DNA of 64,000 nt. Source: Alphaproteobacteria bacterium (GTDB taxonomy: Bacteria; Pseudomonadota; Alphaproteobacteria; RF32; CAG-239). Made by a program: the position numbers and the translations under genes. The DNA is taken from the NCBI GenBank assembly GCA_045597005.1, contig JAZODJ010000028.1, positions 12,768-76,767 of the forward strand, given 5' to 3'. Of the stretch, positions 1 through 64,000 are shown piece by piece (positions within the stretch are counted from its first letter, which is position 1; the number at the start of each line of letters is the position of its first letter). Below the pieces are notes generated by a model, which was given only the letters and a program-made list of their open reading frames with translations, made no database searches and was not told where the DNA came from.

Positions 1-155
1 TTTTCTTTACAATCAACATCTACTTCAATCCCTTTATAATCACCGGCATTTTTAGTAGGAACATTTTCTAATGGATTCAACAAACCCAACTCAAGCGCTT
101 TTTCAGTAATACCTAAACTTTCAAAAGAAACTCTATCACTATCAATCAGAATCAT
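1..155 (-). CDS. hypothetical protein (N-terminal part; continues beyond window edge)
   Basis: ATG at 155..153, 8 nt after GGAGG (complement of 164..168); frame open to base 1; starts MILIDSDRVSFESLGITEKAL; family not recognised. Confidence 0.4.
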   Translation of the reverse strand, partial: MILIDSDRVSFESLGITEKALELGLLNPLENVPTKNAGDYKGIEVDVDCKE

Positions 156-209
156 TTAATTATCCTCCAAAAGAGATTTTATAGTAGCATTATGCCATAA
201 TTTACAAAA

Positions 210-1109
210 TCATTCAACAACAAATAAAGCCATATTTTTCAAACGGTTTCTAAACCATGTTAATTGTCTTTTAGCGTACTGTCTGGTGTGTAATTTAGCC
301 AATCTTACAGCCTCATCCAAAGTGATATTTCCCCTCAAATAATCAGCCAACTCCGGCACCCCGATAGCCTTCATTGCCGGAAGATTGGCATCCAATTTCA
401 AATCGAGCAAATTTTTAACTTCGTCCAGCGCACCGTTTTTAATCATTATATCAAAACGTTTAGAACATTTTTCTTCCAAACTGCTCAATTCCGGCAATAA
501 TGCTACCACCTTAAAATCAGCCTCAGGCAAAAGCTTTATCATCGGTTTTTCAAACCATTCATCAATTGATACACCCGTATCCAAAAAAATCTCCAAAGCG
601 CGCCTTACTCTGGTTGTATCATTTTCATTAACTCTTTTAGCGCCTTTTTCATCAATGTTTTTCAACATCTCATAAACTTTGCTTACACCACCCTCGGCAA
701 ACATCTTAGCCACTTTTTCTTTAATTTCTGGCCGAGTTTCCGGAATTGGCGACACTCCCTTTATCAGGCTTTCGATATAAAATCCCGTTCCACCGACCAC
801 AATCGGTAGCTTTCCTTTTTTCCAAACATTTCTGATAGCTTCAACAGCCAGCCTCAACCATTCGCTGACCGTTCCGTTTTTAGTCGGCTCAAATATTTCA
901 TACAACAAATGTTCGACTTGATTTTTGTCTTCCTCTGACGGAGCCGCCGAAATTATTGATATCCCCTTATATATTTGCGAAGCATCGGCATTTATAACAA
1001 CTCCGTTATACTTTTTTGCCAAATCCATAGCCAAACCGGACTTTCCCGAAGCCGTAGGTCCGGCAACCACGACAACACTGTCAGATTTCAGATTATTTAA
1101 ATCTATCAA
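210..1109 (-). CDS. miaA: tRNA dimethylallyltransferase
   Basis: 299 aa; P-loop GPTASGKS, IVGGTGFY, TRQYAKRQLTWF typical of IPP transferase family. Confidence 0.9.
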   Translation of the reverse strand: MIDLNNLKSDSVVVVAGPTASGKSGLAMDLAKKYNGVVINADASQIYKGISIISAAPSEEDKNQVEHLLYEIFEPTKNGTVSEWLRLAVEAIRNVWKKGKLPIVVGGTGFYIESLIKGVSPIPETRPEIKEKVAKMFAEGGVSKVYEMLKNIDEKGAKRVNENDTTRVRRALEIFLDTGVSIDEWFEKPMIKLLPEADFKVVALLPELSSLEEKCSKRFDIMIKNGALDEVKNLLDLKLDANLPAMKAIGVPELADYLRGNITLDEAVRLAKLHTRQYAKRQLTWFRNRLKNMALFVVE

Positions 1110-1119
1110 TATTCAATCC

Positions 1120-2034
1120 TTAAGAATCAAATTTTCTACACTTAGCACCCTCAATCAACTTAGCACATAAATCTGCATAAGATATTCCCGCATATTTTGC
1201 TTGTTCCGGTACTAAAGACAAAGCTGTCATTCCGGGATTTGTATTAATTTCGAGCAATACAACACCATCCTCTTCATTCCAACGCAAATCAACTCGCGAT
1301 ACAGTATTACAACCTAATGCTTGATGCAATTTCTCGGCATAAGCTTTACAAATTTCCGAAACCTCATATGGTATTTCTGCTGGCAACACATGCTCTGTTT
1401 TTCCGTTAGTATATTTTGCATTATAGTCATAAAACTCATTACCGGCCTTCAGTTCTGTAACAACATACGCTTTATCTTCCAAGCACATAACTGTCAACTC
1501 ATGACCGGGAATATATTTTTCCACCAGAACTTCTCTATCGATATTTTTATATTTAACCTTCAAAATATCTTCTTGTTCACGAACAATAAACACCCCAACA
1601 GAAGATCCGTCTGATACCGGCTTTACCACATATGGCATAGGCACCACAGTACCATTCTTAAAAAATTCTCTTGCTGTCATTTTTTGACTTTGTGCAACTC
1701 TGATACCGCAAGTCTTTGCAACATATTTTGTCAGATGCTTATCCATACCGACAGCAGAAGCTCTCATACTGGAATGAGTATACGGAACTTGCAACAAATC
1801 AAGCATTCCTTGAATTGTTCCGTCCTCACCCCAATTACCGTAAAGTCCGTTAAAAACCACATCCGGTTTTTCTTTTTTCAACACATCAATAAACTTCCAA
1901 GTGTCCGTCAAATCATGTTCAATGACATCATATCCTTTACTTTTCAACGCTTTTGATATATCTTTACACGCAATCAAACTAACATCTCTTTCAGCAGAAA
2001 AACCACCCATCAAAACCAAAACTTTTTTAGACAT
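1120..2034 (-). CDS. ddl: D-alanine--D-alanine ligase
   Basis: 304 aa ATP-grasp; MGGFSAERDVSL, GEDGTIQG, LEINTNPGMT motifs. Confidence 0.9.
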   Translation of the reverse strand: MSKKVLVLMGGFSAERDVSLIACKDISKALKSKGYDVIEHDLTDTWKFIDVLKKEKPDVVFNGLYGNWGEDGTIQGMLDLLQVPYTHSSMRASAVGMDKHLTKYVAKTCGIRVAQSQKMTAREFFKNGTVVPMPYVVKPVSDGSSVGVFIVREQEDILKVKYKNIDREVLVEKYIPGHELTVMCLEDKAYVVTELKAGNEFYDYNAKYTNGKTEHVLPAEIPYEVSEICKAYAEKLHQALGCNTVSRVDLRWNEEDGVVLLEINTNPGMTALSLVPEQAKYAGISYADLCAKLIEGAKCRKFDS

Positions 2035-2105
2035 TTTTTAAACCCTTTAAATTAAAATTTTTTATGCTATGGTATGCCTCAAACGTTAAAGAAAGAATAA
2101 GATTA

Positions 2106-2885
2106 ATGAAAAAATTTACAACACTTTTTTTAATTACATTTCTATTACCTTCTGCTGTACAGGCTTTTTCAGTACAGCACGACTTTTTTATCTCCATCGG
2201 TGCTTTCGATGCCAGCATCACAAAATTCACCTATAGCCTTAATCAAACAGATTATCAAATTACATCTGATGTTACCACTAATGGCTTTTTCGATTCTATA
2301 TATCCTTTTCAAGCCAAATATCATACTTCCGGCAAAATAACAACCTCACAAATGAAAACATCTGCGTATGGTTACGAATCAAAATCTCGTTTTAACACTC
2401 GAAGCAAACAGGTATTTTTTAACCAAAACGGTGAGCCGTTATATCAGATATCGTCTAAAAATGACAAAACAAAAAAAAGAGAATTTAAACCAAGTCCTAC
2501 ACCTGCAGACACTTTTGATTTACAAACTATTTTTGCAAAAATTGCTCTCCAATACAATACTGTCGGTTTCTGCGATTCCCGTTTAGCGGTATATGATGGC
2601 AAACGTCGATTCGATGTAATATTCAAAGATGTCGGAACCGAAGAATTAACGCAAAACGAACATTCTTTTTACGCCGGAAAAGCTAACAAATGCACAATGC
2701 ATATTGACAAACTCTTATCAGAAGATGATGACACTCTATGGGAGTTTTCCGCAAACAAACCTATTTACTTTTGGATTGCTCGTGACACAAAAACAAATTA
2801 TCCGTTTATAGCTCATATCCAAATAAAAGACACCCCTCTTGGTGAACTCAACGCATATACAACAAAAATTTCAATTAAGGAATAA
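2106..2885 (+). CDS. secreted hypothetical protein (DUF3108-like)
   Basis: ORF 2064..2885; internal ATG 2106 gives signal peptide MKKFTTLFLITFLLPSAVQA; the DUF3108 assignment is from memory only. Confidence 0.5.
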   Translation: MKKFTTLFLITFLLPSAVQAFSVQHDFFISIGAFDASITKFTYSLNQTDYQITSDVTTNGFFDSIYPFQAKYHTSGKITTSQMKTSAYGYESKSRFNTRSKQVFFNQNGEPLYQISSKNDKTKKREFKPSPTPADTFDLQTIFAKIALQYNTVGFCDSRLAVYDGKRRFDVIFKDVGTEELTQNEHSFYAGKANKCTMHIDKLLSEDDDTLWEFSANKPIYFWIARDTKTNYPFIAHIQIKDTPLGELNAYTTKISIKE

Positions 2886-2888
2886 CCC

Positions 2889-4289
2889 ATGTTAGATAAA
2901 GCTGAATTATTACTTCCTGCAGGCTCTCTTGTAAAACTGAAAACGGCAATATTGTATGGTGCCGATGCGGTATATGCCGGAACACCTGATATGTGTCTGC
3001 GCGCTCAATCCAAATTTTCACTGGAAGACCTCAAAGAAGGAATTGATTTTGTGCATTCTCACGGCAAAAAAATATATCTGACACTAAACCTTTTTATGCA
3101 TAATCGAGATGTCGAAAAACTCCCTACTTTTGTGGAAACCCTGCGACAACTAAAGCCCGATGGAGTTCTAATTGCCGACCCGGGAGTTTTCCAATACGTC
3201 AAAGAAAACGCGCCTGAATTAAATTTATTTGTATCAACTCAGGCCAATATTTGCTCTTGGCAAGCTGTCAAATTTTGGCAATCACAAGGTGCTAAACTTT
3301 GTGTTTTAGGTCGTGAAGTAACATTTGCCGAAGCAAAAGAAATAAGAGAAAAATGTCCTGACATCCTACTTGAAACATTTATGCACGGAGCAATGTGTAT
3401 GTCCTATTCCGGACGTTGTCTAATCTCAAACTATCTGGCTGATCGCTCAGCCAATCAGGGAAAATGCGCTCACTGTTGCCGTTGGCATTACAAATTACAT
3501 TTGCGGCTAAAAGATGGCTCAATCAAAGAAATTGTTATTGATGAAAATAACAAAGATTCTTTTGAATTTTTACTTGAAGAAGAATTTCGTCCCGGCGAAT
3601 ATTTTGAAATTGTTGAAGATGAAAATGGTGGTTACATCTTAAACTCAAAAGATATGTGCCTAATGCCTCGTTTGCCTGATTTATTGTCAGCCGGCATAGA
3701 TTCGCTTAAAGTTGAAGGTCGCAACAAAACCGAATATTATGCAGGTATCGTTGCCAGAACATATCGCCAAGCAATTAATGATTGGTACAAATCTCCTGAT
3801 AACTGGGATTACAATCAATATATGGACGAATTACATACTTTGCAAAACAGAGGATACTGCCTGGGTTTTCATGATGGCAAATTAACTAATATAAGCCAAA
3901 ATTATGAATACACCCGCACCTTAGGCGACTGGTTGTTTGCTGGTTCGATAATTGAATGGCAAGATGACGACGCTATCTTCGAAATTCGTAATTTTATTAA
4001 TCAAAATGAAGAATTTGAATTTTTGATGCCGGGAAGCCTTAAAAATATAAAATTAAAACTATCTGAGTTCGAAGATGCCTCAACCGGCGAGATATCAACT
4101 AAAGTATCCGCCGGTCAAGGTAAAGCCATCCGCATAAAACCAAATTGTTGGAATTTACCGATAACTGAAGTAAAAAAACTTTTACCGCAATACACTATTG
4201 CGCGTAAGTTTGCTCCTCTTACAGGCACAAACAAAACTATGCTTGATAACAAAGGACAAGAATTTTGCAAACTTTGCAATAAAGATTAA
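2889..4289 (+). CDS. peptidase U32 family protein
   Basis: 466 aa; ELLLPAGS start and U32 signature ETFMHGAMCMSYSGRCLIS. Confidence 0.85.
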   Translation: MLDKAELLLPAGSLVKLKTAILYGADAVYAGTPDMCLRAQSKFSLEDLKEGIDFVHSHGKKIYLTLNLFMHNRDVEKLPTFVETLRQLKPDGVLIADPGVFQYVKENAPELNLFVSTQANICSWQAVKFWQSQGAKLCVLGREVTFAEAKEIREKCPDILLETFMHGAMCMSYSGRCLISNYLADRSANQGKCAHCCRWHYKLHLRLKDGSIKEIVIDENNKDSFEFLLEEEFRPGEYFEIVEDENGGYILNSKDMCLMPRLPDLLSAGIDSLKVEGRNKTEYYAGIVARTYRQAINDWYKSPDNWDYNQYMDELHTLQNRGYCLGFHDGKLTNISQNYEYTRTLGDWLFAGSIIEWQDDDAIFEIRNFINQNEEFEFLMPGSLKNIKLKLSEFEDASTGEISTKVSAGQGKAIRIKPNCWNLPITEVKKLLPQYTIARKFAPLTGTNKTMLDNKGQEFCKLCNKD

Positions 4290-4765
4290 TGTTTTAGTTT
4301 TGACGAACTTAGCAAATAGCTTGCTACATTTTGCAATCGTTCCATTCGTGATGCATTTTCTTCATCACCTGTTTTGTTATACGCTTCATATAACAACGCA
4401 GTAACTTTTATAATAAGTTTGGCTTTATCGTTAATCGGCATTTTTGACTTTTCTACCGCATCTAACATATCATTACCCAATTTAATTTTACCGTACGGCG
4501 AATAAACTAAATTTTGAGCCTTTTGCCAAAGCTCCAATGCATTTTCATATTGTCCTTCATCAATATTCGCCTTAGCCAATCTGTTATAAGCCCAAAACAA
4601 CAATGTTTTTCGTTTGATGGAATCATCTTTCATACAAGCACCATTGCTTTCACAAAAAGAAACAACCTCATCAAATACCCTCAATTTTATTTCTGGATCC
4701 AAATTAGATGCTTGTACTGCTAACTTATACGCTTCAACAATATTTTGCGGTGTATTTTTTAACAT
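4286..4765 (-). CDS. hypothetical helical/TPR-like protein
   Basis: 159-aa ORF, helical repeat-like (WAYNRLAKANIDEGQYENALELWQKA); stop overlaps U32 stop in TTAA. Confidence 0.5.
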   Translation of the reverse strand: MLKNTPQNIVEAYKLAVQASNLDPEIKLRVFDEVVSFCESNGACMKDDSIKRKTLLFWAYNRLAKANIDEGQYENALELWQKAQNLVYSPYGKIKLGNDMLDAVEKSKMPINDKAKLIIKVTALLYEAYNKTGDEENASRMERLQNVASYLLSSSKLKH

Positions 4766-4781
4766 TGCATTCTACCTGAAT

Positions 4782-5096
4782 CTAATTTATTTGTTTTGAA
4801 CAATGACATTTTCCACAATCTAAACCGCCATCAACCAAACAATAATCCTCTTTGTTTAAATTGTTTTCGGCAAACACCTCACAATTTTCACACAAACATC
4901 CTTTATCTTCCTGAATACAATGGCTTTTTCCAAAAGCACAAAACATTTTTTCATAATGTTCAACATTTTCAACTCCATCAACCAATTTCATCAAATTAAT
5001 CGGATAATTTTTAATTTTGCATGTTTTTGTATAAGATGGACAATCTGAACATAAACATTTTCTCAAATTATCAGACGTTCTGGACACCGGAAACAT
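4782..5096 (-). CDS. cysteine-rich protein, DUF2769-like
   Basis: ATG 5096 is 7 nt after GGAGG (complement of 5104..5108); CLCSDCPSY ... FCAFGKSHC ... CLCENCEV pattern resembles DUF2769. Confidence 0.55.
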   Translation of the reverse strand: MFPVSRTSDNLRKCLCSDCPSYTKTCKIKNYPINLMKLVDGVENVEHYEKMFCAFGKSHCIQEDKGCLCENCEVFAENNLNKEDYCLVDGGLDCGKCHCSKQIN

Positions 5097-5260
5097 ATTT
5101 AAACCTCCTATAAAATTATCACACAAATAAAATATTCTCTCCTTATCACCAAAACAATAAACCTTTAGTCTGCATACATAGGCTTTTTTCTCTTGCTAAT
5201 CATTTCCTTTTTATTTAAAATCTCCACTGTTTTTTATTTACAAATGCAAAGGACATTACT

Positions 5261-6415
5261 ATGAATCATCTATTTACCAGTGAAGCTGTTTCTGAAGGTC
5301 ATCCCGATAAAGTTTGCGATGCTATATCGGATGCTATAGTCGACTTATATTTAAGCTATGACACTAAATCTCGTACCGCTATTGAAACAATGGCTACAAC
5401 TAACCAAGTAATTATTGCCGGAGAAACATCATCGGCAATATCTGTTTCTCATGAACAAATCGAAAACACGGTACGTCAAACCATAAAAAAAATTGGTTAC
5501 GAACAAGACAATTTCTCTTGGTCCGACGTAAATATACAAAGTTACCTTCACAAACAATCTGCCGACATAGCTCTAGGTGTTGACAAACTGGGAGCCGGAG
5601 ACCAAGGAATAATGTTCGGTTATGCAAAAAAAGAAGCTGATATAGATACCGAATATATGCCTATGGCTATATATCTGGCCAACAAAATTCTATATGAACT
5701 AACATGTGATCGCCATAACGGCAGTATCAAAGGTATCTTACCCGATGCCAAAAGCCAAATCACCATAGAATACGATGATAACAATAATCCGATAGGCTTA
5801 AAAAAAGCTGTACTATCGACACAACACGAAGCATGGATGTCTCAAGAGGAAATTCGTGATATTGCCTGCAAATATATAAAAAAAGCACTTCCTTCAAATT
5901 GGTCAATTGACAATGCAGATATTCTTATCAATCCTACCGGACGTTTTGTAATTGGCGGTCCTGATGGAGATACCGGATTAACCGGCCGGAAAATTATTGT
6001 TGACACTTATGGTGGTTACGCTCCACACGGAGGCGGAGCATTTTCAGGAAAAGATCCGACAAAAGTTGATCGCTCTGCAGCATACATGCTACGTTATATT
6101 GCTAAAAATATTGTTGCCGCAGGACTTGCCGATGAGTGTACATTACAAATTTCCTATGCTATAGGAGTTGCCGAACCTTTATCTTTATATATCAACACTC
6201 ACAACACCTCCAAAATTGACAATCAAAAATTACTAAAAACAATTCACGAAATGTTTGATCTAACCCCAGCCGGAATAATCAAACATCTAAAATTACAAAA
6301 TCCCATATATCTTCCCACATCATCATACGGACATTTTGGACGTAAACCATCTGATGATAATCTTTTTACATGGGAAAAAACAGACTTTGCTGAGGAACTC
6401 AAAAAATGCTTTTAA
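5261..6415 (+). CDS. metK: S-adenosylmethionine synthase
   Basis: 384 aa; FTSEAVSEGHPDKVCD, GAGDQGIMFGYA, GGGAFSGKDPTKVDRS. Confidence 0.95.
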   Translation: MNHLFTSEAVSEGHPDKVCDAISDAIVDLYLSYDTKSRTAIETMATTNQVIIAGETSSAISVSHEQIENTVRQTIKKIGYEQDNFSWSDVNIQSYLHKQSADIALGVDKLGAGDQGIMFGYAKKEADIDTEYMPMAIYLANKILYELTCDRHNGSIKGILPDAKSQITIEYDDNNNPIGLKKAVLSTQHEAWMSQEEIRDIACKYIKKALPSNWSIDNADILINPTGRFVIGGPDGDTGLTGRKIIVDTYGGYAPHGGGAFSGKDPTKVDRSAAYMLRYIAKNIVAAGLADECTLQISYAIGVAEPLSLYINTHNTSKIDNQKLLKTIHEMFDLTPAGIIKHLKLQNPIYLPTSSYGHFGRKPSDDNLFTWEKTDFAEELKKCF

Positions 6416-7128
6416 CAGATAAACCAAAATTTTACGGACGTCGCCAAGGACGCAAAATACGCAAAGCAAAATCCGGATTATTGGAAAATTTTTTACCAAA
6501 GATTTCCATAACTCCCCAATCTGTAATTTCAAAAGATATTTTCAATTGCAATGTATCTGAAATATACATGGAAATAGGCTTTGGTGATGGCGACCACCTC
6601 GCCGGACAATCACTAAAAAATCCGCATATCGGTTTTATAGGAGCAGAAGTCTTCAAAAACGGAGTAGCAAATTTACTATCTATAATCACAGGTATCAAAA
6701 AAAACAGTGATATATCCGAAGAAATTAAAATACTTTCCCCCCGTAGTGATAATATACGTGTTTGGAGTGATGATGTCAGAATTCTTTTCAAGCAAATTCC
6801 TGACGAATTTCTAAGCAAAATATTTTTATTATTTCCTGACCCTTGGCCCAAAAAACGCCATGCATCACGCCGTTTTATAAATCCTGATAATTTAAAAGAA
6901 ATCGCTCGTATACTAAAAAAAGGCGGCATATTACGTGTTGCTACTGATCATAAAGTCTACAAAAGTTGGACTTTACGCACACTTGCAAACGACCCCAATT
7001 TTCGTTGGACAGCTAGATCTAGTGATGATTGGCGTAATCCACCGACTGATTGGGTTGAAACTAAATATCAACGCAAAGCCATCCGCGAAGGACGCAAACC
7101 GGTATTTTTAGATTTTGAACGTCTTTAA
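6406..7128 (+). CDS. trmB: tRNA (guanine46-N7)-methyltransferase
   Basis: 240 aa; EIGFGDGDHL, FPDPWPKKRH, TDHKVY motifs. Confidence 0.9.
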   Translation: MLLTDKPKFYGRRQGRKIRKAKSGLLENFLPKISITPQSVISKDIFNCNVSEIYMEIGFGDGDHLAGQSLKNPHIGFIGAEVFKNGVANLLSIITGIKKNSDISEEIKILSPRSDNIRVWSDDVRILFKQIPDEFLSKIFLLFPDPWPKKRHASRRFINPDNLKEIARILKKGGILRVATDHKVYKSWTLRTLANDPNFRWTARSSDDWRNPPTDWVETKYQRKAIREGRKPVFLDFERL

Positions 7129-7190
7129 AATACCAAACTCCTAACTACATTTTAGAAATAACTTTATAACACATAGTTAGGAGAAAAAAT

Positions 7191-8549
7191 ATGACATCTT
7201 CCTTTAAACTAAGCGGAACCCTGGTATTGGTAGCAATCATGGCTTCACTTGGCGGATTATTGTCCGGTTTTGATATGGGTGTTATTTCCGGCGCTCTGCT
7301 TTATATCAATCAAACATGGGAACTCTCACCTTTGGCTCAAGGATGGCTCGTTTCATCGGCAATTGTCGGTTCAGTTATCGGAGCTGCTGCCAACGGCATC
7401 TTAGCTGATATTTACGGGCGTAAAAAAATTATTATTGCAACTGCCATTATCTTCATAATTGGATCCATAATGTGCGGTTATGCCACCACCGCAAATTGGC
7501 TCATTTTTTCACGTATAGTAATCGGCATTGCTGTCGGCATGATCAGTTTTGTCGCCCCTATTTACTTGTCCGAAATAGCTCCGGAAAAAATCAGAGGTTC
7601 TTTGGTATCTTTATACCAATTAGCACTAACTGCCGGTATATTATTATCATACCTTATTAACCGTATCTTTGCCAACTTTGAATTCAATTGGAGATGGATG
7701 TTAGGTTCCGGTGCAATCCCTGCCGTCATTCTTTTAATAGGAATTTTATTTCTTCACGATACTCCCAGATGGCTCATAAGCAAAAACAAAATTAATGAAG
7801 CTCGTGAAGTATTCAAAAAAATATACCCGGAAAATGATGTTGAAAATCACATTAACGAAATCAAAGAAACGTTATCATCATCTACGAATAATAAAAAAGT
7901 CAAATTACAAAAATGGATGTTTATGCCGATATTTGTAGGCGTCGGTTTAATGTTTGTTCAAATATGTACCGGTATTAACACCATCATATATTATACCCCT
8001 ACTATTTTTAATTTGGCTGGATTTGCTGACAATATCACTGCAATATATGCAACAATAGGCGTTGGTATTGTAAATTTCTTAATGACTTTTGTTGCAATCG
8101 CTTATATTGATAAATTTGGCCGCAAACCACTATTATACATCGGCTTAATCGGAATGCTGATTAGTATGTTTGCCCTCTCAGGTTCATTTGCCATGGGCGA
8201 TTCCGGCCGTTGGTTAGCTGTCGGATCAGTTGTACTATACATTGCTTCTTTTGCAATGAGTCTTGGCCCGGTTTGTTGGATTATGGTATCTGAAATTATG
8301 CCCTTAAAAATACGCGGACTTGCAATGTCTGCAGCAACGGTATCAAACTTTGCTTTTAACTTTATTGTTGTTTTAAGTTTTTTACCCATGCTCGAAATTT
8401 TAGGAAAATCCACAACATTTTTCATCTTTGGCCTTATCACAATATTATCACTGTTTTTTGTATACTTTTTTGTTCCCGAAACAAAAGGAATTTCTCTTGA
8501 AAAAATTGAAGAAAACTGGCATAAAGGTATATCACCACGTAAATTTTAA
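7191..8549 (+). CDS. MFS sugar-porter family transporter
   Basis: 452 aa, 12 TM-like segments; GRKK, DTPRWL, PETKG sugar-porter signatures. Confidence 0.85.
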   Translation: MTSSFKLSGTLVLVAIMASLGGLLSGFDMGVISGALLYINQTWELSPLAQGWLVSSAIVGSVIGAAANGILADIYGRKKIIIATAIIFIIGSIMCGYATTANWLIFSRIVIGIAVGMISFVAPIYLSEIAPEKIRGSLVSLYQLALTAGILLSYLINRIFANFEFNWRWMLGSGAIPAVILLIGILFLHDTPRWLISKNKINEAREVFKKIYPENDVENHINEIKETLSSSTNNKKVKLQKWMFMPIFVGVGLMFVQICTGINTIIYYTPTIFNLAGFADNITAIYATIGVGIVNFLMTFVAIAYIDKFGRKPLLYIGLIGMLISMFALSGSFAMGDSGRWLAVGSVVLYIASFAMSLGPVCWIMVSEIMPLKIRGLAMSAATVSNFAFNFIVVLSFLPMLEILGKSTTFFIFGLITILSLFFVYFFVPETKGISLEKIEENWHKGISPRKF

Positions 8550-8568
8550 AACCTGATAAGGACTATTG

Positions 8569-9627
8569 ATGAAAATATTGGTTGGGATGAGCGGCGGCGT
8601 TGATTCAAGTGTCGCCGCACTTCTTCTAAAACAAGCCGGTCATGATGTTATCGGCGCAACAATGAGCATTTGGGATGATTCTGATACCTTCCGTCAATTA
8701 ACCGGTAAAGGTTGCTTTTCTTCTCACGATGAAGACATATCTCAGGCCAAACAAATATGTCAAAACTTAAACATTCCTCATCTGATAGTCGACTGCACAG
8801 ATGAATTCAAGCAAATTGTCCTAAACAATTTTCGCAACGAATACAAAGCTGGAAGAACCCCAAATCCATGTGTAGTATGCAATTCGATGATTAAATTCAG
8901 TGTCCTTCCCGATAGCGCACGAAAACAAGGAATTATCTTTGATAAATTTGCTACAGGTCATTATGCACGTATCCATTTTAATAAAGCCACAGGGCTTTAC
9001 CAAATTATGCGTGGCCTAGACAGCAAAAAAGATCAATCGTACTTTCTTTATCGTCTCACACAAGAGCAATTAGCCGGAACAATTCTTCCTCTGGGAGAAA
9101 AAAACAAATTTGAAATCCGTGAATTAGCCAAACAAGCCGGCTTATCAGTTTCCGATAAACCTGATAGTCAAGATTTCTATACCGGACCATTAAATGATAT
9201 TTTGCAATTTCCCGCTCAATCAGGAACTTTCATCAATAAAGAAGGAAAAATACTAGGGCATCATAACGGTTACTGGAATTTTACTATTGGACAACGGCGA
9301 GGACTGGGCATATCAGCCGATAAGCCTTTATACGTTATTGATATCATTAAAGAGAGCAATAAAATCATTGTAGGATATGCTGATGAATGCCTTCAAACAA
9401 CTCTTACTGCTTCAAACTGGGTTTGGCAAATCCCAATACCTCAACAAACTTTTCATTGTCAAGCTCGTATTCGTTCATCTCAAACACCTGTTGATGTACG
9501 TCTGACTCCTTTATCAAACGATACTTTTGAAGTTACTTTTATGTCTCCTCAAAGTGCCATAACTCCAGGACAATCTGTTGTTTTGAACAATAACAACATG
9601 TTAATTGGAGGAGGAATAATAAACTAA
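8569..9627 (+). CDS. mnmA: tRNA 2-thiouridine(34) synthase
   Basis: MKILVGMSGGVDSS PP-loop, NPCVVCN, DQSYFLY; ATG 8569 preferred over TTG 8566. Confidence 0.9.
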   Translation: MKILVGMSGGVDSSVAALLLKQAGHDVIGATMSIWDDSDTFRQLTGKGCFSSHDEDISQAKQICQNLNIPHLIVDCTDEFKQIVLNNFRNEYKAGRTPNPCVVCNSMIKFSVLPDSARKQGIIFDKFATGHYARIHFNKATGLYQIMRGLDSKKDQSYFLYRLTQEQLAGTILPLGEKNKFEIRELAKQAGLSVSDKPDSQDFYTGPLNDILQFPAQSGTFINKEGKILGHHNGYWNFTIGQRRGLGISADKPLYVIDIIKESNKIIVGYADECLQTTLTASNWVWQIPIPQQTFHCQARIRSSQTPVDVRLTPLSNDTFEVTFMSPQSAITPGQSVVLNNNNMLIGGGIIN

Positions 9628-10340
9628 AACCATGTCAAAACAACAGAGAAAAATATAGGTACTGACAAATTATCATCTATTTCTATTTTATCTTCATATA
9701 CTTCCGCCAAAGTAGCAACCAAACAAGCCACCACATTTACCCAACTAAATTGATAAATCGGCCAAAAAAGCAAATTAATTCCCACTGCAGTCAAAAAGAA
9801 TGCCAAAGTGCCTTCGAGGGTTTTATTTTTATATATTTTAAACTTACCGACCGAACGCCCTACCAAAGCTGCTGCACTATCAGAAATAAGCATAACCGTC
9901 AAAGCAATGGTGGCAACTTCTTTTCCGAAAAAACACATACACAAAAGTGCTGAAAATAACACATATATAGCTCCGGTAAACTGAAAATGCTCCCGAGATG
10001 TTTCTTTATTCCTTAAAGTTCTAAAAAATAAAACTCCGAAAGATTTTCTTGCCCAAGGATATTTTTTAAAATTTCCATATTCTAAAATTACATTACCGAT
10101 TAAAATAATCATCAAAATAGGAACCAAAACCAATTTTGGCATAAAATAAATAGCCGCAGGTATCCAAAGAGAACTCAGATGAATAGCCTTGCGAAACAAC
10201 TCTTTTTTAAATGCCTTATCTTTACACAGCTGCTGGTACAACAAATCAGCATTTTGCCAATTGGCTTCCCAATTTAATTGTCTCTTAATTGACCTGAACA
10301 CCTTATTATAATCAGGACTCCTGCCATTCAACTTCCACAT
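9624..10340 (-). CDS. polyprenol/phytol kinase-like (CTP-transferase 1 superfamily) membrane protein
   Basis: 238 aa, multi-TM; GRSVGKFKIYKNKTLEGTLAFF resembles the dolichol/phytol kinase-CdsA family. Confidence 0.65.
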   Translation of the reverse strand: MWKLNGRSPDYNKVFRSIKRQLNWEANWQNADLLYQQLCKDKAFKKELFRKAIHLSSLWIPAAIYFMPKLVLVPILMIILIGNVILEYGNFKKYPWARKSFGVLFFRTLRNKETSREHFQFTGAIYVLFSALLCMCFFGKEVATIALTVMLISDSAAALVGRSVGKFKIYKNKTLEGTLAFFLTAVGINLLFWPIYQFSWVNVVACLVATLAEVYEDKIEIDDNLSVPIFFSVVLTWF

Positions 10341-10471
10341 ATCAACCTCATCCGATAAGCTCTTGTATTTCGGATATTAAAAAAACAAACTCATAATCTC
10401 AAGAAAAAAACAGATTATGTGGAAAAATAAAAAAACATAACTATATCATAACCAAACAATGGAGAAAAAAT

Positions 10472-10705
10472 ATGATATCAGAAAAACCCGAAGGCACAAT
10501 CACCAAAGATTTTACCAAACAACGTTACACAGATATTGATGACAAAGATTTCATTATCAGACCTTTAAAATATATGAAACTAATCGATTCAGTAATTGGT
10601 CTTGATGATGAATGCGAATTTGAAAAAAATATGTTTAACTTTGGAGATGATGAAAACTTACCTGATTCTGATAGAGTTACAGATAAACGATGCAAAAACA
10701 ACTAG
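10472..10705 (+). CDS. small acidic hypothetical protein
   Basis: 77-aa ORF with GGAGAAAAAATATG context; no family recognised. Confidence 0.35.
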   Translation: MISEKPEGTITKDFTKQRYTDIDDKDFIIRPLKYMKLIDSVIGLDDECEFEKNMFNFGDDENLPDSDRVTDKRCKNN

Positions 10706-11208
10706 TCATCATCATCCAAAACATCATCTTTACTATGCAAATACTGGCTTTTTGACATGGCAACAACTAAATCATATACATGTTTTGCAGCTTGTCTGTT
10801 AGCTATTTTGTAATATGCTCGTACCAATTCAAGTGTTTCTTGCTTTAACATCGGATCAACATTAAATACTTCCATATCTTCACTCAAAGCCATCTCTGCA
10901 TCAGGATTACTAAACATTCTTGGACTTTGTTTTGCAACTGTTTTATCCATATCATCATAAAAAAACGACACAGATGTCTCTAGCACGACACTAAAATCCC
11001 ACAAACGACTGGCACTAACTCTGTTCAATCCTTTTTCATATTTTTGAATTTGCTGAAATGTAAGCCCTAATAAAGATCCTAATTTTTCTTGGCTCCACCC
11101 CAGCAAATTACGACGAAGTCTAATTCTTTTACCAACATGAATATCAACTGGATTAGGTTCCCCTAACGGAGTACGTCCTCTAGACGCCTTACAAGACATA
11201 GATTTCAT
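10702..11208 (-). CDS. XRE-family helix-turn-helix transcriptional regulator
   Basis: 168 aa; IRLRRNLLGWSQEKLGSLLGLTFQQIQKYEKGLNRVSASRL is a Cro/C1-type HTH. Confidence 0.75.
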   Translation of the reverse strand: MKSMSCKASRGRTPLGEPNPVDIHVGKRIRLRRNLLGWSQEKLGSLLGLTFQQIQKYEKGLNRVSASRLWDFSVVLETSVSFFYDDMDKTVAKQSPRMFSNPDAEMALSEDMEVFNVDPMLKQETLELVRAYYKIANRQAAKHVYDLVVAMSKSQYLHSKDDVLDDDD

Positions 11209-11315
11209 TTTTTTGTCCTTACCATAAAAGCAACTACTAAATTATATACTTTGACTACAACGGGTTATATCCATACGAAACATCAAAGATACATAAGAAT
11301 ATAGCTCCGCATTAC

Positions 11316-12827
11316 TTATGCTCTTATCTTTATAAAACCTAAAAACAATAAAATCAAACAAAAAGTTAAAATTAACACATTACCAAATCGGCTATACAAC
11401 GTATTATATACCAAACCATCGTTAAGTTTTACATCCAAGACCCCTTTATAATTAAGCTTCATCAAAGCTTTTTCTCGCCCTAAAGCATCTATCATTCCGC
11501 TAATTCCGTTATTTGCAGCTCTTATAACGGCAATACCTTCTTCAACAGCTCGCATTTTTGTCGCGACCCAGTGTTGATGAGGTCCGGCAGAATCTCCATA
11601 CCAACCATCATTAGTTAAATTTACCAAAAATTCTGGTTTATTTTTGCTATCTACTATTTCCTTAGGAAAAATAATTTCATAACAAATAACCCCACCGAGC
11701 GACGGTAAACCATCAATTTTGATAATCTTTGGACCGTTACCTTTACCGAATGTACCTATCATATTCGCAATCGGCCTTATAAAATTCGGCAAATATTTTC
11801 TAAAAGGAATATATTCGCCAAAAGGCACCAAATGAGACTTATGATAATAATCGACCACTTTTCCTTCGGGATTAAACAAAACCATCGAATTATGAGGTAA
11901 CACACCTTCTGTGGTATCTTGATATGATATCATCCCCGCAACCAAATAACTACCTTTTTTCAAAACGGGCAAAATTTGTTGCAAGTGGTAATCATCTCTA
12001 TCCAACATAAACGGAGAAGCTGTTTCCCCCCATATAATAAAAGATGGAATTACCGATGTATTAATATCGGACATCCTAACATATTCTGAAAAATTTTCCT
12101 CCATCATCATGCGATTCCATTTCAATGTCTGTGGAATACTGGGTTGTACTATTCTGACTACAACATCTGTTTCTTTGAGTTGATTTGCACCTAATCGCCA
12201 ACTTCCCCCAAAAAACAACACACAAAACAAAAACACTATTCCTGATGATATATAAATTCCGCTTTTAATATCAGTTTTTTGCAACCAAAGTCCACCAACC
12301 GTATATAACAATATTGCAAACAAAGAGAGTAGATAAGTTCCTCCGACACTGGCCCCTTGTATCAATTCATCAGAAAACGCAAATGTATATCCCAATAGAT
12401 TCCAGGGAAATCCCGTAAACAAAAAACTGCGCAACCACTCAAAAACAACAATTGCTGAGCCAAAGATTATCCATTTTTGCCATCTTTTTTGTCCCCACAT
12501 TACAAACAATGCCGGAAATGCAAAAAACAGACCGAAAAATGATCCCAAAGCAACTAAGGTAATCGGATACAACCATCCCAATTGTTTCACATCAATTAAT
12601 AAAGCATTGCCTATCCAACTAAACCCAAACGCAAAATGTGCAAAACCAAACCAATAACTTCGTACAAACAAATGTTTCACAGTAGTTGAATTCAAAAGTA
12701 TGTAAAAAAGGACAGAAAATGCAACAAAGTCCGTTACAATCCAGAACCATGGAGCAAAACCCAATACACTTATAGCTCCTAATACAAAAGCAAAAATATT
12801 GCTATATCTCAAAATCATATTTTTCAT
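11316..12827 (-). CDS. lnt: apolipoprotein N-acyltransferase
   Basis: 503 aa; N-terminal multi-TM plus C-terminal nitrilase-like domain (ICYEIIFP, NLTNDGWY). Confidence 0.9.
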   Translation of the reverse strand: MKNMILRYSNIFAFVLGAISVLGFAPWFWIVTDFVAFSVLFYILLNSTTVKHLFVRSYWFGFAHFAFGFSWIGNALLIDVKQLGWLYPITLVALGSFFGLFFAFPALFVMWGQKRWQKWIIFGSAIVVFEWLRSFLFTGFPWNLLGYTFAFSDELIQGASVGGTYLLSLFAILLYTVGGLWLQKTDIKSGIYISSGIVFLFCVLFFGGSWRLGANQLKETDVVVRIVQPSIPQTLKWNRMMMEENFSEYVRMSDINTSVIPSFIIWGETASPFMLDRDDYHLQQILPVLKKGSYLVAGMISYQDTTEGVLPHNSMVLFNPEGKVVDYYHKSHLVPFGEYIPFRKYLPNFIRPIANMIGTFGKGNGPKIIKIDGLPSLGGVICYEIIFPKEIVDSKNKPEFLVNLTNDGWYGDSAGPHQHWVATKMRAVEEGIAVIRAANNGISGMIDALGREKALMKLNYKGVLDVKLNDGLVYNTLYSRFGNVLILTFCLILLFLGFIKIRA

Positions 12828-12871
12828 TAATCTTCTGTTCTTACAGATATTTCATACTCAAAATATATCAC

Positions 12872-13420
12872 TCATTCTTCATACGGATTATCAACATTCA
12901 TTTCTTTCAATATTTTTACTTCAATATCTTCCATTTTTTTGGCATCTGTTTCATCCACATGATCATATCCGTACAAATGCAAAATACCATGAACCAACAA
13001 ATGCATAAAATGACTTTTCAACAAAATATTCTGCTCTTTTGCTTCCCTTTTCAGAGTTTCTAAAGAAACAATAATATCGCCGAGCTCAATAATTTCAGTA
13101 TGTTCTATATCATTTTCAAAACATACATCATCTATTCTGGCAAACGAAAGAACATTGGTAGGCGTATCCTTTCCGCGAAATTCGCAGTTAAGTTGTCTGA
13201 CCTCTTCATCATTACTTAATGCCAAATTCACCGAAACACTCCGTCCGCCCCAACCACCAAAGGTCAAACCATTGGCAATCAAATACGAAACTGTTGTTTT
13301 AAAAATATCTTCAGACAATTCCTCAACATCTGAAATATAATCATTCCACTTTTCATCATTAACAATGACGTTCAGCTGATTTTTATTCATCACCATACTC
13401 TTTTTTACTTTTTTCTTCAT
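12872..13420 (-). CDS. ybeY: rRNA maturation RNase YbeY
   Basis: HLLVHGILHLYGYDH zinc motif; true start may be an internal Met (13396 or 13390) just after the phoH stop. Confidence 0.9.
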   Translation of the reverse strand: MKKKVKKSMVMNKNQLNVIVNDEKWNDYISDVEELSEDIFKTTVSYLIANGLTFGGWGGRSVSVNLALSNDEEVRQLNCEFRGKDTPTNVLSFARIDDVCFENDIEHTEIIELGDIIVSLETLKREAKEQNILLKSHFMHLLVHGILHLYGYDHVDETDAKKMEDIEVKILKEMNVDNPYEE

Positions 13421-14348
13421 ATGCTTTGACTATTTTAGCCACTAACCCGTGACGAACAACATCTGCTGCTGAAAATCTCACAGATCCTATATTTGAAGTA
13501 CCTTTCAAAACTTCCAAAGCATCTCTCAATCCCGAAACCACACCTCTTGGTAAATCAACTTGGCTCAAATCTCCATTAACCACCATACGAGAATTCTCAC
13601 CAAGACGCGTCAAAAACATCTTCATTTGCATTGGTGTCGTATTTTGTGCTTCATCTAAAATAATGAAAGCATTAGACAACGTACGTCCGCGCATAAAAGC
13701 TAACGGAGCAATTTCAATCTCTCCCAAAGCTATTTTTTTATCCACCTGTTCTGCCGGCAACATTTCATACAATGCATCATACAACGGACGCAGATAAGGA
13801 TCAACCTTATCCTTCAAATCTCCCGGTAAAAATCCTAAGTTTTCACCGGCTTCAACAGCAGGACGCGATAATATAATCTTATCTATTGCACCTTCCAACA
13901 TCATCGAAACAGCCAATGCCACAGCCAAATATGTCTTACCTGTTCCGGCAGGGCCTAAACCAAAAACCAACTCATTTTGCATCATCGTTTGTATATATTC
14001 TGCCTGAGTTGCAGAGCGCGGATAAATATGACGCTTTTTAGTTTTCAAAACAATATTGCTCAAATCCTGTGCTGTTTGACTGTCTACATTATCTCCACTC
14101 AATCTGACTGCAGCTTTAACTTCTTGCTCGCCAATTTCAATCCCTCGACTGACTTTATTGTATAAAACATCAACAGCAGTCTTAGCTTGCTCAATTGCTT
14201 TTTTCTCACCTTTAATTGTGATATTATTACCAAACGACACAATCTCAACACCCAATATTTTTTCCAACAGTCTAAGATTAGCATCTTGCGCACCAACCAT
14301 TTGCTGAATCAAAGTGTTATTGAATAATTCAAATGAAATTTCAGCCAT
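13383..14348 (-). CDS. phoH: PhoH-family ATPase
   Basis: 321 aa; GPAGTGKTYLAVA Walker A, IILDEAQN Walker B. Confidence 0.9.
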   Translation of the reverse strand: MAEISFELFNNTLIQQMVGAQDANLRLLEKILGVEIVSFGNNITIKGEKKAIEQAKTAVDVLYNKVSRGIEIGEQEVKAAVRLSGDNVDSQTAQDLSNIVLKTKKRHIYPRSATQAEYIQTMMQNELVFGLGPAGTGKTYLAVALAVSMMLEGAIDKIILSRPAVEAGENLGFLPGDLKDKVDPYLRPLYDALYEMLPAEQVDKKIALGEIEIAPLAFMRGRTLSNAFIILDEAQNTTPMQMKMFLTRLGENSRMVVNGDLSQVDLPRGVVSGLRDALEVLKGTSNIGSVRFSAADVVRHGLVAKIVKAYEEKSKKEYGDE

Positions 14349-14351
14349 TTT

Positions 14352-15686
14352 CTACCCTTTCACAATTTTTCCCGACAACGAATTCATAGTTGCGGACTCT
14401 ACCTTAACATTAACAATTTTATTTAATAAATCTTTATCCGCTTCTGCATGTAAATTTTGCATATATGGTGTCCGTCCTACAAGTTGACCAGAGTGTCTTC
14501 CCTTACTTTCAAACAGTACTGGAATAATATTACCGACCATTTCTTTATTAAACTTTAATTGATAATCAAATAATTTTTCCTGTAAAACAGATAATCTTTC
14601 TTTTTTTACCTTTTCCTCTATTTGATTAGGCATCAATGCGGCTGGTGTACCGGGCCTACGCGAATATTTAAAAGAAAAAGCCTGAATAAATTTAACTTGA
14701 TCCACAACATCCATTGTTGCCTGAAAATCCGCATCCGTTTCTCCCGGAAACCCCACAATAAAATCCGAAGAAAAACCCAATTTAGGATTTGCCGCTCGTA
14801 ACTTAGCAATAATATCCAAATATTGCTGAGAATTATGTCTCCTATTCATTGCTCGCAAGATATTATCTGATCCTGATTGTATAGGAAGATGCAAATAAGG
14901 CATTAACTTTTCAATATTTTTATGACAATCTATCAACTCATCATTAACATCTGCCGGATAAGACGTAGTATAACGGATTCTTTTTAATCCGTCCAATTCA
15001 TTTAATCTGTTCAATAAATATGCTAGATTTCGCTCTTTTCCGTTTTTATCTTCACCATGATATGAATTAACATTTTGTCCGAGCAAATTAATTTCCAATG
15101 TCCCTTCATCAACCAATTTTTTCGCTTCAGCAACTACTTCTTCTACCGGACGAGATGTCTCAATTCCCCTTGTATATGGAACGACACAATATGTGCAAAA
15201 ATTATTACACCCTTCTTGGATAGCTAGATATGAACAACCACCTTCGCTTTTGTTTTCCGGCAAAAAATCAAACTTCGATTCTACCGGAAACTCAGTATCA
15301 ATAAATACCTCACCTCTCGTTAGTTCAACCTTTGCTAACACCTCCGGCAACCGATGATACGTTAACGGCCCCAAAGCAAAATCTACATAATCAGCTCTCT
15401 TATGAATTTGCTCATCCTCTGCCTGAACGACACACCCCAAAATTCCTATTACAGTATCTTTACCTTCTTCTGCTCGTTCTTGCTTTATAAGGTTAATGCG
15501 CCCCAAATCTGAAAATAACTTTTCGGTGGCTTTTTCCCTAATATGGCATGTATTAAAAATAACCAAATCCGCCTGCCTTATTGACGTCGCAGGGATCATT
15601 CCCAAATTTTCCAAAATAGTAGCCACTCTATGAGAATCATAAACATTCATCTGGCAACCAAAAGTCTTAATATAATATTTTTTCAT
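14352..15686 (-). CDS. miaB: tRNA-2-methylthio-N6-dimethylallyladenosine synthase
   Basis: Start at MKKYYIKTFGCQMN (ATG 15686); radical-SAM CNNFCTYC; TRAM C-terminus; the longer ORF to 15758 is probably an artefactual extension. Confidence 0.9.
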   Translation of the reverse strand: MKKYYIKTFGCQMNVYDSHRVATILENLGMIPATSIRQADLVIFNTCHIREKATEKLFSDLGRINLIKQERAEEGKDTVIGILGCVVQAEDEQIHKRADYVDFALGPLTYHRLPEVLAKVELTRGEVFIDTEFPVESKFDFLPENKSEGGCSYLAIQEGCNNFCTYCVVPYTRGIETSRPVEEVVAEAKKLVDEGTLEINLLGQNVNSYHGEDKNGKERNLAYLLNRLNELDGLKRIRYTTSYPADVNDELIDCHKNIEKLMPYLHLPIQSGSDNILRAMNRRHNSQQYLDIIAKLRAANPKLGFSSDFIVGFPGETDADFQATMDVVDQVKFIQAFSFKYSRRPGTPAALMPNQIEEKVKKERLSVLQEKLFDYQLKFNKEMVGNIIPVLFESKGRHSGQLVGRTPYMQNLHAEADKDLLNKIVNVKVESATMNSLSGKIVKG

Positions 15687-15841
15687 TCTTATACTTATCT
15701 TTCTAACCAATAATCCGCTATTATTAATAAGTTTAGACGATTTTTTTGTTTTTTTCAAGTTGCTTGTCCGTTTTTAATTGAAAAGTTAACATATTTTTGC
15801 TATTGTTTAATAAAATATGACAAACTAACTGGGAGGAATTA

Positions 15842-16288
15842 ATGTCTAGCTTTAATATGGAGAATCAAATGAGTTACGTATCCGATATGACAGAAGAAGA
15901 AAAAATCATTTTCTTAAAAGTATTGGTTGCAATGTCTTGCTCTGACAACAACTTTGATGATGAAGAAAAAGCTTTTATTCAAGATATCGCTTTAGTCTTT
16001 GGTATAAAAAAGGACAAAATAAATGATATTTTTGCTCCAATTACTGATGAAGAGTTAATCAAAAATGTTTCAAAAATAAAAAATCGCCAAATAGCTCTCA
16101 ATCTCATCAAAGAAGCCTGTTTGTTGGCTAACTCTGATGGCGACTTATCCGATCATGAGATTATTCTCATAGGAAAGATAGGACAAGCCATGGGGATTGA
16201 ACTTGAAAAAATAGAACAAATAAGCCAATGGGTTATAGACCGCATTGTTTGGCTTGAGCAAGGCAAAATAATTTTTGAACAAGTTTAA
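15842..16288 (+). CDS. TerB-like (tellurite-resistance TerB / DjlA N-domain-like) protein
   Basis: 148 aa, two helical repeats with SDNNFDDEEKAFI and SDGDLSDHEIILI; assignment from pattern only. Confidence 0.5.
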   Translation: MSSFNMENQMSYVSDMTEEEKIIFLKVLVAMSCSDNNFDDEEKAFIQDIALVFGIKKDKINDIFAPITDEELIKNVSKIKNRQIALNLIKEACLLANSDGDLSDHEIILIGKIGQAMGIELEKIEQISQWVIDRIVWLEQGKIIFEQV

Positions 16289-16312
16289 TTTCCCTATCAA
16301 GGAGAAATCCCA

Positions 16313-17470
16313 ATGGAAAGAATGATTGTAAACCTCAAAGACGTAGATATAACAAAAAACAATAATAGTTTTGCTCAGTATCTTGATTATAAAGAGCAAT
16401 TCAATTTTGAAACGGAAAATCGTCCTTTTATAAGTACATACCTACCTCCTGAAGCTAAAAATGAACATCGTGCATTAATGAGTACGACATCTCAAATTCC
16501 ACCTCACAAACTACGCGAAAAAGCTGATACACTGATAAAAGCACAAGGTATAGATGACAAATACGGAGATTTATTAGATCACTTAATATCCAAAAGTAAC
16601 GGAAATTATTCTCATTTTAAGTCTCTATGGTCTCCTATCATATGGCAAGCCAACGAAACTAACAGCAAACAACAAATAAAAATTGGTGACAAAGTTGTTG
16701 ACATTTTTAACCTCGACTACGCAATCGCCGAATCATTACAACATTTGTATTCATCAGAAGAACCTGAAGCTGAATATTATGATTGGATTCAACGTCAACA
16801 AAAAATAGAAATGGACATTAACACCAACGGAACAACAGAAGATGAGATTGTTGCCCGCAACAGCTTCATATCTTTTTTGGATGATCGTGAAACGGAAATT
16901 AAACGTATAACATATTTATATGCTGGAGCTGCATTTAATCCGAACTGTCGTATGCAAAATTCTGCCCAAGAAAAAATTAAATTTCTCACATTTAAGCTGA
17001 GTGAGTTAAGGCGCTTACGTGAAAAAACCGCAAACACAAAATCCTATGCTGATGAAAAAGAATATTTCGAACTGGAAGAACGTCGACGTCAGCGTGAAGC
17101 GATTGCTGCAACTGCAGGATTAACAACTATGGCTATCATTGACGAGCAATATTCTATGGGTAGCAAACGTCTGTCATCACAACACAACATCAATGAGCTT
17201 GAACAAGGCATCGGAGCTAATTTTGTTAGCTTACGTCCGGAAACACAAACTGTAGAACAGGCAAAAGATAAAATACGTTCAGCTTTAGAACATCGCGAAC
17301 AATTACGTAAAATGTTTACTGCGATGCGAAACGGAATGTCAAAAGAAGAATGGATGCGAACTCAACATGACACACCTTCCGTCGGTAGCAAAATCAATAC
17401 TGATGTTCAAAATATCCGAGGTTGGCAAATCAGTCGTTTCCATGAAATAAGTCACGAAACATCTGCCTAA
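16313..17470 (+). CDS. hypothetical protein
   Basis: 385-aa ORF, AGGAG 8 nt upstream of the ATG; no signal peptide, charged/coiled regions, no family recognised. Confidence 0.5.
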   Translation: MERMIVNLKDVDITKNNNSFAQYLDYKEQFNFETENRPFISTYLPPEAKNEHRALMSTTSQIPPHKLREKADTLIKAQGIDDKYGDLLDHLISKSNGNYSHFKSLWSPIIWQANETNSKQQIKIGDKVVDIFNLDYAIAESLQHLYSSEEPEAEYYDWIQRQQKIEMDINTNGTTEDEIVARNSFISFLDDRETEIKRITYLYAGAAFNPNCRMQNSAQEKIKFLTFKLSELRRLREKTANTKSYADEKEYFELEERRRQREAIAATAGLTTMAIIDEQYSMGSKRLSSQHNINELEQGIGANFVSLRPETQTVEQAKDKIRSALEHREQLRKMFTAMRNGMSKEEWMRTQHDTPSVGSKINTDVQNIRGWQISRFHEISHETSA

Positions 17471-17559
17471 AAATTTGTTTATAATTGACATCTTGCAAAA
17501 CTTGCGTTATGGACTAATTCAGATGATTATTTATTCTTAAACTGTTAAGGAGATATTAT

Positions 17560-17862
17560 ATGGTTATTTTTGATCCCTTTTTAGAAATTTTAGGGTTTAT
17601 CGTAGACATATACTTTAAAATTGTTGTTGTTCAGGTTGTTTTATACTGGTTAATCCACTTCAAAGTATTGGAACCATCAAACAAATACGCTCAAAAAACT
17701 GTTGAAATTTTAGATAAGGCAACAACTCCTGTCTATGAAAAAATCAAATCCAAAATTCCGACTGTTTTTTCCGGAATTGATTTTTCTCCATTTATACTAT
17801 TGCTCGTCTTGTATTTTATAAGCCGCTTAATTGCCAGCTTTCGTATTTTGATTGTAGGTTAA
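17560..17862 (+). CDS. YggT family membrane protein
   Basis: 100 aa, two TM segments; followed by a DUF167 gene as in yggT-yggU pairs. Confidence 0.7.
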   Translation: MVIFDPFLEILGFIVDIYFKIVVVQVVLYWLIHFKVLEPSNKYAQKTVEILDKATTPVYEKIKSKIPTVFSGIDFSPFILLLVLYFISRLIASFRILIVG

Positions 17863-17863
17863 A

Positions 17864-18175
17864 TTGTTTTATGAAGATACAAAACAAGGTATTATTATAA
17901 GAGTTAGGCTCACGCCTAACTCTTCTTGTTGTAAAGTAACAGGACTATTTCAAACTCCGGATGGAACAACTTTTCTTAAAGTTAATATTATAAGCGTTCC
18001 TGAAAAAGGTAAAGCCAATAAAGAACTGATATCATGGATTTCAAAACAACTAAAAATTGCTAAATCCGATCTATCAATCATTAGTGGAGAACTTGACAGA
18101 TACAAAAAAATACTTATAACTGCTGATAAAGAAAGTGTTTTACCCCAAATTATATCATGGATTGCAAAGGAATAA
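17864..18175 (+). CDS. DUF167 (YggU) family protein
   Basis: 103 aa, TTG start; IIIRVRLTPNSS ... PEKGKANKELI typical of DUF167. Confidence 0.7.
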   Translation: MFYEDTKQGIIIRVRLTPNSSCCKVTGLFQTPDGTTFLKVNIISVPEKGKANKELISWISKQLKIAKSDLSIISGELDRYKKILITADKESVLPQIISWIAKE

Positions 18176-18180
18176 AGACA

Positions 18181-19074
18181 ATGAGCGCTCAAATAATTAA
18201 CGGAAAAGATGCTGCTGCAATTATTCGTGCAGATCTAAAAAATAAAATATCTTCAAATAACTACAACGAAACTCCATGTTTAGCTGTAATTTTGGTCGGA
18301 GACAACGATGCCAGCAAAATATATGTCCGCAACAAACAAAAAGCTGCTGAAGAAGTCGGTATCAAATGCAATATCATAGAACTATCCCCATCAATTGGAG
18401 AAAACGCATTAACAGAAATCATTAATGAGCTTAATAATGATAATCATACACATGGTATAATTGTTCAATTACCTCTTCCTGACCATTTAAATCAACTTAA
18501 AATTCTCTCTTTAATAAACCCTGCAAAAGACGTTGACGGTTTCACTCCTTTCAATAACGGATTATTAGCATATAACAGCCCTGAAACCTTAATCTCTGCC
18601 ACACCCAAAGGTATCCTCAACCTTCTAAAATCAACAAACATAGACCTTTCAGGCAAACATGCCGTTATAATCGGACGCTCAAATATTGTTGGAAAACCGC
18701 TCTCAATGTTGTTGCTTAACAATGACTGTACAGTAAGTGTAACCCATTCCAAAACTCAGAATATTGAATCTATAGTCAAAATGGCCGATATTGTCATAAC
18801 CGCATGTGGACAAGCCAAAATGGTCAAATCTTCTTGGATAAAAAAAGGTGCTATTGTTATAGATGTTGGAATTAATCGCCAAGACGGTAAACTTTGTGGA
18901 GATGTTGATTTTGATGATGTAAAAGACAATGCATCCTTTATCACTCCGGTTCCCGGTGGTGTTGGACCAATGACTGTTGCGATGTTATTAGCTAACACCT
19001 ACGAAGCTTTTTGCAAACAACTTCAAAATTGTGATTCTTGTAAATGCAATAAAAACAACTGTCACTGCCACTAA
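18181..19074 (+). CDS. folD: bifunctional methylenetetrahydrofolate dehydrogenase/cyclohydrolase, with Cys/His-rich C-terminal tail
   Basis: MSAQIINGK start (ATG 18181); VGDNDASKIYVRNK, GIIVQLPLP, PVPGGVGPMT; extra tail QNCDSCKCNKNNCHCH. Confidence 0.9.
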   Translation: MSAQIINGKDAAAIIRADLKNKISSNNYNETPCLAVILVGDNDASKIYVRNKQKAAEEVGIKCNIIELSPSIGENALTEIINELNNDNHTHGIIVQLPLPDHLNQLKILSLINPAKDVDGFTPFNNGLLAYNSPETLISATPKGILNLLKSTNIDLSGKHAVIIGRSNIVGKPLSMLLLNNDCTVSVTHSKTQNIESIVKMADIVITACGQAKMVKSSWIKKGAIVIDVGINRQDGKLCGDVDFDDVKDNASFITPVPGGVGPMTVAMLLANTYEAFCKQLQNCDSCKCNKNNCHCH

Positions 19075-19132
19075 AATTTTTTTAATTGATACCTATTTAA
19101 ACTCCTGAAACAAACTTTTAGGAGTTTTTAGC

Positions 19133-19498
19133 ATGACAAACAAAGTTATTTTCATCTTAGACAATGATAAAATTTTTTTAGAACTTTACACCAAATTACT
19201 CCAAAGCAAAGGATGGCAGGTATTTGCAACAGACAATTTATTTTTACTTGTAAAATATGCCCAAACAGCCACTCCTGACTGGATTTTCATTGATGAAAGT
19301 TTTGCCTGTAAACACGAAAAAGAAATCGTAAATATAATCAATAAAGGCATTCCTTTTAAACAACCTAATTATGCATTTATGAGTGCGTATGGTTCTCATA
19401 AAAATCTGCCTAACCTAAATAACATCGAAACAATTTATAAACCTCGAATCCTCGAAAAAATAATGCAAATAACAGAAAACTGTTGCAATCCGCACTAA
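19133..19498 (+). CDS. stand-alone CheY-like receiver domain protein
   Basis: 121 aa; ILDND, IFIDES (putative phospho-Asp), MSAYG, YKP positions fit a receiver fold. Confidence 0.6.
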   Translation: MTNKVIFILDNDKIFLELYTKLLQSKGWQVFATDNLFLLVKYAQTATPDWIFIDESFACKHEKEIVNIINKGIPFKQPNYAFMSAYGSHKNLPNLNNIETIYKPRILEKIMQITENCCNPH

Positions 19499-19546
19499 AT
19501 TGTTTAGTATCTCCCTTCATACAAAGCTCTAAAACAGGAGATACCA

Positions 19547-20146
19547 ATGATTACATGGTTTAACAGATTAGTTCAAAAAACTTACGATATTATGCTTGAT
19601 CTGTCTGCCAAACCTAATGCTTTATTGTTTCTCTGCATTGTCTCTTTTGCAGAAAGCTCTTTTTTTCCGATTCCTCCGGATGTAATGCTGATTCCTATGG
19701 TATTAGCAACCCCTAACAAAGCTTGGCGCATTGCATGGTTCGCAACATTATCAAGCGTTCTCGGTGGATATTTCGGATATGGAATAGGCATCTTTGCATT
19801 TGACTTAATTGCCAAACCGATACTTGAATTTTATAATGCCATGAACCAATTCAACGAATTCGAAAACTACTATCACCAATACGGCGCTTGGATTGTTTTT
19901 GGCGCAGGAATAACACCTTTCCCATACAAAATAATAACTATTGCCAGCGGTGTTGTCCACCTTGACTTGATAGTATTTACTATTGCCAGCATTCTAGCTC
20001 GAGGAATGCGCTTTTTTCTTGTTGCGTGGCTTTTAAAAAAATATGGCGCTCCGATGAAAATTTTTATAGAAAAACATTTAGGAATTTTATCAATTTTGTT
20101 TCTAGTTTTATTGATTGGCGGATTCGCTCTAATAAAATATTTATAA
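19547..20146 (+). CDS. DedA/YqaA family membrane protein
   Basis: 199 aa; ESSFFPIPPDV motif, 4-5 TM segments. Confidence 0.8.
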   Translation: MITWFNRLVQKTYDIMLDLSAKPNALLFLCIVSFAESSFFPIPPDVMLIPMVLATPNKAWRIAWFATLSSVLGGYFGYGIGIFAFDLIAKPILEFYNAMNQFNEFENYYHQYGAWIVFGAGITPFPYKIITIASGVVHLDLIVFTIASILARGMRFFLVAWLLKKYGAPMKIFIEKHLGILSILFLVLLIGGFALIKYL

Positions 20147-20247
20147 AAATAATTTTTTCTGATATTTTTCTAATAATATTAAAAAAAACTCTGGATTTTT
20201 ATTTTTTTTATGATATACAGAAAACATATTAGATGTGATTTGAATAA

Positions 20248-20276
20248 AGTGGAGCCGAAAGCTCCGCTTTTTGTTT
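20248..20276 (+). terminator. intrinsic terminator / possible rimP-nusA leader attenuator
   Basis: Stem AGTGGAGC/GCTCCGCT (20248..20255 / 20061-style pairing 20261..20268), loop CGAAA, then TTTTTGTTT; ends 15 nt before the rimP ATG. Confidence 0.6.
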
Positions 20277-20290
20277 AGGAGATAACAGCC

Positions 20291-20788
20291 ATGCAAAAAA
20301 GACATCCTATACATGATTTGGTTGCACCGACAATTGAAAATATGGGATTTGAAGTTGTAAGAATCATGATGACAGGAGTACAAAAACCGACTCTTCAAAT
20401 AATGATTGAACGTCAAGACCGTAAAAACTTGGTTGTTGATGATTGTGCTGCTGTAAGCCGAGCTATTTCAGAAATACTTGACGAAAAAGATCCCATAGAG
20501 AGTGAATATTCTCTGGAAGTAAGCTCTCCGGGGATAGACAGACCGCTAACTACTCCGGAACATTTCACTCGTTTTGTCGGTTATGAAGCAAAAATAGAAA
20601 CCGATGTTTCTGTTGATGGGCGCAAACGATTCAAAGGCAAAATCATTGCCATCGACGCCAATAACATCATATCAATAGAGATGGACGATAAAGAATATAA
20701 AGTTCCTTTTGATGCTGTTTCAAAAGCAAAACTTGTCTTAACCGACGAACTTTGGAATGAATATGTCCAAACCTGTGAAGAAGAATAA
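20291..20788 (+). CDS. rimP: ribosome maturation factor RimP
   Basis: 165 aa; LEVSSPGIDRPL motif; precedes nusA. Confidence 0.9.
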   Translation: MQKRHPIHDLVAPTIENMGFEVVRIMMTGVQKPTLQIMIERQDRKNLVVDDCAAVSRAISEILDEKDPIESEYSLEVSSPGIDRPLTTPEHFTRFVGYEAKIETDVSVDGRKRFKGKIIAIDANNIISIEMDDKEYKVPFDAVSKAKLVLTDELWNEYVQTCEEE

Positions 20789-20834
20789 CAATAATAATTT
20801 TTTACATTAACATGATTTAAATTTAGAGGAAAAA

Positions 20835-22346
20835 ATGCAAACACAAGAAAATATGCCCAGACCTGAGATCATTTTGGTTGCCGATACTGTAGCCAGAGAA
20901 AAAAATATTGATAAAGAAGACGTTTTGGAAGCAATGGAAATTGCAATACAAAAATCTGCTCGTTCAAAATATGGTATTGAACATGACATCAGAGCTCACA
21001 TTGACAGAAAGACTGGCGCAATTTCTTTGGCCAGATATAGAGAAGTTGTTGCTGATGATAAAAAAGAAAACGAAACAACACAATTAACATTAGATGAGGC
21101 TCAAGCCTATGAACCAAACATAAAAGTTGGCGAATTTATCATAGATGCTTTACCACCGATTGATTTCGGACGTATTGCTGCTCAAACAGCAAAACAAGTT
21201 ATTGTACAAAAAGTCCGCGATGCAGAACGCAATAAACAATTCGAAGAATATAAAGAAAAAATCGGTACCATTATAAACGGAACCGTTAAAAGAGTTGAGT
21301 TTAACAGTGTAACTGTAGATATGGGAAAAACAGAAGCAGTCTTACGTCGTGATGAAATAATCCCTAGAGAAAAATTCAAAGTAGGTGATAGAATCAGAGC
21401 TTATGTTTTGGATGTACGTCGTGAAAACAAAGGCCCACAAATTTTCTTATCTCGTACATGCCCCGAATTTTTAGCAAAATTGTTTACCTCTGAAGTTCCT
21501 GAAATATATGATGGCATTGTTCAAATAGTAGGTGTCGCTCGTGATCCGGGTTCAAAGGCTAAAATCGCCGTAAAAACAGACGATGTAACTGTTGATGCTG
21601 TTGGTGCATGTGTCGGTTTAAGAGGCATCCGTGTACAAGCCGTTGTAAACGAATTACAAGGTGAAAAAATTGACATTGTTCCTTATTCTGAAGACAAAGC
21701 CCAATTTATGGTAAGCGCATTGGCTCCAGCCGAAGTTACCAAAGTTGTAATTGATGAAGAAAATAATCGCATTGAAGCTGTTGTTCCTCAAGAACAATTT
21801 TCAATAGCTATCGGTCGTCGTGGTCAAAATGTTAAATTGGCATCTTTACTTTTAGGCTGTGATATTGACGTTTTAACAGAAGAACAAGAACAAGAACGTC
21901 GTTCAAATGAAAACAAGGTTCGTTCACAAAGATTTATGGAAGCCTTGGATGTTGATGAAATGATTGCTCATTTACTTATTGCTGAAGGCTTCTCAAATGT
22001 TGATGAAGTAGCAATGGTCAGCCTAAATGAATTAGCTGAAATTGATGGATTTGATGAGGAAGTTGCTCAAGAACTTCAAAATCGAGCTAAAGAATATGTT
22101 GAAAAACGCAATAAAGAGTTTGCTGAAAAAAGTAAATCTTTAGGAATTGATGAAAAACTACAAGCTATTGAAGGCCTTGATAAAGATATGCTTTTGGCTC
22201 TAGCCAACAACAATATTCGCACAGTTGACGATTTGGGTGATTTAGCTGCTGATGAATTAATTGAAATTTTAGGCGAAGATACCTTATCAACCAAAGAAGC
22301 TGAAAAAGTTATCATGGCTGCTCGAGCACATTGGTTTGAGGAATAA
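20835..22346 (+). CDS. nusA: transcription termination/antitermination factor NusA
   Basis: 503 aa; S1 and KH domains (IGRRGQNVKLAS), C-terminal acidic repeats. Confidence 0.95.
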   Translation: MQTQENMPRPEIILVADTVAREKNIDKEDVLEAMEIAIQKSARSKYGIEHDIRAHIDRKTGAISLARYREVVADDKKENETTQLTLDEAQAYEPNIKVGEFIIDALPPIDFGRIAAQTAKQVIVQKVRDAERNKQFEEYKEKIGTIINGTVKRVEFNSVTVDMGKTEAVLRRDEIIPREKFKVGDRIRAYVLDVRRENKGPQIFLSRTCPEFLAKLFTSEVPEIYDGIVQIVGVARDPGSKAKIAVKTDDVTVDAVGACVGLRGIRVQAVVNELQGEKIDIVPYSEDKAQFMVSALAPAEVTKVVIDEENNRIEAVVPQEQFSIAIGRRGQNVKLASLLLGCDIDVLTEEQEQERRSNENKVRSQRFMEALDVDEMIAHLLIAEGFSNVDEVAMVSLNELAEIDGFDEEVAQELQNRAKEYVEKRNKEFAEKSKSLGIDEKLQAIEGLDKDMLLALANNNIRTVDDLGDLAADELIEILGEDTLSTKEAEKVIMAARAHWFEE

Positions 22347-22405
22347 TCATAATTTAGGCCGAATGTAATGAAAACATTCGGCCTCCCCAAAAAAAAGGAA
22401 AAAAC

Positions 22406-22975
22406 ATGTCTAAAGAAACAACCCGAAAATGCATCGTTACCGGACAATTGATTGATAAAGAGCAGCTGTTGCGCTTTACCATATTGCCTGATAATACGGT
22501 TGTTCCTGACTTCAAAAAAAAGCTACCCGGCAAAGGATTTTATACCCTAAATTCCCGTTCCGTGTTACTCAAAGCCATTAACAACAATTTGTTTGCTAAA
22601 GCATCAAAGAGCAATGCCAAAGTTTCACTGTGTCTTATAGAACAAGTTGAACACATACTTAATAAACAAGCCCTTGATATTGTTTCACTGGCTCGTAAAG
22701 CCGGCATTTTAATTCTCGGAATGGATAAAGTAAAAGAAGCTATAAAGAAAGGAAACGTAGCATTTCTGCACGAAGCTATAAATGCAGGAGAAGACGGACA
22801 TAACAAAATATTAACAATAGCCAAAAACATCGAAATTTTTAACTTGTTTAAAATTGAGGAGTTAGATAAAGAACTAGCAAGAGAAAATACTGTCCACTTA
22901 GCCTTTGTTAAAAGCAACATGGCTCAATCAGTTAGAGAAACGTTTGTTCGTCTAACTTCATTCTTAAACAATTAA
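22406..22975 (+). CDS. YlxR (DUF448) RNA-binding protein with L7Ae-like C-domain
   Basis: RKCIVTGQ ... LLRF ... PGKGFY DUF448 signature; located between nusA and infB. Confidence 0.8.
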   Translation: MSKETTRKCIVTGQLIDKEQLLRFTILPDNTVVPDFKKKLPGKGFYTLNSRSVLLKAINNNLFAKASKSNAKVSLCLIEQVEHILNKQALDIVSLARKAGILILGMDKVKEAIKKGNVAFLHEAINAGEDGHNKILTIAKNIEIFNLFKIEELDKELARENTVHLAFVKSNMAQSVRETFVRLTSFLNN

Positions 22976-23002
22976 AATACACTAAAAACGGAGTATCACT
23001 AT

Positions 23003-25465
23003 ATGACAGAAGATAATGCAAAAAAGAAATTAACATTATCAGGAAAATCAACCCTAACATTAAAATTAGGAAGTAAACATCAACCATCTGACGGCAAAAA
23101 AATGGTTCAGGTTGAAGTCCGTAAAAAAAGAATTATCGGACAAAATCAAGTTCCTGAGTCCAAAACACCACAAATTGATGAGGAAACAGCAGCTAAATTA
23201 AAACTCATCGCAGAGGCAAAAGAATATGATAACAAACGCCGACAGGAAGAAGAAGAGCGCAATTTATTACGCCAAAAACAAAAAGAAGATGAACTGAAAA
23301 AACAACAAGAAAAAGAAGCTGAAGAAAAAAGAATTGCTAAAGAAAAAGCTAAACAAGAAGCTCAAAAAGCAAATTCAGAAACATTATCAAACACTCAAAA
23401 CGAGATAGATAATCGTGCCATCAACAAATTCAAAGAACGCCAAAAAAGAGATTTTGATGATGATGACGATGATGATGATAATATTCGTCCGTCCAAAAAA
23501 GCAACTTCTAAAGAAGACATCTTTGAACAAGAACGTAAAAAACAAATAACCAAACGTTCTTTTGAACCTCAACGTCGTTCCAATAAAGTAAGTATTCACA
23601 ATATTTCTACAGATGACGACGATGATGACTATGGATTCGGAGGACCTCGTCGCAGATTCAAGAAAAAACAACCCAAACCGGTTGTTCAAGTTGCCCCAAC
23701 AGAAAAAGTAATCAAAGAAGTTATTATTCCTGAGGTCATAACTGTTCAAGAACTTGCTAATCGTATGGCTGAAAAATCAGCTGAAGTTATTAAAAAATTG
23801 ATGGCTCTGGGGGTAATGGCAACAATTAACCAACCTATTGATGCTGATACCGCTCAAATAATTGTTGAAGAATTTGGCCATAAATTTAAACGCGTTGCAG
23901 ATAGCGACGTTGAAGAAGGCCTCTACAAACAAGATGATTCTGATGATAAAATGTTGCCTCGAGCTCCGGTTGTAACCGTTATGGGACACGTTGACCATGG
24001 TAAAACATCTTTGCTTGACGCTCTTCGCGAAACCAACGTTGTATCTCGTGAGGCTGGAGGTATTACTCAACATATCGGTGCTTACCAAATTACCGTTCCG
24101 TCAGGAGATAAAATCACTTTTATTGACACCCCCGGACACGAAGCATTTTCAGAAATGCGCGCCCGTGGTGCTAAAGTTACAGATATTGTCGTACTGGTGG
24201 TTGCTGCCAACGATGGTATTATGCCTCAAACGATTGAAGCTATCCGCCACGCCCAAGCTGCCGAAGTTCCTATTGTTGTCGCAATTAACAAAATAGACTT
24301 ACCGGCTGCGGACCCTATGAAAGTAAAAACAAACTTATTGCAACATGGTATTGGTGTTGAAGAAATGGGAGGAGAATGCTTATGCGCTGAAGTATCTGCT
24401 AAAAAACGCATAAACATAGACAAATTGGTTGAGGCAATTTTACTACAAGCTGAAATGTTAGACCTTAAAGCTAATCCTGATCGTAATGGAGAAGGTGTTG
24501 TTGTTGAAGCCAAAATGGAAAAAGGTCGTGGTACCGTTGTTACCGCTTTGGTTCAAAAAGGAACATTAAAAATCGGTGATGTTGTAATTGCCGGTAAAGA
24601 ATGGGGTCACGTTCGTGCAATGTTTAATGAACATGGTCAAAAAATGCAAGAAGCCGGTCCGGCAACTCCTGTTGAAATCTTAGGATTACAGGGGACTCCT
24701 TCTGCCGGTGATGATATCATTGCCGTTGCAGACGAAGGTAAAGCTAAAGAAATTACCGGATACCGCATCCGCAAAGAGCGAGAAGCCAAGTTGGTAAAAT
24801 CTGCTAAATCGGCTATGGAACAAATGCTCGACAAGATTAAATCCGGTGAAGTCAAAAACTTACCAATCATAATCAAAGCAGACGTTCAAGGTTCTATCGA
24901 AGCTATCGAAGGAACTGTTTCAAAACTTTCTAACGACGAAGTTAAAGTTCAAATTTTACACTCTGCAGTGGGAGGTATTTCAGAATCTGATGTTACTTTA
25001 GCCAAAGCATCTCATGCATTGATTATTGGATTTAACGTTCGCGCTAATACTCAAGCTAGAGACATGGCTCGCCGAGATAACGTAGAAATAAAATACTACT
25101 CAATTATTTATGATGTATTAGACGACATCAAAAAAGGATTAGAAGGTATGTTATCGCCCGAACTTCGTGAAAAATTGCTTGGTTACGCTGAAATTCGTGA
25201 AGTATACAACATTACAGGTGTAGGTAAAGTTGGTGGGTGTATGATTACCGAAGGTCTGGTTAAACGCGGCGCCAAGATACGCTTATTACGTGATAACGTA
25301 GTTATTCACGATGGCGCAATCGGACAACTCAAACGCTTCAAAGAAGACGTAAAAGAAGTCAAAGAAGGATTTGAGTGTGGTATTTCATTCGAAAACTATA
25401 ATGACATTCAAAAAGGTGACTTTATTGAATGTTATGAAATTGAAGAAATCGCAGCTAAACTATAA
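23003..25465 (+). CDS. infB: translation initiation factor IF-2
   Basis: 820 aa; [25 protein letters not shown]-domain; charged N-terminal region with poly-Asp runs. Confidence 0.95.
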
Positions 25466-25480
25466 ACATTTTAGTCCGAT

Positions 25481-25509
25481 AAAAAAGCGCTCATCAGAGC
25501 GCTTTTTTA
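25481..25509. terminator. bidirectional intrinsic terminator (infB / lptG-like convergent pair)
   Basis: AAAAAA GCGCTC ATCA GAGCGC TTTTTT; stem 25487..25492 / 25497..25502. Confidence 0.75.
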
Positions 25510-25514
25510 TTAAT

Positions 25515-26621
25515 TTAACCATCTTCTAAATGTAATAACAACGAAATAGCAATCAATGATGCAATACCTGTTGGTGCAATAATTGCCAAAAACACCGGAA
25601 TATTTCCGCTAATTCCCATTGCATATACTACTTGTGACAAAAAATACGCAGAAAACCCCGTCACAATTCCGCCAACAATCAAAAACATTACACCACCACG
25701 CCTATTATTAGGACGCAAAGCAAAAACCGCAGCCATTAATACCATAGATACTAAAAACAATGGCGATATCAACAATGACCAAAATCTCATTTGATGTCTT
25801 TGTACTGCAAAACCGGATTTATCATAAAATTTTATAACTCTCGGTAAATTCCAAAAAGATATTGCTTCTGGCTCAACAAAATTTTCCTCTATTTTATTCA
25901 TATCAAGAGCTGTTTTATACTGCATTTCACTCAAACTATGCACAGGAGAGCCTGCCTTATAAATCTTCACATTTTGCAAATCAAAAAAACCATTTGCCAA
26001 AACTCCCGCAAAAGCCTCTATACGTCTTACTGGCTGCGATTTTTTATCCATTTCCAAAATAGTTACACCGCGCAACAACAAGTTATCATTTTCCGGATGT
26101 AATGATTTGGCATTCAACACCATTACTTTATCATCTCCTATAGCCTCTCTACTCCACAATCCTTGATCTGAAAATGACATTGCCTGCATATTTTTTGTAT
26201 CCATACGTCGTTCTAGTGTTTCAAACAAACCATATAAATTTGCAGCTACAGGATTAATCAATGCAACATTAACTATTCCCACCATCAACGTCGCTACACA
26301 AATAGGTACTAAAAATCCCCAAATAGAAACCCCTGCAGATCGCATTACCACAAACTCACTGGTCTTACTTAATTTCCAAAAAGTAATCATCGCAGCAATC
26401 ATCATCACAAACGGAAAAACTTGTTCTACCGTTTTTGGCAACCTTGCAACAGCAAGTTGTACAGCAAACCATATCCCAAACTCTTCATGCCCTGAAATTC
26501 TGCGTAATCTTTCTACCATTTCAAACAAAAAAATGATTCCCAAAATTATCAGCAATACTGCCAAAAAATTAAATATTATTTGTTTTGTCAGGTAACGACC
26601 CAATATTGAAGTAGGTTTCAT
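25515..26621 (-). CDS. LptF/LptG family LPS export permease
   Basis: YjgP/YjgQ-like: MKPTSILGRYL start (ATG 26621), 6 TM segments with a periplasmic beta-jellyroll insert. Confidence 0.8.
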   Translation of the reverse strand: MKPTSILGRYLTKQIIFNFLAVLLIILGIIFLFEMVERLRRISGHEEFGIWFAVQLAVARLPKTVEQVFPFVMMIAAMITFWKLSKTSEFVVMRSAGVSIWGFLVPICVATLMVGIVNVALINPVAANLYGLFETLERRMDTKNMQAMSFSDQGLWSREAIGDDKVMVLNAKSLHPENDNLLLRGVTILEMDKKSQPVRRIEAFAGVLANGFFDLQNVKIYKAGSPVHSLSEMQYKTALDMNKIEENFVEPEAISFWNLPRVIKFYDKSGFAVQRHQMRFWSLLISPLFLVSMVLMAAVFALRPNNRRGGVMFLIVGGIVTGFSAYFLSQVVYAMGISGNIPVFLAIIAPTGIASLIAISLLLHLEDG

Positions 26622-26752
26622 AAAACATCTCAAAAAAAACAATTAAACTAGTTTCAAGATTAGGAAAAAAAAGCTCTGATTGCAAGTCAAATTTTTAATC
26701 AAATTTTATTCTTTATCAATTAGACTACACCATATTACAAAGGAGGCTCGTC

Positions 26753-28012
26753 TTGCTAAAATGGCTTAAATCTTTAAAAATATATGCTGACCACCGTATG
26801 CTAATAATGTTGCTGTTGGGTTTTTCCTCCGGTCTTCCATTTTTATTGGTATCATCAACATTATCTCTTTGGCTGAAAGATTCGGGTATTTCTTTGGTAG
26901 CTATCGGACTTTTTTCAATAGTCAAAATACCATACAGCTTCAAATGGTTAATATCCCCTCTTATTGATCAGATAAAACTTCCATTTTTCAATAAGCTTGG
27001 GCGACGACGCGGATGGGCTGTATTATTACAAATAATGCTAATCATATCATTATTATCAATGTCAATTACTCAACCTGCTATTTCGCCGATTCTTTTTACA
27101 ATATGGGTTGTTACAACAGCATTATTTTCAGCATCACAAGATATTGTTTTAGATGCTTATCGTATTGAACGGTTCAAACCATCAGAACAAGCTGCCGGTG
27201 TAGCAATATTTGTTTTAGGATACAGATTTGGTTTACTATTTTCCGGAGCCGGAGCATTATTTTTAGCTGACTACCTAAGTTGGAATCACGTGTACCAAAT
27301 AATGGCTATCGGTGTCTTCATCGGTTTTGTAACAATCTTATTTTCCAAAGAACCGGATAACAATCAACCATCCCAACCACATACACTTCGCGCAATAATT
27401 GTAAATGCAATCGTTAAACCTTTTTCTGATTTTACTAAACGTAAAAACTGGCAATATATTCTTCTGTTCATATTCCTTTACAGAATGAGTGATGCCTACG
27501 TCGCTCCTATGGCTTATCCCTTTTTTGACGACATCGGCTTCACTAAAATTCAAATTGCAGCAATTATCAAAATCTATGGTGTCATTGCTACAATAATCGG
27601 AACTATAATCGGAGGCGCTGTTGTAAATCGTATAGGATTAACAAAATCTTTGATAGTATGCGGTTTTCTTCAAGGACTCTCAAATCTCGTTTATGTAGGA
27701 CAAGTTTATGCCGGAAACAATCCTGAAATACTGATGCTTAATATATTTATTGAAAACATATCAGGTGGAATGGGAACGGCTGCTTTTGTTGCATACTTGT
27801 CGTCATTATGTAACAAAAAATACACTGCAACTCAATATGCTCTTCTTTCATCATTTATGAGTGCTGCTCGTGATATTTTTGCTGCTTCATCCGGCTTTGT
27901 TGCTAAAGCAACATCTTGGCAGTGTTTTTTCATAACAACAACCCTTATGGCAATTCCGGGAATGTTGGTGTTATGGTATCTTATCCGAACCAAATCAATA
28001 AAAAACAACTAA
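26753..28012 (+). CDS. AmpG-family muropeptide MFS transporter
   Basis: 419 aa, TTG start 7 nt after AGGAGG (26741..26746); GFSSGLPFLL ... TLSLWL typical of AmpG. Confidence 0.8.
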   Translation: MLKWLKSLKIYADHRMLIMLLLGFSSGLPFLLVSSTLSLWLKDSGISLVAIGLFSIVKIPYSFKWLISPLIDQIKLPFFNKLGRRRGWAVLLQIMLIISLLSMSITQPAISPILFTIWVVTTALFSASQDIVLDAYRIERFKPSEQAAGVAIFVLGYRFGLLFSGAGALFLADYLSWNHVYQIMAIGVFIGFVTILFSKEPDNNQPSQPHTLRAIIVNAIVKPFSDFTKRKNWQYILLFIFLYRMSDAYVAPMAYPFFDDIGFTKIQIAAIIKIYGVIATIIGTIIGGAVVNRIGLTKSLIVCGFLQGLSNLVYVGQVYAGNNPEILMLNIFIENISGGMGTAAFVAYLSSLCNKKYTATQYALLSSFMSAARDIFAASSGFVAKATSWQCFFITTTLMAIPGMLVLWYLIRTKSIKNN

Positions 28013-28809
28013 ACCTTATATGGTAACTTGGAATATATAAATTCACTAATACAGTTTGGCAATATAGAGCCAAGCCATGTTGCTAAGCGCATTTGCCATG
28101 GAAACGCTATTAAACCGACATTTTTTTCAATTCTTTTTGCAATAATTCTGGCAGCTTGTTCCGCTTCCATAAAAAATGGCATAGGACAAGTATTCTTATC
28201 TGTAATCCGAGATCTTACAAATCCTGGACAAATCACCGAAACATTAATACCTAAAGGCCTTAAGCTTAATCGCAACCCTTCTCCCCAAGCTTTAACTCCT
28301 GCTTTGGTGGCAGCATAAGAGGGACAAGTCGGCATTCCATGATATCCGGCAATTGAAGACGTGATCGCAATATGTTTAACTTGTGATAAAGGAGCTTTCT
28401 TAAACAATTCAATAACCGGCAAAACCGTATTTACCACTCCCATAACATTAATTTCAAATGTTCTCCTGACATTGTCGGCTGTTTCCTCCAATGTTGCTAC
28501 ACCGGCATTTGCAAAAACCAAATTAAGAGGCTTTTTTTCATTTTGCTCATTAACCCATGTCCAAACAGCATCTTTATCCGCAATATCCAAAATTTTAACA
28601 CTAACCTCTGCACCCAAACCTCGACAAACTTCCGCCACCAAATCGAGACGTTCCTTATTGCGACCACATAAAGACAAAAGCTGTGTTCCGCTAGAAGCAT
28701 AAAACAAAGCCAAAGCTTCCCCTATTCCCGAAGAAGCCCCCGTAATTAAAACATGAGCATATTTCAAATTAATTCTCCTTAAAAACTTATTAAGTTTTTT
28801 TATATACAA
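28009..28809 (-). CDS. SDR family oxidoreductase
   Basis: TGASSGIG cofactor motif, YAATKAGVK catalytic YxxxK. Confidence 0.85.
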   Translation of the reverse strand: MYIKKLNKFLRRINLKYAHVLITGASSGIGEALALFYASSGTQLLSLCGRNKERLDLVAEVCRGLGAEVSVKILDIADKDAVWTWVNEQNEKKPLNLVFANAGVATLEETADNVRRTFEINVMGVVNTVLPVIELFKKAPLSQVKHIAITSSIAGYHGMPTCPSYAATKAGVKAWGEGLRLSLRPLGINVSVICPGFVRSRITDKNTCPMPFFMEAEQAARIIAKRIEKNVGLIAFPWQMRLATWLGSILPNCISEFIYSKLPYKV

Positions 28810-28849
28810 TAACCCAAAATGATTTTTTATTTCATAAAGGAGTTACAAT

Positions 28850-29752
28850 TTGAGTATAGCAAGTATGACCGGTTTTGCAAGAATAAACGGCTGTTTATCT
28901 ATTGCTGAAGAAACATTCTCCTGGTCGTGGGAACTAAAAAGCGTTAACGGAAAAAATCTTGATATCAAATATCGCCTTCCGAACGGATACGATGACATTT
29001 CCATATCAACCAAAGCAATTGCTAGCGAAATTATCAACAGAGGAAACATTACCGCAACGTTAGAAATAACCAACGACAACAAAGCAAAAAAAATTAAAAT
29101 TGATACAAATTTGCTAAATGAAATTACCAATCAGGCTATTGATCTTTGCAATCGCTACTACGGCAAAATAGCTCTTCCATCATCAGCAGATCTTCTCAAT
29201 CTACGAGGCGTTGTTGAAATAGAAGAAAATATCTTAGACGATGAAACTATTACGACTATAAAACAAAAAATAATACGTGATTTTGCAACAGCATGTCAAA
29301 ATCTTCAAACGGACCGCCAAAAAGAAGGTGAAAAAATAAAAATAGTTCTTCAATCAATCCTAAAAAAAATTGAAAATATAACTGAGCAAATAGAAAAAAC
29401 AGCTGATGACATTCCTGTTAAATTAAAAGAAAAATTGAAATCACAAATTGAACAATATAACGATGATATCAATATTTCAGAAGACCGAATAGCTCAGGAA
29501 ATTGTGCTTTTAATTACCAGAGCAGATATACGCGAAGAAATAGACCGTCTGAAAGCTCATATAAAATCTGCATACAATCTTTTATCTTCAAATGGTAGTG
29601 TAGGACGAAGACTTGATTTCTTATGCCAGGAACTCAACCGTGAAGCTAACACAACATGCTCTAAATCATCTGATATTGTAATAACAAATTATGCTATGGA
29701 CTTAAAAGCATTAATTGAACAATTTCGTGAACAAGTACAAAACATTGAATAA
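28850..29752 (+). CDS. YicC-family stress-induced protein
   Basis: SMTGFAR N-terminus, EEIDRLKAHI, GRRLDFLCQELNREANT. Confidence 0.85.
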   Translation: MSIASMTGFARINGCLSIAEETFSWSWELKSVNGKNLDIKYRLPNGYDDISISTKAIASEIINRGNITATLEITNDNKAKKIKIDTNLLNEITNQAIDLCNRYYGKIALPSSADLLNLRGVVEIEENILDDETITTIKQKIIRDFATACQNLQTDRQKEGEKIKIVLQSILKKIENITEQIEKTADDIPVKLKEKLKSQIEQYNDDINISEDRIAQEIVLLITRADIREEIDRLKAHIKSAYNLLSSNGSVGRRLDFLCQELNREANTTCSKSSDIVITNYAMDLKALIEQFREQVQNIE

Positions 29753-29769
29753 AAAAAAGGAGCCTCAAA

Positions 29770-30435
29770 ATGGATGAAATTATCGATCGCCTACGCAAAG
29801 TAAGAAAAGGAGCCATGTTTATTATAGAAGCTCCATCCGGTACCGGAAAAGGGACTGTAATAAAAGAACTCTTAAAAAATGATCCGAATATCAAATTTTC
29901 TGTTTCGGTAACTACCCGTCAACCTCGTCCCGGAGAAGAAGAAGGTGTAGACTATTATTTTGTTACCGATGAACAGTATAATGAATTTATGGCTCAAGAT
30001 GCATTTTACGAGTATGTTGATTCGCAATATGGTTCCCGCTATGGCACTCTCCGTTCAGAAGTTGATAGTTTTATTAATGTCGGACAAGATGTATTATTCG
30101 ATATGGACTGGGCAGGAGCAAGACAAATGCGCCAAAAAGCCGGCGATGATGTCGTAACAATATATCTATTACCTCCGTCAATAAAAGAACTACGTAAACG
30201 TTTGGAGGGGCGAGGAACCGACAGTAAAGAAGTGATTGAAAAACGTATGGGAATCATCTTGGACAAAGTAAGCCATTGGGACGAATTTGACTATGTAATC
30301 GTTAACGTAAGCTTACAAGAAACTGTCACTAAAATACAAAAAATAATCTCCGGAGAACGCATGCGTCGTGTCCGCCAAGTAGGGTTAAAAGGCTTTGTTA
30401 AAGAATTGATAAAAGAAGCAAATGAAGACAATTAA
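29770..30435 (+). CDS. gmk: guanylate kinase
   Basis: APSGTGKGT P-loop, TTRQPRPGEEEGVDYYF. Confidence 0.9.
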   Translation: MDEIIDRLRKVRKGAMFIIEAPSGTGKGTVIKELLKNDPNIKFSVSVTTRQPRPGEEEGVDYYFVTDEQYNEFMAQDAFYEYVDSQYGSRYGTLRSEVDSFINVGQDVLFDMDWAGARQMRQKAGDDVVTIYLLPPSIKELRKRLEGRGTDSKEVIEKRMGIILDKVSHWDEFDYVIVNVSLQETVTKIQKIISGERMRRVRQVGLKGFVKELIKEANEDN

Positions 30436-31001
30436 CGTCTGTTGCTAACTTGTTTTCGTTGTTCTTCATTCATTGATTTATATACCAGTAAAGCATTTTT
30501 GTCTGCGTTTGCTACATTAAGCAACGCAGCTTTTTTATACAAATTAAACGCTTCAACAAAATCTTTAGAAACACCAATCCCTTTAGTATACATCCACGCT
30601 AAAACTTCTATTGCTTTAGGATCGTTTTCTTTAACCCTTGTGGTAATATCCCCCAATTCAAAAGGAGTAACCTGATTTGACTTAACTGCTGCAATTGTTT
30701 TAAGCCATTGCAGTTGTCGTGCTTTTGCCAATGCTGACTTTTGTCCCCAAGTTTTCGACAACTTAAGCTCAATATCATCGCCCTTATTCAAAACAACACC
30801 TTGAGGTTCAACTTCTGATAATTCGCTATCTTCAATCAATACGACAGGAGCTTTTCTGTTTTTTACAAACAAAGGCAAATACCCGCGATTATCTGATCTG
30901 ATAATATCACGATACAATTCATCAAGACTGGATGCGGAAACATCTTTTACATTTAAACAAAACAATATTCCGCACAAAAAGAAAAAACACTTAAATTTCA
31001 T
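30432..31001 (-). CDS. secreted Sel1-repeat-like protein
   Basis: Signal peptide MKFKCFFFLCGILFCLNVKDVSA; AWMYTKGIGVSKDFVEAFNLYKKAA resembles a Sel1 repeat. Confidence 0.5.
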   Translation of the reverse strand: MKFKCFFFLCGILFCLNVKDVSASSLDELYRDIIRSDNRGYLPLFVKNRKAPVVLIEDSELSEVEPQGVVLNKGDDIELKLSKTWGQKSALAKARQLQWLKTIAAVKSNQVTPFELGDITTRVKENDPKAIEVLAWMYTKGIGVSKDFVEAFNLYKKAALLNVANADKNALLVYKSMNEEQRKQVSNRR

Positions 31002-31102
31002 TTTAAAAATCCGACAACATTTAACATTGCAATTATATCAGTTTGCTGTTATATCGGTCTATATATTTTTAAGCTTTATAAACAAATTTAGAGGATGTAT
31101 TC

Positions 31103-32023
31103 ATGCGCAAAATTTACGAATCAATTACTCAAATGATTGGTGCCACACCTATGCTTAAATTAACAGCTCTAAACAAAAAACTTTCACTTCATGGAAACAT
31201 TTATGGTAAATGCGAATTCTACAATCCGCTATTTTCTATTAAAGATCGCGCCACTCTTAATATGATAAACCATGCGTTAGAAAACTCAAACATCAACGAC
31301 AATACCATATTTATAGAAGCAACAAGCGGCAACGTTGGAGTTGCCTTAGCAGCTATCTGTGCGGCAAAAGAATTAAAGGCTCTTATTGTTATGCCGGAAA
31401 ACACGTCGCAAGAAAAGATTAAAATAATAAAACACTTCGGTGCTGATGTAATCCTGACACCTAAAGAAGATGGGATGAAAGGCGCTATCGCTAAGGCTGA
31501 AATGTTAGCTTCCAAATCAAAAGATGTCATCATGCTAAGGCAATTTGAAAATCATGCTAATACTGAGGCTCATCTCTTAGGTACAAGTACTGAAATATTG
31601 ACTGATATGAATGGAAACATAGATGTTATTATTTCTGCTGTTGGCACATCCGGTACTATTACCGGTATTGCCCAAGCGCTCAAAACCAATAATCCTGATT
31701 TGTACGTTGTAGCTGTAGAACCGGCATCAAGCAACGTTTTAATTGGAGGTGCAAAAGGGTCTCACAAAATACATGGTATAGGTGCAGGTTTTATACCGCC
31801 ACTATACAAAAAAGAACTCATTGATGAAGTTTTTGACGTTTCTGACAACGATGCTTGGGATATGGCAAAAGCAGTAGCCCAAACAGAAGGTCTCCCTATC
31901 GGAATATCCGCTGGGGCTGCCATGGTTGCTGCTGTTAATATAGCTTCCCGAGACAAATTCAAAAACAAAAATATAGTTGTTATTTTTCCTGATTCTATCT
32001 TAAATTACATATCGGAATTATAA
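31103..32023 (+). CDS. cysK: cysteine synthase A (O-acetylserine sulfhydrylase)
   Basis: 306 aa; NPLFSIKDR PLP-Lys motif, ATSGNVG, GTSGTITG. Confidence 0.9.
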   Translation: MRKIYESITQMIGATPMLKLTALNKKLSLHGNIYGKCEFYNPLFSIKDRATLNMINHALENSNINDNTIFIEATSGNVGVALAAICAAKELKALIVMPENTSQEKIKIIKHFGADVILTPKEDGMKGAIAKAEMLASKSKDVIMLRQFENHANTEAHLLGTSTEILTDMNGNIDVIISAVGTSGTITGIAQALKTNNPDLYVVAVEPASSNVLIGGAKGSHKIHGIGAGFIPPLYKKELIDEVFDVSDNDAWDMAKAVAQTEGLPIGISAGAAMVAAVNIASRDKFKNKNIVVIFPDSILNYISEL

Positions 32024-32038
32024 AAAACAAACTTTTAC

Positions 32039-33847
32039 TTATTCATCACCTATACGCAAAGCTTCAATAAACGCTGACTGAGGAACTTCAACTTTTCCAA
32101 ATTGGCGCATACGAAGTTTTCCTTTTTTCTGCTTATCCAAAAGCTTTCTTTTTCGTGTTATATCTCCGCCATAACATTTTGCTGTCACATCCTTACGCAA
32201 TGCCGAAATAGTCTCTCTGGCAACAACTCTTCCGCCAATACAAGCTTGAATAGGAATTTTAAACAAATGCCTCGGTATCAGGTCTTTCAATCTTTCACAA
32301 ATCTGTCTTCCTCGCGATTCGGCTTCTGTTTTATGGCACAAAAAAGCTAATGCATCAACCGGTTCTTCATTGATTAAAATCTGCACCTTAACCAAATCCG
32401 ATTCCTGATATCCGATAAGTTCATAATCAAAACTGGCATATCCGGACGTTATCGACTTCAACCTATCATAAAAATCAAACACAATTTCATTAAGTGGAAT
32501 CTTATAAACAACCATGGCTCTTGAACCGACATAGGTTAATTCTTGTTGCTCGCCTCGACGTTCGGTGCAAAGTTTTAACACAGCTCCCAAATATGTATCA
32601 GGCACTAAAATGGTTGCTTTCACCATAGGCTCCTCTATAGACGCAATCTTAGTTGGTTCCGGCATATCGGCTGGATTATGCAAAGTTATCTCTTCACCAT
32701 TTGTCATATGTATTTTATAGGCGACTGACGGAGCTGTTGTAATCAAATCCAAATCAAACTCTCTTCCCAATCGCTCTTGAATAATCTCCATATGCAAAAG
32801 GCCCAAAAAACCACACCTGAATCCTAAACCTAGAGCCGCTGAATTTTCATTTTGATAATCAACACTTGCATCATTAAGCTTAAGTTTCGCTAAAGCATCT
32901 TTTAATGCCTCATATTGGCTTGAATCAACCGGAAATATTGAACAAAACACTACCGGAATTGATGGTTTAAAACCTTTTAGAGGTTCATCACAAGGTCTTT
33001 TATGTTCAGTAATTGTATCACCGACACTACAATCCCCTACACTCTTAATACTTGCCGTAATAAAACCGACCTCTCCCGGATATAAAGCATCCACATCTGT
33101 CATTTTGGGCGAAAAAACACCGACTCTATCCACCAAATATGTCGCATTATTTGACATCATCCTTATTTGCGTTTTCTTTCGCAAAACACCATCATTAACA
33201 CGAACTAAAATAATCACACCCAAATAACTATCATACCAACTATCAATCAAGAGAGCTTTCAATGGAGCATTTTCATCCCCTTTAGGAGCAGGCAATTTAG
33301 TAACTATTTCTTCCAACAAATTATCAACACCCAATCCTGTCTTTCCAGAAGCTTCAACCGCTCCAGACGTATCAAGACCTATAACATCCTCAATTTGTTG
33401 TTTAACTCTTTCAACATCAGACGATGGCAAATCAACCTTATTTAATACCGGTATAATCTCATGATTATTATCTATCGCAAGATATACATTAGCCAGTGTC
33501 TGCGCCTCAACACCTTGTGTCGAATCAACAACTAAAACAGAACCTTCACACGAAGCTAATGAACGAGAAACTTCATACGAAAAGTCCACATGCCCCGGTG
33601 TATCAATAAGATTAAGCTGATAAACCTTTCCGTCTTTGGCTTTATAATTTAAACGCACTGTTTGTGCCTTAATCGTAATTCCACGCTCTTTTTCAATATC
33701 CATATTATCCAAAACCTGCTCGGTCATTTCTCTTTTTTCTAAACCACCGCAAGCTTCTATAAGCCGGTCTGCCAAAGTTGATTTACCATGGTCAATATGG
33801 GCAATAATTGCAAAATTTCTGATTAAATCAATATTATGATTACTCAT
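32039..33847 (-). CDS. lepA: elongation factor 4
   Basis: 602 aa; [32 protein letters not shown]; LepA C-terminal domain. Confidence 0.95.
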
Positions 33848-34008
33848 TACTTTTTAATCTTTCTTAAATCATATCGTTTTATATTAGCTCAAAATAACCG
33901 AAAATTAAAAATACGCAAGTATTTTTGATTCTTGGTATAAAGATTGACTATCTTTAATAAAAAGCGCATAATAGACCATAATCTATTATTAAAAGTAAGA
34001 GGTGTGCC

Positions 34009-34446
34009 ATGAGAAAAATAATTGACATCGATTTCGGCTCCAGCCGCTACGAACAGTTGGTTGAACTACGCTACAAAGTTTTACTTGAACCACTCGGATT
34101 AAAGTTCCTGGATTCGCATCGTGACAAAGAAGCTAATTATCTTCACATTGGTTGCATCGAAAATCTTGATGATAAACTCATTGGCGGTTTAATGCTAATT
34201 CCGTTAAATAACAATATCATTCGTATGATGCAAGTTGCTGTTGACAGTAAACACCAAGGAGAAGGAGCCGGAAGAGAACTGGTACATTATGCTGAACAAC
34301 GATCAAAAAAAGCTGGATTTGAGAAAATTGTAATGCATGCGATGTTAAACGTCATTGGTTTTTATGAAAAATTAGGCTATACTCAGGAAGGTGATATTTT
34401 TGAAGAAAGAGGAATAACCTTCGCCAAAATGGTAAAAAGCTTATAA
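34009..34446 (+). CDS. GNAT family N-acetyltransferase
   Basis: 145 aa; VAVDSKHQGEGAGRELV acetyl-CoA binding motif. Confidence 0.8.
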   Translation: MRKIIDIDFGSSRYEQLVELRYKVLLEPLGLKFLDSHRDKEANYLHIGCIENLDDKLIGGLMLIPLNNNIIRMMQVAVDSKHQGEGAGRELVHYAEQRSKKAGFEKIVMHAMLNVIGFYEKLGYTQEGDIFEERGITFAKMVKSL

Positions 34447-34448
34447 AA

Positions 34449-34476
34449 GGGCGGAATTAATTTCCGCCTTTTTCTT
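34449..34476. terminator. intrinsic terminator overlapping the def 3' end
   Basis: GGCGGAA TTAAT TTCCGCC (34450..34468) followed by TTTTTCTTTT; A-run upstream. Confidence 0.5.
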
Positions 34477-34975
34477 TTCTAAACTTTTCTAACTTTTTCA
34501 ACAGCATCTGTCGTTTAAGTCTGCTTATTTTATCAATATACAAAATGCCATCCAAATGATCTAATTCATGCTGAACAGCAACAGCCAAAAAATCTTCCGC
34601 CAGCAATTCCTGTTTTATACCATTATAATCCATATATTGCACTCTAACCGAGGCAGGTCGTTCAACTTCAGCTCGCTGTCCCGGAACAGATAAACAACCT
34701 TCTTCACAAACTTCCTTTTCATCAGAAGCCCACACTATTTCAGGATTAACCATAAAAATAGGATTTGGCTCTTCATCTTCATGAGCAATATCAATCACAA
34801 CAACCCTTTTTGATACCCCGACTTGCGGAGCAGCCAAACCACAACCGTTAGACACATACATTGTCTCCAACATATCATCTAAAAAAGCTCGCATATCATC
34901 ATCCACTTTTTCAACCTTTTCGGCTTTTTGCTTCAATATCGGATGAGGATATTCATAAAGTTTTAAAACAGCCAT
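34457..34975 (-). CDS. def: peptide deformylase
   Basis: GCGLAAPQVG, EGCLSVPG, QHELDHLDG metal motifs. Confidence 0.9.
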   Translation of the reverse strand: MAVLKLYEYPHPILKQKAEKVEKVDDDMRAFLDDMLETMYVSNGCGLAAPQVGVSKRVVVIDIAHEDEEPNPIFMVNPEIVWASDEKEVCEEGCLSVPGQRAEVERPASVRVQYMDYNGIKQELLAEDFLAVAVQHELDHLDGILYIDKISRLKRQMLLKKLEKFRKEKGGN

Positions 34976-34976
34976 C

Positions 34977-35468
34977 TTATCTAACCTGTTTTGCTATTGA
35001 ATCTAATAATGCATTTACCATTTTAGGCTCATTTTTTGTAAAAAATGCATACGCCAAATCAACATATTCTTTAACAATAACCGTAGCATCAACATCTGTT
35101 GTATGAACCAATTCATAAGCTGCACACAACAACAACGCACGCAACGTTCCGTCAAATCTTTCAAACTGCCACCCTTCTTTAAGATAATTGCTCAAAGATT
35201 TTTCCAACATCTCTTTATTTTTATGAACATCACGAGTAAGTGTGGCAAAATAGTTGCTATCCATTTCATCTATTTCAACCATATTTTCCAACACCTCATA
35301 GCCGTCACTTTCTTCTTCAATCACATAACGACCGACCTCGCCATTGATAAAATCTTTAATTACTTCATCAACCGAAAGCTGACCGTATTCAATCATATAT
35401 GTCGCCTGCACTGCTGCCAATCTGGCTGCTGATTTTTTCTTAATCTTTTCTGAAATAAACTTAGCCAT
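34977..35468 (-). CDS. nusB: transcription antitermination factor NusB
   Basis: 163 aa; ARLAAVQATY N-terminus, helical NusB fold pattern. Confidence 0.85.
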   Translation of the reverse strand: MAKFISEKIKKKSAARLAAVQATYMIEYGQLSVDEVIKDFINGEVGRYVIEEESDGYEVLENMVEIDEMDSNYFATLTRDVHKNKEMLEKSLSNYLKEGWQFERFDGTLRALLLCAAYELVHTTDVDATVIVKEYVDLAYAFFTKNEPKMVNALLDSIAKQVR

Positions 35469-35941
35469 TAATCTTCTCCCGTAACTTTGGCCATTTTTTC
35501 CAATGTTTCCAAAAATTCCTCAAAATCCTTCGGCTCTCTAAAATCACGATAAACCGAAGCATATCTGATATATGCCACATGATCCAACGCAGCCAGAGCA
35601 GTCATTGTCAAATCACCTATTTTGGTTGACAAAATCTCTACTTCACCGGTACTTTCCAATCTCCTCTGAATAGAATTTACAATCTTTTCAACTCTCTCAC
35701 TACTGATAGGTCTTTTACGAACAGCCAAATAAATAGAACGAGCAAGTTTATCTCTGTCAAACATAACTTTCTCGCCATTTTTTTTAACTACCGTCAAATC
35801 TCGCAACTGCACATGTTCAAATGTTGTAAACCTTTGACCACATTCAGGACATTCTCTACGTCTGCGCACAGCTGTATCATCATCAGCATTACGAGAGTCT
35901 TTAACTTGTGTATCATTACATCCGCAAAAAGGACATTTCAT
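35468..35941 (-). CDS. nrdR: transcriptional repressor NrdR
   Basis: MKCPFCG ... [12 protein letters not shown] zinc ribbon plus ATP-cone. Confidence 0.9.
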
Positions 35942-35946
35942 CTTTA

Positions 35947-37269
35947 TTATTTACCTTTTTCCAACAGCTTATCCGTGACTTGATAAAGTTTTGAGGAATA
36001 TCTTGCTCCTTTTATAAGAACAATATCATTATTTTGCAAGCACTTATTTAACAAAAAGTCTTCCAATCCGTCTTTGTTATCAAAATAATATTTTTCTTTA
36101 CTATCATCCACTTGAGCCAACATATCTTTCATTTCCGGACAAACACCTATAACCACATCAATATCTGTAGCATTAACAGTTTTTCCTATTTCAACATGTC
36201 TGGCTTTAGAAGTATTACCCAATTCGGCCATCTTACCCAAAACAACAATCTTACGACCGTTATGTTTGTTTTTTGCCAATGTTTCAATAGCTATTTTCAT
36301 GGCTTCCGGTTGCCCCGAATAACTATCATCTATCAATGTATAAATTCCGCCATTAGGCAATTTTAATTCGTGTTTAGCTCCTCTTCCGGCCAAAGCCTTA
36401 AAATCTTTCAATCTTTGTGCTGTTTTTTGAATATCCAATCCTAAAGCTTCAATTAATGTTAACACACACCAAGCATTATAAAAATTGTGTTCACCTTCGT
36501 CAGATAATTTTAATTCAACATTAGGATGATTATTTTTACCAAATTTTACAACTTTTGCTCCATTTTCAATTGCTCTTTTTTCCAAAACATCTGCAAAATT
36601 TGTATCTTCATTAATAACAGCAGTTCCGCCTTTTTTTAATGATTTAAAAATTTCAGCTTTAGCTTCCGCAATTCCTTCAAAATTATCAAAAAATTCTATA
36701 TGCATAGGATACACATTGGTTATAATTGCAACATCAGGCTTAACATAGCTCACTAATTCTTCTATTTCGCCTTTTGCACTCATCCCCATTTCAATTATCG
36801 CAAAATCAGCTGTCATATCAATATTGCAAAGAGTAATTGGAACACCGACATTATTATTATGATTTCCTTCCGTAGCATAAACTTTACCAAATTGCGAAAG
36901 TGCAAATTTTATTTCTTCTTTTGTTGTTGTTTTTCCTGCACTACCGGTCAAACCGATTACGATTCCCTTAAACAATGAACGATTATAAGCACCAATTTGT
37001 CCATATGCTTGCAAGGTATTTTTCACTACTATTTGTTGTTCTTTGACAACACCCTCAATTTCATGATCAACTATAACTAATGCAGCTCCATTTTCCAAAA
37101 CCTGCTGAACAAAATTATGTCCATCAAAATTTTCACCTTTGATTGCAATAAACAAATCCCCCTTTTTAACTTTACGGCTGTCAGTTACAATATTATCAAT
37201 ATCCACATCAGCAACATTACCATTAAAACCGACAACCTCAGCTATTTTTTTTGCATTAACCTTTTGCAT
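35947..37269 (-). CDS. murF: UDP-N-acetylmuramoyl-tripeptide--D-alanyl-D-alanine ligase
   Basis: 440 aa; [14 protein letters not shown]-loop, [11 protein letters not shown] Mur ligase C-domain. Confidence 0.9.
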
Positions 37270-37337
37270 AATTTATCCTTTCTTATAATCCATAATACAA
37301 GTATCATATCATCAAAAGTTAAATTTTTTGTTTAAAT

Positions 37338-37378
37338 TACAAAAGCGGTGTATGTTCTGTCAGCTAAACATACACCGC
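37338..37378 (-). terminator. intrinsic terminator after glyA
   Basis: Minus strand: GCGGTGTATGTT (complement of 37367..37378) loop AACATACACCGC (complement of 37345..37356), then UUUUGUAAU. Confidence 0.7.
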
Positions 37379-37394
37379 CATTTTATTGTCTATC

Positions 37395-38648
37395 TCAATA
37401 AATCGGAAACTCGGCACAAAGTTTCATAACTTTTTTTGCTGTCTCTGCTATAACCTTATCCTCATCATTTGTTCCGATAGCCTCAACAACATCTGCAATC
37501 CAATTTCCTATTTGTTCAAATTCTTTTTCCCCAAATCCTCTGGTTGTTCCTGCCGGAGTTCCTAATCTAATTCCCGAAGTAACTTTTGGCGGCATAGGGT
37601 CAAAAGGAATTGCATTTTTATTACATGTCATATGAGCTTTATCCAATGCATCAGCAACGAGGTCTCCTGTTACATTTTTGGGTCTCAAATCCACCAACAA
37701 CAAGTGAGTATCCGTTCCTCCCGAAACCAAATCAAGACCTCTTTCCTTTAGTGTATCTCCTAAAACTTTGGCATTACTTACAACTTGCGCTGCATATTTC
37801 CTAAACTCTTCTGTTAAATCTTCTTTAAAACAAACAGCCTTAGCAGCAATAACATGCTCCAAAGGCCCCCCTTGAGACCCCGGAAAAATAGCCGAATTTA
37901 TCTTCTTTGCCAAATCTTCTCTGTTTGTCAAAATCATTCCACCACGTGGACCTCTCAATGTTTTATGAGTAGTCGTAGTAACAACATCCGCCCATTGTAA
38001 AGGATTCGGATGCACTCCGCCGGCAACCAACCCCGCAAAATGAGCCATATCTACCATCAAATATGCCCCTACCTCGTCAGCAATTTTTCTAAATCTGGCA
38101 AAATCAATTTGACGAGGATATGCAGACCCTCCGGCGATAATCAATTTAGGGTTATTTTCTTTTGCTAAACGCTCCACGTCATCATAATCAATCAACCCGC
38201 TGTCCTTTTTAACTCCATATGCAACAGCGTTAAGCCATTTTCCTGAAATAGATACTTTTGATCCATGAGTTAAATGTCCTCCGGCATCCAAACTCATCCC
38301 TAAAATTGTATCAAACGGTTGCAACAATGCCAAATAAACAGCCGTATTTGCTTGACTACCCGAATGTGGCTGAACATTAACAAACTCTGCATTAAACAAT
38401 TTTTTTGCGCGTTCTATCGCCAAACTTTCAATTCCATCAACAAACTCACACCCGTGATAATATCTTCTTCCCGGATATCCTTCTGCATATTTGTTTGTTA
38501 AAATCGACCCTTGTGCTTCCAAAACAGCTTTTGAAACAATATTTTCCGAAGCAATCAACTCCACTTGATTTTGTTGGCGATTAAACTCTTTTTCAATAAG
38601 TTCAAAAATATCTTTATCTTCTACTTGCAACTCTTCTTTAAAATCCAT
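37395..38648 (-). CDS. glyA: serine hydroxymethyltransferase
   Basis: 417 aa; [25 protein letters not shown] site. Confidence 0.95.
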
Positions 38649-38661
38649 ATCTCAGCCTCCT

Positions 38662-39084
38662 TTATCCAAGCTCTGCAATTCGACGACAATGTCTCTCACC
38701 ATTAGAAAACGGAGTCGTCAAAAAAACATCCAAATATGCAAGAACATTTTCTTTTGATTGTGTTCTGGCTCCAAAAACCGCGACATTAGCATCATTGTGT
38801 TCACGAGTTAAAGATGCAACATCCTTATTGTACAAAATAGCGGCTCTAATTCCTTTGTGACGATTTGCAGCAATAGATATACCGATTCCCGTTCCACAAA
38901 TCAATACTCCAAAATCAGCTTGTCCACTGTTTATTACATCTACAAGCTTATCTGCAATCAATGGATAATCACACGATTCTTCAGAAAAAGTTCCGATATC
39001 TAGCCAATCGATATCCTGACGCTCATTCTTTAAAAATTCTTTTAATTCAAAGCCCCCATGATCAGCACCTATCACAATTTTCAT
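38662..39084 (-). CDS. rpiB: ribose-5-phosphate isomerase B
   Basis: MKIVIGADHGGFELK start (ATG 39084), LICGTGIGISIAANR; the upstream 57-codon extension of the ORF is probably not translated. Confidence 0.9.
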   Translation of the reverse strand: MKIVIGADHGGFELKEFLKNERQDIDWLDIGTFSEESCDYPLIADKLVDVINSGQADFGVLICGTGIGISIAANRHKGIRAAILYNKDVASLTREHNDANVAVFGARTQSKENVLAYLDVFLTTPFSNGERHCRRIAELG

Positions 39085-39159
39085 ACACCATCCCCCATAA
39101 AAAAACTTACAACTTTCACAATCATATAACAAAGTTGTGATAAAAAAACATTTTTTTTT

Positions 39160-39187
39160 AAAAAAGATGTTGACGTGTGAAAAAATT
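39160..39187 (+). promoter_or_regulatory. candidate sigma70-type promoter for the tRNA-Cys/tRNA-Asn pair
   Basis: TTGACG (39160..39165), 16-nt spacer, TATATA (39182..39187), about 45 nt upstream of tRNA-Cys. Confidence 0.4.
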
Positions 39188-39232
39188 ATTGTATATATAA
39201 TCTCACCGATTGAGAGAACGGTAACCATGAAT

Positions 39233-39307
39233 GGCCGGTTGGCAGAGTGGCTCATGCAGAGGACTGCAAATCCTTGTACATCGGTTCGATTCCGGTACCG
39301 GCCTCCA
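39233..39307 (+). tRNA. tRNA-Cys (GCA)
   Basis: 75 nt cloverleaf folded by hand: acceptor GGCCGGT/ACCGGCC, anticodon loop CTGCAAA, T-loop GGTTCGATTCC, encoded CCA. Confidence 0.95.
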
Positions 39308-39322
39308 AATATACCGTATTAT

Positions 39323-39397
39323 TCCGGCTTAGCTCAGCGGTAGAGCAATCGGCTGTTAACCGATTGGTCGCCTGTTCGAATCAGGCAGCCGGAGCCA
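39323..39397 (+). tRNA. tRNA-Asn (GTT)
   Basis: 75 nt: TCCGGCTTAGCTCAGCGGTAGAGC D-arm, anticodon stem ATCGG/CCGAT with loop CTGTTAA, T-arm CCTGTTCGAATCAGG, encoded CCA. Confidence 0.95.
39376..39397 (+). repeat. left copy of 22-nt direct repeat (tRNA-Asn 3' end; attL-like)
   Basis: TCGAATCAGGCAGCCGGAGCCA, identical to 47431..47452. Confidence 0.85.
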
Positions 39398-39405
39398 ACA
39401 TCCAG

Positions 39406-39440
39406 ATAAAGTCTTGTTTTTGCAAGACTTTATTTTTTTT
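39406..39440 (+). terminator. intrinsic terminator after tRNA-Asn
   Basis: 11-bp stem ATAAAGTCTTG/CAAGACTTTAT (39406..39416 / 39423..39433), then T7. Confidence 0.75.
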
Positions 39441-39583
39441 ATAAAATCGTAAAATCAAAAATTGCTAATAACTTCTGCTAATAAATTTCCTAAGTATGAG
39501 CCAACAAAAGGACACATACTGAACAGCCCAAATGGCAAACATCAATACATCAAAGCTAATGTTGATGAGTAAAAATCTCATCA

Positions 39584-41197
39584 TTAAAAATGTAAAGATA
39601 ATCCTATATTAAAACTATCTGAATATTTAGCATCGCTATAATGGAAATAATCAAAATAAACTTCATTATTTTCAGATACTTTATAACCAATATAAAAATT
39701 GTATTTTTCATCAAAACCTATATTATTTTGTTTGGCATTAAAATATTTTTCATAAGAAGTGATAATTTTTATATTATCACTAATTTTTGAAATAGCACCA
39801 ATTTGGGGAGAAATGTAAAAATTTGAGTAATCATCATAATGATAGCCAATTTTAGGTAAAAAATATACAGAAGTTGTTGAGATTTTTTTACTTACACCTA
39901 AACCAAACTCAAAAATAGGTTTTAATTCTGTTTCTTCATTGAATAAGTCATTTTCAAAACCTAAACGAAAATATTTAGAAAAACTATTTGTTGATGAATA
40001 ATCAATAATTGATTTCATCTTTAATATATCAATTTTATCAATGGTCAGTTTTTTATCCGCATTGAAGTAATTGAATGATACATCAAACATTTTGCTTTCT
40101 AAATCAGAAAAATAAGCATCTGAAATATCCCTAATATCCTGATAGACAGGACTAATATTCATATTAGTAATATTATTAGATAAATCTTGTGAAATTGACA
40201 ATCTTGTCGGTTTGGGAGCATTACCTATATAATTTAATCCAAATTTTTCTATTACTGTTCTTTGTGTTTCCGTCGGCTCTATGCTTATGTCTGATATTTT
40301 ATTATCGTCATGTAATTTTTGGATGTACTCAACAGGAGTAACAAATGGCTTTATTGTTTCCATGGAAAAATCTTTGTTTGCAACTTTTAATATACTTATT
40401 AAAGCCGTGTTACAATTATGAGATAATAAAGAATATTTTATATTTTTTTCTTTTAATTCCCATAAATGTTCTTTTAATCGTACTTTATCTTCATCATTTA
40501 AATATAATTTAAATTCCCATAATGAGCGTTGTTCTTTGTTTAAATATTCTGATGCTTTTTCTACATATGGCGATAGGATATAAACACCATCAATACCTGT
40601 TGTTAATACATCAATGTAAAATTTTATATTATTGGCATTATTAAAAGCCGCAAAATAACTAAACGCATGACTACGAGCGTTGCCATCAATTCTCAAAAAA
40701 GTATGTCCCATCATAGAAGATGGACTAAAATTATTTTCTGATGCAAAAACTACATATACATTTTCAAATAATACATTGTTTTTATATTCTTCATATTCCT
40801 TACAATGTGGTTTAGGAAATAATTCTTTGGATAAATTTAATGATTTAACAATATAATTAAACCTTGCAGGATACATACATATAGTATGTTTATCATTTAA
40901 TGATGCTTCATTTATTAATGATCTAAGTGTTGCTTCATATTCAGATTTTGGATTTATATATCCATCTGATGATAGGAAAAAATCGCTATTTGAATTTATA
41001 ACGCTTTTCCTACCATCATAATGTAATATATTTTTCCATTCTAATGAATCATAAAACTCTGCAGTTGTTTTTTTACTTAATTCTTCATATGTATAATTAG
41101 CATTAGCTGTATTACCATAAAGAAGAAAAAATAGCAAAAAACTACTTAATAGAGCATGAATCTTTACGATATACTGGAACAATGATATTATTATCAT
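39584..41197 (-). CDS. DUF4105 / Lnb N-terminal-domain-like protein with outer-membrane-type C-terminus
   Basis: 543-aa ORF (to 41215); signal-like ALLSSFLLFFLLYGNTANA; SSMMGHTFLRIDG motif, which I associate with DUF4105 from memory; ends IGLSLHF (terminal aromatic, beta-barrel-like); start uncertain, ATG 41197 overlaps the upstream gene by 56 nt. Confidence 0.55.
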   Translation of the reverse strand: MIIISLFQYIVKIHALLSSFLLFFLLYGNTANANYTYEELSKKTTAEFYDSLEWKNILHYDGRKSVINSNSDFFLSSDGYINPKSEYEATLRSLINEASLNDKHTICMYPARFNYIVKSLNLSKELFPKPHCKEYEEYKNNVLFENVYVVFASENNFSPSSMMGHTFLRIDGNARSHAFSYFAAFNNANNIKFYIDVLTTGIDGVYILSPYVEKASEYLNKEQRSLWEFKLYLNDEDKVRLKEHLWELKEKNIKYSLLSHNCNTALISILKVANKDFSMETIKPFVTPVEYIQKLHDDNKISDISIEPTETQRTVIEKFGLNYIGNAPKPTRLSISQDLSNNITNMNISPVYQDIRDISDAYFSDLESKMFDVSFNYFNADKKLTIDKIDILKMKSIIDYSSTNSFSKYFRLGFENDLFNEETELKPIFEFGLGVSKKISTTSVYFLPKIGYHYDDYSNFYISPQIGAISKISDNIKIITSYEKYFNAKQNNIGFDEKYNFYIGYKVSENNEVYFDYFHYSDAKYSDSFNIGLSLHF

Positions 41198-41537
41198 ATT
41201 TCCACATCGCTCCATTGGATATATCTGTTGTTGTTCCTGTCCATAAATTGAAATAATTAGCGAGGAAGAACATGTCCAAATGATTATCAGCCATTGTTAC
41301 TGTTTGTCTATGACATTTATCTTCTTTTACAGATATTGTTAAAGGTGTATTTCCCTTTGATACAGATATAACTGTTGGAAGAGTTACTGATTGCATACCA
41401 TCTGTGCTATTAATATCTGCTTTTACAGTATCTCCATTAGATGTCATAACATTAATATTTTGGGTTGTTCCATTAAACATCGTTGCACATGATGATAAAA
41501 CAAACATTATGCTACATATAAAACTTATCTTTTTCAT
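41142..41537 (-). CDS. lipoprotein (paralog A)
   Basis: 131 aa; lipobox VLSS-C; shares NINVMTS-G, TISV/TIQVK-GKC and TTD---GAMWKYD with the neighbouring gene. Confidence 0.7.
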   Translation of the reverse strand: MKKISFICSIMFVLSSCATMFNGTTQNINVMTSNGDTVKADINSTDGMQSVTLPTVISVSKGNTPLTISVKEDKCHRQTVTMADNHLDMFFLANYFNLWTGTTTDISNGAMWKYDNNIIVPVYRKDSCSIK

Positions 41538-41554
41538 AGGCAGTCCTTATATGT

Positions 41555-41950
41555 TTATTTTAAGCATTGTGTTTTTTTATTTACATTTACAACGACAGTA
41601 GAATCGTATTTCCACATTGCACCAGTTGTAGAATCTGTTGTAGAACCCAAAATGCCACCTGTTAAAAGATTACCCCAAAACCATGGCTCAATGCTTGATT
41701 TTGCCACAGATACAGTTTCACTATTACATTTTCCATCTTTTACCTGTATTGTTATATCTTGGCTATCTTTTTGAACAGAAATAAGTTGAGGCAATTTCGT
41801 TTCTCTCATTCCATTTTTTGTAAAAATGGTTGCTTCTACTTCACTACCGTCACTTGTCATGACATTAATATTTTGAGTTTTTCCTTTTATTATTGAGGCA
41901 CAACCTGATAAAATCGTTGCTGTCATCAATAGTGCTACTAATTTTTTCAT
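41555..41950 (-). CDS. lipoprotein (paralog B)
   Basis: 131 aa; lipobox ILSG-C; AAGGAAG SD 8 nt upstream; tandem paralog of 41142..41537. Confidence 0.7.
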   Translation of the reverse strand: MKKLVALLMTATILSGCASIIKGKTQNINVMTSDGSEVEATIFTKNGMRETKLPQLISVQKDSQDITIQVKDGKCNSETVSVAKSSIEPWFWGNLLTGGILGSTTDSTTGAMWKYDSTVVVNVNKKTQCLK

Positions 41951-41982
41951 ATGATTTAACTTCCTTTTCTTTAATTGTAATT

Positions 41983-42293
41983 AAAAAGAAAACCACCTTC
42001 TTAAAGGTGGTCGGAGAGTTCATCAATCATATTGCTTTAAATGATTCTTTTAGCCTTTAAAGTCAAAAAACTTCTGAACATACGCCAAAAGCTCCCCGAC
42101 CAAAAGAGTTTGAAACTATTTTAATCGGGGATATATCTATTATTAGCCTAATAAACAGCTAACAATATGACGATGTTATATCCTAACACCGAAAGCAATA
42201 AGAGCCGATGAAAGCTCCGTACCACATTGGTACTAAGTGTAAAATGTATTCCACACCTGACATCATATTAAAAAGCTGATAGTTAAAATGCAA
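41983..42293 (-). promoter_or_regulatory. promoter plus ~270-nt structured leader with terminator/antiterminator upstream of the lipoprotein operon
   Basis: Minus strand: TTGCAT-17 nt-TAATAT (complement of 42288..42293 and 42265..42270); terminator ACCACCUU/AAGGUGGU (41992..42011) plus UUUUCUUUUU; competing 10-bp helix (42092..42101 with 42009..42018). Confidence 0.45.
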
Positions 42294-42385
42294 TTAAAAT
42301 CATATAATTATTGGAAAATTATTTTGCTTTTTTATGTAAATTTGATTACACTGATAGCATACTGCATTTATGATGGTTTTATAAA

Positions 42386-42598
42386 ATGAAAAAAATATTC
42401 TTTGGGTTGATTTTGTTGGGAATTGTACTACCTGTTTTGGCTGCGGATAGCCCCATAGTAGTATTAAATGTTAAAAGAATGATATATCACAGTCCCAGTT
42501 GTCAGTGGGCGCATAGATGTACTAAAAATTGTATAAAAACAACCAAACAAGAAGCTATTGAACACGGAGCCAGACCTTGCAAGGTCTGTGGAGGTTAA
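42386..42598 (+). CDS. small secreted Ada-like zinc-binding-domain protein
   Basis: 70 aa; signal peptide MKKIFFGLILLGIVLPVLAA; YHSPSCQW...C...EA...GARPCKVC resembles the Ada metal-binding / sunset-type domain. Confidence 0.55.
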   Translation: MKKIFFGLILLGIVLPVLAADSPIVVLNVKRMIYHSPSCQWAHRCTKNCIKTTKQEAIEHGARPCKVCGG

Positions 42599-43782
42599 TA
42601 CTCTTCCTCAACTTGTTCCAAAGAACTTTCAACTAATTTTGCCAAATTTTCATTTATGTTACTTTTCATTTTTTCATATAAACTTTGTTGTGTATTAATA
42701 TATTCTTGATTTTCATTAAAAATGAAACTTTTTAATGTATTAAAACGTATCATTCGGTTAGTTTGTTTATTTAATCCTTCTGATGAAGCTAATTTATATT
42801 TTTTTATATCATCAAAAATTCCTTTCTCAGCAGGAGTTACACTATTGTCAATATTCATATCATTATCGAATATTCCATACATTTTTACAAAATCTTCCAA
42901 TCTATGTGTTATTACATCCGAAAACGTAATGTTTTCTCGCATCATATAGAAAAGTATGGAAAATACCGTATATAATTGGGATTTTTTTTGCAAAAACTTT
43001 ATCAGTATAGGTGAACCTAATAAAAATTCAATTTGAGTTGTTGCATTTATAATAGCTTGACGATCAATATCAGCATCATTATAATTCATTTTTAAATCTT
43101 CATATGCTCTATTTAAAGCTTTTTGATCACTTTGATCTATGATACCAGATCTAAACAAAAGAATAAGAGATGCACAAAATTCAACATCTTTCATTCTTTT
43201 GACATCAGCATTATTAAATAATTTATACTTCTCCCAAATAGATAAATCGGAAAGTTCTCGAGCCAATGCAGCAAACTCTCCAGATAGACTATTTCGTTTT
43301 TCTTGACTATTTAGGTTATAATCCGTAAGATTTAACCGTCTGAACATATTCACAATTTCATCTCTTGTAACTTTTTCATTTATATCTACAATCATTAATT
43401 GATAATTCCAGACTTCTTTTTTTGTTCCATCATCTAAATCTCTAAAATAACGATCCCCCCATTTTTCTTTTGATGTATCTTCTAATAAGGCATTTTTCTT
43501 TAATTTAAATTCATTGTTTACAAACTCAGTAATTGTCTTTATCCTTTGTTGTCCATCAACAATATGTGTAATGGACTCTCCTGTTTCTGGATTTGTATCA
43601 GCTTTCCATAAAAACAATTCTGGTATAATAAAGTTTAACAGAATTGTTTCAATTAATCTAATTTTATCATTTTCGTTCCAAACAGAGCGACGTTGATATG
43701 AATCATCCACAATCAGAGATTCTTCTGTAAACATATTATAAATATCACTAATAGTTTTTCGATTATTAGAAAATTGAAACAT
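42595..43782 (-). CDS. DUF262 (ParB/GmrS-like N-terminal domain) protein lacking a recognisable DUF1524/HNH domain
   Basis: 395 aa; SYQRRSVW and IVDGQQR signatures; no His-Me finger motif seen in the C-terminal half. Confidence 0.85.
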   Translation of the reverse strand: MFQFSNNRKTISDIYNMFTEESLIVDDSYQRRSVWNENDKIRLIETILLNFIIPELFLWKADTNPETGESITHIVDGQQRIKTITEFVNNEFKLKKNALLEDTSKEKWGDRYFRDLDDGTKKEVWNYQLMIVDINEKVTRDEIVNMFRRLNLTDYNLNSQEKRNSLSGEFAALARELSDLSIWEKYKLFNNADVKRMKDVEFCASLILLFRSGIIDQSDQKALNRAYEDLKMNYNDADIDRQAIINATTQIEFLLGSPILIKFLQKKSQLYTVFSILFYMMRENITFSDVITHRLEDFVKMYGIFDNDMNIDNSVTPAEKGIFDDIKKYKLASSEGLNKQTNRMIRFNTLKSFIFNENQEYINTQQSLYEKMKSNINENLAKLVESSLEQVEEEY

Positions 43783-43783
43783 A

Positions 43784-44398
43784 CTATACTCCTTTGGGTT
43801 CTTTTATAGTTTTACAAGCCTTTACAATTCCAGATAATTGATATTCTTCAAGGTCTTCCCAACTTCGATAAATTCTGTAATTTATAGGATGCATTACAGA
43901 TAGTTTATCTTGTAATGATTTGTTTGTTGGATCTTTCATCTTTTGCCATACTGTACGAATATCTTCTATTCCTGTTAAAAATTTTTCATCAATATATCCT
44001 CTAAAAATAGATCTTGTAAGATTCACATAAAAGTATTCTTGATATACTCGGAAAGCCTTTTTCTTTCTTAGTTGCTCCCAATAATATGAATATAATTTTT
44101 CTGAAACTAAAGCAATATCTATATCAGACGAATCTTCCATAAACGGTTTTAGACATTTTAACGGTGATAAACTATATCCGAGTTTTGCACTTCCTACAAG
44201 TTGAGATGAATGAAAACTTATATTAAAATTTTTTGATATAATTTCTTTAAAACAATCTAAACGATCTAATATTTCATCTGATGGAACTTTTAAATATTCA
44301 TTAAAATACCAATTATATGATTTAACTATATGTTTAAGATAGAAATCTTTTGCATCCATAGACAATAAATCGTTTTTTATATCTGTTAAACATACCAT
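43784..44398 (-). CDS. hypothetical protein, putative Pol-beta-fold nucleotidyltransferase
   Basis: 204 aa; QLVGSAKLGYS ... SSDIDIALVS fits hG[GS]...DxD of minimal NTases; start ATG shares one base with the MTase stop (TAATG). Confidence 0.5.
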   Translation of the reverse strand: MVCLTDIKNDLLSMDAKDFYLKHIVKSYNWYFNEYLKVPSDEILDRLDCFKEIISKNFNISFHSSQLVGSAKLGYSLSPLKCLKPFMEDSSDIDIALVSEKLYSYYWEQLRKKKAFRVYQEYFYVNLTRSIFRGYIDEKFLTGIEDIRTVWQKMKDPTNKSLQDKLSVMHPINYRIYRSWEDLEEYQLSGIVKACKTIKEPKGV

Positions 44399-45492
44399 TA
44401 TGCAGCCTTTCTTGTGTCTTCATAATATATATTTAAATAATCAAAAATATCTTGTGCAATTCCCTTTCCTAAAAGATATGGAACACCATTACCTATCATT
44501 TTAAACTTAAGGGATAGAGGAATATTATTAGGCAAACAAAATTCTTTTGGCAAAGATTGAATAGAAAGAGCCTCAGCTATGCTAATTCTGCGTAGTTCAT
44601 ATGGATGCAAGTGAACTTCATTATTTCCATATGCCGATGTTGGTGCGTATCTCCAACGATGTAGCCTCTTAAATGACTTTCGAGAAACGTCTCCTTCTTG
44701 TATTGTAAGGTATTTTTGCAAATTTTTTACTTTAAATATATCGTTTGCATTTTGGTGTTTTTTTACATCATTCTTAATAAACCAGTGCTCAACTGTTAAT
44801 TCTTCAATAATATTAGTTGGCTTTTCTATATATCCATTTTCATTAAACTCATTCAAGGTTGGCCAATTAAGTAATTTTATATCTTTTAAATTAAACTTTT
44901 TATGCTGACCAATAGAAAATTTACAACAATTTTGAAATATATTTCTATTGAAGCCAATAAGAAACAACCTATCTCTATATTGAGGAACGCCATATTCTAG
45001 GGCATTTTCTATGGAATCAAATAATTCATAGCCATTTTCATCTAAACGTTTTTTTATTTTCTCATAAAAAATTTTATGTTTACTAGTTTGATACAATCCT
45101 TTTACATTCTCTAAAACAAAAAAGTCTGGCCGACGTTTAATAATCAGATTTACATAAACATCTGTTAACCTTCCATTTTCACCTTCAACACCTTTGTTTT
45201 TTCCTGCTGTCGAAAAATCTGGACAAGGTGGTCCCCCTATGAATCCTACAAAATCCGAATCTGTTTTTTCTGAAAAAGTTTTGTTCCATACTTCATCTTT
45301 TAGATATTCTTCCACACTAAGGCTAGAATATCTATTTTCTGCTAATATTTTCTTTCGTGTGCTCTTATATGTTTTTAGAAAAACACTATTATACTCATTA
45401 ACAAATGAGATATTAAAGCCAGCTTTCTCAAACCCTAGGTCTAAAATTCCCAACCCTGAGAAAAAAGAATATACTTCCGCTTTCACTTTCAA
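44398..45492 (-). CDS. DNA (cytosine-5)-methyltransferase
   Basis: FSGLGILDLG (motif I), GGPPCPDFS (IV), FVLENVKGL (VI), QYRDRLFLIG (VIII), GNGVP (X); TTG 45492 or GTG 45486 start. Confidence 0.9.
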   Translation of the reverse strand: MKVKAEVYSFFSGLGILDLGFEKAGFNISFVNEYNSVFLKTYKSTRKKILAENRYSSLSVEEYLKDEVWNKTFSEKTDSDFVGFIGGPPCPDFSTAGKNKGVEGENGRLTDVYVNLIIKRRPDFFVLENVKGLYQTSKHKIFYEKIKKRLDENGYELFDSIENALEYGVPQYRDRLFLIGFNRNIFQNCCKFSIGQHKKFNLKDIKLLNWPTLNEFNENGYIEKPTNIIEELTVEHWFIKNDVKKHQNANDIFKVKNLQKYLTIQEGDVSRKSFKRLHRWRYAPTSAYGNNEVHLHPYELRRISIAEALSIQSLPKEFCLPNNIPLSLKFKMIGNGVPYLLGKGIAQDIFDYLNIYYEDTRKAA

Positions 45493-45602
45493 CCTTATTC
45501 AAAAAAAACTCTATAGTAAAATTTGCAAATATGTAGAATATTTTTATTCTATAGAGAGACCTTTTGCAAGTATATAATGGAATTAATGCAATTTTAATTT
45601 AT

Positions 45603-46919
45603 TCACTCCATATCCAGCAGCCACTCAAGCACATTCATTCGTTTAATACCGTTGTTTTCGCCAGAACCAAAGTCCATTGTCAGCAAAAATTTAGGGTAAT
45701 TATCTTCTATAGCTTCAAGTGGAGCAAGCTCTCGTTCTAATATGTCTGTTCCCAACACATTCAATGCAACTTGATAATATTCAACTATTCCGCCACTTTT
45801 TTTAGCAACAAAATCAACCTCAATATTTTTACCACCTTTGACTATTTTACCTACTGAAACTTGATAACCACGTCTTAACAGCTCTAAGTAAACCACATTT
45901 TCTAAAATGTGTCCTTGATCCATATCTTTGATACCCAACAATGCCGTACGTAGCCCTATATCCGCAACATAATATTTAGCATTACTATCAAGATATTGTT
46001 TGCCTTTGATATCATAACGGTCGCATTTATAAAGCAAAAAGCTATCTAATAACCCTTGCACCATTGTATCTATAGTTGGCACTGATATTTTATGTCCGCC
46101 AGCATTTAAACCTTTTTCTATGTTGCGGATAGATGTTTCATTACCGATATTATCAAACATATATTTTACCACGGCATCAAGCTTATTAGTATCTGCGATA
46201 TTAAAACGTTTAACTATATCCTTTTGAATTGTATTCAAATAAACAGTATCTAGCAAATAATCGCTTATTAGTTGTTTATCATAAACTAAGTTTAAGGTTT
46301 GAGGGAATCCACTTTCAGTTATATAATGAGAATAAACTGCCATTGGGTTATGCAAGCCTTCTATCTCATTTTTAGTTCTAGCATAAATGCCCGCAAACAT
46401 TGAATATGCAGAAAAATATTCCTTAAAAGAAAATGGTTGCATTTTAATTTCAATATATCTGCCACCTAACGAATTAGCCAAATCGCTGGAAAACATATAG
46501 GCATTTGAACCTGTCAAATACAAGTCAACATTATTTTGTAATCTTAACGCATTAGCGACTTTATCCCAATCTTTCAATAACTGTATTTCATCAATAAAGA
46601 CATAATTCATTTTTTTGGGGTTAAGAATTGATAAAACATAGTCCAATAACTTATTATAACCGACTAAAAAGTTTTCCTTATCATAAGAAAGACCGATTTT
46701 GTTAGTCTGTACCAAATCTTCCAGATTTATATTTACAATCTGGCTATCGTCAGCTTGTCTATTAGTGATTAAATCAAATTGATAAAGATAAAACAATTTG
46801 GATTTACCGCAACGTCTTACCCCTGTGATTATTTTTATTAAATCACTTTGCCCTTGCCATTTTTTCAGTTGCTCTATATATTGTGGTCTACCGACTATTC
46901 TTTCAGATGCACTTTGCAT
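45603..46919 (-). CDS. AAA_14/DUF4143-type ATPase
   Basis: 438 aa; Walker A GVRRCGKS, Walker B NYVFIDEIQ, C-terminal EVDFVAKK region as in DUF4143 proteins. Confidence 0.8.
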   Translation of the reverse strand: MQSASERIVGRPQYIEQLKKWQGQSDLIKIITGVRRCGKSKLFYLYQFDLITNRQADDSQIVNINLEDLVQTNKIGLSYDKENFLVGYNKLLDYVLSILNPKKMNYVFIDEIQLLKDWDKVANALRLQNNVDLYLTGSNAYMFSSDLANSLGGRYIEIKMQPFSFKEYFSAYSMFAGIYARTKNEIEGLHNPMAVYSHYITESGFPQTLNLVYDKQLISDYLLDTVYLNTIQKDIVKRFNIADTNKLDAVVKYMFDNIGNETSIRNIEKGLNAGGHKISVPTIDTMVQGLLDSFLLYKCDRYDIKGKQYLDSNAKYYVADIGLRTALLGIKDMDQGHILENVVYLELLRRGYQVSVGKIVKGGKNIEVDFVAKKSGGIVEYYQVALNVLGTDILERELAPLEAIEDNYPKFLLTMDFGSGENNGIKRMNVLEWLLDME

Positions 46920-47430
46920 TGTTTATTCTCCTTAAGCTATATGTTAATTATATTTAACAAAAAATAAAAAATCAAGTATTTTGTAAAATACATTTAACAA
47001 AATCTCAATACTATCGTTTTTCGTAAAACAGAATTAACAATCAAATTGTTCCGCATTTTTTCGCACACGTAAACAGATTTGTCTTAAAACTGCATAATTT
47101 ATCGTCAAAAATCAATTTCTGCACTCAAAACGCAAGTAATCAAAGGCAAACAGCATATGAGTAGTCAAGTATTCCTTGACTACTGATTAAAATACGGAAA
47201 AACGGGGGATTTTACTTTTTGCAGTTATTCGGAAATTCCAAACAGTTCAATTTTTACGCCCACAATTCCTTAAAACCATTATTGACAGCCGATTACAGAT
47301 GATTTATGTTATTAGCAGTGCTAATAACTTTTGCTAATACTTTCGAAATTTAGGTCGGAGCCAGTATTTTGATAAGTTATTGATTTTACATAACAACAAG
47401 GCTTGTTTTATGAAAATATTTCTGGATTTG

Positions 47431-47452
47431 TCGAATCAGGCAGCCGGAGCCA
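47431..47452 (+). repeat. right copy of 22-nt direct repeat (displaced tRNA-Asn 3' end; attR-like)
   Basis: TCGAATCAGGCAGCCGGAGCCA, identical to 39376..39397; no tRNA body upstream of it. Confidence 0.85.
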
Positions 47453-47454
47453 AT

Positions 47455-47485
47455 AAAAAAGCCACCCTTTTGGGTGGTTTTTTTT
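47455..47485. terminator. bidirectional intrinsic terminator
   Basis: AAAAAA G CCACCC TTTT GGGTGG TTTTTTTT (stem 47462..47467 / 47472..47477). Confidence 0.75.
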
Positions 47486-47535
47486 ATTGTTCTGTTTGGA
47501 AACCATCTTCAACAGAAGGCCTCTTATATTTTATC

Positions 47536-47871
47536 TTATCCGAATAAATGACCGCCATGCGCTACATCAGATGCCGACAAATCATTTAAAGCAATACAAA
47601 CAAACTCATGTTCAACACCAAAATTTTCTACTGCAAAATTTGTCAAAACATCAACCACTGCTTGCTTATTTCTAAACCCGATTGATGCCAATTCAATCCA
47701 CGCTCCTTTAGTTTTTTTACTCCCTCCAAATGCCAAATTTTCATTATATTTTACTTCAGCACATACATAAGAAACCGGTTTTCCTAAAACATCAGCCACA
47801 ACTTTAGCGACTTTCTCAACCACATTAGTATCATTACTAAAACCATTAGTTTTAATTGTCAAAAACGGCAT
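47536..47871 (-). CDS. MIF / tautomerase-superfamily protein
   Basis: ATG 47871 five nt after GGAGG gives MPFLTIKTN (Pro-1); GKPVSYVCAEVKYNENLAFGGSKK...ASIG parallels the MIF GKPPQYIAVHV...MAFGGS...HSIG. Confidence 0.8.
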   Translation of the reverse strand: MPFLTIKTNGFSNDTNVVEKVAKVVADVLGKPVSYVCAEVKYNENLAFGGSKKTKGAWIELASIGFRNKQAVVDVLTNFAVENFGVEHEFVCIALNDLSASDVAHGGHLFG

Positions 47872-47928
47872 TTCATCCTCCAAACTATTTTTAAGGTCGC
47901 TGATGTTTTTCAGCGACCTTTCACAACA

Positions 47929-50742
47929 CTATTCATGATCCTCAGAAACAACTTCCGGTTCTTCAATAGACTGAACTTCCGTATTATCAAATTCCGGAAT
48001 ATTTTCGCCTAAAATTTCTTCCCCTTCTGCTGCTTCTAATTCTTCTTCGTCATCGGCATCGGCCTCTAATTTTGTTACAGAAACAACTTTTTCATCATCA
48101 GCTGTTCTAAACAAAATTACACCTTGCGTTTTTCTTCCGGCGATTCGAATATCTTCAACAGGCATTCTGATAAGTTTTCCGGCATCGGTAACCATCATAA
48201 TCTGATTATCGTCTTCTATTGGGAACGAACTTGCAATCTCTTTATTGCGCGCAGACATTTCCATATTAGCGATACCTTGTCCGCCACGTCCCGTAACACG
48301 ATATTCATACGAAGACGAACGTTTTCCATATCCGGTTGTTGTTACCGAAAGAATAAACTGTTCGTTTTCTTTCATTTGTGCAAACATTTCTTCGTTAAGC
48401 ACGGTCATTTCAATACCGGTATCTGCCACAGACACATCACAACCATCTCCACGTTCCGCTTGAATACGCTTCATAGCCGACGAAATTTTTAAATATTCAT
48501 CACGTTGTTCAGATGTTGCATCACTATGTTTCAAAATCGACATCGAAACAACTTCATCTTTCGCGCCCAACTTAATGCCTCTGACACCCGTAGAATTACG
48601 TCCGACAAATACTCTTACCTCTGTAACAGGGAAACGAATACACTTACCACTTTTAGCTGCCAACAAAACATCTTCGTCTTCATTACAAATTCTGACATTA
48701 ATAAGTTTGTCGCCTTCATCCAATTTCATGGCAATCTTACCATTTGATTGAACATTAACAAAATCCATTAACGAATTTCGTCTTACATTACCCGATGCCG
48801 TAGCAAACATAATAGACAAATCTTTGCAATCGGCCTCATTTTCAGGCAACTTCATAATTGTAGTAATTGTTTCGCCTGCATCCAACGGCAACAAATTAAT
48901 AAACGGTTTTCCTTTTGATGTCGGTGATCCTAAAGGCAGTTTATAAACTTTCATCTTGTAAACCAAACCTTTTGACGAGAAGAACAATACCGGAGTATGT
49001 GTGCTGGACACAAACAAACGAGTAACAAAATCTTCCTCTTTTGTTGCCATACCTGACTTACCTTTACCACCACGCTTTTGCGCTCTATAAGCATTAAGAG
49101 GAACACGCTTAATATATCCGGCATCAGTAACCGTGACGACCATCTCTTCACGTTGAATCAATGATTCTATATCCGTATCATATTCAATATCTTCAATCTT
49201 TGTACGTCTTGGATTAGCATACTCATCTTTAATAGCCACCAACTCGTCACGCATAATACCATAAAGTTTCTCTCTTGAACTTAAGATAGACAAGCATTCT
49301 TTGATTTCTTCACCGATTGCGATCAATTCCTCATGAATTTTATCACGCTCTAAACCTGTCAATCGTTGCAATTTCAAATCCAAAATAGCCTTTGCTTGAG
49401 CCTCTGACAAACGATAAGTACCGTTTTCAACTTTTCTATCAGGCTCATCAATCAATTTAACCAACGCCTCTACTTCGCCAGCAGGCCAAGCCTTTGCAAG
49501 CAACGCATCTTTAGCTTCTTGCGGATTGGGCGCATTTCTGATTAATTCAATTACCGGATCAATATTTTCAACAGCGATTGCCAAACCAACCAACGTATGC
49601 GCTCTGTCTCTTGCTTTATTCAACTCAAATATTGTCCTACGACGAATAACTTCTTCTCTAAATTCAATAAACGCCTTCACAATATCTTTCAAAGTCATCA
49701 TCATCGGACGACCATTATGAATAGCCAACATATTCATACCAAAACTGGTCTGCAATGGAGTATATTTATAAAGTTGATTCAAAACCACATCAGCCTGAAA
49801 ATCGCGTTTAATTTCAATAACTACACGCACCCCCTGTCTATCCGATTCGTCTCTTATCTCAGAAATACCTTCAACCTTCTTTTCCTTAATAAGCTCTGCG
49901 ATTCTCTGTATCATTGCAGCTTTATTAACTTGGTAAGGGATCTCATGTACGATAATAGCTTCTTTATCTTTATGCAATTCTTCAACGGTACATTTTGCTC
50001 TCATCATAACCGAACCGCGACCTGTCAAGTAAGCCGATTTAGCACCAGAATAACCAAGTATTAATCCTCCTGTCGGGAAGTCAGGACCGGGAACAATTTT
50101 AATCAAATCCTCAATTGTAATTTCCGGGTTATCAATATATGCACAACAAGCATCAACCACTTCTCCCAAATTGTGTGGCGGAATATTTGTTGCCATACCG
50201 ACAGCAATACCGTTTGTCCCATTAACCAAGAGGTTAGGATATCTTGCCGGCAAAACTGTCGGCTCTTGCAAGCTTTCATCATAGTTCGGCATAAAATCGA
50301 CTGTATCTTTATCAATATCGTCAATCAATGCATGAGCAACTTTGGCAAGTCTGGCCTCGGTATAACGCATAGCCGCTGCACTATCGCCGTCCATAGAACC
50401 AAAGTTACCTTGTCCGTCAATCAATGGTACACGCATTGAAAAAGGCTGCGCCAAACGAACCATTGCATCATAAACCGAGCTATCACCATGTGGGTGATAT
50501 TTACCCAAAACATCACCGACGATACGGGCTGATTTTCTGAATGGTCTGTTATAATCATAACCATTTTCATAAGCCGAATAAATAATACGACGATGCACCG
50601 GTTTCAAACCATCACGAACATCAGGAAGCGCACGCGAAACAATAACACTCATCGCATAATCAAGATATGAGCGACGCATTTCTTCCGAAATTTCAACCGG
50701 CATAATATCTTGTTTATTTTCAATCAAATTATTTTCTTCCAC
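47929..50742 (-). CDS. gyrA: DNA gyrase subunit A
   Basis: 937 aa; [22 protein letters not shown] (QRDR), AAMRYTE active-site Tyr, C-terminal beta-pinwheel and acidic tail. Confidence 0.95.
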
Positions 50743-50974
50743 TTTTCAGATATCCTTTATAAAAAGCCATATTAAAACTGCTCAAAGCATAGCAATTTTA
50801 TGGCTTTTCAACCACTTTTTTTTACCATTTATCCCACAAAAAAAACACCTCTTTTCGCTCTATGCTCAAAAAAAGTACCTTAAAATCGATTTCCAATTAA
50901 AAAAGTTAACAAACCGGATATCTATCACCCCAAAACAAAGAAAAAGCACCTTAAAAAAGATGCTTTAATTATTC

Positions 50975-51008
50975 AGCAAAAAACCCCGATTATAAAAACG
51001 GGGTTTTT
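50975..51008 (-). terminator. intrinsic terminator after rpoA
   Basis: Stem AAACCCCG/CGGGGTTT (50981..50988 / 50999..51006); U-run on the minus strand (complement of 50977..50983). Confidence 0.7.
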
Positions 51009-51016
51009 GCTACTTT

Positions 51017-52027
51017 TTAGAAGTGTTCATCAACACGACGAATCAAATCCTCAATATTCTCTGGCGGCCAACCCGGAGTATCCATACCCAAATGAATACC
51101 CATCTTAGCCAAAACTTCTTTGATTTCATTCAAAGATTTACGACCAAAGTTTGGTGTACGAAGCATTTCTGCTTCTGTTTTTTGAACCAAATCACCAATA
51201 TAAACAATATTATCATTCTTCAAGCAGTTTGCAGAACGAACAGAAAGTTCAAGCTCTTCAACCTTCTTCAAAAGATTACGATTAAACGGTAACTCTTCTT
51301 TTTCTTGTGTTACTTCAGCTTCAGGCTCATCAAAATTAATGAATGGCTTCAACTGATCTTGTAAAATTCTTGCAGCATAAGCAACTGCATCTTCCGGAGT
51401 AACAACACCGTTTGTTTCAACAATCAAAGTCAATTTATCATAGTCTGTAGCTTGACCGACACGAGTATTCTCTACTTTATAAGAAACCTTTCTTACCGGA
51501 GAATAAATAGCATCAACCGGAATAACACCGATAGGAGTATCTGCAGTTTTATTTTGAGCCGCCGGAATATAACCTTTTCCTGTATTAACAGTCATTTCCA
51601 TATTAAGTTTTGCGCCGGCATCCAAATTACAAATAACCAAATCAGGATTCATAATTTCAACATCATGCCCTGTTTCAATCATTGCAGCTGTAACAACACA
51701 AGGTCCTTCAGCTTTCAATGACATAGTCTTTGTACCCTCGCTATGAACAGCCACAGCCAAACACTTAACATTCAAAACGATATCGGTAACATCTTCTCTA
51801 ACACCCGGAATTACCGAAAATTCATGCAACACTCCGTCAATTTTTATACTGGTAACAGCACCGCCTTGCAAAGACGAAAGCAACACTCTGCGAAGAGCGT
51901 TACCCAAAGTCAACCCAAATCCTCTTTCCAAAGGTTCTACGACTATTTTAGTCTTATTTGCTCCATCCAAAGCATTAACATCCAAATTAGTCGGTTTAAT
52001 AAGTTCTTGCCAATTTTTTTGAATCAC
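51017..52027 (-). CDS. rpoA: DNA-directed RNA polymerase subunit alpha
   Basis: ORF extends to 52063, but GTG at 52027, 7 nt after AGAGGG, yields the canonical [13 protein letters not shown]-terminus; NTD plus CTD ([11 protein letters not shown]). Confidence 0.9.
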
Positions 52028-52131
52028 TGGAATGCCCTCTAAGTTTCTAAAATGCATATGCAAAGTTCAATAAAAAAGCTCAAAGATTGCGGAGCCTTTG
52101 CTTTCTCTCCGCAATCCCTACGAGCCAAATA

Positions 52132-52524
52132 CTATACGCGGCGTCTTTTCTTCAATCTGCAGCCGTTATGAGGAATAGGAGTTACATCACGAATTGTTGT
52201 AATAGTAAAACCGATAACCTGCAAAGCTCTAATGGCCGATTCTCTTCCAGACCCCGGACCTTTAACTTCAACTTCCAAAGTCTTCATCCCATGTTCCTGA
52301 GCCTTTTTACCGGCTTCTTCAGCAGCAACCTGAGCTGCATAAGGAGTAGACTTTCTGGAACCTTTAAAACCTTGAGCACCAGCAGTTGACCAAGACACTG
52401 TATTGCCTTGAGCATCTGTAATAGTAACTCTGGTATTATTGAAAGAAGAATCTATATGAGCAACACCTGCGGAAATATTCTTCTTTTCTTTTCTTTTAAT
52501 ACGTTGTGATACTGCTTTTGCCAT
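52132..52524 (-). CDS. rpsK: 30S ribosomal protein S11
   Basis: [17 protein letters not shown]...; [14 protein letters not shown]; ATG 52524 seven nt after AAGGTGA. Confidence 0.9.
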
Positions 52525-52536
52525 CTTCAAATCACC

Positions 52537-52905
52537 TTATTTCTTCTTATTAGCAACAGTTTTACGTTTACCTTTACGAGTACGGGCATTTTGTTTTGTA
52601 CTCTGACCTCTCACAGGCAAACCTTTACGATGACGCAAACCTCTGTAGCAACCGAGATCCATCAATCTTTTGATGTTTACGCCGACTTCACGACGAAGCT
52701 CACCCTCAACAACAACATCATTGTCGATAACTTCACGAATTTTAGCAACTTCTTCATCACTCAACTCATGAACACGGCGCTCAGCAGAAACACCGGATTT
52801 TTTACAAATGTCCTGAGCAGTTTTTCTACCAATGCCATAGATATAAGTCAAAGCAACTTCAATTTTCTTGGCAGTTGGAATATTTACACCAGCTATACGA
52901 GCCAA
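52537..52905 (-). CDS. rpsM: 30S ribosomal protein S13
   Basis: [10 protein letters not shown]...ALTYIYGIG...[24 protein letters not shown]. Confidence 0.95.
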
Positions 52906-53065
52906 ATTAACTCTCCATTTTTAAAATTAAACCACATTCAAAAAGTTGATCACCACTTTTCAAAATTAAGCCGGATTATATGACAAAATTTCTTGGTGTC
53001 AACCAAAGATTTAACAAAAATTCCAAAAAAATGCACTTTTTCAGAATCATATCCTCCAAAAACAA

Positions 53066-53737
53066 CTATGCAACAGCCAACAATCCGTCAATTTTGCTTG
53101 CAACCGCTGTTATTGAGCCTGTTCCGTCTACACAACGCAACAATCCCAATTTTTCAAAATACGGAATTGTCGGATAAGTCAACGCTCTATAATTAACGAG
53201 TCGATTTTGCACCGTTGTTCTGTTATCATCGATTCGACGATAAAATTCTGTACCGCCACATTCATCACAAACACCATAAACTTTTGGCTTCTGGTGTTTG
53301 TCATGATATCCATGGCCACACTTCATACAAGAATAACGTCCTAATATACGCTCCATAATAATCTCATCAGGAACTTGTATTTCAACAACCGCATCCAATG
53401 TTATCCCTTTTTTCTCAAGCATCTCAGCCAAAACTTCCGCTTGAGGCAAAGTACGAGGAAAACCATCCAAAATAAATCCGTTTGCACAATCCTCTTGCTC
53501 GATTCTTTTTTCAAGCATTTGAATAATCATCTCATCCGGAACCAAATTTCCGCCATCAATCAAAGCTTTGATTTCCAGCCCCAACTGAGAACCTGTCTGT
53601 GCCTCAGCTCTCAACATTTCTCCTGTTGACAAATGAGGAATAGCCACCCGCTCCTTCAACAAGCGAGCTTGAGTTCCCTTTCCGCATCCCGGAGCGCCAG
53701 TCAAAACAATATGCAATCCCAATCCGTTGCTGTTCAT
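53066..53737 (-). CDS. adk: adenylate kinase (zinc-lid type)
   Basis: GAPGCGKGTQA P-loop; lid CMKCGHGYH...CDECGG. Confidence 0.9.
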   Translation of the reverse strand: MNSNGLGLHIVLTGAPGCGKGTQARLLKERVAIPHLSTGEMLRAEAQTGSQLGLEIKALIDGGNLVPDEMIIQMLEKRIEQEDCANGFILDGFPRTLPQAEVLAEMLEKKGITLDAVVEIQVPDEIIMERILGRYSCMKCGHGYHDKHQKPKVYGVCDECGGTEFYRRIDDNRTTVQNRLVNYRALTYPTIPYFEKLGLLRCVDGTGSITAVASKIDGLLAVA

Positions 53738-53739
53738 TT

Positions 53740-55089
53740 TTACTTTCTCTTTCTAGATGCAAGCTGAGCCTTACGGATCAAACCTTCATATTGATAAGCA
53801 ATCAAATGAGACTGTATCTGTCCGACAAAATCCATAGTAACCTGAACCACGATAAGCAATGTTGTTCCACCCAAAATAAACGGAACAGAAAGTTTGCTTA
53901 TCAATATCTCCGGCAATATACACAACCCGACCAAATACACAGCACCCAAAACAGTCAATCGCGTAATAACATAATCCAGATACTCTGCCGTATTTTTACC
54001 CGGTCTTATACCTGCCACAAAACCACCGTGTTTTTTCAAATTATCGGCTGTTTCTTCCGGATTAAACACAATTGCGGTATAAAAGAATGCAAAAAACGCA
54101 ATCAAAAAGGCATACAAAGCCAAATACAAAGGCTGACCGTGTCCGAGCATTTGAGACAAACTCTGAACCCAAGCCGGACCGTTTTCTGCAGTCAAATTAG
54201 CAACAGTTATCGGCAACAACAACAAAGAACTTGCAAAAATCGGAGGAATAACTCCTGTCGGGTTAATCTTCAACGGCAAATGTGAGCTTTCTGCAGCACC
54301 CATTCTTCCCATAACCTGACGCTTTGGATATTGAATAATGATTTTACGTTGAGCTCTTTCAACCAATATAATCAAATAAACCAAAGCCACAGCCATAACC
54401 AACAACATCAAAATAACACCGGCAGACATCGAACCGACACGCCCCAATTCAAAAGTTTGTGCCAAAGCCGCCGGAATATTAGCGATAATACCAACCGTAA
54501 TAATTAATGAAGAACCATTACCTACACCACGAGCCGTAATTTGTTCACCCAACCAAACAATAAACATTGTACCGCCGACAAGCGAAATAATGGTTGTAAA
54601 CTTAAATACAAACCCCGGCAACAAAACTGCAGACACTCCGGTTGATCCACTCATACTTTCCAAGCCTACAGCAATACCATAACCTTGAATAATTGTAATC
54701 AAAACAGTCAAATAACGAGTATATTGCGTAATTTTACGATGTCCGGCCTCGCCTTCTTTTTTCAAAGATTGCAAAGAAGGAATAATCGACTGTCCCAACT
54801 GAACAATAATTGATGCCGAAATATAAGGCATAATATTTAAAGCAAAAATAGTCATACGTTCCAAGGCACCGCCGGCAAACATATTAAACATCCCCAACAA
54901 TCCGCCTGAATTTTGAGCAAACAATTCAGCCACCACTGTCGGATCTATCCCCGGCAAAGGCACAAATGTACCAACTCTGAACACAATCAAAGCCAACACG
55001 GTAAACCACAATCTTTTCTTTAATTCTTCAGCTTTTCCAAAGGCTGACATATCAACATTTGCAGCCATTTTTTCTGCTAACGAAACCAT
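53740..55089 (-). CDS. secY: preprotein translocase subunit SecY
   Basis: 449 aa, 10 TM segments; LNIMPYISASIIVQL, GEQITARGVGNGSSLII. Confidence 0.95.
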   Translation of the reverse strand: MVSLAEKMAANVDMSAFGKAEELKKRLWFTVLALIVFRVGTFVPLPGIDPTVVAELFAQNSGGLLGMFNMFAGGALERMTIFALNIMPYISASIIVQLGQSIIPSLQSLKKEGEAGHRKITQYTRYLTVLITIIQGYGIAVGLESMSGSTGVSAVLLPGFVFKFTTIISLVGGTMFIVWLGEQITARGVGNGSSLIITVGIIANIPAALAQTFELGRVGSMSAGVILMLLVMAVALVYLIILVERAQRKIIIQYPKRQVMGRMGAAESSHLPLKINPTGVIPPIFASSLLLLPITVANLTAENGPAWVQSLSQMLGHGQPLYLALYAFLIAFFAFFYTAIVFNPEETADNLKKHGGFVAGIRPGKNTAEYLDYVITRLTVLGAVYLVGLCILPEILISKLSVPFILGGTTLLIVVQVTMDFVGQIQSHLIAYQYEGLIRKAQLASRKRK

Positions 55090-55303
55090 TTTATTATCCT
55101 TATATTTTCATTTAAAACAAAACATCAGACTATTATCTAGCCATTTTAAGTCAAAATATTAATACAACAAAAAATTTTTTATGCAACTAATTTAATTTTA
55201 TCCAATAAAAAATCTCCTCATTAAATCTATTTTAACTTTTCATCTGTTAAAAGCATAAATTAGATGAGTCTATGTATCAAAAATGGCGATTCTTTTTAGA
55301 CAC

Positions 55304-55384
55304 TGTCATTACGATTCAGCTTTAGCTGACGAAGCAGTCAACCACTTCTCTGTCACTGCGAGGAGTGACAACGACGAAGCAGTC
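55304..55384. repeat. tandem GC-rich imperfect repeat (two ~35-45-nt units)
   Basis: TGTCATTACGA...GACGAAGCAGTC (55304..55339) and TGTCACTGCGAGGAGTGACAACGACGAAGCAGTC (55351..55384); 12-mer GACGAAGCAGTC exact at 55328 and 55373. Confidence 0.6.
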
Positions 55385-55478
55385 CATAAAAGGAAGCCAT
55401 GAAACAAAATGTCATCCCTTTTTGATGAGGCATTCCTCATCAAAATCAAGGGATCTCATCAAAAAAAACAAAAAAGTT

Positions 55479-55507
55479 TTGCTAGTGACGTCAAAATGTG
55501 ATATAAT
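55479..55507 (+). promoter_or_regulatory. near-consensus promoter of the autotransporter gene
   Basis: TTGCTA (55479..55484), 17 nt, TATAAT (55502..55507) with TG at the extended -10 position. Confidence 0.55.
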
Positions 55508-55545
55508 AAAAGATATTTTAAGGACTAAAAAAGGAGGATATCCTC

Positions 55546-55611
55546 ATGTTAAAACAGAATGTTAACGTCGTAACCCGTTGTATTTCCCTTAAAAATCGTG
55601 GGGGGGGGTAA
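55546..55611 (+). other. orphaned 5' end of the autotransporter gene (start codon and n-region of signal peptide, closed by a stop after the G9 tract)
   Basis: AGGAGG 55532..55537, ATG 55546, MLKQNVNVVTRCISLKNRGGG then TAA 55609..55611. Confidence 0.7.
55600..55608 (+). repeat. homopolymeric G9 tract (candidate slipped-strand phase-variation switch)
   Basis: Nine consecutive G read directly; lies between the ATG frame and the frame of the 990-aa ORF. Confidence 0.9.
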
Positions 55612-55709
55612 AGCCTCTTTTATATAGTCTTGCGCTTAGCACTGCTCTTGTTTCTCCTACCTTTGCCGAAATTACACCTCCTGAAATCAATGTTGAATAC
55701 CTAAATAAT

Positions 55710-58682
55710 TTGACCAAAGACAAAGTACTCTGGGAAGAAGCAACAGAAACTGACACCGACACAATTTCAATTAATGGCAACTATTATAAATACACCGACA
55801 TCAACACTGAAACATCAACCAACCCCGATGATATAACTGATAATTATATCAGACATCATGTTAACGGATCTGAAAACGATTACTCCTACACCGCTACCGG
55901 TGGGGCTATTTTTATAACGAGCGATACAAACAATATAACCGGAAACTTTATTGATAATCATGCCGAAGCTGGTCGTGTTTCTTCTATTTGGGATTATAAC
56001 CTTTGGGATTTTTATTCTTGGGGTGGTGCTCTTTATAATGGTGGCACCATAAATAACATTACCGGTAGTTTCTTTAATAATAGAGCTATTGCATATGATG
56101 AGGGCAGTTGGGGCGGCGCTATTTTTAACTGGGGTGTTATTAACAATATTTCCGGTGACTTTATCGGAAACTCTGCTGACACCGGAGGAGCTATTTTTAA
56201 TGCTGATAATGGAATTATTAACAATATAACAGGTAATTTTATTAATAATATAGTTTATAACGAAGGTGGCGCTATTGCTAATGGAGGTTCCGATGGCACT
56301 GACCATGGTGCTTTTGGCGGTGGCACAATAACATTAACCAACAGTAATTTTTATAACAACTCTGCCTTCCAAGGAGGAGCTATCTTTAATGGTTCTAACT
56401 GGGATAGTAATGCCGGTGGCATTATAAATATCAAAGCCGACAACGGCGAAAGTATTTTCTCCGGAAATAAGGAAGAATACTATGATTATGATACTGGTGA
56501 AACCATAAAAAAATCCAACGCTATCCATTCTTATGGCGGTGAGATTAATCTCGAAGCAACCAACAATGGTATCATTCATTTTGATGACGGAATTGTCTTA
56601 AACAACACCTCTTTCAACATCAATGGCGATGATAGCGGCAGTATTACATTTAACGGATTAATTGAAGCAACAGATTCAACTATTATCCAATCTTCTTCAA
56701 ATGTTTTCTTTGGTTCCGGTTCTCCTATAAAAGGTTATGCTTATAACCTTATTGCCGGCACTCTTAACAATGCAATCGTTGATGATGGCGGAACTTTAAC
56801 AGCAACCGATGCTGCCAAGATTATTAATCTGTTAGCTAAAAGCGGTTCAACAATCGACCTTGCTTCTAACACCAATCTCAGTGGCGATATCCGTTTTGAT
56901 GTTGATGCAACATTGCAAGGCAACTTTGATTATAACAAAATCTTTGATGAGATTGTTGAAGAAACCGGCTCTTTAACTTTAGAGGGTGGTATTAACGCTG
57001 CTTTAAGCCAAGATTCGTTAGTAAACACCTCCGAAAACAAAAGTTTAGTATTAAGTAGCGGAAACTTTGAAGTCGGTTCCGGTGTTCAAGAAGTATCGGG
57101 ATGGAAAGAACTTAATGTAACCGATAATGCAACCGTTAAATTAGCCGGTGATATTGCATTGGCTGAAACTCAAAACAAAATGAACCTTCTAAGCGGTTCA
57201 ACTTTGGACTTAGCCGGAAACTCTCCTTTGATAGCCACAATAGATGGGTCTGTTAATAATGATGGCAATATGACATTTACTCACGCAACAGATGGTGCTG
57301 ATGACGTTATTACAATCAAAGGAAACTATAAAGCATATAAAAATGCTATGATGACAATAGATGTTGATGTTGCCAATAACACTGCTGATATTTTAACAAT
57401 TGAAGGAGATGTCATCGGACGTACTCGTGTAGTTATCAATCCTATTAATGACAATGGTGGTACTGCCACCATGACCGATAAAGCATTGTTTGTTGAAGCT
57501 CCAAATGATGATACCTCAACCGGTGCTTATTTTGATGTATATCGTATGGTAGCAGATGCACGTGTTTGGAACAGTTATTACGAAAATAACAAATGGTACG
57601 TAGGAACAAGTAACGTTATTGCTAATTCACAAAGCGGTTATGGTAATACCGATGATGATGAAGAACTGGTGTTAGGTGGTAACAATAGCGGAAATAATGA
57701 TAATACTGTTAATATTACTCAACCTAAACCGCAAGTTGTATCCGAAGCAATTGCCTATATGAGCCTGCCAAGAATAGGTTTGGAACAAACTAAAGACCTT
57801 ATGAGGGTTGTTTCCAACAAAGTTACATCATCTAAAATCATGAGCGGACGTTGCGGAATGGGCGAATGTAACTATGACGGACAAGCCGTAAACGGAGCAT
57901 GGATAGATTTGGGACACAAAAAGTCTGAGATTGATGCTCCGGTAGCGGTTGAGGCTAAGATAAATGCCGTAGATTTAGGATTTGATATTCAAAAAGACTT
58001 GCATAATCGTTTAGGTATATTTGCATCATATCGCCAAGGCGAATATGAGCTATCCGGCGACGGCGAAGACTATTATGCCAAAGAAGGGGCTGATATCGAT
58101 ATCGACAGTTGGATACTTGGTTTGTATCATCGTTATGATTATGGCAGATTATGGACTATGTCATCAATTTATGGCGGTATCCAAAAAGTTGATATGAGTA
58201 CTGATGACGGAGTAAGTTCTGATACTGACGGTATACAGTTTGGCGGAAGTGTTGAGGCGGGATTGGTATTTGAACCGCAAAAACGATTAACCATCGAACC
58301 GAGTATCAGATTAGGCTATAACTTCATCAAATATGATGATATGTCTGATAGTTATGGCAAGACGGCTGAGTTTGACAATGTTCAAAATATAGAGGCTGAA
58401 GCCGGTGTTAAGGTTGAAAAGACCTTCTTCCACAACAACCGCCGTGTAATCAGTAAGATTTATGTTAAACCGAGTATTATCAAAAACTTTGGTAAAGGTG
58501 ATGTCAACATAACCTCGCTTGATACGGTTGAAGGACTTGAAAACGAAACCTTAATCCGAGGCGAGATTGGCGGAAGCTTTAACTTTGGCAACGGATGGAG
58601 CGGATTTGGCTCACTGGGTTATACCTATGGTTCTGATTACAACGCAACTGACTTTAACCTCGGGGTTAATTATAATTGGTAA
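55710..58682 (+). CDS. Pmp-repeat autotransporter (passenger plus C-terminal beta-barrel); as-called ORF, true gene probably 55546..58682 with a frameshift at G9
   Basis: 990 aa; six GGA[IL] ... FxxN repeat pairs in the first ~230 aa; C-terminal ~280 aa alternating beta-strand pattern ending GVNYNW; frame open upstream to 55593 encoding the signal-peptide core. Confidence 0.85.
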   Translation: MTKDKVLWEEATETDTDTISINGNYYKYTDINTETSTNPDDITDNYIRHHVNGSENDYSYTATGGAIFITSDTNNITGNFIDNHAEAGRVSSIWDYNLWDFYSWGGALYNGGTINNITGSFFNNRAIAYDEGSWGGAIFNWGVINNISGDFIGNSADTGGAIFNADNGIINNITGNFINNIVYNEGGAIANGGSDGTDHGAFGGGTITLTNSNFYNNSAFQGGAIFNGSNWDSNAGGIINIKADNGESIFSGNKEEYYDYDTGETIKKSNAIHSYGGEINLEATNNGIIHFDDGIVLNNTSFNINGDDSGSITFNGLIEATDSTIIQSSSNVFFGSGSPIKGYAYNLIAGTLNNAIVDDGGTLTATDAAKIINLLAKSGSTIDLASNTNLSGDIRFDVDATLQGNFDYNKIFDEIVEETGSLTLEGGINAALSQDSLVNTSENKSLVLSSGNFEVGSGVQEVSGWKELNVTDNATVKLAGDIALAETQNKMNLLSGSTLDLAGNSPLIATIDGSVNNDGNMTFTHATDGADDVITIKGNYKAYKNAMMTIDVDVANNTADILTIEGDVIGRTRVVINPINDNGGTATMTDKALFVEAPNDDTSTGAYFDVYRMVADARVWNSYYENNKWYVGTSNVIANSQSGYGNTDDDEELVLGGNNSGNNDNTVNITQPKPQVVSEAIAYMSLPRIGLEQTKDLMRVVSNKVTSSKIMSGRCGMGECNYDGQAVNGAWIDLGHKKSEIDAPVAVEAKINAVDLGFDIQKDLHNRLGIFASYRQGEYELSGDGEDYYAKEGADIDIDSWILGLYHRYDYGRLWTMSSIYGGIQKVDMSTDDGVSSDTDGIQFGGSVEAGLVFEPQKRLTIEPSIRLGYNFIKYDDMSDSYGKTAEFDNVQNIEAEAGVKVEKTFFHNNRRVISKIYVKPSIIKNFGKGDVNITSLDTVEGLENETLIRGEIGGSFNFGNGWSGFGSLGYTYGSDYNATDFNLGVNYNW

Positions 58683-58688
58683 GTACGT

Positions 58689-58720
58689 AAAAAGCTCTCT
58701 TTTCAAAAGAGAGCTTTTTT
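58689..58720. terminator. bidirectional intrinsic terminator (autotransporter / ftsH)
   Basis: AAAAGCTCTCTTTT CAAA AGAGAGCTTTTTT. Confidence 0.75.
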
Positions 58721-58733
58721 GCTGACAACTATT

Positions 58734-60599
58734 CTACAACTCAGGTATCGAAGCCTTTGTTCTTTTTTCTTCAGCCACAGGAGCATCACCTGATTTGCTA
58801 ATCTCTTTTCCGGCGAGTAAATCCTTAATTTCTTCACCGGTCAATGTTTCATATTCCATCAACGCCTCTGAAAGCTTTTCCCAGTCTTCTTTATGTTCTT
58901 GCAAAAGCTTTTTAGCTCCTTCATAACCACCAACAACCAACGATTTTATTTCAGCATCAACCAATTTGGCTGTTTCTTCACTCATATTTTTACTCTGAGT
59001 TACCGATTTTCCTAAAAATACTTCTCCCGTATTTTCGGCATATAAAACAGGACCGAGTTTCTCGCTCATCCCCCATTCCGTAACCATAGAACGAGCCAAA
59101 TTCGTTGCTGCCGCAATATCCGATGACGCACCCGAAGTAATTTTTTTCGAACCGAATTTTAATTCCTCGGCAACACGTCCTCCCATCATTATAATCAACC
59201 GAGAAAGCATCTTAGTCTTAGAATATGAATATTGATCTTTTTCCGGCAACTGCTGTACCATACCCAAAGCACGTCCACGCGGAATAATGGTTGCCTTATG
59301 AATAGGATCTGTCTCTTCTACAAACAATGAACAAATTGCATGTCCGGCTTCATGATATGCCGTCAGCTTTTTCTCATTTTCATCCATAGCCATAGACTTA
59401 CGCTCTGCTCCCATCAAAACCTTATCTTTGGCTTCATCAAAATCTTTTGATGTTACCTTTGTCTTATTTTTTCTGGCAGCCAACAACGCCGCTTCGTTTA
59501 CCAAATTGGCTAAATCAGCTCCCGAAAACCCCGGAGTCCCTCGTGCAATAACCGACAAGTTTACATCTTTAGCCAATGGAACCTTTTTAACGTGAACTTT
59601 CAAAATTTCTTCACGTCCTTTCTTATCCGGATTCGTAACAGTAACCTGCCTATCAAAACGTCCGGGACGCAACAATGCCGGATCCAAAACATCGGGTCTG
59701 TTGGTTGCTGCTATTAAAATAACATTTTCTTTTTCTTCAAAACCATCCATTTCAACCAACAGTTGGTTTAATGTCTGCTCGCGCTCATCATTACCACCGC
59801 CAAGACCTGCTCCACGATGACGTCCGACAGCATCTATCTCATCAATAAAAAGCAAACACGGTGCATTTTTTTTGGCTTGTGCAAACATATCCCTAACACG
59901 CGATGCACCAACACCGACAAACATTTCAACAAAATCTGAACCGGAAATCGAAAAAAACGGCACATCAGCTTCGCCGGCAACAGCTTTTGCCAGCAAGGTT
60001 TTACCGGGTCCCGGATGCCCCACCATCAAAACACCTTTCGGTATCTTACCGCCCAGTCTTTGAAACTTCATTGGATCTTTCAAAAAGTCGATAACTTCTT
60101 CCAACTCTTGTTTAGCTTCATCAGCACCGGCAACATCTGCAAAAGTAATTTTTTTGGTATTTTCAATCAATCTTGCACGAGACTTTCCAAAACTCATTGC
60201 CTTATTATTTCCGGCATTTGCTTGACGCATAAAAAATACCCAAACACCAATAAGCAACAACATCGGAAACCACGAAATAAACATTCCCCACAAATTATCT
60301 CCGGTTGTATCTTCCGGAGCAGCCGTCACTTTAACATCATTCTTACGCAAGTTTTCAACCATTGTCGGATCATACGGAGCATATGTATAAAATTTTGTTC
60401 CGTTAGTAGCCGTACCATTAATACTTGCACCACTTATTGTAACTTCTGAAATTTGTTTATTTTCAACTTTATCCATAAAATCAGAAAACGCCAATTTTTC
60501 GGCACCTGTTTTTGCAACTCCACCACCGACAACACTTGTTATCAATGATAACGCAACAAAAACACCAAGCCAAATTAAAAAACTTTTTCCCATTCCCAT
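58734..60599 (-). CDS. ftsH: ATP-dependent zinc metalloprotease FtsH
   Basis: 621 aa; [26 protein letters not shown] zinc site. Confidence 0.95.
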
Positions 60600-60742
60600 A
60601 ATATCGTTATCCTAATAAAAATTTATAACTTTAAATATATATAGTTTTTTAATTTTCAAAACACAAGCTTTTGTTCAATTCATTCCAACAAAAAAAGCTG
60701 CCCCTTACAGAACAGCTTTTTTCTCTAAAGACTCAAGCAAAA

Positions 60743-61465
60743 TTATTTTGCTGCATCAATAGCTTCTTGAATAACATTTGCATCAAGTGTTTGCAAAATT
60801 TTGTTATTGAATACCAATGTCGGTACACCGCCAACTTGGATTTTGCCGGCTAATTCAGTAACAGCATTCAATGTTTCTTGAACTTTTGCTGACTTCATAT
60901 CTTCTTTCAATTTTGCCATATCAACACCTGTTGCAGCAACGATTTCATCAATTTTACCTTCGTTAAGTCTGCCTTCAGCTTCAAACAAACCTGCATAAAC
61001 TTCAGCAAATTTACCTTGTTCTGCAGCAGCCAAAGCAGCTTCGGCAGCATATTTAGAAGCCGGAGACAAGAAAGCCATCGGCTTAGCTACAATTTTAACA
61101 TCCGGATTCTTAGCTGCAACTTCTTTCAAAGCCGGATAAATTTTGTGGCAATATCCGCAAGAAAAATCAAAGAATTCAACCAAAACAAGCTTACCTTCCG
61201 GATTAGCAATAACCCCATCACCGGCGCGATTATACAATTCTTCAGCACTTGCTTTGATATTTGCTTCAACAGCCTTCATAGCTTCTTCTCTTTGTTTTGC
61301 ATCATATGCTTGCATTGCATTGAAAACAATTTCCGGTTTTTCCATCAAAGCTTTTTCAACACTAACTTCAGCACCACCTTTGCAATTTACCAATGACATA
61401 ACCAAAGCCGCTACTGCAACGACCAAAGCTGCCAAAGATACATAAACAGCATTAATTTTACTCAT
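60743..61465 (-). CDS. DsbA-family thiol:disulfide oxidoreductase
   Basis: 240 aa, N-terminal anchor; FFDFSCGYCHK CxxC motif. Confidence 0.85.
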   Translation of the reverse strand: MSKINAVYVSLAALVVAVAALVMSLVNCKGGAEVSVEKALMEKPEIVFNAMQAYDAKQREEAMKAVEANIKASAEELYNRAGDGVIANPEGKLVLVEFFDFSCGYCHKIYPALKEVAAKNPDVKIVAKPMAFLSPASKYAAEAALAAAEQGKFAEVYAGLFEAEGRLNEGKIDEIVAATGVDMAKLKEDMKSAKVQETLNAVTELAGKIQVGGVPTLVFNNKILQTLDANVIQEAIDAAK

Positions 61466-61622
61466 TTTCTCTTCCTTATAAATATTATAATATTTTTAAA
61501 AAACACCATTATATTAATCAATCAAAATATTTTTACAAGATAAAAATAAATCTTATTGATAATATAAGAAATATAGTTCATAAATAAACCTATCAGCAAA
61601 AAAAATAACTATAGGATATAAA

Positions 61623-62282
61623 ATGTTCAATATACATATTTCATTATTGTCAAAAACTAAAGCTCTCGAAAACGAAATAGATTCGTTTCATGATAAACTT
61701 ATAGATGCCTCTTTAACCTTTAGTAAGGCAATAAAAACCTATCTTAAAGAACAAAAATGCGAAGAATTTAAGAAATATTCCAAACAAATAAAAAAGATTG
61801 AACACGATGCCGACAAGCTTCGTCGCAACATTGAAAGCAAACTCTATTCACATAACCTGATTCCCGATTTGCGTGCCGATGTTTTAAAATTAGTTGAAAA
61901 TCTTGATAAAGTAATCAACAAACTTGATGAGATAGTATATATGTTTTACGCAGAATGTCCCAAAATTCCGGAAGAATATAAAAGCTCATTCAATGAGCTT
62001 AGCAAGTTGAGTTCTGATTGCGCCGAAAATATGTGCAAAGCATCGCGAGCCTTTTTCAGAGATTTAACAACCGTTCGCGATTACTCTCAAAAAGTCTATT
62101 TTATTGAACATGAATCGGATGTATGTTCTCGCAAACTGTTGGAAGAAATTTTTGCCTCATCTAAACCTCTTGCCGAAAAACTTCAATTACGCTATTTTGT
62201 AAATGGTATAGCAGACATTGCTGATGAAGCCGAAGATTTTATTGATCAACTTTTAATTTTTGCCGTTAAGAGAGATATTTAA
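61623..62282 (+). CDS. DUF47 (PhoU-like) protein
   Basis: 219 aa helical; IEHDADKLRR and HESDVCSRKL repeats; precedes the PiT gene as in the conserved pair. Confidence 0.8.
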   Translation: MFNIHISLLSKTKALENEIDSFHDKLIDASLTFSKAIKTYLKEQKCEEFKKYSKQIKKIEHDADKLRRNIESKLYSHNLIPDLRADVLKLVENLDKVINKLDEIVYMFYAECPKIPEEYKSSFNELSKLSSDCAENMCKASRAFFRDLTTVRDYSQKVYFIEHESDVCSRKLLEEIFASSKPLAEKLQLRYFVNGIADIADEAEDFIDQLLIFAVKRDI

Positions 62283-63334
62283 TGGATCTGCTATTTCTGT
62301 TTTACATAAGCTCTGGCTTATTTCTCGGATGGTCACTAGGCGCCAGCGATGCTTCTAATATTTTCGGAACAGCCGTTGCTACAAAAATGATTCGTTTTAA
62401 AACTGCCGCCATAATCGGATCTGTTTTCATAATTATTGGCGCTGTTTATGCCGGAGCCGGAGGCGCTGCAACACTCGGAAAACTGGGGGCAATTAACACA
62501 CTACCCGGATCATTTATGGCCGCTCTGGCCTCTGCAATTGCCATATACTGGTCTGTCAAAATTTCCATGCCTGTATCCACATCTCAAGCTATTGTTGGAG
62601 CAATTATCGGTTGGAACTTTTATTCCGGATACCCGACAGATATAAATACTCTCACTCAAATCGTCGGAACATGGGTTATATGTCCGATTCTTGCCGGCAT
62701 AATATCAATAATCCTATACTCTCTAATCCAATTATATTGTCGCAAATCATGTATGCACCTAATCAGAAGAGACCAATACACTCGCATAGGTCTTATTTTG
62801 GCGGGCGCATTTGGTGCATATGCACTGGGAGCAAACAATATTGCTAATGTTATGGGGGTTTTTGTTTCATCCAGTCCTTTATCGCAACTGGAACTTCCGT
62901 TCGGATTAATTTTAAACAAAGCACAAATACTGTTTTTGCTTGGAGCAATCGCCATATCAGTTGGCATTTTCACTTACTCTCATAAGGTAATTCATACTAT
63001 CGGAAACGGTATAATGAAAATGTCTCCCCTGATGGCTTTTGTCGTGGTTATAGCCCAAGCTTTAGTATTATTTCTTTTTTCATCACAAGATTTATATAAC
63101 TTTCTTGAAAATCATAATTTACCCACAATACCCTTGGTTCCCGTCTCAAGTACACAAGCCGTTGTAGGGGCCGTAATAGGAATTGGGATAGCTAAAGGCG
63201 GTCGTTCCCTGAATTGGAGCATATTAGGAAAAATTGCAATAAGCTGGGTTCTAGCTCCTGTTATATCCGCCCTAATCTGCTATGTGTCTCTATTTTTCCT
63301 GCAAAATGTCTTTAACATGGTAGTATACAAATGA
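62282..63334 (+). CDS. PiT-family inorganic phosphate transporter
   Basis: 350 aa; GASDASNIFGTAVAT and GANNIANVMG PHO4 repeats. Confidence 0.9.
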   Translation: MDLLFLFYISSGLFLGWSLGASDASNIFGTAVATKMIRFKTAAIIGSVFIIIGAVYAGAGGAATLGKLGAINTLPGSFMAALASAIAIYWSVKISMPVSTSQAIVGAIIGWNFYSGYPTDINTLTQIVGTWVICPILAGIISIILYSLIQLYCRKSCMHLIRRDQYTRIGLILAGAFGAYALGANNIANVMGVFVSSSPLSQLELPFGLILNKAQILFLLGAIAISVGIFTYSHKVIHTIGNGIMKMSPLMAFVVVIAQALVLFLFSSQDLYNFLENHNLPTIPLVPVSSTQAVVGAVIGIGIAKGGRSLNWSILGKIAISWVLAPVISALICYVSLFFLQNVFNMVVYK

Positions 63335-63771
63335 AAATAACTATTTTAGCAATAGGAAAATGCAAAAAAAACTCACCGGAAGCAACCATAATTGAAGAAT
63401 ATGCCAAACGCTCTTCCTGGCAAATAATCATCAAAGAAAAAGATAATTCAACCCAAAAAGATGAAGCAGAATTTCTTATATCGTCGATTCCGTCCGGTGC
63501 AAAAATAATTGTCCTTGACGAAAGAGGGCTTAATCTTAAATCAACCGAACTGGCCGCAAAAATCGCAAATTGGCAACTCAACGGATGCTCTGAAATTTGC
63601 TTTCTCATAGGCGGAGCAGACGGACACATTCAATCAACACGTGACAAAGCCGATCTTCTTTTATCATTCGGAAAATTGACACTACCGCATATGCTTATGC
63701 GCGCTGTATTATCAGAACAAATATATCGCATTCAAACCATCATATCCGGCCACCCATACCACCGCGAATAA
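63331..63771 (+). CDS. rlmH: 23S rRNA (pseudouridine1915-N3)-methyltransferase
   Basis: 146 aa SPOUT; MKITILAIGK, FLIGGADGH, HMLMRAVLSEQIYR. Confidence 0.9.
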   Translation: MKITILAIGKCKKNSPEATIIEEYAKRSSWQIIIKEKDNSTQKDEAEFLISSIPSGAKIIVLDERGLNLKSTELAAKIANWQLNGCSEICFLIGGADGHIQSTRDKADLLLSFGKLTLPHMLMRAVLSEQIYRIQTIISGHPYHRE

Positions 63772-63840
63772 AACCGGTTGACAACAACATATTTTTTGTC
63801 TATTTTCATCCATAAACATAAACATTAAAAACAAATAATT

Positions 63841-64000
63841 ATGAACTATCAAAAAATTTGGGATATTTTGACCGGAAAGGCCAAAACCCAACAGGAAATT
63901 GAAACTTTTTTGCAAACACCCGATGGGACTGTTATTGCAAAATGCAACGAGGCAACAACAACGCCTTTTGTTTTCTTAAAAACTTTGAATATATATTTCA
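63841..64000 (+). CDS. hypothetical protein (N-terminal part; runs off window end)
   Basis: ATG 63841, open to the window end; MNYQKIWDILTGKAKTQQEIETFLQ; no clear SD, family not recognised. Confidence 0.3.
   Translation, partial: MNYQKIWDILTGKAKTQQEIETFLQTPDGTVIAKCNEATTTPFVFLKTLNIYF

Follow-up and report, generated by a model that had tools for sequence, protein, structure and literature searches.

The locus analysed here raises the question of how an interval of about 8 kb, lying between a tRNA-Asn gene and an exact copy of that gene's 3' end, came to its place in the genome, and why it holds no integrase. The window (the whole stretch of DNA that was analysed, 64,000 nt of contig JAZODJ010000028.1) belongs to an uncultured gut alphaproteobacterium with an assembly of 1.46 Mb in 31 contigs. 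We conclude, with a probability of roughly 0.85, that 39398-47430 is a horizontally acquired island at tRNA-Asn, stranded by internal deletion of its integrase module. The boundaries of the interval are as follows.

39323..39397, plus strand: tRNA-Asn(GTT), integration target (ARAGORN; Rfam tRNA, 69.6 bits)
39376..39398, plus strand: attL core, 23 nt shared exactly with attR and covering the T-loop, 3' T-stem and acceptor 3' strand of tRNA-Asn
39404..39443, plus strand: element-borne intrinsic terminator hairpin (terminator scan, 39404-39435 plus T run; alignment; 12 metagenome copies)
47431..47453, plus strand: attR core, the displaced tRNA-Asn 3' fragment (same orientation, 23 nt)
47455..47484 and T run, plus strand: original host terminator of the tRNA-Cys/tRNA-Asn operon (terminator scan; comparison with relatives)
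47536..47883, minus strand: MIF/tautomerase-like gene, conserved right neighbour of the hotspot (Pfam; relatives)

The tRNA-Asn gene follows tRNA-Cys (39233-39307) and is the sole copy in the assembly (ARAGORN); the left junction of the island regenerates it intact. The duplication of its 3' end, reported as exact in the first-pass annotation, is confirmed: the 22-mer TCGAATCAGGCAGCCGGAGCCA has exactly two copies in the window (39376-39397 and 47431-47452), and the identity of attL and attR reaches one base further, to 23 nt. Allowing up to three mismatches still gives two copies in the window (0 expected, 100 shuffles). In the whole 1.46-Mb assembly, searched with up to two mismatches, the 22-mer is present only at attL and attR and is not scattered over unrelated positions. 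The terminators described behind each copy of the repeat were both recovered by terminator scan. The element-borne hairpin, kept in all family members, stands in place of the host terminator behind the tRNA operon; the host-type terminator, here downstream of attR, directly follows tRNA-Asn in 12 of the 14 relatives examined.

The target site is variably occupied. The empty site that had been proposed as a check exists in the relative G019, where tRNA-Asn is followed by a terminator and then, 131 nt from tRNA-Asn, by the MIF-like gene; across the genus the tRNA-Asn-to-MIF interval ranges from 131 nt to 8.1 kb. Homology to the closest relative (G002, 91-93%) ends precisely at the two repeats, at window positions 39398 and 47446. 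Among 55 genus genomes this island was not found, either with an integrase or without one; the matches there were to individual modules only. Its composition is foreign as well. The A/T-richness at first only guessed is real, with a GC content of 29.0% where the genome averages 35.5% (z = -4.2; below all 638 genome windows of 8 kb), and the tetranucleotide distance is likewise deviant (top 0.6%).

The two ends of the island are conserved and belong to an element family that occurs in the genus and in human-gut metagenomes. Members share a layout in which the tRNA 3' end is followed by a hairpin, by two TGCTAATAA repeats and by a tyrosine integrase of about 575 aa reading inward, here called DUF6538-type (a literature search did not find the term "DUF6538"); the opposite end of intact members is a conserved right arm with further TGCTAAT repeats. 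The same architecture occurs at tRNA-Gln in G014 and 12 human-gut metagenome contigs, and at tRNA-Trp in G006. In all 12 metagenome contigs an integrase ORF, whole or truncated, starts about 35 nt past the repeats; these contigs, together with G013, G014 and G006, are the integrase-bearing relatives with matching ends. The earlier proposal of site-specific integration into a tRNA gene is thus supported by repeats, empty site, composition and conserved ends that stand beside integrases elsewhere. Parts of the element are 90-99% identical between species, compared with only about 69% for the flanking rpiB (DNA level), which points to recent horizontal transfer.

Tandem arrays at a shared tRNA site were found in G004, G047 and the metagenome contig L092. 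More widely in the genus, tandem arrays stand downstream of tRNA genes (Asn, Gln, Trp, Pro, Thr) and of some protein-gene terminators; they hold swappable gene modules and GC-rich structured units of 170-230 nt, and each array unit lies between copies of the 3' end and terminator found upstream. Cognate integrases occur in a small minority of genus genomes only.

The left end of the island preserves the point at which the integrase module was lost.

39463..39486, plus strand: left-arm direct repeats TGCTAATAAC-TTC-TGCTAATAAAT (alignment, metagenome copies)
39487..39519, plus strand: what is left of the integrase 5' untranslated region (98% identity with G013)
39519..39522, no strand: deletion joint (comparison with G013)
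39522..39572, plus strand: orphan 3' tail, 16 codons and stop (NSPNGKHQYIKANVDE), of a 60-aa zinc-ribbon ORF

The left-arm repeats do not vary among five aligned left ends, and in intact elements the integrase always begins some 35-45 nt downstream of them; the TGCTAATAA repeats may be arm-type integrase-binding sites or an int operator. In G013 the left end, 98% identical over 121 nt beside tRNA-Asn, passes directly into the ATG of a 576-aa integrase with matches to DUF6538 (2.8e-12) and Phage_integrase (2.2e-9); the integrase alignment shows the R / HxxR / Y motifs. In the window the untranslated remnant stops 2 nt short of this ATG position, and the tail that follows is 96% identical over 53 nt to the zinc-ribbon ORF, intact in G013 and G051. 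Since the left end of G013 leads into the integrase and that of the window into the zinc-ribbon tail, the integrase module has been deleted at the left end.

The zinc-ribbon gene stands 8.3 kb further on in G013 than the joint in the window, a deletion size that is an estimate from a relative, because the cargo of the two differs past the zinc-ribbon gene and the G013 parent element was obtained from MAG contigs C6 and C2 joined solely by a 127-nt assembly overlap (16.6 kb, same cores). The DNA absent from the window by this comparison comprises the integrase, two unknown ORFs, a DEAD-box helicase, a resolvase, a DUF3768 protein and the greater part of the 60-aa zinc-ribbon ORF. The parent-type element of G013 carries integrase, helicase and resolvase; Pfam searches detected no relaxase, T4SS or phage genes in it, and several of its ORFs have no family. 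Judged from these alignments, the module went by a clean deletion, with its joint at 39519/39522, and not by decay at the right end. The earlier finding that the integrase is absent therefore stands, with neither Pfam match nor remnant, while its placing of the loss next to the right repeat does not, as the integrase adjoins attL in the family.

The right end is non-coding and conserved.

47259..47430, plus strand: conserved right arm of the element (alignments with relatives)

The stretch 46920-47430, in which an ORF scan confirmed that there is no ORF of at least 60 aa, consists of the upstream region of an ATPase gene and this right arm. The arm contains an invariant, -35-like ATTGACAGC motif, a further motif TATTTTGATAAGTTATTGATTTTAC, inverted and direct TGCTAAT repeats (47308-47339), and a pseudo-core AGGTCGGAGCCAG (47352-47364), a second match to the target whose sequence changes with the tRNA used (Asn vs Gln). 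Identity to the window is 90% in G013 and 72% in G069, G014 and G021, with the same motifs. Non-coding RNAs were also considered. For the right end and the GC-rich units of relatives, Rfam (E up to 1) returned tRNAs only and ARAGORN no tmRNA; a structured small RNA from the conserved TTGACA...TATGTT promoter-like site is not supported (fold z only -1.5).

No integrase or excisionase has a Pfam match in the island, in agreement with the first reading of the interval. The decayed integrase remnants suggested for 46920-47430 were not found: tblastn with two family integrases over 39300-47600 (word size 2, E up to 1000) gave noise only, the best E-value in the island, this stretch included, being 1.3. 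The genome has six Phage_integrase matches, among which only the C7 integrase at tRNA-Ser is of the long type; as a resident integrase acting in trans it is an unlikely candidate, being 23-32% identical and having different arm repeats. No cognate integrase was found in the 31 contigs of the assembly, and the view that the element is "immobilised or mobilised in trans" holds.

The island carries the following cargo, which matches the accessory gene content listed earlier (Pfam/PADLOC), the Ada-like assignment being weak.

39584..41215, minus strand: Lnb_N/DUF7843/DUF7840 envelope protein (Pfam)
41142-41537 and 41555-41950, minus strand: two paralogous 131-aa lipoproteins with lipobox Cys (translations)
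41983..42293, minus strand: leader or ncRNA of about 290 nt, ending in a terminator (42012-41991)
42386..42598, plus strand: 70-aa secreted Cys-rich protein (weak Ada_Zn_binding match)
42595..45492, minus strand: translationally coupled C5 MTase/NTase-like/DUF262 operon (Pfam, PADLOC, motif)
44398-45492, minus strand: C5 DNA methyltransferase (Pfam; PADLOC MTase_II, 1.1e-132)
43784-44398, minus strand: Pol-beta-type NTase-like protein, 204 aa (NTase motif)
42595-43782, minus strand: DUF262/GmrSD_N protein (Pfam)
45603..47100, minus strand: AAA_14+DUF4143 ATPase and about 180 nt of upstream region (Pfam; PADLOC PDC-S01, 3.7e-127)

Several of these modules occur elsewhere. One that is 84% identical to the Lnb_N/DUF7843/DUF7840 region sits behind tRNA-Trp in G050, G004, G042 and G045 have the ATPase module at 93-94% identity, the leader or ncRNA is multi-copy in every genus genome, and homologues of the operon are found in Clostridia and Synergistes MAGs. 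The 131-aa lipoproteins had no match in Pfam or NCBIfam, and the Ada_Zn_binding match of the 70-aa protein (E 1.5e-4, 22.1 bits) falls just under the cut-off of 23. For the 204-aa protein, NCBIfam and PDB sequence searches gave no match; its reading as an NTase follows from a GS...DxD motif invariant across 30 homologues and from one homologue with PF18765. Cargo proteins match PADLOC models of known or candidate defence systems (MTase_II, PDC-S01 and, in the operon, NsnA at 6.6e-34), a predicted role only. The operon is read as a putative restriction-modification-like defence module, and the cargo may defend against phage. The intact cargo presumably provides the selection that maintains it as a small island of anti-phage and envelope functions.

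The history of the locus can be proposed as follows. A tyrosine integrase would have inserted the island site-specifically into the part of the single tRNA-Asn gene from the T-loop to the 3' end, and the insertion would have pushed the host's 3' fragment and terminator 8 kb downstream. The tRNA operon remains complete, since the island supplies both a tRNA 3' end and a terminator of its own. An internal deletion, beginning 2 nt ahead of the integrase start codon and reaching into codon 44 of the zinc-ribbon gene, would have removed the integrase together with adjoining genes (about 8.3 kb, judged against G013) and spared both att cores and both arms. With the integrase lost the island could not move by itself; its excision would require a cognate integrase acting in trans, unless a related element integrated into one of its att sites and took it along. 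A G013-type integrase would probably act on the att sites of the window.

Other readings differ in what they make of the missing integrase. The island might still be functional, a satellite-like hitchhiker moved in trans by an integrase in unassembled DNA or on a co-resident element. The exact cores and the arms, 98% and 90% identical to the integrase-bearing element of G013, are compatible with this, and G004, G069 and G014:C13 too have copies with conserved ends but no integrase, a metagenome copy (L088) has a truncated integrase, and integrase-less copies outnumber cognate integrases in the genus (one of 56 genomes has one). However, the only related integrase of the assembly is the distant one at tRNA-Ser, with entirely different arm repeats, and the deletion breakpoints differ among integrase-less copies, which suggests independent decay and not a designed satellite; we regard continued mobility in trans as decidedly unlikely. 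A wider proposal, that the island is one slot of an undescribed, lineage-wide, trans-acting and integron-like system for the capture and exchange of cassettes and not one of many independent decays, is tentative and also rather improbable.

Mobility could instead come from a non-canonical gene of the island itself, the candidate being the AAA_14-DUF4143 ATPase, in which case the island would not be functionally integrase-less. In the window, G069 and G014:C13 this gene is the one immediately inside the right arm, and its DNA identity of about 70% among copies matches the divergence of the right arm. Yet in the complete G013 element this place is taken by a Fic gene and the ATPase is missing, the module turns up elsewhere in different settings and orientations (close to tRNA-Asp in G042, inverted in G045), the protein belongs with a PADLOC defence-candidate family, and the intact family members all have a tyrosine integrase, which makes this reading very improbable. 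Still less can be said for a local duplication or chance match flanking native, fast-evolving DNA: nothing but the absent integrase speaks for it, whereas zero matches are expected by chance, both copies adjoin element ends known from beside integrases, relatives show empty and differently occupied sites, and the composition is an outlier. We give it almost no credence.

A stranded island, our preferred reading, matches an ordinary and well-understood kind of genomic island, the CIME-like decayed island. CIMEs of the Streptococcus ICESt1/ICESt3 type arise by decay of an integrated element and can be re-mobilised once a related element integrates into an att site (accretion; PMC5704250, PMC6323972). 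The window island likewise keeps attL and attR and has lost the genes for integration/excision and transfer (Pfam, PADLOC, tblastn), and tandem arrays at one tRNA site are found in relatives. It differs in its host, an uncultured gut alphaproteobacterium, in the long DUF6538-type integrase, and in a parent family without detectable relaxase or conjugation genes; ICE or IME status is therefore not shown and the island is only CIME-like.

Islands described with Islander/TIGER use a tyrosine integrase and the 3' part of a tRNA gene as target; crossover takes place in the T-stem/loop region, insertion restores the gene, the far end is recognised by the displaced 3' fragment, and tandem arrays occur (PMC4383910, PMC12424338). 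The tRNA 3' target, restored gene, displaced fragment and, in relatives, tandem arrays are all found here. Among the features of tRNA-integrated islands, the window has the direct repeat, an empty site in a relative and deviant composition, and the integrase is absent. The Islander search strategy demands an integrase gene within each candidate (PMC4383910), so the window copy would be filtered out and is recognisable only via its intact relatives.

Defence islands on integrative elements are small and hold mostly restriction-modification-like and candidate defence genes (PMC10201445), and such genes dominate the cargo of the island described here. Its combination of DUF262, NTase and m5C-methyltransferase and its PDC-S01 ATPase are candidate defence genes only.

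The asn tRNA genes of Enterobacteriaceae are the target of the Yersinia/E. coli high-pathogenicity island, which is flanked by short direct repeats. Immobilised variants of these islands miss part of the recombination apparatus, and in E. coli a flanking repeat has been lost. The target, the short repeats and the partial loss of the recombination apparatus are thus shared, whereas the P4-type integrase and siderophore cargo are unrelated, the host phylum is different, and the window island has lost the integrase and kept both repeats.

For annotation, 39398-47430 is best taken as accessory DNA and the tRNA-Asn-to-MIF interval as a hotspot of strain variation. The locus is a clean example of island fixation, in which one deletion removes the integrase and att sites, arms and cargo remain, and it exposes a blind spot of island finders that demand an integrase gene. 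If the cassette system considered above were true, it would be a new organisation of accessory genes in reduced gut genomes. The elements form a newly defined, previously unannotated island family of uncultured human-gut Alphaproteobacteria that targets tRNA-Asn, tRNA-Gln and tRNA-Trp and, with its long DUF6538-type integrases, shuttles genes of predicted defence function between species.

The interval at 39398-47430 lies directly behind two tRNA genes predicted by ARAGORN:

39233-39307, tRNA-Cys
39323-39397, tRNA-Asn(GTT)

The 22-mer TCGAATCAGGCAGCCGGAGCCA is duplicated exactly at 39376-39397, the 3′ end of tRNA-Asn, and at 47431-47452, and the identity of the two cores is 23 nt in full. No third copy with up to three mismatches occurs in the window, where shuffles expect none, and the two copies are the only ones in the whole genome (1.46 Mb, 31 contigs), in which the window corresponds to C28:12768-76767. 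The tRNA-Asn gene is the single copy for that amino acid in the assembly. As the first-pass annotation had described for this integrase-less island, each repeat copy has its own terminator (39404-39435 and 47455-47484 in a terminator scan). The suspected A/T-richness of the interval was borne out by a GC content of 29.0% vs 35.5% for the genome (z = -4.2), below all 638 genome windows of equal size, and its tetranucleotide distance falls in the top 0.6% of genome windows.

The host is an uncultured gut alphaproteobacterium, and genus members share the gene order rpiB, tRNA-Cys, tRNA-Asn ... MIF-like gene, 937-aa gene. The spacing between the end of tRNA-Asn and the MIF-like gene varies across the genus:

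G019, 131 nt
G008, G018, G005, G020, ~0.7-1.1 kb
G010, G023, G024, G045, 2.6-4.4 kb
G004, 6.2 kb
Window, 8.1 kb

The empty site expected in relatives exists in G019, where a terminator and then a second hairpin stand between tRNA-Asn and the stop of the MIF-like gene. The A-rich/GCCACCC-type terminator that follows attR in the window is directly 3′ of tRNA-Asn in 12 of the 14 relatives examined. The closest relative, G002, has flanks 91.6% and 93.4% identical to the window; its homology ends exactly at the tRNA-Asn 3′ end (39398) and restarts at 47446 within the attR core, with a different filling of ~5.4 kb in between, which places the island limits at the two repeats. In another species representative, L066 (G007:C10) 94-2044 is 99.7% identical to window 37447-39398 up to the tRNA-Asn end, past which it is 88% identical to a region of the own genome 35 kb away; this pattern reflects recombination at the tRNA hotspot or else chimerism of the MAG contig.

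When the island DNA was searched against the genus, its two ends turned up in many genomes, but the island as a whole was not seen a second time. The left end behind tRNA-Asn in G013 shares 98% identity with that of the window over 121 nt and consists of a hairpin and then TGCTAATAAC-TTC-TGCTAATAAAT; the ATG directly behind it opens a 576-aa ORF with N-terminal DUF6538 and C-terminal Phage_integrase domains. The same hairpin and repeats accompany a 46% identical integrase behind tRNA-Gln in G014, and a 34% identical one behind tRNA-Trp in G006 has TGCTAAT repeats at different spacing. The tRNA-Asn-type integrase is confined to G013 among the 56 genus genomes. Public metagenome contigs were scanned with the exact 24-nt repeat block, which was found in 12 human-gut contigs, mostly directly behind tRNA-Gln; in each, an integrase of the DUF6538 type begins ~35 nt downstream (one truncated, two running off the contig).

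The right arm (47259-47430) has counterparts of 90% identity in G013 and ~72% in G069, G014 and G021, with invariant blocks comprising ATTGACAGC, an inverted and direct TGCTAAT set, and TATTTnGATAAGyTATTGATTTTAC. Repeats of TGCTAATAA occur on both arms and, from their invariance and position, are putative arm-type binding sites or operators. A pseudo-core lies at 47352-47364, ~70-80 nt upstream of the true core, with equivalents in L059, L058 and L094; behind it, the attL post-core sequence recurs in degenerate form. The pseudo-core reads GGTCGGAGCCA in tRNA-Asn elements vs ACACCCCAGAC in tRNA-Gln elements, thus tracking the last bases of the target tRNA's acceptor 3′ strand, and may be a second integrase core-type site. 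In the genome, GCTAATAACTT[C/T]TGCTAATA is present only at the two island ends.

The reading of the interval as an island stands, and tblastn with family integrases finds nothing in it (best E 1.3); where and how the integrase was lost, for which attention had been drawn to the stretch beside the right repeat, is corrected to a left-end deletion with its joint at 39519/39522. The window matches G013 as far as 39519, two bases short of the integrase ATG, and beyond the joint reads AACAGCCC...GTTGATGAGTAA (39522-39572), the last 16 codons and stop of a 60-aa Cys-rich ORF that is intact in G013 and G051 (MKKDDV...CQWCGH...CPNSPNGKHQYIKANVDE); its zinc-ribbon product may act as a directionality factor. 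The end of G013 contig C6 and the start of C2 are the same 127 nt, which is the usual assembler overlap, and merged across it the two contigs yield a single 16.6-kb element with the same cores at its ends. There, 8.3 kb separate the integrase ATG from codon 44 of the 60-aa ORF, encoding the integrase, two unknown ORFs, a DEAD/Helicase_C protein, a resolvase, a DUF3768 protein and others. Because a headless ORF tail cannot be ancestral, the window island is a deletion derivative. The integrase-loss breakpoint lies right after the repeats in G004, 16 integrase codons are kept in G069 and 85 residues in metagenome contig L088; with breakpoints so different, these losses look like independent decays.

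A whole-genome tblastn with the family integrases found only a 627-aa relative (23-32% identical) on contig C7 behind tRNA-Ser, with a different direct-repeat pair in its arm. This second island (L080, C7:435-2458), outside the window, has the same architecture, in the order tRNA-Ser(GGA), terminator, direct repeats (ATCGCAAAAATCGCAA / GTGATACAGCAGAGTGATACAGCA) and intact 627-aa long tyrosine integrase.

The gene content agrees with the initial description: an Lnb-like protein, two lipoproteins, an Ada-like protein, a methyltransferase/NTase/DUF262 operon and an AAA_14-DUF4143 ATPase. The 204-aa NTase-like protein has a GS...DxD motif invariant in 30 homologues, and its relatives are spread over MAGs of Clostridia, Oscillospiraceae, Synergistes and Proteobacteria, in keeping with cargo that moves horizontally. 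The Lnb/lipoprotein/leader module also occurs behind tRNA-Trp in G050 (84-88% identical), and the ATPase module near tRNA-Asp in G042. Cargo ORFs are intact and translationally coupled, with strong matches to defence models, a plausible reason for island retention.

Upstream of the lipoprotein/Lnb-like operon lies a leader or ncRNA of ~290 nt (41983-42293, minus strand; terminator 42012-41991); it has no Rfam match, and essentially all genus genomes carry multiple conserved copies of it. Its three copies in the own genome (C28, C26:126586-126892, C22:14085-14183) each precede a secreted- or regulatory-looking gene. In the non-coding DNA ahead of the ATPase gene, a ~140-nt segment (47040-47180) recurs at 80-86% identity as short stretches in other contexts in several further genus genomes (G014:C13, G069:C5, G051:C8, G012:C2, G011:C19).

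Right behind tRNA-Asn, about half of the genus genomes examined carry one to three tandem GC-rich units (~55% GC in a 36% GC genome) of ~170 nt (type A) or 210-230 nt (type B), with dispersed copies behind other genes:

L066 (G007:C10), 2078-2491
L065 (G002), 2268-2439
L061 (G047), 8529-8943
L073 (G020), 3204-3679
L055 (G004), 10498-10905
Own genome, outside the window, C7:45879-45999; C29:42423-42551; C29:15687-15787; C11:54492-54818

Every unit has a terminator in front of it and closes with a repeat of the upstream 3′ end and a near-identical terminator. Type B combines hairpins with a long-range GTTTTGT/ACAAAAC helix, with compensatory changes in 8 of 20 predicted pairs. It matches no Rfam family and is not a tmRNA. 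Two readings apply to the units, one as minimal mobile units with att boundaries and the other as an ncRNA family not described before. In L047 (G050:C3; 230-1500 and 3880-3990), two GC-rich units lie behind tRNA-Trp, bounded by 45-nt repeats (tRNA end and terminator). The G050 Lnb/lipoprotein module comes next, between ~100-nt direct repeats; a type-B unit splits one of these, apparently duplicating 4 nt (TGGA).

Between species, parts of the element show much higher identity than the chromosome around them: against the window, G013 is 98% identical in the left end and 90% in the right arm vs 69% in rpiB, and G004 99% in the left end and 94% in the ATPase module vs 69% in rpiB and 80% in the right flank. 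This contrast is taken as evidence of transfer. The anatomy agrees with classical insertion into a tDNA by a tyrosine integrase, the island restoring the tRNA 3′ end and, in this element family, also bringing a terminator. Lacking its integrase, and with no cognate enzyme encoded in the assembly, the island is probably stranded; since neither att site and neither arm is damaged, excision by a G013-type integrase, or co-mobilisation after accretion, would still be possible, which is what defines a cis-mobilizable element (CIME; PMC5704250, PMC6323972). Relaxase, T4SS and phage genes were not detected in the parent family (G013 element searched), so the island is not called an ICE or IME derivative. 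It is a well-known kind of element; through it, a hotspot and a so far unannotated family of islands in gut Alphaproteobacteria become easier to define.

Follow-up and report, generated by a model that had tools for sequence, protein, structure and literature searches.

A C5-cytosine methyltransferase gene coupled to a conserved pair of NTase-like and NsnA-like DUF262 genes: a candidate defence module

The window, by which we mean the whole stretch of 64,000 nucleotides analysed here, carries three tightly packed minus-strand genes (Table 1): a C5-cytosine DNA methyltransferase (gene 1), a small protein resembling nucleotidyltransferases (gene 2, NTase-like) and a DUF262 protein (gene 3). We re-found the three ORFs of the original prediction with the same coordinates, together with every motif that it had quoted from their translations. 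The junctions also read exactly as it had described them, with one A common to the stop of gene 1 and the start of gene 2 (TAATG, 44400..44396) and TAGtATG at 43786..43780 between genes 2 and 3. No terminator-like site was seen between the three genes. The probable promoter region 5' of gene 1 holds a sigma-70-like TTAAAA-17-TATACT (45597-45569, minus strand; 9/12, a consensus match only), and an alternative start of gene 1, GTG 45486, has a better spacing to an AAGG than TTG 45492.

Table 1. Features of the operon and of the island around it
Feature	Position	Strand	Remarks
tRNA-Asn	39323-39397
attL-like 23-nt direct repeat TCGAATCAGGCAGCCGGAGCCAA	39376-39398	+	tRNA-Asn 3' end
NsnA-like ParB/DUF262 protein (gene 3)	42595..43782	-	395 aa
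NTase-like protein (gene 2), upstream partner of DUF262 gene	43784..44398	-	204 aa
C5-cytosine DNA methyltransferase (gene 1)	44398..45492	-	364 aa counted from TTG 45492
Intergenic region 5' of MTase, probable operon promoter	45493..45602	-	110 nt
AAA_14 + DUF4143 ATPase	45603..46919	-	PADLOC candidate PDC-S01; context only
attR-like 23-nt direct repeat	47431-47453	+	100% identical to attL-like copy; right-hand island end

The operon lies on an island of 8,055 bp between two perfect 23-nt repeats. GC content is 23-33% within the island vs 36-41% outside, and in a conspecific contig the flanks, 99% identical, are joined without the 8-kb insert. The repeat of the tRNA 3' end, the low GC and this empty site bear out the earlier suggestion of a tRNA-Asn island, within which (39399 to 47430) no integrase-like ORF was seen. 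A convergent 70-aa ORF lies 3' of gene 3. On the other side, the ATPase noted previously is indeed next to the operon (Pfam AAA_14 7e-28, DUF4143 4e-19; PADLOC PDC-S01 3.7e-127), but it does not belong to the conserved module: tblastn found no homologue beside the trio in other loci, and a distant AAA_14/DUF4143 gene accompanies the trio in L004 and L009 only.

Gene 1 has a complete catalytic set, with C5-MTase motifs I, IV, VI, VIII and X visible in its translation (FSGLG, GGPPCPDFS, ENVKGL, QYRDRLF and GNGVP). It matches Pfam DNA_methylase over its whole length (3.1e-53), TIGR00675 dcm (1e-48) and PADLOC MTase_II PDLC03355 (1e-132), and the closest solved structure is that of M.HaeIII (catalytic half, 7e-32).

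Gene 3, in which SYQRRSVW and VDGQQR are present, matches Pfam GmrSD_N/DUF262 over aa 14-165 only (2.7e-20). It had been described as a DUF262 protein without DUF1524/HNH, and the Pfam scan agrees, with no match to either, and none to DUF1524 even at E<=1. However, the DUF262 domain is only part of the protein, since aa 6-354 align with PADLOC NsnA (6.6e-34, profile positions 48-379 of 385). From these matches gene 3 is a full-length NsnA-like protein, with a ParB-DUF262 NTPase followed by a predicted all-helical, ParBDB-like C-terminal half; this had escaped the original prediction. The DUF262 protein of relatives that lack a linked methyltransferase (the pair-only clade, see below) matches NsnA at 1.9e-40. 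Gene 3 also matches PADLOC PD-T4-2_A (1e-17), and the DUF262 domain weakly matches the PADLOC model 'REase_II' PDLC03418, at 1e-6 in the window and 3e-9 in the pair-only clade. DGQQR is invariant in 55/55 partners of gene 2 homologues, and QR..W, F.R.N, R196, D199, Y329, R343 and R346 are likewise kept in at least 54 of the 55. No nuclease domain was detected in gene 3.

Gene 2 had been said to belong to no nameable family, and that judgement stands: Pfam, NCBIfam and PADLOC scans gave no match, and the protein represents an undescribed family without a Pfam or PADLOC entry. It does match phrog_32008 (1e-10), and the family is large, with 1,025 clusters at 50% identity (E<=1e-3), nearly all of about 200 aa. 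The translation contains QLVGSAKLGYS and SSDIDIALVS, and eight residues (G69, S70, K72, S76, S91, D92, D94 and S99) are invariant in 55/55 diverse members; G69-S70 and S91-D92-x-D94 are also invariant across a set of 98 diverse members. In the AF2 model (pLDDT 90.4) the GS lies at the end of strand 65-68 and in helix 70-73, with SDxD on strand 93-98, and gene 2 thus carries the hG[GS]…[DE]h[DE]h signature of nucleotidyltransferases on a strand-helix-strand core. GS and DxD are about 22 residues apart, and three predicted helices separate the DxD strand from the next strand.

The NTase fold suggested previously for gene 2 is weakly supported by the invariant motif and by the homologues. NTP_transf_2 matches, mostly below threshold, were obtained for 16 of 45 close and 8 of 98 diverse homologues, and Polbeta matches, again mostly below threshold, for 6 of the 45 close ones. 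The NTP_transf_2 alignments fall on the SDIDIA strand, and both of the best NTase E-values (3.7e-5 and 1.1e-5) come from a single homologue, P0005, whose motif is internally duplicated. The window protein itself has no Pfam NTase match. Foldseek searches of PDB and BFVD with the model gave nothing significant (the top hit was pol lambda, E=1.1), and HMM and profile searches of PDB sequences were empty. As for a third carboxylate, there is no invariant acidic column in residues 95-175, the only conserved acidic position in this part of the protein being E181 (95% acidic), after strand 172-177. Because the structural and PDB profile searches were empty, three helices are predicted after the DxD strand and no invariant third carboxylate was found there, we assign gene 2 to the Pol-beta-type NTases only at the level of the motif, with the fold itself no more than probable. 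The same family scans, Foldseek and PDB searches revealed no homology of gene 2 to a known type II endonuclease or Vsr.

Comparison of related loci shows that the conserved core is a pair of genes rather than a trio, a point that the original prediction had missed. In about 75 loci, wherever downstream sequence was available, a full-length NsnA-like DUF262 gene comes directly after the homologue of gene 2; a DUF262 gene has this position in 43/43 loci that a metagenome scan and a viral scan added to those of the window clade, and in five isolate genomes. The identity matrices of the two proteins correlate at r=0.96 (Mantel p≈0.001, 55 non-identical pairs), and the two are occasionally fused, once as a read-through ORF of 628 aa and once as a partial fusion (P0270). 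The NTase-like and DUF262 pair is therefore universal, and it is also found without any MTase, in at least 25 loci having at least 1.2 kb of upstream sequence. The module is common in gut bacteria.

Within the clade of the window, every locus with enough upstream sequence has an MTase orthologue of 53-81% identity directly 5' of the pair, in the order MTase, gene 2, DUF262, with junctions of -73 to +3 nt, mostly -8 to +3. The hosts are Oscillospiraceae, Lachnospiraceae, Christensenellales, Erysipelotrichaceae, Synergistes, a Proteobacteria MAG and Victivallaceae. In 24 non-identical trios the three proteins co-diverge, with r=0.96-0.97 between their identity matrices, and the arrangement is not due to chance, its order and tight spacing recurring in every related locus examined; the co-occurrence in other genomes that the original prediction had called for was thus found. 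Beyond this clade, the L071 clade has an orthologous MTase (49/42/46% identity for the three proteins), a remote locus (L076) has a coupled C5-MTase of 530 aa that is unrelated to that of the window, and three loci of another clade (L058, L063 and L066) have two tandem C5-MTases 440 nt 5' of the pair. Judged by these sequences, links of the pair to C5-MTases are recurrent and apparently of independent origin.

NTPases of the DUF262 type sense DNA modification in GmrSD, BrxU and SspE, where the helical domain in the middle is a homologue of ParBDB (PMC12065111), and also in the nuclease-less systems Dazbog, Menshen and PD-T4-2 (PMC10952713, PMC12065111). The sensors recognize glc-5hmC (GmrSD), 5mC, 5hmC and glc-5hmC (BrxU), PT (SspE) and methylated DNA (Dazbog) (PMC10952713). 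The nuclease resides in DUF1524 in GmrSD, BrxU and SspE, in a predicted OLD nuclease or NsnC in Menshen and in HEPN in PD-T4-2 (PMC10952713, PMC12065111). Our module shares with GmrSD, BrxU and SspE an N-terminal DUF262 with a DGQQR NTP-binding motif, and with SspE there is a known case of genetic coupling between a DUF262 sensor and its cognate DNA-modification module; it differs from all three in having two chains, no DUF1524/HNH nuclease and an ordinary C5-MTase as the modification enzyme. Gene 3 shares its whole architecture with NsnA of Menshen, also a sensor without a nuclease domain. However, Menshen has a three-gene core rather than two, and its NsnB ABC ATPase (AAA_15 + DUF3696) and NsnC inPIN-nuclease are absent directly 3' of gene 3 in the window and in related loci; instead, an NTase-like protein of about 200 aa is encoded upstream, and AAA_14/DUF4143 is the sole ATPase near the operon in the window. 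No Dazbog Dzb model was among the PADLOC matches of genes 2 and 3 (E<=1).

Two further systems resemble the module in overall composition. PD-T4-2 pairs a nuclease-less DUF262/ParB protein with one small partner, a RiboL-PSP HEPN protein (PMC10952713), and operons of a ParB nuclease, a DNA methylase and a HEPN protein (MAE_28990), predicted to be R-M-like by Anantharaman et al. 2013 (PMC3710099), place the methylase in the same operon with the same three-part logic. In our module the partner is not HEPN, as there is no Rx4-6H and no PADLOC or Pfam HEPN match but a GS…SDxD centre instead, and it comes first, with DUF262 second. PADLOC models had no match in gene 2 or nine diverse homologues, and the partner is therefore not the HEPN protein of PD-T4-2.

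Our preferred explanation, on which belief and doubt are about evenly balanced, is a defence module of an R-M-like kind that spreads horizontally, is coupled to methylation and has at its core a sensor-enzyme pair not described before. The C5-MTase, whose enzyme family is clear, would methylate a specific cytosine context of the host and so provide a protective mark of self. Gene 3 could read DNA and its state of cytosine modification through the ParB/DUF262 NTPase, in which QR..W, DGQQR and F..N are intact, and through its helical DNA-binding domain; we infer this role by analogy with GmrSD, BrxU, SspE, Dazbog and Menshen. That the two genes are always adjacent, co-diverge and are now and then fused suggests that gene 2 is an obligate partner acting in complex with gene 3, and the invariance of GS…SDxD is consistent with an active enzyme that has a centre of the probable Pol-beta type. 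Entering DNA without the cognate m5C mark would cause NTP-driven activation of the complex and thereby trigger the gene 2 enzyme. In what is the least secure step, gene 2, as the effector or an activating step, might then nucleotidylate a nucleic-acid or protein target.

Methylases accompany some Menshen loci, and for ParB-DUF262 proteins linked to a methylase the idea has been raised that they 'may target non-modified genomes' (PMC12065111). The pair-only relatives could be the same module without a linked methylase, probably tuned to another DNA feature, e.g. phage cytosine modifications. Since these loci, of which there are at least 25, are viable, the pair cannot constitutively kill unmethylated DNA in those hosts, and triggering by unmethylated DNA may be mistaken in the case of the trio as well. 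Two further observations speak against our preferred explanation: the NTase-first gene order resembles that of antitoxin-first TA operons, and the effector of other nuclease-less DUF262 systems is a recognizable nuclease or HEPN protein, neither of which is present here.

A classical Type II-like R-M system would have the DUF262 domain as an NTP-dependent DNase or nickase and gene 2 as a regulatory or assembly subunit, e.g. holding DUF262 off by MNT-style nucleotidylation until methylation is established. We consider this unlikely, but it has several points in its favour. ParB-like domains are among the four endoDNase folds of R-M systems, and the ParB nuclease, methylase and HEPN operons are a precedent (PMC3710099). 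The C5-MTase is coupled to the downstream genes in an M-R-like manner, in a mobile and co-diverging unit, and the NTase-first order fits the position of a regulator or antitoxin. The DUF262 domain does match REase_II, although weakly, and the earlier statement that the operon has no conventional type II endonuclease otherwise held in family scans and Foldseek, with no REase fold (PD-(D/E)xK, HNH, GIY-YIG or PLD) recognizable in either partner. Characterized DUF262 systems, however, put the nuclease in a separate domain or partner (PMC10952713, PMC12065111), R196, R343, R346 and Y329 look DNA-binding rather than metal-binding, and the putative R half, unlike that of Type II systems, is widespread and survives without a linked M.

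That same independence from the MTase would follow from a single binding property if the pair bound modified cytosines and attacked modified phage DNA in pair-only hosts, as in Type IV systems, while in the trio host m5C licensed the DUF262 NTPase, as PT does for SspE, and was not protective. Every characterized DUF262 sensor recognizes modified DNA (PMC10952713), and such binding would also explain why the methylases joined to the pair are always of the C5-cytosine type. We nevertheless regard it as distinctly unlikely: an m5C-binding effector beside an m5C writer risks self-attack, and no mechanism of discrimination is evident. In one window-clade locus (L011) the trio does have an m5C-dependent, AspBHI-like enzyme as a neighbour, from which it follows only that systems depending on m5C and systems writing it can occur together there.

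The pair is also a small, overlapping two-gene operon, widespread and mobile, often alone among housekeeping genes and often beside integrases, as might be expected of a type VII-like toxin-antitoxin or addiction system that stabilizes mobile elements. Here the NTase-like protein would enzymatically neutralize a toxic DUF262 protein or, conversely, would itself be an NTase toxin (AbiEii/MenT-like) neutralized by it, and the MTase would be a co-selected second addiction function. Like the small protein of HEPN-MNT, AbiEii and MenT systems, gene 2 has an hGS…SDhDh motif, similar to that of MNT antitoxins, and comes first in an overlapping bicistron. PD-T4-2, moreover, pairs DUF262 with HEPN, and MNT, too, usually has HEPN as its partner. 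However, neither protein has a HEPN or other known toxin domain, there is no AbiEi partner, and gene 2 matches neither PADLOC AbiE nor any other PADLOC model and reaches no NTase Pfam threshold; its GS-DxD spacing, the predicted helices after the DxD strand and the lack of Foldseek similarity to solved NTases also set it apart. The MTase-linked loci are located in R-M islands, and an MTase that is translationally coupled to the pair and co-diverges with it does not behave as a hitch-hiker, so that the earlier idea of an orphan MTase travelling along is not supported. We find this explanation decidedly improbable, and note that a TA function would not preclude one in defence.

DNA modification itself employs related proteins: DndB regulates phosphorothioation, and DpdB serves 7-deazaguanine insertion. 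That the pair is a comparable accessory, through which the MTase would be regulated or its action extended for epigenetic control or for hypermodification, appears highly improbable, for although ParB-like DGQ(Q/H)R proteins do serve modification machineries, as does DndB, the ParB-type NTPase of the DndABCDE system (PMC12065111), the weak DpdB match of gene 3 is confined to a 40-residue motif around DGQQR (13.9 bits vs a cut-off of 300), most pairs lack a modification gene in their vicinity, and the genomic context is one of defence and mobile elements. Complete R-M systems next to related loci include EcoO109I-like, EcoRII+Vsr, DUF4928+Vsr, AspBHI-like and Eco57I-type ones, and copies on viral contigs have integrases and a CI repressor as neighbours.

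The conserved core of the operon is a two-gene pair, in which a small nucleotidyltransferase (NTase)-like protein (gene 2) and a DUF262 protein (gene 3) are obligate partners, and C5-cytosine methyltransferases (C5-MTases; here gene 1) have been captured repeatedly by this pair. The compact layout described in the original prediction was borne out. The stop codon of gene 1 and the start codon of gene 2 have one A in common (TAATG at 44400..44396), the stop of gene 2 is followed after one nucleotide by the start of gene 3 (TAGtATG at 43786..43780), and all of the motifs quoted were found in the three translations. Genes 2 and 3 are preceded by strong Shine-Dalgarno-like AAAGG and AAAGGAG, respectively. 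Judged by its matches to Pfam DNA_methylase (3e-53), TIGR00675 (1e-48) and PADLOC MTase_II (1e-132), gene 1 encodes a genuine C5-MTase, and M.HaeIII is the closest solved structure to its catalytic half.

Positions of the operon, the surrounding island and its repeats in the window
Feature	Position	Strand	Remarks
Operon: three ORFs of 364, 204 and 395 aa	42595-45492	minus	ORF reading
Gene 1, C5-MTase	44398-45492	minus	
Gene 2, NTase-like protein	43784-44398	minus	
Gene 3, NsnA-like DUF262 protein	42595-43782	minus	
70-aa ORF	42386-42598	plus	
AAA_14 + DUF4143 ATPase	45603-46919	minus	PADLOC single-gene candidate PDC-S01, 3.7e-127
tRNA-Cys and tRNA-Asn	39233-39397		
Perfect repeat (two copies)	39376-39398, 47431-47453		tRNA-Asn last 22 nt and next base
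21-nt direct repeat (two copies)	39463-39483, 47319-47339		
Lnb_N/DUF7843/DUF7840 protein, 543 aa	39584-41215		precedes the two lipoprotein-like genes
Two tandem paralogous lipoprotein-like genes, 131 aa each	41142-41537, 41555-41950	minus	inside island; 53-nt repeat in common, 74% identity

Gene 2 had been placed outside the named families and given an NTase fold. The first statement held: the protein has no match in Pfam, NCBIfam, PADLOC or PDB sequences, PADLOC models found nothing in nine diverse members of its family, and its sole database match is an unannotated PHROG. The second held for the active-site signature. G69, S91, D92 and D94 are invariant in all 98 diverse family members, and G69, S70, K72, S76, S91, D92, D94 and S99 in all 55 locus-derived members; these residues make up the hG[GS]…SDhDh signature of Pol-beta-type nucleotidyltransferases. 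In a confident AF2 model (pLDDT 90.4, pTM 0.86), the GS lies at the end of strand 65-68 and the start of helix 70-73, with the DxD on strand 93-98. Weak NTP_transf_2 or Polbeta matches fall on the DxD strand in 16 of 45 close and 8 of 98 diverse homologues, and some UniRef entries in the family carry the automatic name 'nucleotidyltransferase'. The fold itself, however, found no significant counterpart: Foldseek with the model against PDB and BFVD gave nothing significant (best, pol lambda, E=1.1), and gene 2 and two alignments (A1 and A3), run by phmmer or as profiles against PDB sequences, gave only noise. In the prediction, three helices separate the DxD strand from the following strand, and no third invariant carboxylate was found in the 55 members. 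We consider that gene 2 probably encodes an active enzyme with an NTase-like centre. Gene 2 was rejected as a Toprim protein (no conserved Glu, no DxDxxG), as a PD-(D/E)xK nuclease (no conserved Lys after DxD) and as a HEPN protein (no Rx4-6H, and a mixed alpha/beta fold). In one family member, P0005 (286 aa), the GS…DxD segment is duplicated internally, possibly as a sequencing artefact.

For gene 3, a family scan agreed with the earlier description of a DUF262 protein lacking DUF1524, with GmrSD_N/DUF262 at aa 14-165. The protein matches PADLOC NsnA over almost its full length (aa 6-354, 6.6e-34), and the combination of ParB-DUF262 and ParBDB is the architecture of the Menshen anti-phage sensor (PMC12065111). 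Its NTPase motifs are invariant (Q30-R31…W35, D76-G-Q-Q-R80, F147.R149.N151), as are E161, R196, D199, Y329, R343 and R346, and no nuclease family was detected in it. PDB sequence searches with gene 3 and alignment A2 returned nothing, and the AF2 model, built from a shallow alignment of 31 sequences at 59% identity or more, is so poor (pLDDT 59.5, N-domain below 50) that its Foldseek result is meaningless. Convergent with gene 3, and overlapping its stop by 4 nt, is a 70-aa ORF whose N-terminus resembles a signal peptide and whose Cys-rich C-terminus falls just under the Pfam Ada_Zn_binding threshold (22.1 bits vs 23).

An exhaustive profile search placed 1,025 clusters at 50% identity in the gene-2 family, 297 of them with E<=1e-10, nearly all single-domain proteins of about 200 aa. 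On a Pseudoalteromonas plasmid, a gene-2 homologue (33% identity) overlaps the gene for a 358-aa DUF262 protein, and no methylase gene is nearby; stand-alone pairs with a 14-nt overlap occur in Teredinibacter, Acinetobacter, Nonlabens and Flavobacterium. Further scans, covering two other clades and seeded with the clade sub-alignments A4 and A5 (alignment A3 being too diverse as a seed), yielded 32 metagenomic and 11 viral loci, and a DUF262 gene came next wherever downstream sequence was present. Against the phage GenBank collection gene 2 drew no match, and against plasmids a single one. The pairwise-identity matrices of gene 2 and its DUF262 partner are closely correlated (r=0.96, Mantel p≈0.001, 55 non-identical pairs), and the MTase co-diverges with the pair to a similar degree (r≈0.96, 24 trios). 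Such correlations show that the genes are inherited together as one unit and do not imply physical contact. Two fusions, either of which may be a sequencing artefact, hint at a possible complex between the two proteins. In one, on a viral contig (L037, 5863-7749, the same as L073; IMGVR_UViG_2910832237_000010), loss of the gene-2 stop gives a 628-aa NTase-like/DUF262 ORF; in the other, the metagenomic protein P0270 (392 aa), the two families are partly fused. No third gene is conserved across the pair-only loci, whose neighbours are heterogeneous. Among these neighbours are integrases, a CI repressor, Psu and terminase/portal genes, and such neighbourhoods are typical cargo positions of prophages and satellites.

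Homologues of gene 2, each about 205 aa long, number in the hundreds. The order C5-MTase, gene 2, DUF262 gene was kept in every related locus with sufficient upstream DNA, as counted over seven loci from exact look-up and the genomes of 24 species, for which DNA was retrievable. Junctions in these trios span -73 to +3 nt, most of them -8 to +3, and the hosts are Oscillospiraceae, Lachnospiraceae, Christensenellales, Erysipelotrichaceae, Synergistes, a Proteobacteria MAG and Victivallaceae. Exact-sequence look-up found no contig on record carrying the gene-2 protein of the window; Enterocloster clostridioformis and Clostridium sp. CAG:149 are among the sources of the hundreds of contigs that carry DUF262 partners from this clade. 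The flanks vary by locus and are frequently other complete R-M systems, including a second C5-MTase with an EcoO109I-family REase, EcoRII with Vsr, DUF4928 with Vsr, an AspBHI-like enzyme and an Eco57I-type enzyme. Beside the trio in other loci the AAA_14/DUF4143 ATPase is not conserved, and it was therefore dismissed as a fourth component. In a Clostridia MAG (L004/L009), the gene immediately upstream of the trio encodes a distant member of its family, and the ATPase may be a recurrent, non-obligate neighbour. The operons most closely related to that of the window (L001-L003) carry an inverted fragment of the trio MTase (6528-6743, minus strand; aa 282-353, 69% identity) about 125 nt upstream of the intact gene, which is a rearrangement remnant. 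In a Blautia genome (L011), an AspBHI-like gene (4563-5879; RE_AspBHI_N and Mrr_cat) is immediately upstream of the trio MTase. AspBHI is m5C-dependent; if the AspBHI-like enzyme is too, the sequence contexts of the two enzymes must differ, and their coexistence is a possible handle on the specificity of the trio MTase.

Beyond these loci, one clade (L071) has an orthologous MTase at 49% identity, with partners at 42% and 46%. A remote trio (L076, 3333-7058; about 25-29% identity) combines a 530-aa C5-MTase, 25% identical over a partial alignment only, with a DUF262 protein enlarged to 502 aa, whose extra C-terminal domain of about 130 aa has no Pfam match and may be an added DNA-reading module. 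In another clade, two tandem overlapping C5-MTase genes are found 440 nt upstream of the pair (L058, 1757-4049; L063, 2181-4539; L066, 2254-4540), an arrangement that recalls systems which methylate each strand of an asymmetric site separately. All of the linked methylases are of the C5-cytosine type, which fits the bias of DUF262 sensors towards cytosine modifications (PMC10952713).

The operon is a mobile unit with intact catalytic motifs in all three proteins, in a context of defence genes and mobile elements. We suggest that the MTase would mark self, that the NsnA-like protein would use NTP to read DNA and its modification state, and that the NTase-like enzyme would be its catalytic partner. 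An R-M-like logic is favoured for the trio, with DNA lacking the mark as the presumed trigger, because the MTase shows the translational coupling and the co-divergence that protective methylases show. For ParB-DUF262 proteins linked to methylases, this idea was put forward independently in the Menshen study (PMC12065111). Since pair-only loci exist, the pair is not intrinsically lethal to unmethylated genomes, which leaves three alternative readings. In the classical one, the ParB domain would itself be a DNase, for which there is precedent (PMC3710099); in an SspE-like one, the modification would license the sensor; and in the last, the two genes would form a type VII TA-like pair. Sequence alone does not separate these from the favoured R-M-like model. 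A bolder and rather improbable proposal is that the pair is a widespread unnamed immune module, in which a ParB-type NTPase sensor activates a nucleotidyltransferase effector. The C5-MTase-coupled forms would then be a nuclease-free class of R-M system, where unmethylated incoming DNA leads, without cleavage, to nucleotidylation of DNA ends, tRNA or protein, or to a nucleotide signal.

Menshen has the sensor in common with this system and differs in its partners. PD-T4-2 and predicted operons of HEPN, ParB and methylase genes follow the same logic, but with HEPN as the partner; GmrSD, BrxU and SspE have the N-domain in common, but carry an HNH nuclease. Not all of the defining features of membership in these groups are found here. 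The gene-2 family is absent from PADLOC-DB v2 (window protein and nine diverse members), and we found no description of a DUF262/ParB-like protein paired with a nucleotidyltransferase, MNT or methyltransferase in full-text literature whose coverage mostly excludes subscription journals. We rate the system as a putative R-M-like defence built on DUF262, in which the enzymatic partner is new. If so, small NTase-like enzymes would be a new class of DUF262/ParB partner, as against the HNH, HEPN, OLD and BECR nucleases seen so far, and a large orphan family (about 1,000 clusters at 50% identity) gains a fully predictable genomic partner. When coupled to an MTase, the pair would make up an R-M-like system with no recognisable nuclease, raising the question of whether methylation-based discrimination of self from non-self can drive a non-nucleolytic effector. 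Among Clostridia of the human gut and the rumen the trio is common, and there it could hinder transformation and phage therapy as a barrier so far overlooked, and could account for unexplained m5C motifs in methylomes.

As originally predicted, the operon lies in a tRNA-Asn island; its host is an uncultured alphaproteobacterium. The two copies of the perfect repeat are 8,055 bp apart, and GC is 23-33% between them vs 36-41% outside. A 226-kb contig of the same species (L082), with both flanks 99.1-99.6% identical, lacks the 8-kb island; at this locus (9066-9274), only about 186 nt between two att-like sequences connect gyrA-MIF and tRNA-Asn. Another strain (L083, 1-2527) has different cargo at the site, a 574-aa flagellin-C-like ORF. 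The repeat, GC shift, empty site and alternative cargo therefore make the tRNA-Asn site a variable hotspot and the operon recently acquired cargo. Many assemblies end at this site, just past rpiB, and no integrase gene is encoded within the island. The lipoprotein-like genes and the Lnb_N protein are island cargo unrelated to the operon. Another direct repeat, 21 nt long and 95% identical between its copies (TGCTAATAACTT[C/T]TGCTAATA), lies just inside both island ends and might be a binding site for a recombinase or regulator.

Follow-up and report, generated by a model that had tools for sequence, protein, structure and literature searches.

A poly-G tract at the signal-peptide junction of an autotransporter gene as a probable phase-variation switch in an alphaproteobacterial lineage

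We analysed a 64,000-nucleotide stretch of DNA from an Alphaproteobacteria bacterium (GCA_045597005.1 JAZODJ010000028.1:12768-76767), hereafter the window, and found an uninterrupted run of nine G residues (G9) in the 5' coding region of an autotransporter gene, placed where a change of length switches the reading frame. The sequence and its comparison with relatives make it likely that this poly-G tract acts as a slippage on/off switch of the gene, which would be in the OFF state in this assembly. The first-pass annotation had proposed an OFF-state, phase-variable contingency gene, and the tract lengths and reading frames of the relatives support that proposal. The locus comprises the following features.

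55409..55459, + strand: strong, conserved inverted repeat with the core TTTTGATGAGG-cat-TCCTCATCAAAA, lying some 20 nt 5' of the -35 hexamer
55479..55507, + strand: sigma-70-type promoter-like site TTGCTA-17-TATAAT, with 10 of 12 matches and a TG preceding the -10 hexamer
55532..55537, + strand: Shine-Dalgarno sequence AGGAGG, read directly, 8 nt 5' of ATG 55546
55546..55611, + strand: leader ORF MLKQNVNVVTRCISLKNRGGG, 21 codons followed by the stop codon TAA (55609..55611)
55598..55600, + strand: GTG that shares its last base with the tract, in the main frame only at G8 (product MGGVKPLL...), with no Shine-Dalgarno sequence upstream
55600..55608, + strand: poly-G tract G9, where slippage is proposed; ON (long form) expected at G10 or G7, OFF at G9
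55608..55667, + strand: remaining signal peptide in the main frame, consisting of VK, the hydrophobic core PLLYSLALSTALVS and PTFA
55668..57740, + strand: beta-solenoid passenger domain carrying Pmp-like repeats (motifs, AF2 model, Foldseek)
55710..55712, + strand: TTG start of the public gene call (990-aa product, P0001), 3' of the signal peptide and lacking a Shine-Dalgarno sequence
57741..57830, + strand: alpha-helical linker ahead of the barrel (AF2 model)
57888..58682, + strand: C-terminal beta-barrel translocator ending in ...GVNYNW, with the stop codon (PF03797, TIGR01414, Foldseek)

The tract had been described as the longest G/C run, and indeed no other G or C run in the 64 kb exceeds 6, the next-longest being four C6 runs, including the one at 6737..6742. 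About 0.002 G runs of at least 9 are expected in the window (pG = 0.15), and about 0.035 C runs. Read as codons, the tract gives Gly-Gly(-Gly) written in GGG. Among Gly codons, GGG is used least by the genes of the window (8.9%), and GGG-GGG occurs in just one of 62 Gly-Gly pairs, so that coding need does not account for a pure homopolymer.

From 55593, where it reads KSWGGVKPLLYSLALSTALVSPTFA/EITPP..., the main frame runs open to a stop codon whose last base is 58682. It contains 1,029 codons from 55593 and 1,023 codons 3' of the tract, compared with 990 aa as called. Reading this frame, we found that its first ATG, GTG or TTG is TTG 55710, in agreement with the earlier statement that no start codon lies ahead of it. 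We computed the ON/OFF logic for tract lengths from G6 to G12, and the leader joins the main frame upon gain of one G or loss of two, as had been claimed, giving products of 1,045 aa (G10) and 1,044 aa (G7). A start codon attached to the Sec signal peptide is absent from the gene as assembled (G9), and is present only at G10 or G7.

Upstream of the tract, the promoter, AGGAGG, ATG 55546, 21-codon frame and TAA 55609 of the first-pass annotation all kept their coordinates on re-reading. The site TTGCTA-17-TATAAT is the top-scoring promoter site on the + strand in a scan of 55000..58900, and its -35 TTG and -10 region are kept across 11 aligned paralog and ortholog leaders; we infer that it functions, and is used, as a promoter. 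The Shine-Dalgarno sequence AGGAGG also occurs in L001, L005 and L012 to L014, and GAGGAG or AGGAGG in L007, L008 and L002. The inverted repeat has a predicted RNA fold of -23.4 kcal/mol (z = -6.9 against shuffles), and both L001 (ortholog) and L005 (paralog) have it 5' of the gene. A role as operator or as insulator/terminator is conceivable, and the repeat's membership in the switch system is uncertain.

In L007, L008, L014, L012/13, L002, L015 to L019 and L025, the homologous leader and the signal-peptide core share one reading frame. These in-frame long forms, for example MLKQNVNIITRCISLKNSWGGVKPLLYSL... (G9, L014), indicate that the leader is truly the N-terminus of the protein. In the ON state, the signal peptide is predicted to have the leader ORF as its extended, positively charged n-region. 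A Cys-containing leader extension, xxT[RDY]C[IN]xxxK, is common to members of this autotransporter family. The n-region read from these sequences is unusually long, positively charged and Cys-containing, and the tract lies exactly between it and the hydrophobic core.

Several candidate functions for the leader region were set aside. An ESPR-type extended signal peptide was rejected, since the reconstructed 70-aa N-terminus had no Pfam match to the ESPR motif at E <= 10 and carries a different, Cys-containing extension. A riboswitch or known leader RNA was rejected on an Rfam scan, which gave nothing at the locus and matched only two tRNAs elsewhere in the window. A structured leader or frameshift stimulator is unsupported, as the predicted mRNA structure around the Shine-Dalgarno sequence and the tract (55515..55660) is no better than that of shuffles (z = -0.35).

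Downstream of the tract, the remaining signal peptide was judged by hydropathy and the -3/-1 rule. Kyte-Doolittle hydropathy over 9 residues peaks at SLALSTALV with 1.88, and cleavage is predicted after TFA, before EITPP. An xFA motif followed by polar residues is kept in the paralogs.

The ORF is a classical (type Va) autotransporter according to Pfam, NCBIfam, the AF2 model and Foldseek. The earlier identification as an autotransporter is therefore borne out by PF03797 (3.3e-26; 93 bits, cut-off 26), TIGR01414 (4.6e-26), the structure model and Foldseek alike. Six GGA[ILV] and nine FxxN motifs, repeats of a Pmp-like kind, were counted in the whole ORF. In the AF2 model (pLDDT 81.6), short strands make up the passenger solenoid from residue ~100 to ~670, and are followed by helices at residues 717-731 and 736-746 (numbering from 55593) and a barrel at residues 766-1028. 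By Foldseek, the passenger matches the Ag43 passenger, and the barrel matches NalP, EstA, AIDA-I, EspP and BrkA, with target-normalised TM-scores of 0.79 for NalP, 0.85-0.87 for the BrkA beta-domains and 0.73-0.87 over the NalP/BrkA/EspP range. The likeness to known structures came by fold comparison only, as a sequence search of the PDB with the family profile gave no match. Chlam_PMP (PF02415) scored 13.1 bits (E = 0.12), under its cut-off of 20.6, and has recorded matches in several homologs; the Pmp middle domain was not among the Pfam matches to the residues covering the passenger, even at E <= 10. The protein may have an adhesin-like function.

We compared tract lengths among related genomes, which was one of the checks proposed in the first-pass annotation, and found the same junction, lengths of 8 to 11 and mixed frames, as the phase-variation model would have it. 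All compared sequences are metagenome assemblies or MAGs, where homopolymers are error-prone. The sister genome is a MAG (GCA_045637985.1, MAG: Alphaproteobacteria bacterium ... SGB_6346) with 95.6-95.9% identity to the window over the flanking secY-adk and ftsH-dsbA-phoU genes. Its syntenic ortholog, L001, has the same promoter, Shine-Dalgarno sequence and leader, and carries G8 where G9 would be in frame. At least four paralogs in the sister MAG have a tract at the same junction: one G10 and one G8 out of frame, and one G9 and one G8 in frame, the product of the in-frame G9 paralog being 3,218 aa. Among contigs from other metagenomes, L014 (G9) is in frame, and L021 (G11), L022 (G9) and L023 (G9) are out of frame. 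The N-terminal word-based protein search gave two matches, and an exhaustive phmmer search gave more. In JGI metagenomes, a search with a gapped DNA pattern spanning the tract was negative, and a protein-based scan returned a C-terminal fragment only.

Together, the window, the sister-MAG ortholog and four paralogs, and four contigs from other metagenomes provide ten loci with an uninterrupted poly-G tract at the n-region/hydrophobic-core junction. Three of the ten tracts are in frame and seven out of frame, a count biased to OFF because L021 to L023 were found via gene calls starting at or after the tract. The out-of-frame alleles are one G short in the window, L001 and L005, and one G too long in L004 and L021 to L023. 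Their frame is otherwise open to a stop codon or the contig end, and none of the ten ORFs has a second lesion. Among six relatives whose tract is interrupted or short, five read in frame, including all of those with G4AG4, G5AG3 and G2AG6; the contrast with uninterrupted tracts is not significant (Fisher p = 0.19 for the first 11 loci) and is to be read as qualitative only. The sixth, L024, has a degenerate G4 and a frameshift, and looks like a dead allele. G4AG4 was also considered as an internal Shine-Dalgarno sequence (GGAGG), and this was dropped as no in-frame start lies downstream. Furthermore, five of the six G/C runs of at least 7 in ~93 kb of the sister MAG sit at an autotransporter leader junction.

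According to the proposed mechanism, slipped-strand mispairing in replication would alter the tract by one G in either direction; this step is inferred, as are its rate and reversibility. At G10 or G7, the Shine-Dalgarno-driven ATG 55546 would be in frame, and the 1,045- or 1,044-aa precursor would undergo Sec export and outer-membrane insertion (ON). At G9, translation from ATG 55546 would end at TAA 55609 after 21 codons, leaving the remainder of the gene with no start codon ahead of the signal-peptide core (OFF). A G8 tract would bring GTG 55598 into frame, and a short-leader form may be weakly expressed. Each genome has five or more genes of this type, every one with a separate tract, so a population could show varied combinations of surface proteins.

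GTG 55598 was not mentioned in the first-pass annotation and was found by frame arithmetic; its use as a start is speculative. A tract-abutting ATG occurs in L001, L014 and L021, and in L001 it is the called start. Since this second start abuts the tract in another frame, a reading with three outcomes arises: the three length classes might yield the long Cys-leader precursor, a minimal signal peptide (MGGVKPLL...) or no export, and the stop placed by GTA might add low -1 recoding when the tract is one G short, amounting to graded three-state export control across the family. We consider such graded control improbable; the second start that adjoins the tract probably arises as a side effect of Ser-Trp (TCA TGG) or Arg (CGT G) coding.

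We weighed four other explanations of the locus against the slippage switch. The public annotation could be correct, with translation starting at TTG 55710, the start of the public call, and the 990-aa product working without a Sec signal peptide. TTG 55710 has no Shine-Dalgarno sequence, however, and the N-terminus of P0001 is acidic and contains no hydrophobic segment, its highest 9-residue hydropathy being -0.28. The DNA 5' of this TTG encodes a conserved signal-peptide core that homologs translate, and a type Va autotransporter requires Sec export. Accordingly, TTG 55710 is almost certainly not the biological start and is a gene-caller artefact, and we give hardly any credence to the 990-aa product as the working form. 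The 990-aa call omits the signal peptide and thereby masks the true gene structure, and the gene calls of the relatives likewise begin at or within the signal peptide. A homopolymer miscall is an unlikely alternative: the true tract would be G10, or a mixed population would have been collapsed to G9 by the assembler, and the gene would simply be intact. The related records are MAGs or metagenome contigs, poly-G frameshifts in Chlamydia pmp genes can differ between sequencing efforts on one strain (PMC3323650), and next-generation sequencing can be biased at pmp tracts (PMC4488443). Against a miscall, the uninterrupted tracts that are out of frame (7/10) stand opposite the interrupted or short ones in frame (5/6), a qualitative contrast among independent assemblies, and the lengths from G8 to G11 extend beyond one G on either side of a single value. 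In addition, A8 and T9 runs in coding regions leave the housekeeping ORFs of the window visibly unbroken. The family-wide pattern would indicate a hypermutable tract even if this one call were wrong.

A one-off frameshift in a decaying gene could also leave a fixed pseudogene, with an incidental tract and no useful rate of switching back. Such decay has a precedent in Campylobacter, where poly-G autotransporter genes are often inactivated by lineage, which the authors read as decay (PMC7168839), and L024 resembles a dead allele of this kind. The window gene, however, remains open for 1,023 codons after the tract, with its promoter, Shine-Dalgarno sequence and leader intact and conserved, and every other out-of-frame allele is equally intact beyond the tract. 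The tract has been kept pure G against codon bias, and in-frame and out-of-frame states coexist among the paralogs of one genome. We therefore regard a fixed pseudogene as quite unlikely. The remaining alternative is recoding, by which the one-G-short state would still yield a low level of full-length protein, making OFF leaky or expression weak and constitutive. This could proceed through a -1 slip of the P-site tRNA-Gly on GGG with TAA in the A site, or through RNA-polymerase slippage on the G run, and a -1 slip at the last GGG would yield exactly the G10 product. GTA is the codon after the tract, which is why the leader stop directly adjoins the run. Of the leaders read, only L021 (GCA) and the degenerate L024 lack GTA behind the tract or its interrupted counterpart, even though GTA accounts for just 23% of Val codons used by genes of the window. 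The three OFF alleles of the window, L001 and L005 are one G short, as recoding would need. On the other hand, no stimulatory structure is evident in the fold of 55515..55660, a -1 slip is of no help to L004 and L021 to L023, which are one G too long, and GTA may be conserved simply through shared ancestry. Transcriptional slippage has been found to be efficient chiefly on A/T runs. Recoding at the tract is thus very unlikely, and the slippage switch remains our preferred reading.

The proposed switch resembles several known systems. In Chlamydia, pmp genes (the C. pneumoniae pmpG family, C. psittaci pmps and C. trachomatis pmpG) contain coding poly-G tracts, whose frameshifts vary by strain or sequencing effort (PMC4488443, PMC3323650). 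Like the Pmp proteins, the family described here consists of paralogous type Va autotransporters with GGA(I/L/V) and FxxN passenger repeats and long coding poly-G tracts in several members. It differs in phylum, its members coming from Alphaproteobacteria MAGs rather than Chlamydiota, in the PF02415 score below threshold, and in that no Pmp middle domain was detected. In the family described here, the tract has a constant position at the junction of n-region and hydrophobic core. Campylobacter capD (capA-type) is likewise an autotransporter gene with a frame-setting G-tract within the coding sequence; its intragenic tract has a genus-conserved position, and the length decides between intact and inactive (PMC7168839). 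G9 is the commonest length in Campylobacter capC tracts, which sit upstream of the gene (PMC7168839). Campylobacter has one or few such genes per genome and no extended leader architecture, in contrast to the five or more genes seen here.

Neisseria opa genes show the same placement of a repeat within the signal-peptide coding region, in a multi-gene family with combinatorial surface display, which is here only proposed. These multi-copy outer-membrane proteins each switch independently via a repeat within the leader-peptide coding region. The opa repeat is the CTCTT pentanucleotide, unlike the poly-G tract, and the proteins are small 8-stranded barrels rather than autotransporters. In Haemophilus influenzae, the repeat number in lic1-type loci sets which start is in frame, giving strong, weak or no expression. 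Similarly, the leader ATG and the tract-adjoining GTG or ATG (GTG 55598 in the window, ATG in L001 and L021) lie in different frames, and the second start has no Shine-Dalgarno sequence, its use being speculative. As for numbers of genes, N. gonorrhoeae has 11 phase-variable opa genes (PMC11868660).

The slippage mechanism itself is textbook in other bacteria. By analogy with Chlamydia pmp, Campylobacter capD and Neisseria opa, poly-G-switched autotransporters would be of a known kind, and what this locus may add is a multi-gene switch set in an uncultured, commensal-type lineage. Passengers are only 67% identical in amino acid sequence between genomes whose flanking genes are ~96% identical, which suggests that the surface is under diversifying selection, probably driven by host or phage. 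Taken together, a low-GC, gut-type alphaproteobacterial lineage known from metagenomes only appears to hold multiple, independently switchable surface autotransporters, and would add a data point beyond the classic pathogens.

We re-read the sequence at the 5' end of the autotransporter gene (public call P0001) and found the promoter-like site, AGGAGG, start codon, stop codon and G9 tract on which the first-pass annotation had built its reading of a phase-variable gene in the OFF state.

Features at the 5' end of the autotransporter gene
55479..55507, forward strand: promoter-like site TTGCTA-17-TATAAT, matching 10/12 consensus positions, with TG ahead of the -10 hexamer
55532..55537, forward strand: Shine-Dalgarno sequence AGGAGG, 8 nt ahead of ATG 55546
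ATG 55546 to TAA 55609, forward strand: leader ORF MLKQNVNVVTRCISLKNRGGG, its stop directly 3' of nine G's
55600..55608, forward strand: poly-G tract G9
Open from 55593, forward strand: main frame, reading KSWGGVKPLLYSLALSTALVSPTFA/EITPP...

The main frame was indeed open from 55593 with TTG 55710 as its first ATG, GTG or TTG, and the frame after the tract was intact over 1,023 codons. Frame computation also bore out that G10 or G7 would join the leader to the main frame: one additional G yields a fused protein of 1,045 aa, and the loss of two G's yields 1,044 aa. G9 is the longest and the only run of G or C exceeding six in the 64-kb window (35.7% G+C), where base composition predicts about 0.002 G runs of this length. 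The public call P0001 (990 aa) begins at TTG 55710. This start is not credible and is a gene-caller artefact, because the resulting N-terminus is acidic and non-hydrophobic and the TTG lacks a Shine-Dalgarno sequence.

The window ORF is a classical type Va autotransporter, matched by the sequence models PF03797 (Pfam, 3e-26) and TIGR01414. An AlphaFold2 model built with 40 homologs (mean pLDDT 81.6) combines an extended solenoid made of short strands with two helices (717-746) and, at the C-terminus, a barrel (766-1028). Foldseek searches matched the passenger to Ag43; the structures grouped with the barrel were NalP, EstA, AIDA-I, EspP and BrkA. Every type Va feature tested was found, except that the signal peptide is cut off from a start codon in this assembly. 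Six GGA[ILV] and nine FxxN motifs occur in the passenger, and such repeats are the hallmark of chlamydial Pmp proteins. The Pfam Chlam_PMP model scored below threshold for the window protein and is on record for several homologs, and from its sequence the gene is not demonstrably a member of the Pmp family. A Pfam profile search of the N-terminus gave no ESPR match, ruling out an ESPR-type leader.

The closest genome found was GCA_045637985.1 ('MAG: Alphaproteobacteria bacterium ... SGB_6346'). Its contig JAZUAM010000026.1 has the gene order of the window (gyrA, rpoA, rpsK, rpsM, adk, secY, autotransporter, ftsH, dsbA-like, phoU-like, PHO4) and 95.6-95.9% nucleotide identity to it in both flanks and the barrel-coding 3' end. 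Together these indicate that the window comes from a sister strain or species of the same uncultured lineage. In the window, secY (53740..55089, reverse strand) is the first gene of the cluster secY-adk, which runs on to rpsM, rpsK and rpoA in the sister contig; neither rplO nor any other ribosomal-protein gene lies upstream of secY. The autotransporter is divergent from secY (intergenic 55090..55545) and convergent with ftsH, an arrangement common to the sister MAG.

The comparison of tract length among relatives, proposed in the first-pass annotation, covered the syntenic ortholog (L001) and at least four further paralogs in the sister MAG with uninterrupted poly-G at exactly the same junction between leader and hydrophobic core, and four more tracts on contigs of other metagenomes.

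Uninterrupted poly-G tracts and their frame relative to the leader ATG
Window: G9, out of frame; in frame at G10 or G7
L001 (sister MAG, syntenic ortholog): G8, out; in frame at G9; ATG adjoins the tract
L004 (sister MAG, paralog): G10, out; in frame at G9
L005 (sister MAG, paralog): G8, out; in frame at G9
L007 (sister MAG, paralog): G9, in; 3,218 aa
L008 (sister MAG, paralog): G8, in
L014 (other metagenome): G9, in; MLKQNVNIITRCISLKNSWGGVKPLLYSL...
L021 (other metagenome): G11, out; in frame at G10
L022 (other metagenome): G9, out; in frame at G8
L023 (other metagenome): G9, out; in frame at G8

Tract length thus ranged from 8 to 11 G's, with 3/10 loci in frame and 7/10 out, and in all ten the downstream frame was open to a stop or the contig end. 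Interrupted tracts were all in frame: G4AG4 (L002, L015, L016 to L019), G5AG3 (L012/L013) and G2AG6 (L025). The in-frame alleles establish the leader as a genuine coding extension at the N-terminus. Exhaustive and word-based searches found a Cys-containing extended n-region (xxT[RDY]C[IN]xxxK...) to be common in this autotransporter family, the junction behind it being G-rich in a subset only. L001 has the promoter, Shine-Dalgarno sequence and leader ATG of the window, then ...tcATG + G8 + TAAAG; its leader is again a 21-codon ORF with the same terminal TAA, and the tract-fused ATG, in the main frame, is the start of its public call (MGGVKPLL...).

A relative with a degenerate G4 (L024 252..340, ENA ERZ27298645, ccggggcg) has its leader frameshifted against the signal-peptide core and is probably a true pseudogene that a larger tract deletion has locked in the OFF state. 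The giant paralog L007 (535..10191) has its in-frame G9 at the junction shared by the ten loci. Several more paralogs (L003, L009 to L011) are cut short by contig breaks where their barrel-coding 3' ends are almost identical. The family thus has more members than the five leaders seen, and assemblies break up at it. Across about 93 kb of the sister MAG, 5/6 G/C runs of at least 7 are autotransporter leader tracts. The sixth, a C8 (G8 on the other strand) at L011 2413..2420 (JAZUAM010000009.1), lies in a radA-like gene (...GGDPGIGKSTLL...), where it appears to encode GGG in frame; it could usefully serve as an internal control for how often homopolymers are misread or slip.

The tract codes for Gly-Gly(-Gly). 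GGG accounts for 8.9% of Gly codons in the 31 other window ORFs that reach 250 aa, and GGG-GGG for 1/62 of their Gly-Gly pairs. The aligned leaders have diverged (mean column identity 59%). All wobble positions stay G in the ten diverged loci, which argues that the homopolymer itself is maintained and is not explained by coding alone. The GGGGAGGGG of distant relatives becomes G9 by a single A-to-G change, and the ancestral state could be either form. Immediately 3' of the tract, or of its interrupted counterpart, stands the codon GTA in the window (55608..55610), L001, L002, L004, L005, L007, L008, L012 to L019, L022, L023 and L025, the only exceptions among the leaders read being L021 (GCA) and the degenerate L024; among the Val codons of the window's genes, just 23% are GTA. 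The one-G-short frame therefore ends in TAA or TAG directly 3' of the tract. This codon may reflect descent, selection for a quick end of the OFF peptide, or a recoding site.

Classical slipped-strand phase variation at the level of translation, with G9 as the OFF state and presumably reversible length changes within a population, is the best-supported reading of the window locus. The sequence-level features of a contingency locus were all found there. G10 or G7 would give a Sec-exportable precursor with a long n-region of charge +5, the core PLLYSLALSTALVS and a c-region ending in TFA; at G9, translation would yield the 21-aa leader peptide but nothing that can be exported. GTG 55598 would come into frame at G8 (MGGVKPLL...). 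This GTG lacks a Shine-Dalgarno sequence, and its expression would, speculatively, need ribosomes already on the leader. The recurrence of ATG or GTG beside the tract is most simply a by-product of TCA-TGG and CGT-G codons.

A homopolymer miscall, a worry also raised in pmp-gene papers (PMC3323650, PMC4488443), could still affect this one tract in the present assembly, but it does not account for frame breaks at uninterrupted tracts (8 to 11) and none at interrupted ones. A fixed pseudogene, the explanation put forward for many autotransporters of Campylobacter (PMC7168839), is at odds with the unbroken frame of 1,023 codons, with the conservation of the expression signals and with in-frame and out-of-frame paralogs side by side in one genome. 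Restoration of the protein in the one-G-short state by a -1 P-site slip at the tract is a minor possibility: the leader stop adjoins the tract and GTA follows in nearly every leader read, but RNA folding around the tract gave no evident stimulatory structure.

Upstream of the promoter, window 55207..55476 shares 93% identity with L005 5499..5767. Within this region lie 100 nt (55310..55409), carrying a GTCACT/AGTGAC hairpin and repeated GACGAAGCAG motifs, that are missing from L001. The passenger shares only 67% protein identity with the sister's, against about 96% in the flanks. These observations suggest gene conversion or mosaic exchange among paralogs. A very stable inverted repeat just upstream of the -35 hexamer (55409..55459, core TTTTGATGAGGcatTCCTCATCAAAA, -23.4 kcal/mol, z = -6.9), kept upstream of L001 and L005 and without a T-tail on the forward strand, could act as an operator, or insulate the divergent promoters of secY and the autotransporter from each other.

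Elsewhere, window 39233..47000 is low in GC (28-32% vs about 36%), adjoins two tRNA genes (39233..39394) and looks like a tRNA-adjacent defence island.

Genes of the low-GC region
42595..43782, reverse strand: GmrSD_N-type restriction protein
44398..45492, reverse strand: C-5 cytosine methylase
45603..46919, reverse strand: AAA_14/DUF4143 ATPase

By analogy, the autotransporter locus would work as simple-sequence contingency loci do in other genes for surface proteins. The window family resembles Neisseria opa in family logic and repeat position, the opa repeat sitting in the leader-peptide coding region. The closest parallels also include the chlamydial pmp autotransporter family with its poly-G tracts (PMC4488443, PMC3323650) and Campylobacter capD, where the poly-G is intragenic (PMC7168839); PMC11868660 mentions the opa family. 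The mechanism itself, of a kind already known, is unsurprising to a specialist. We found no literature on autotransporters or phase variation in this lineage. Of interest is that several genes of one uncultured alphaproteobacterial lineage, known from metagenomes, would each carry such a switch, and the claim of phase variation is directly checkable on existing reads.
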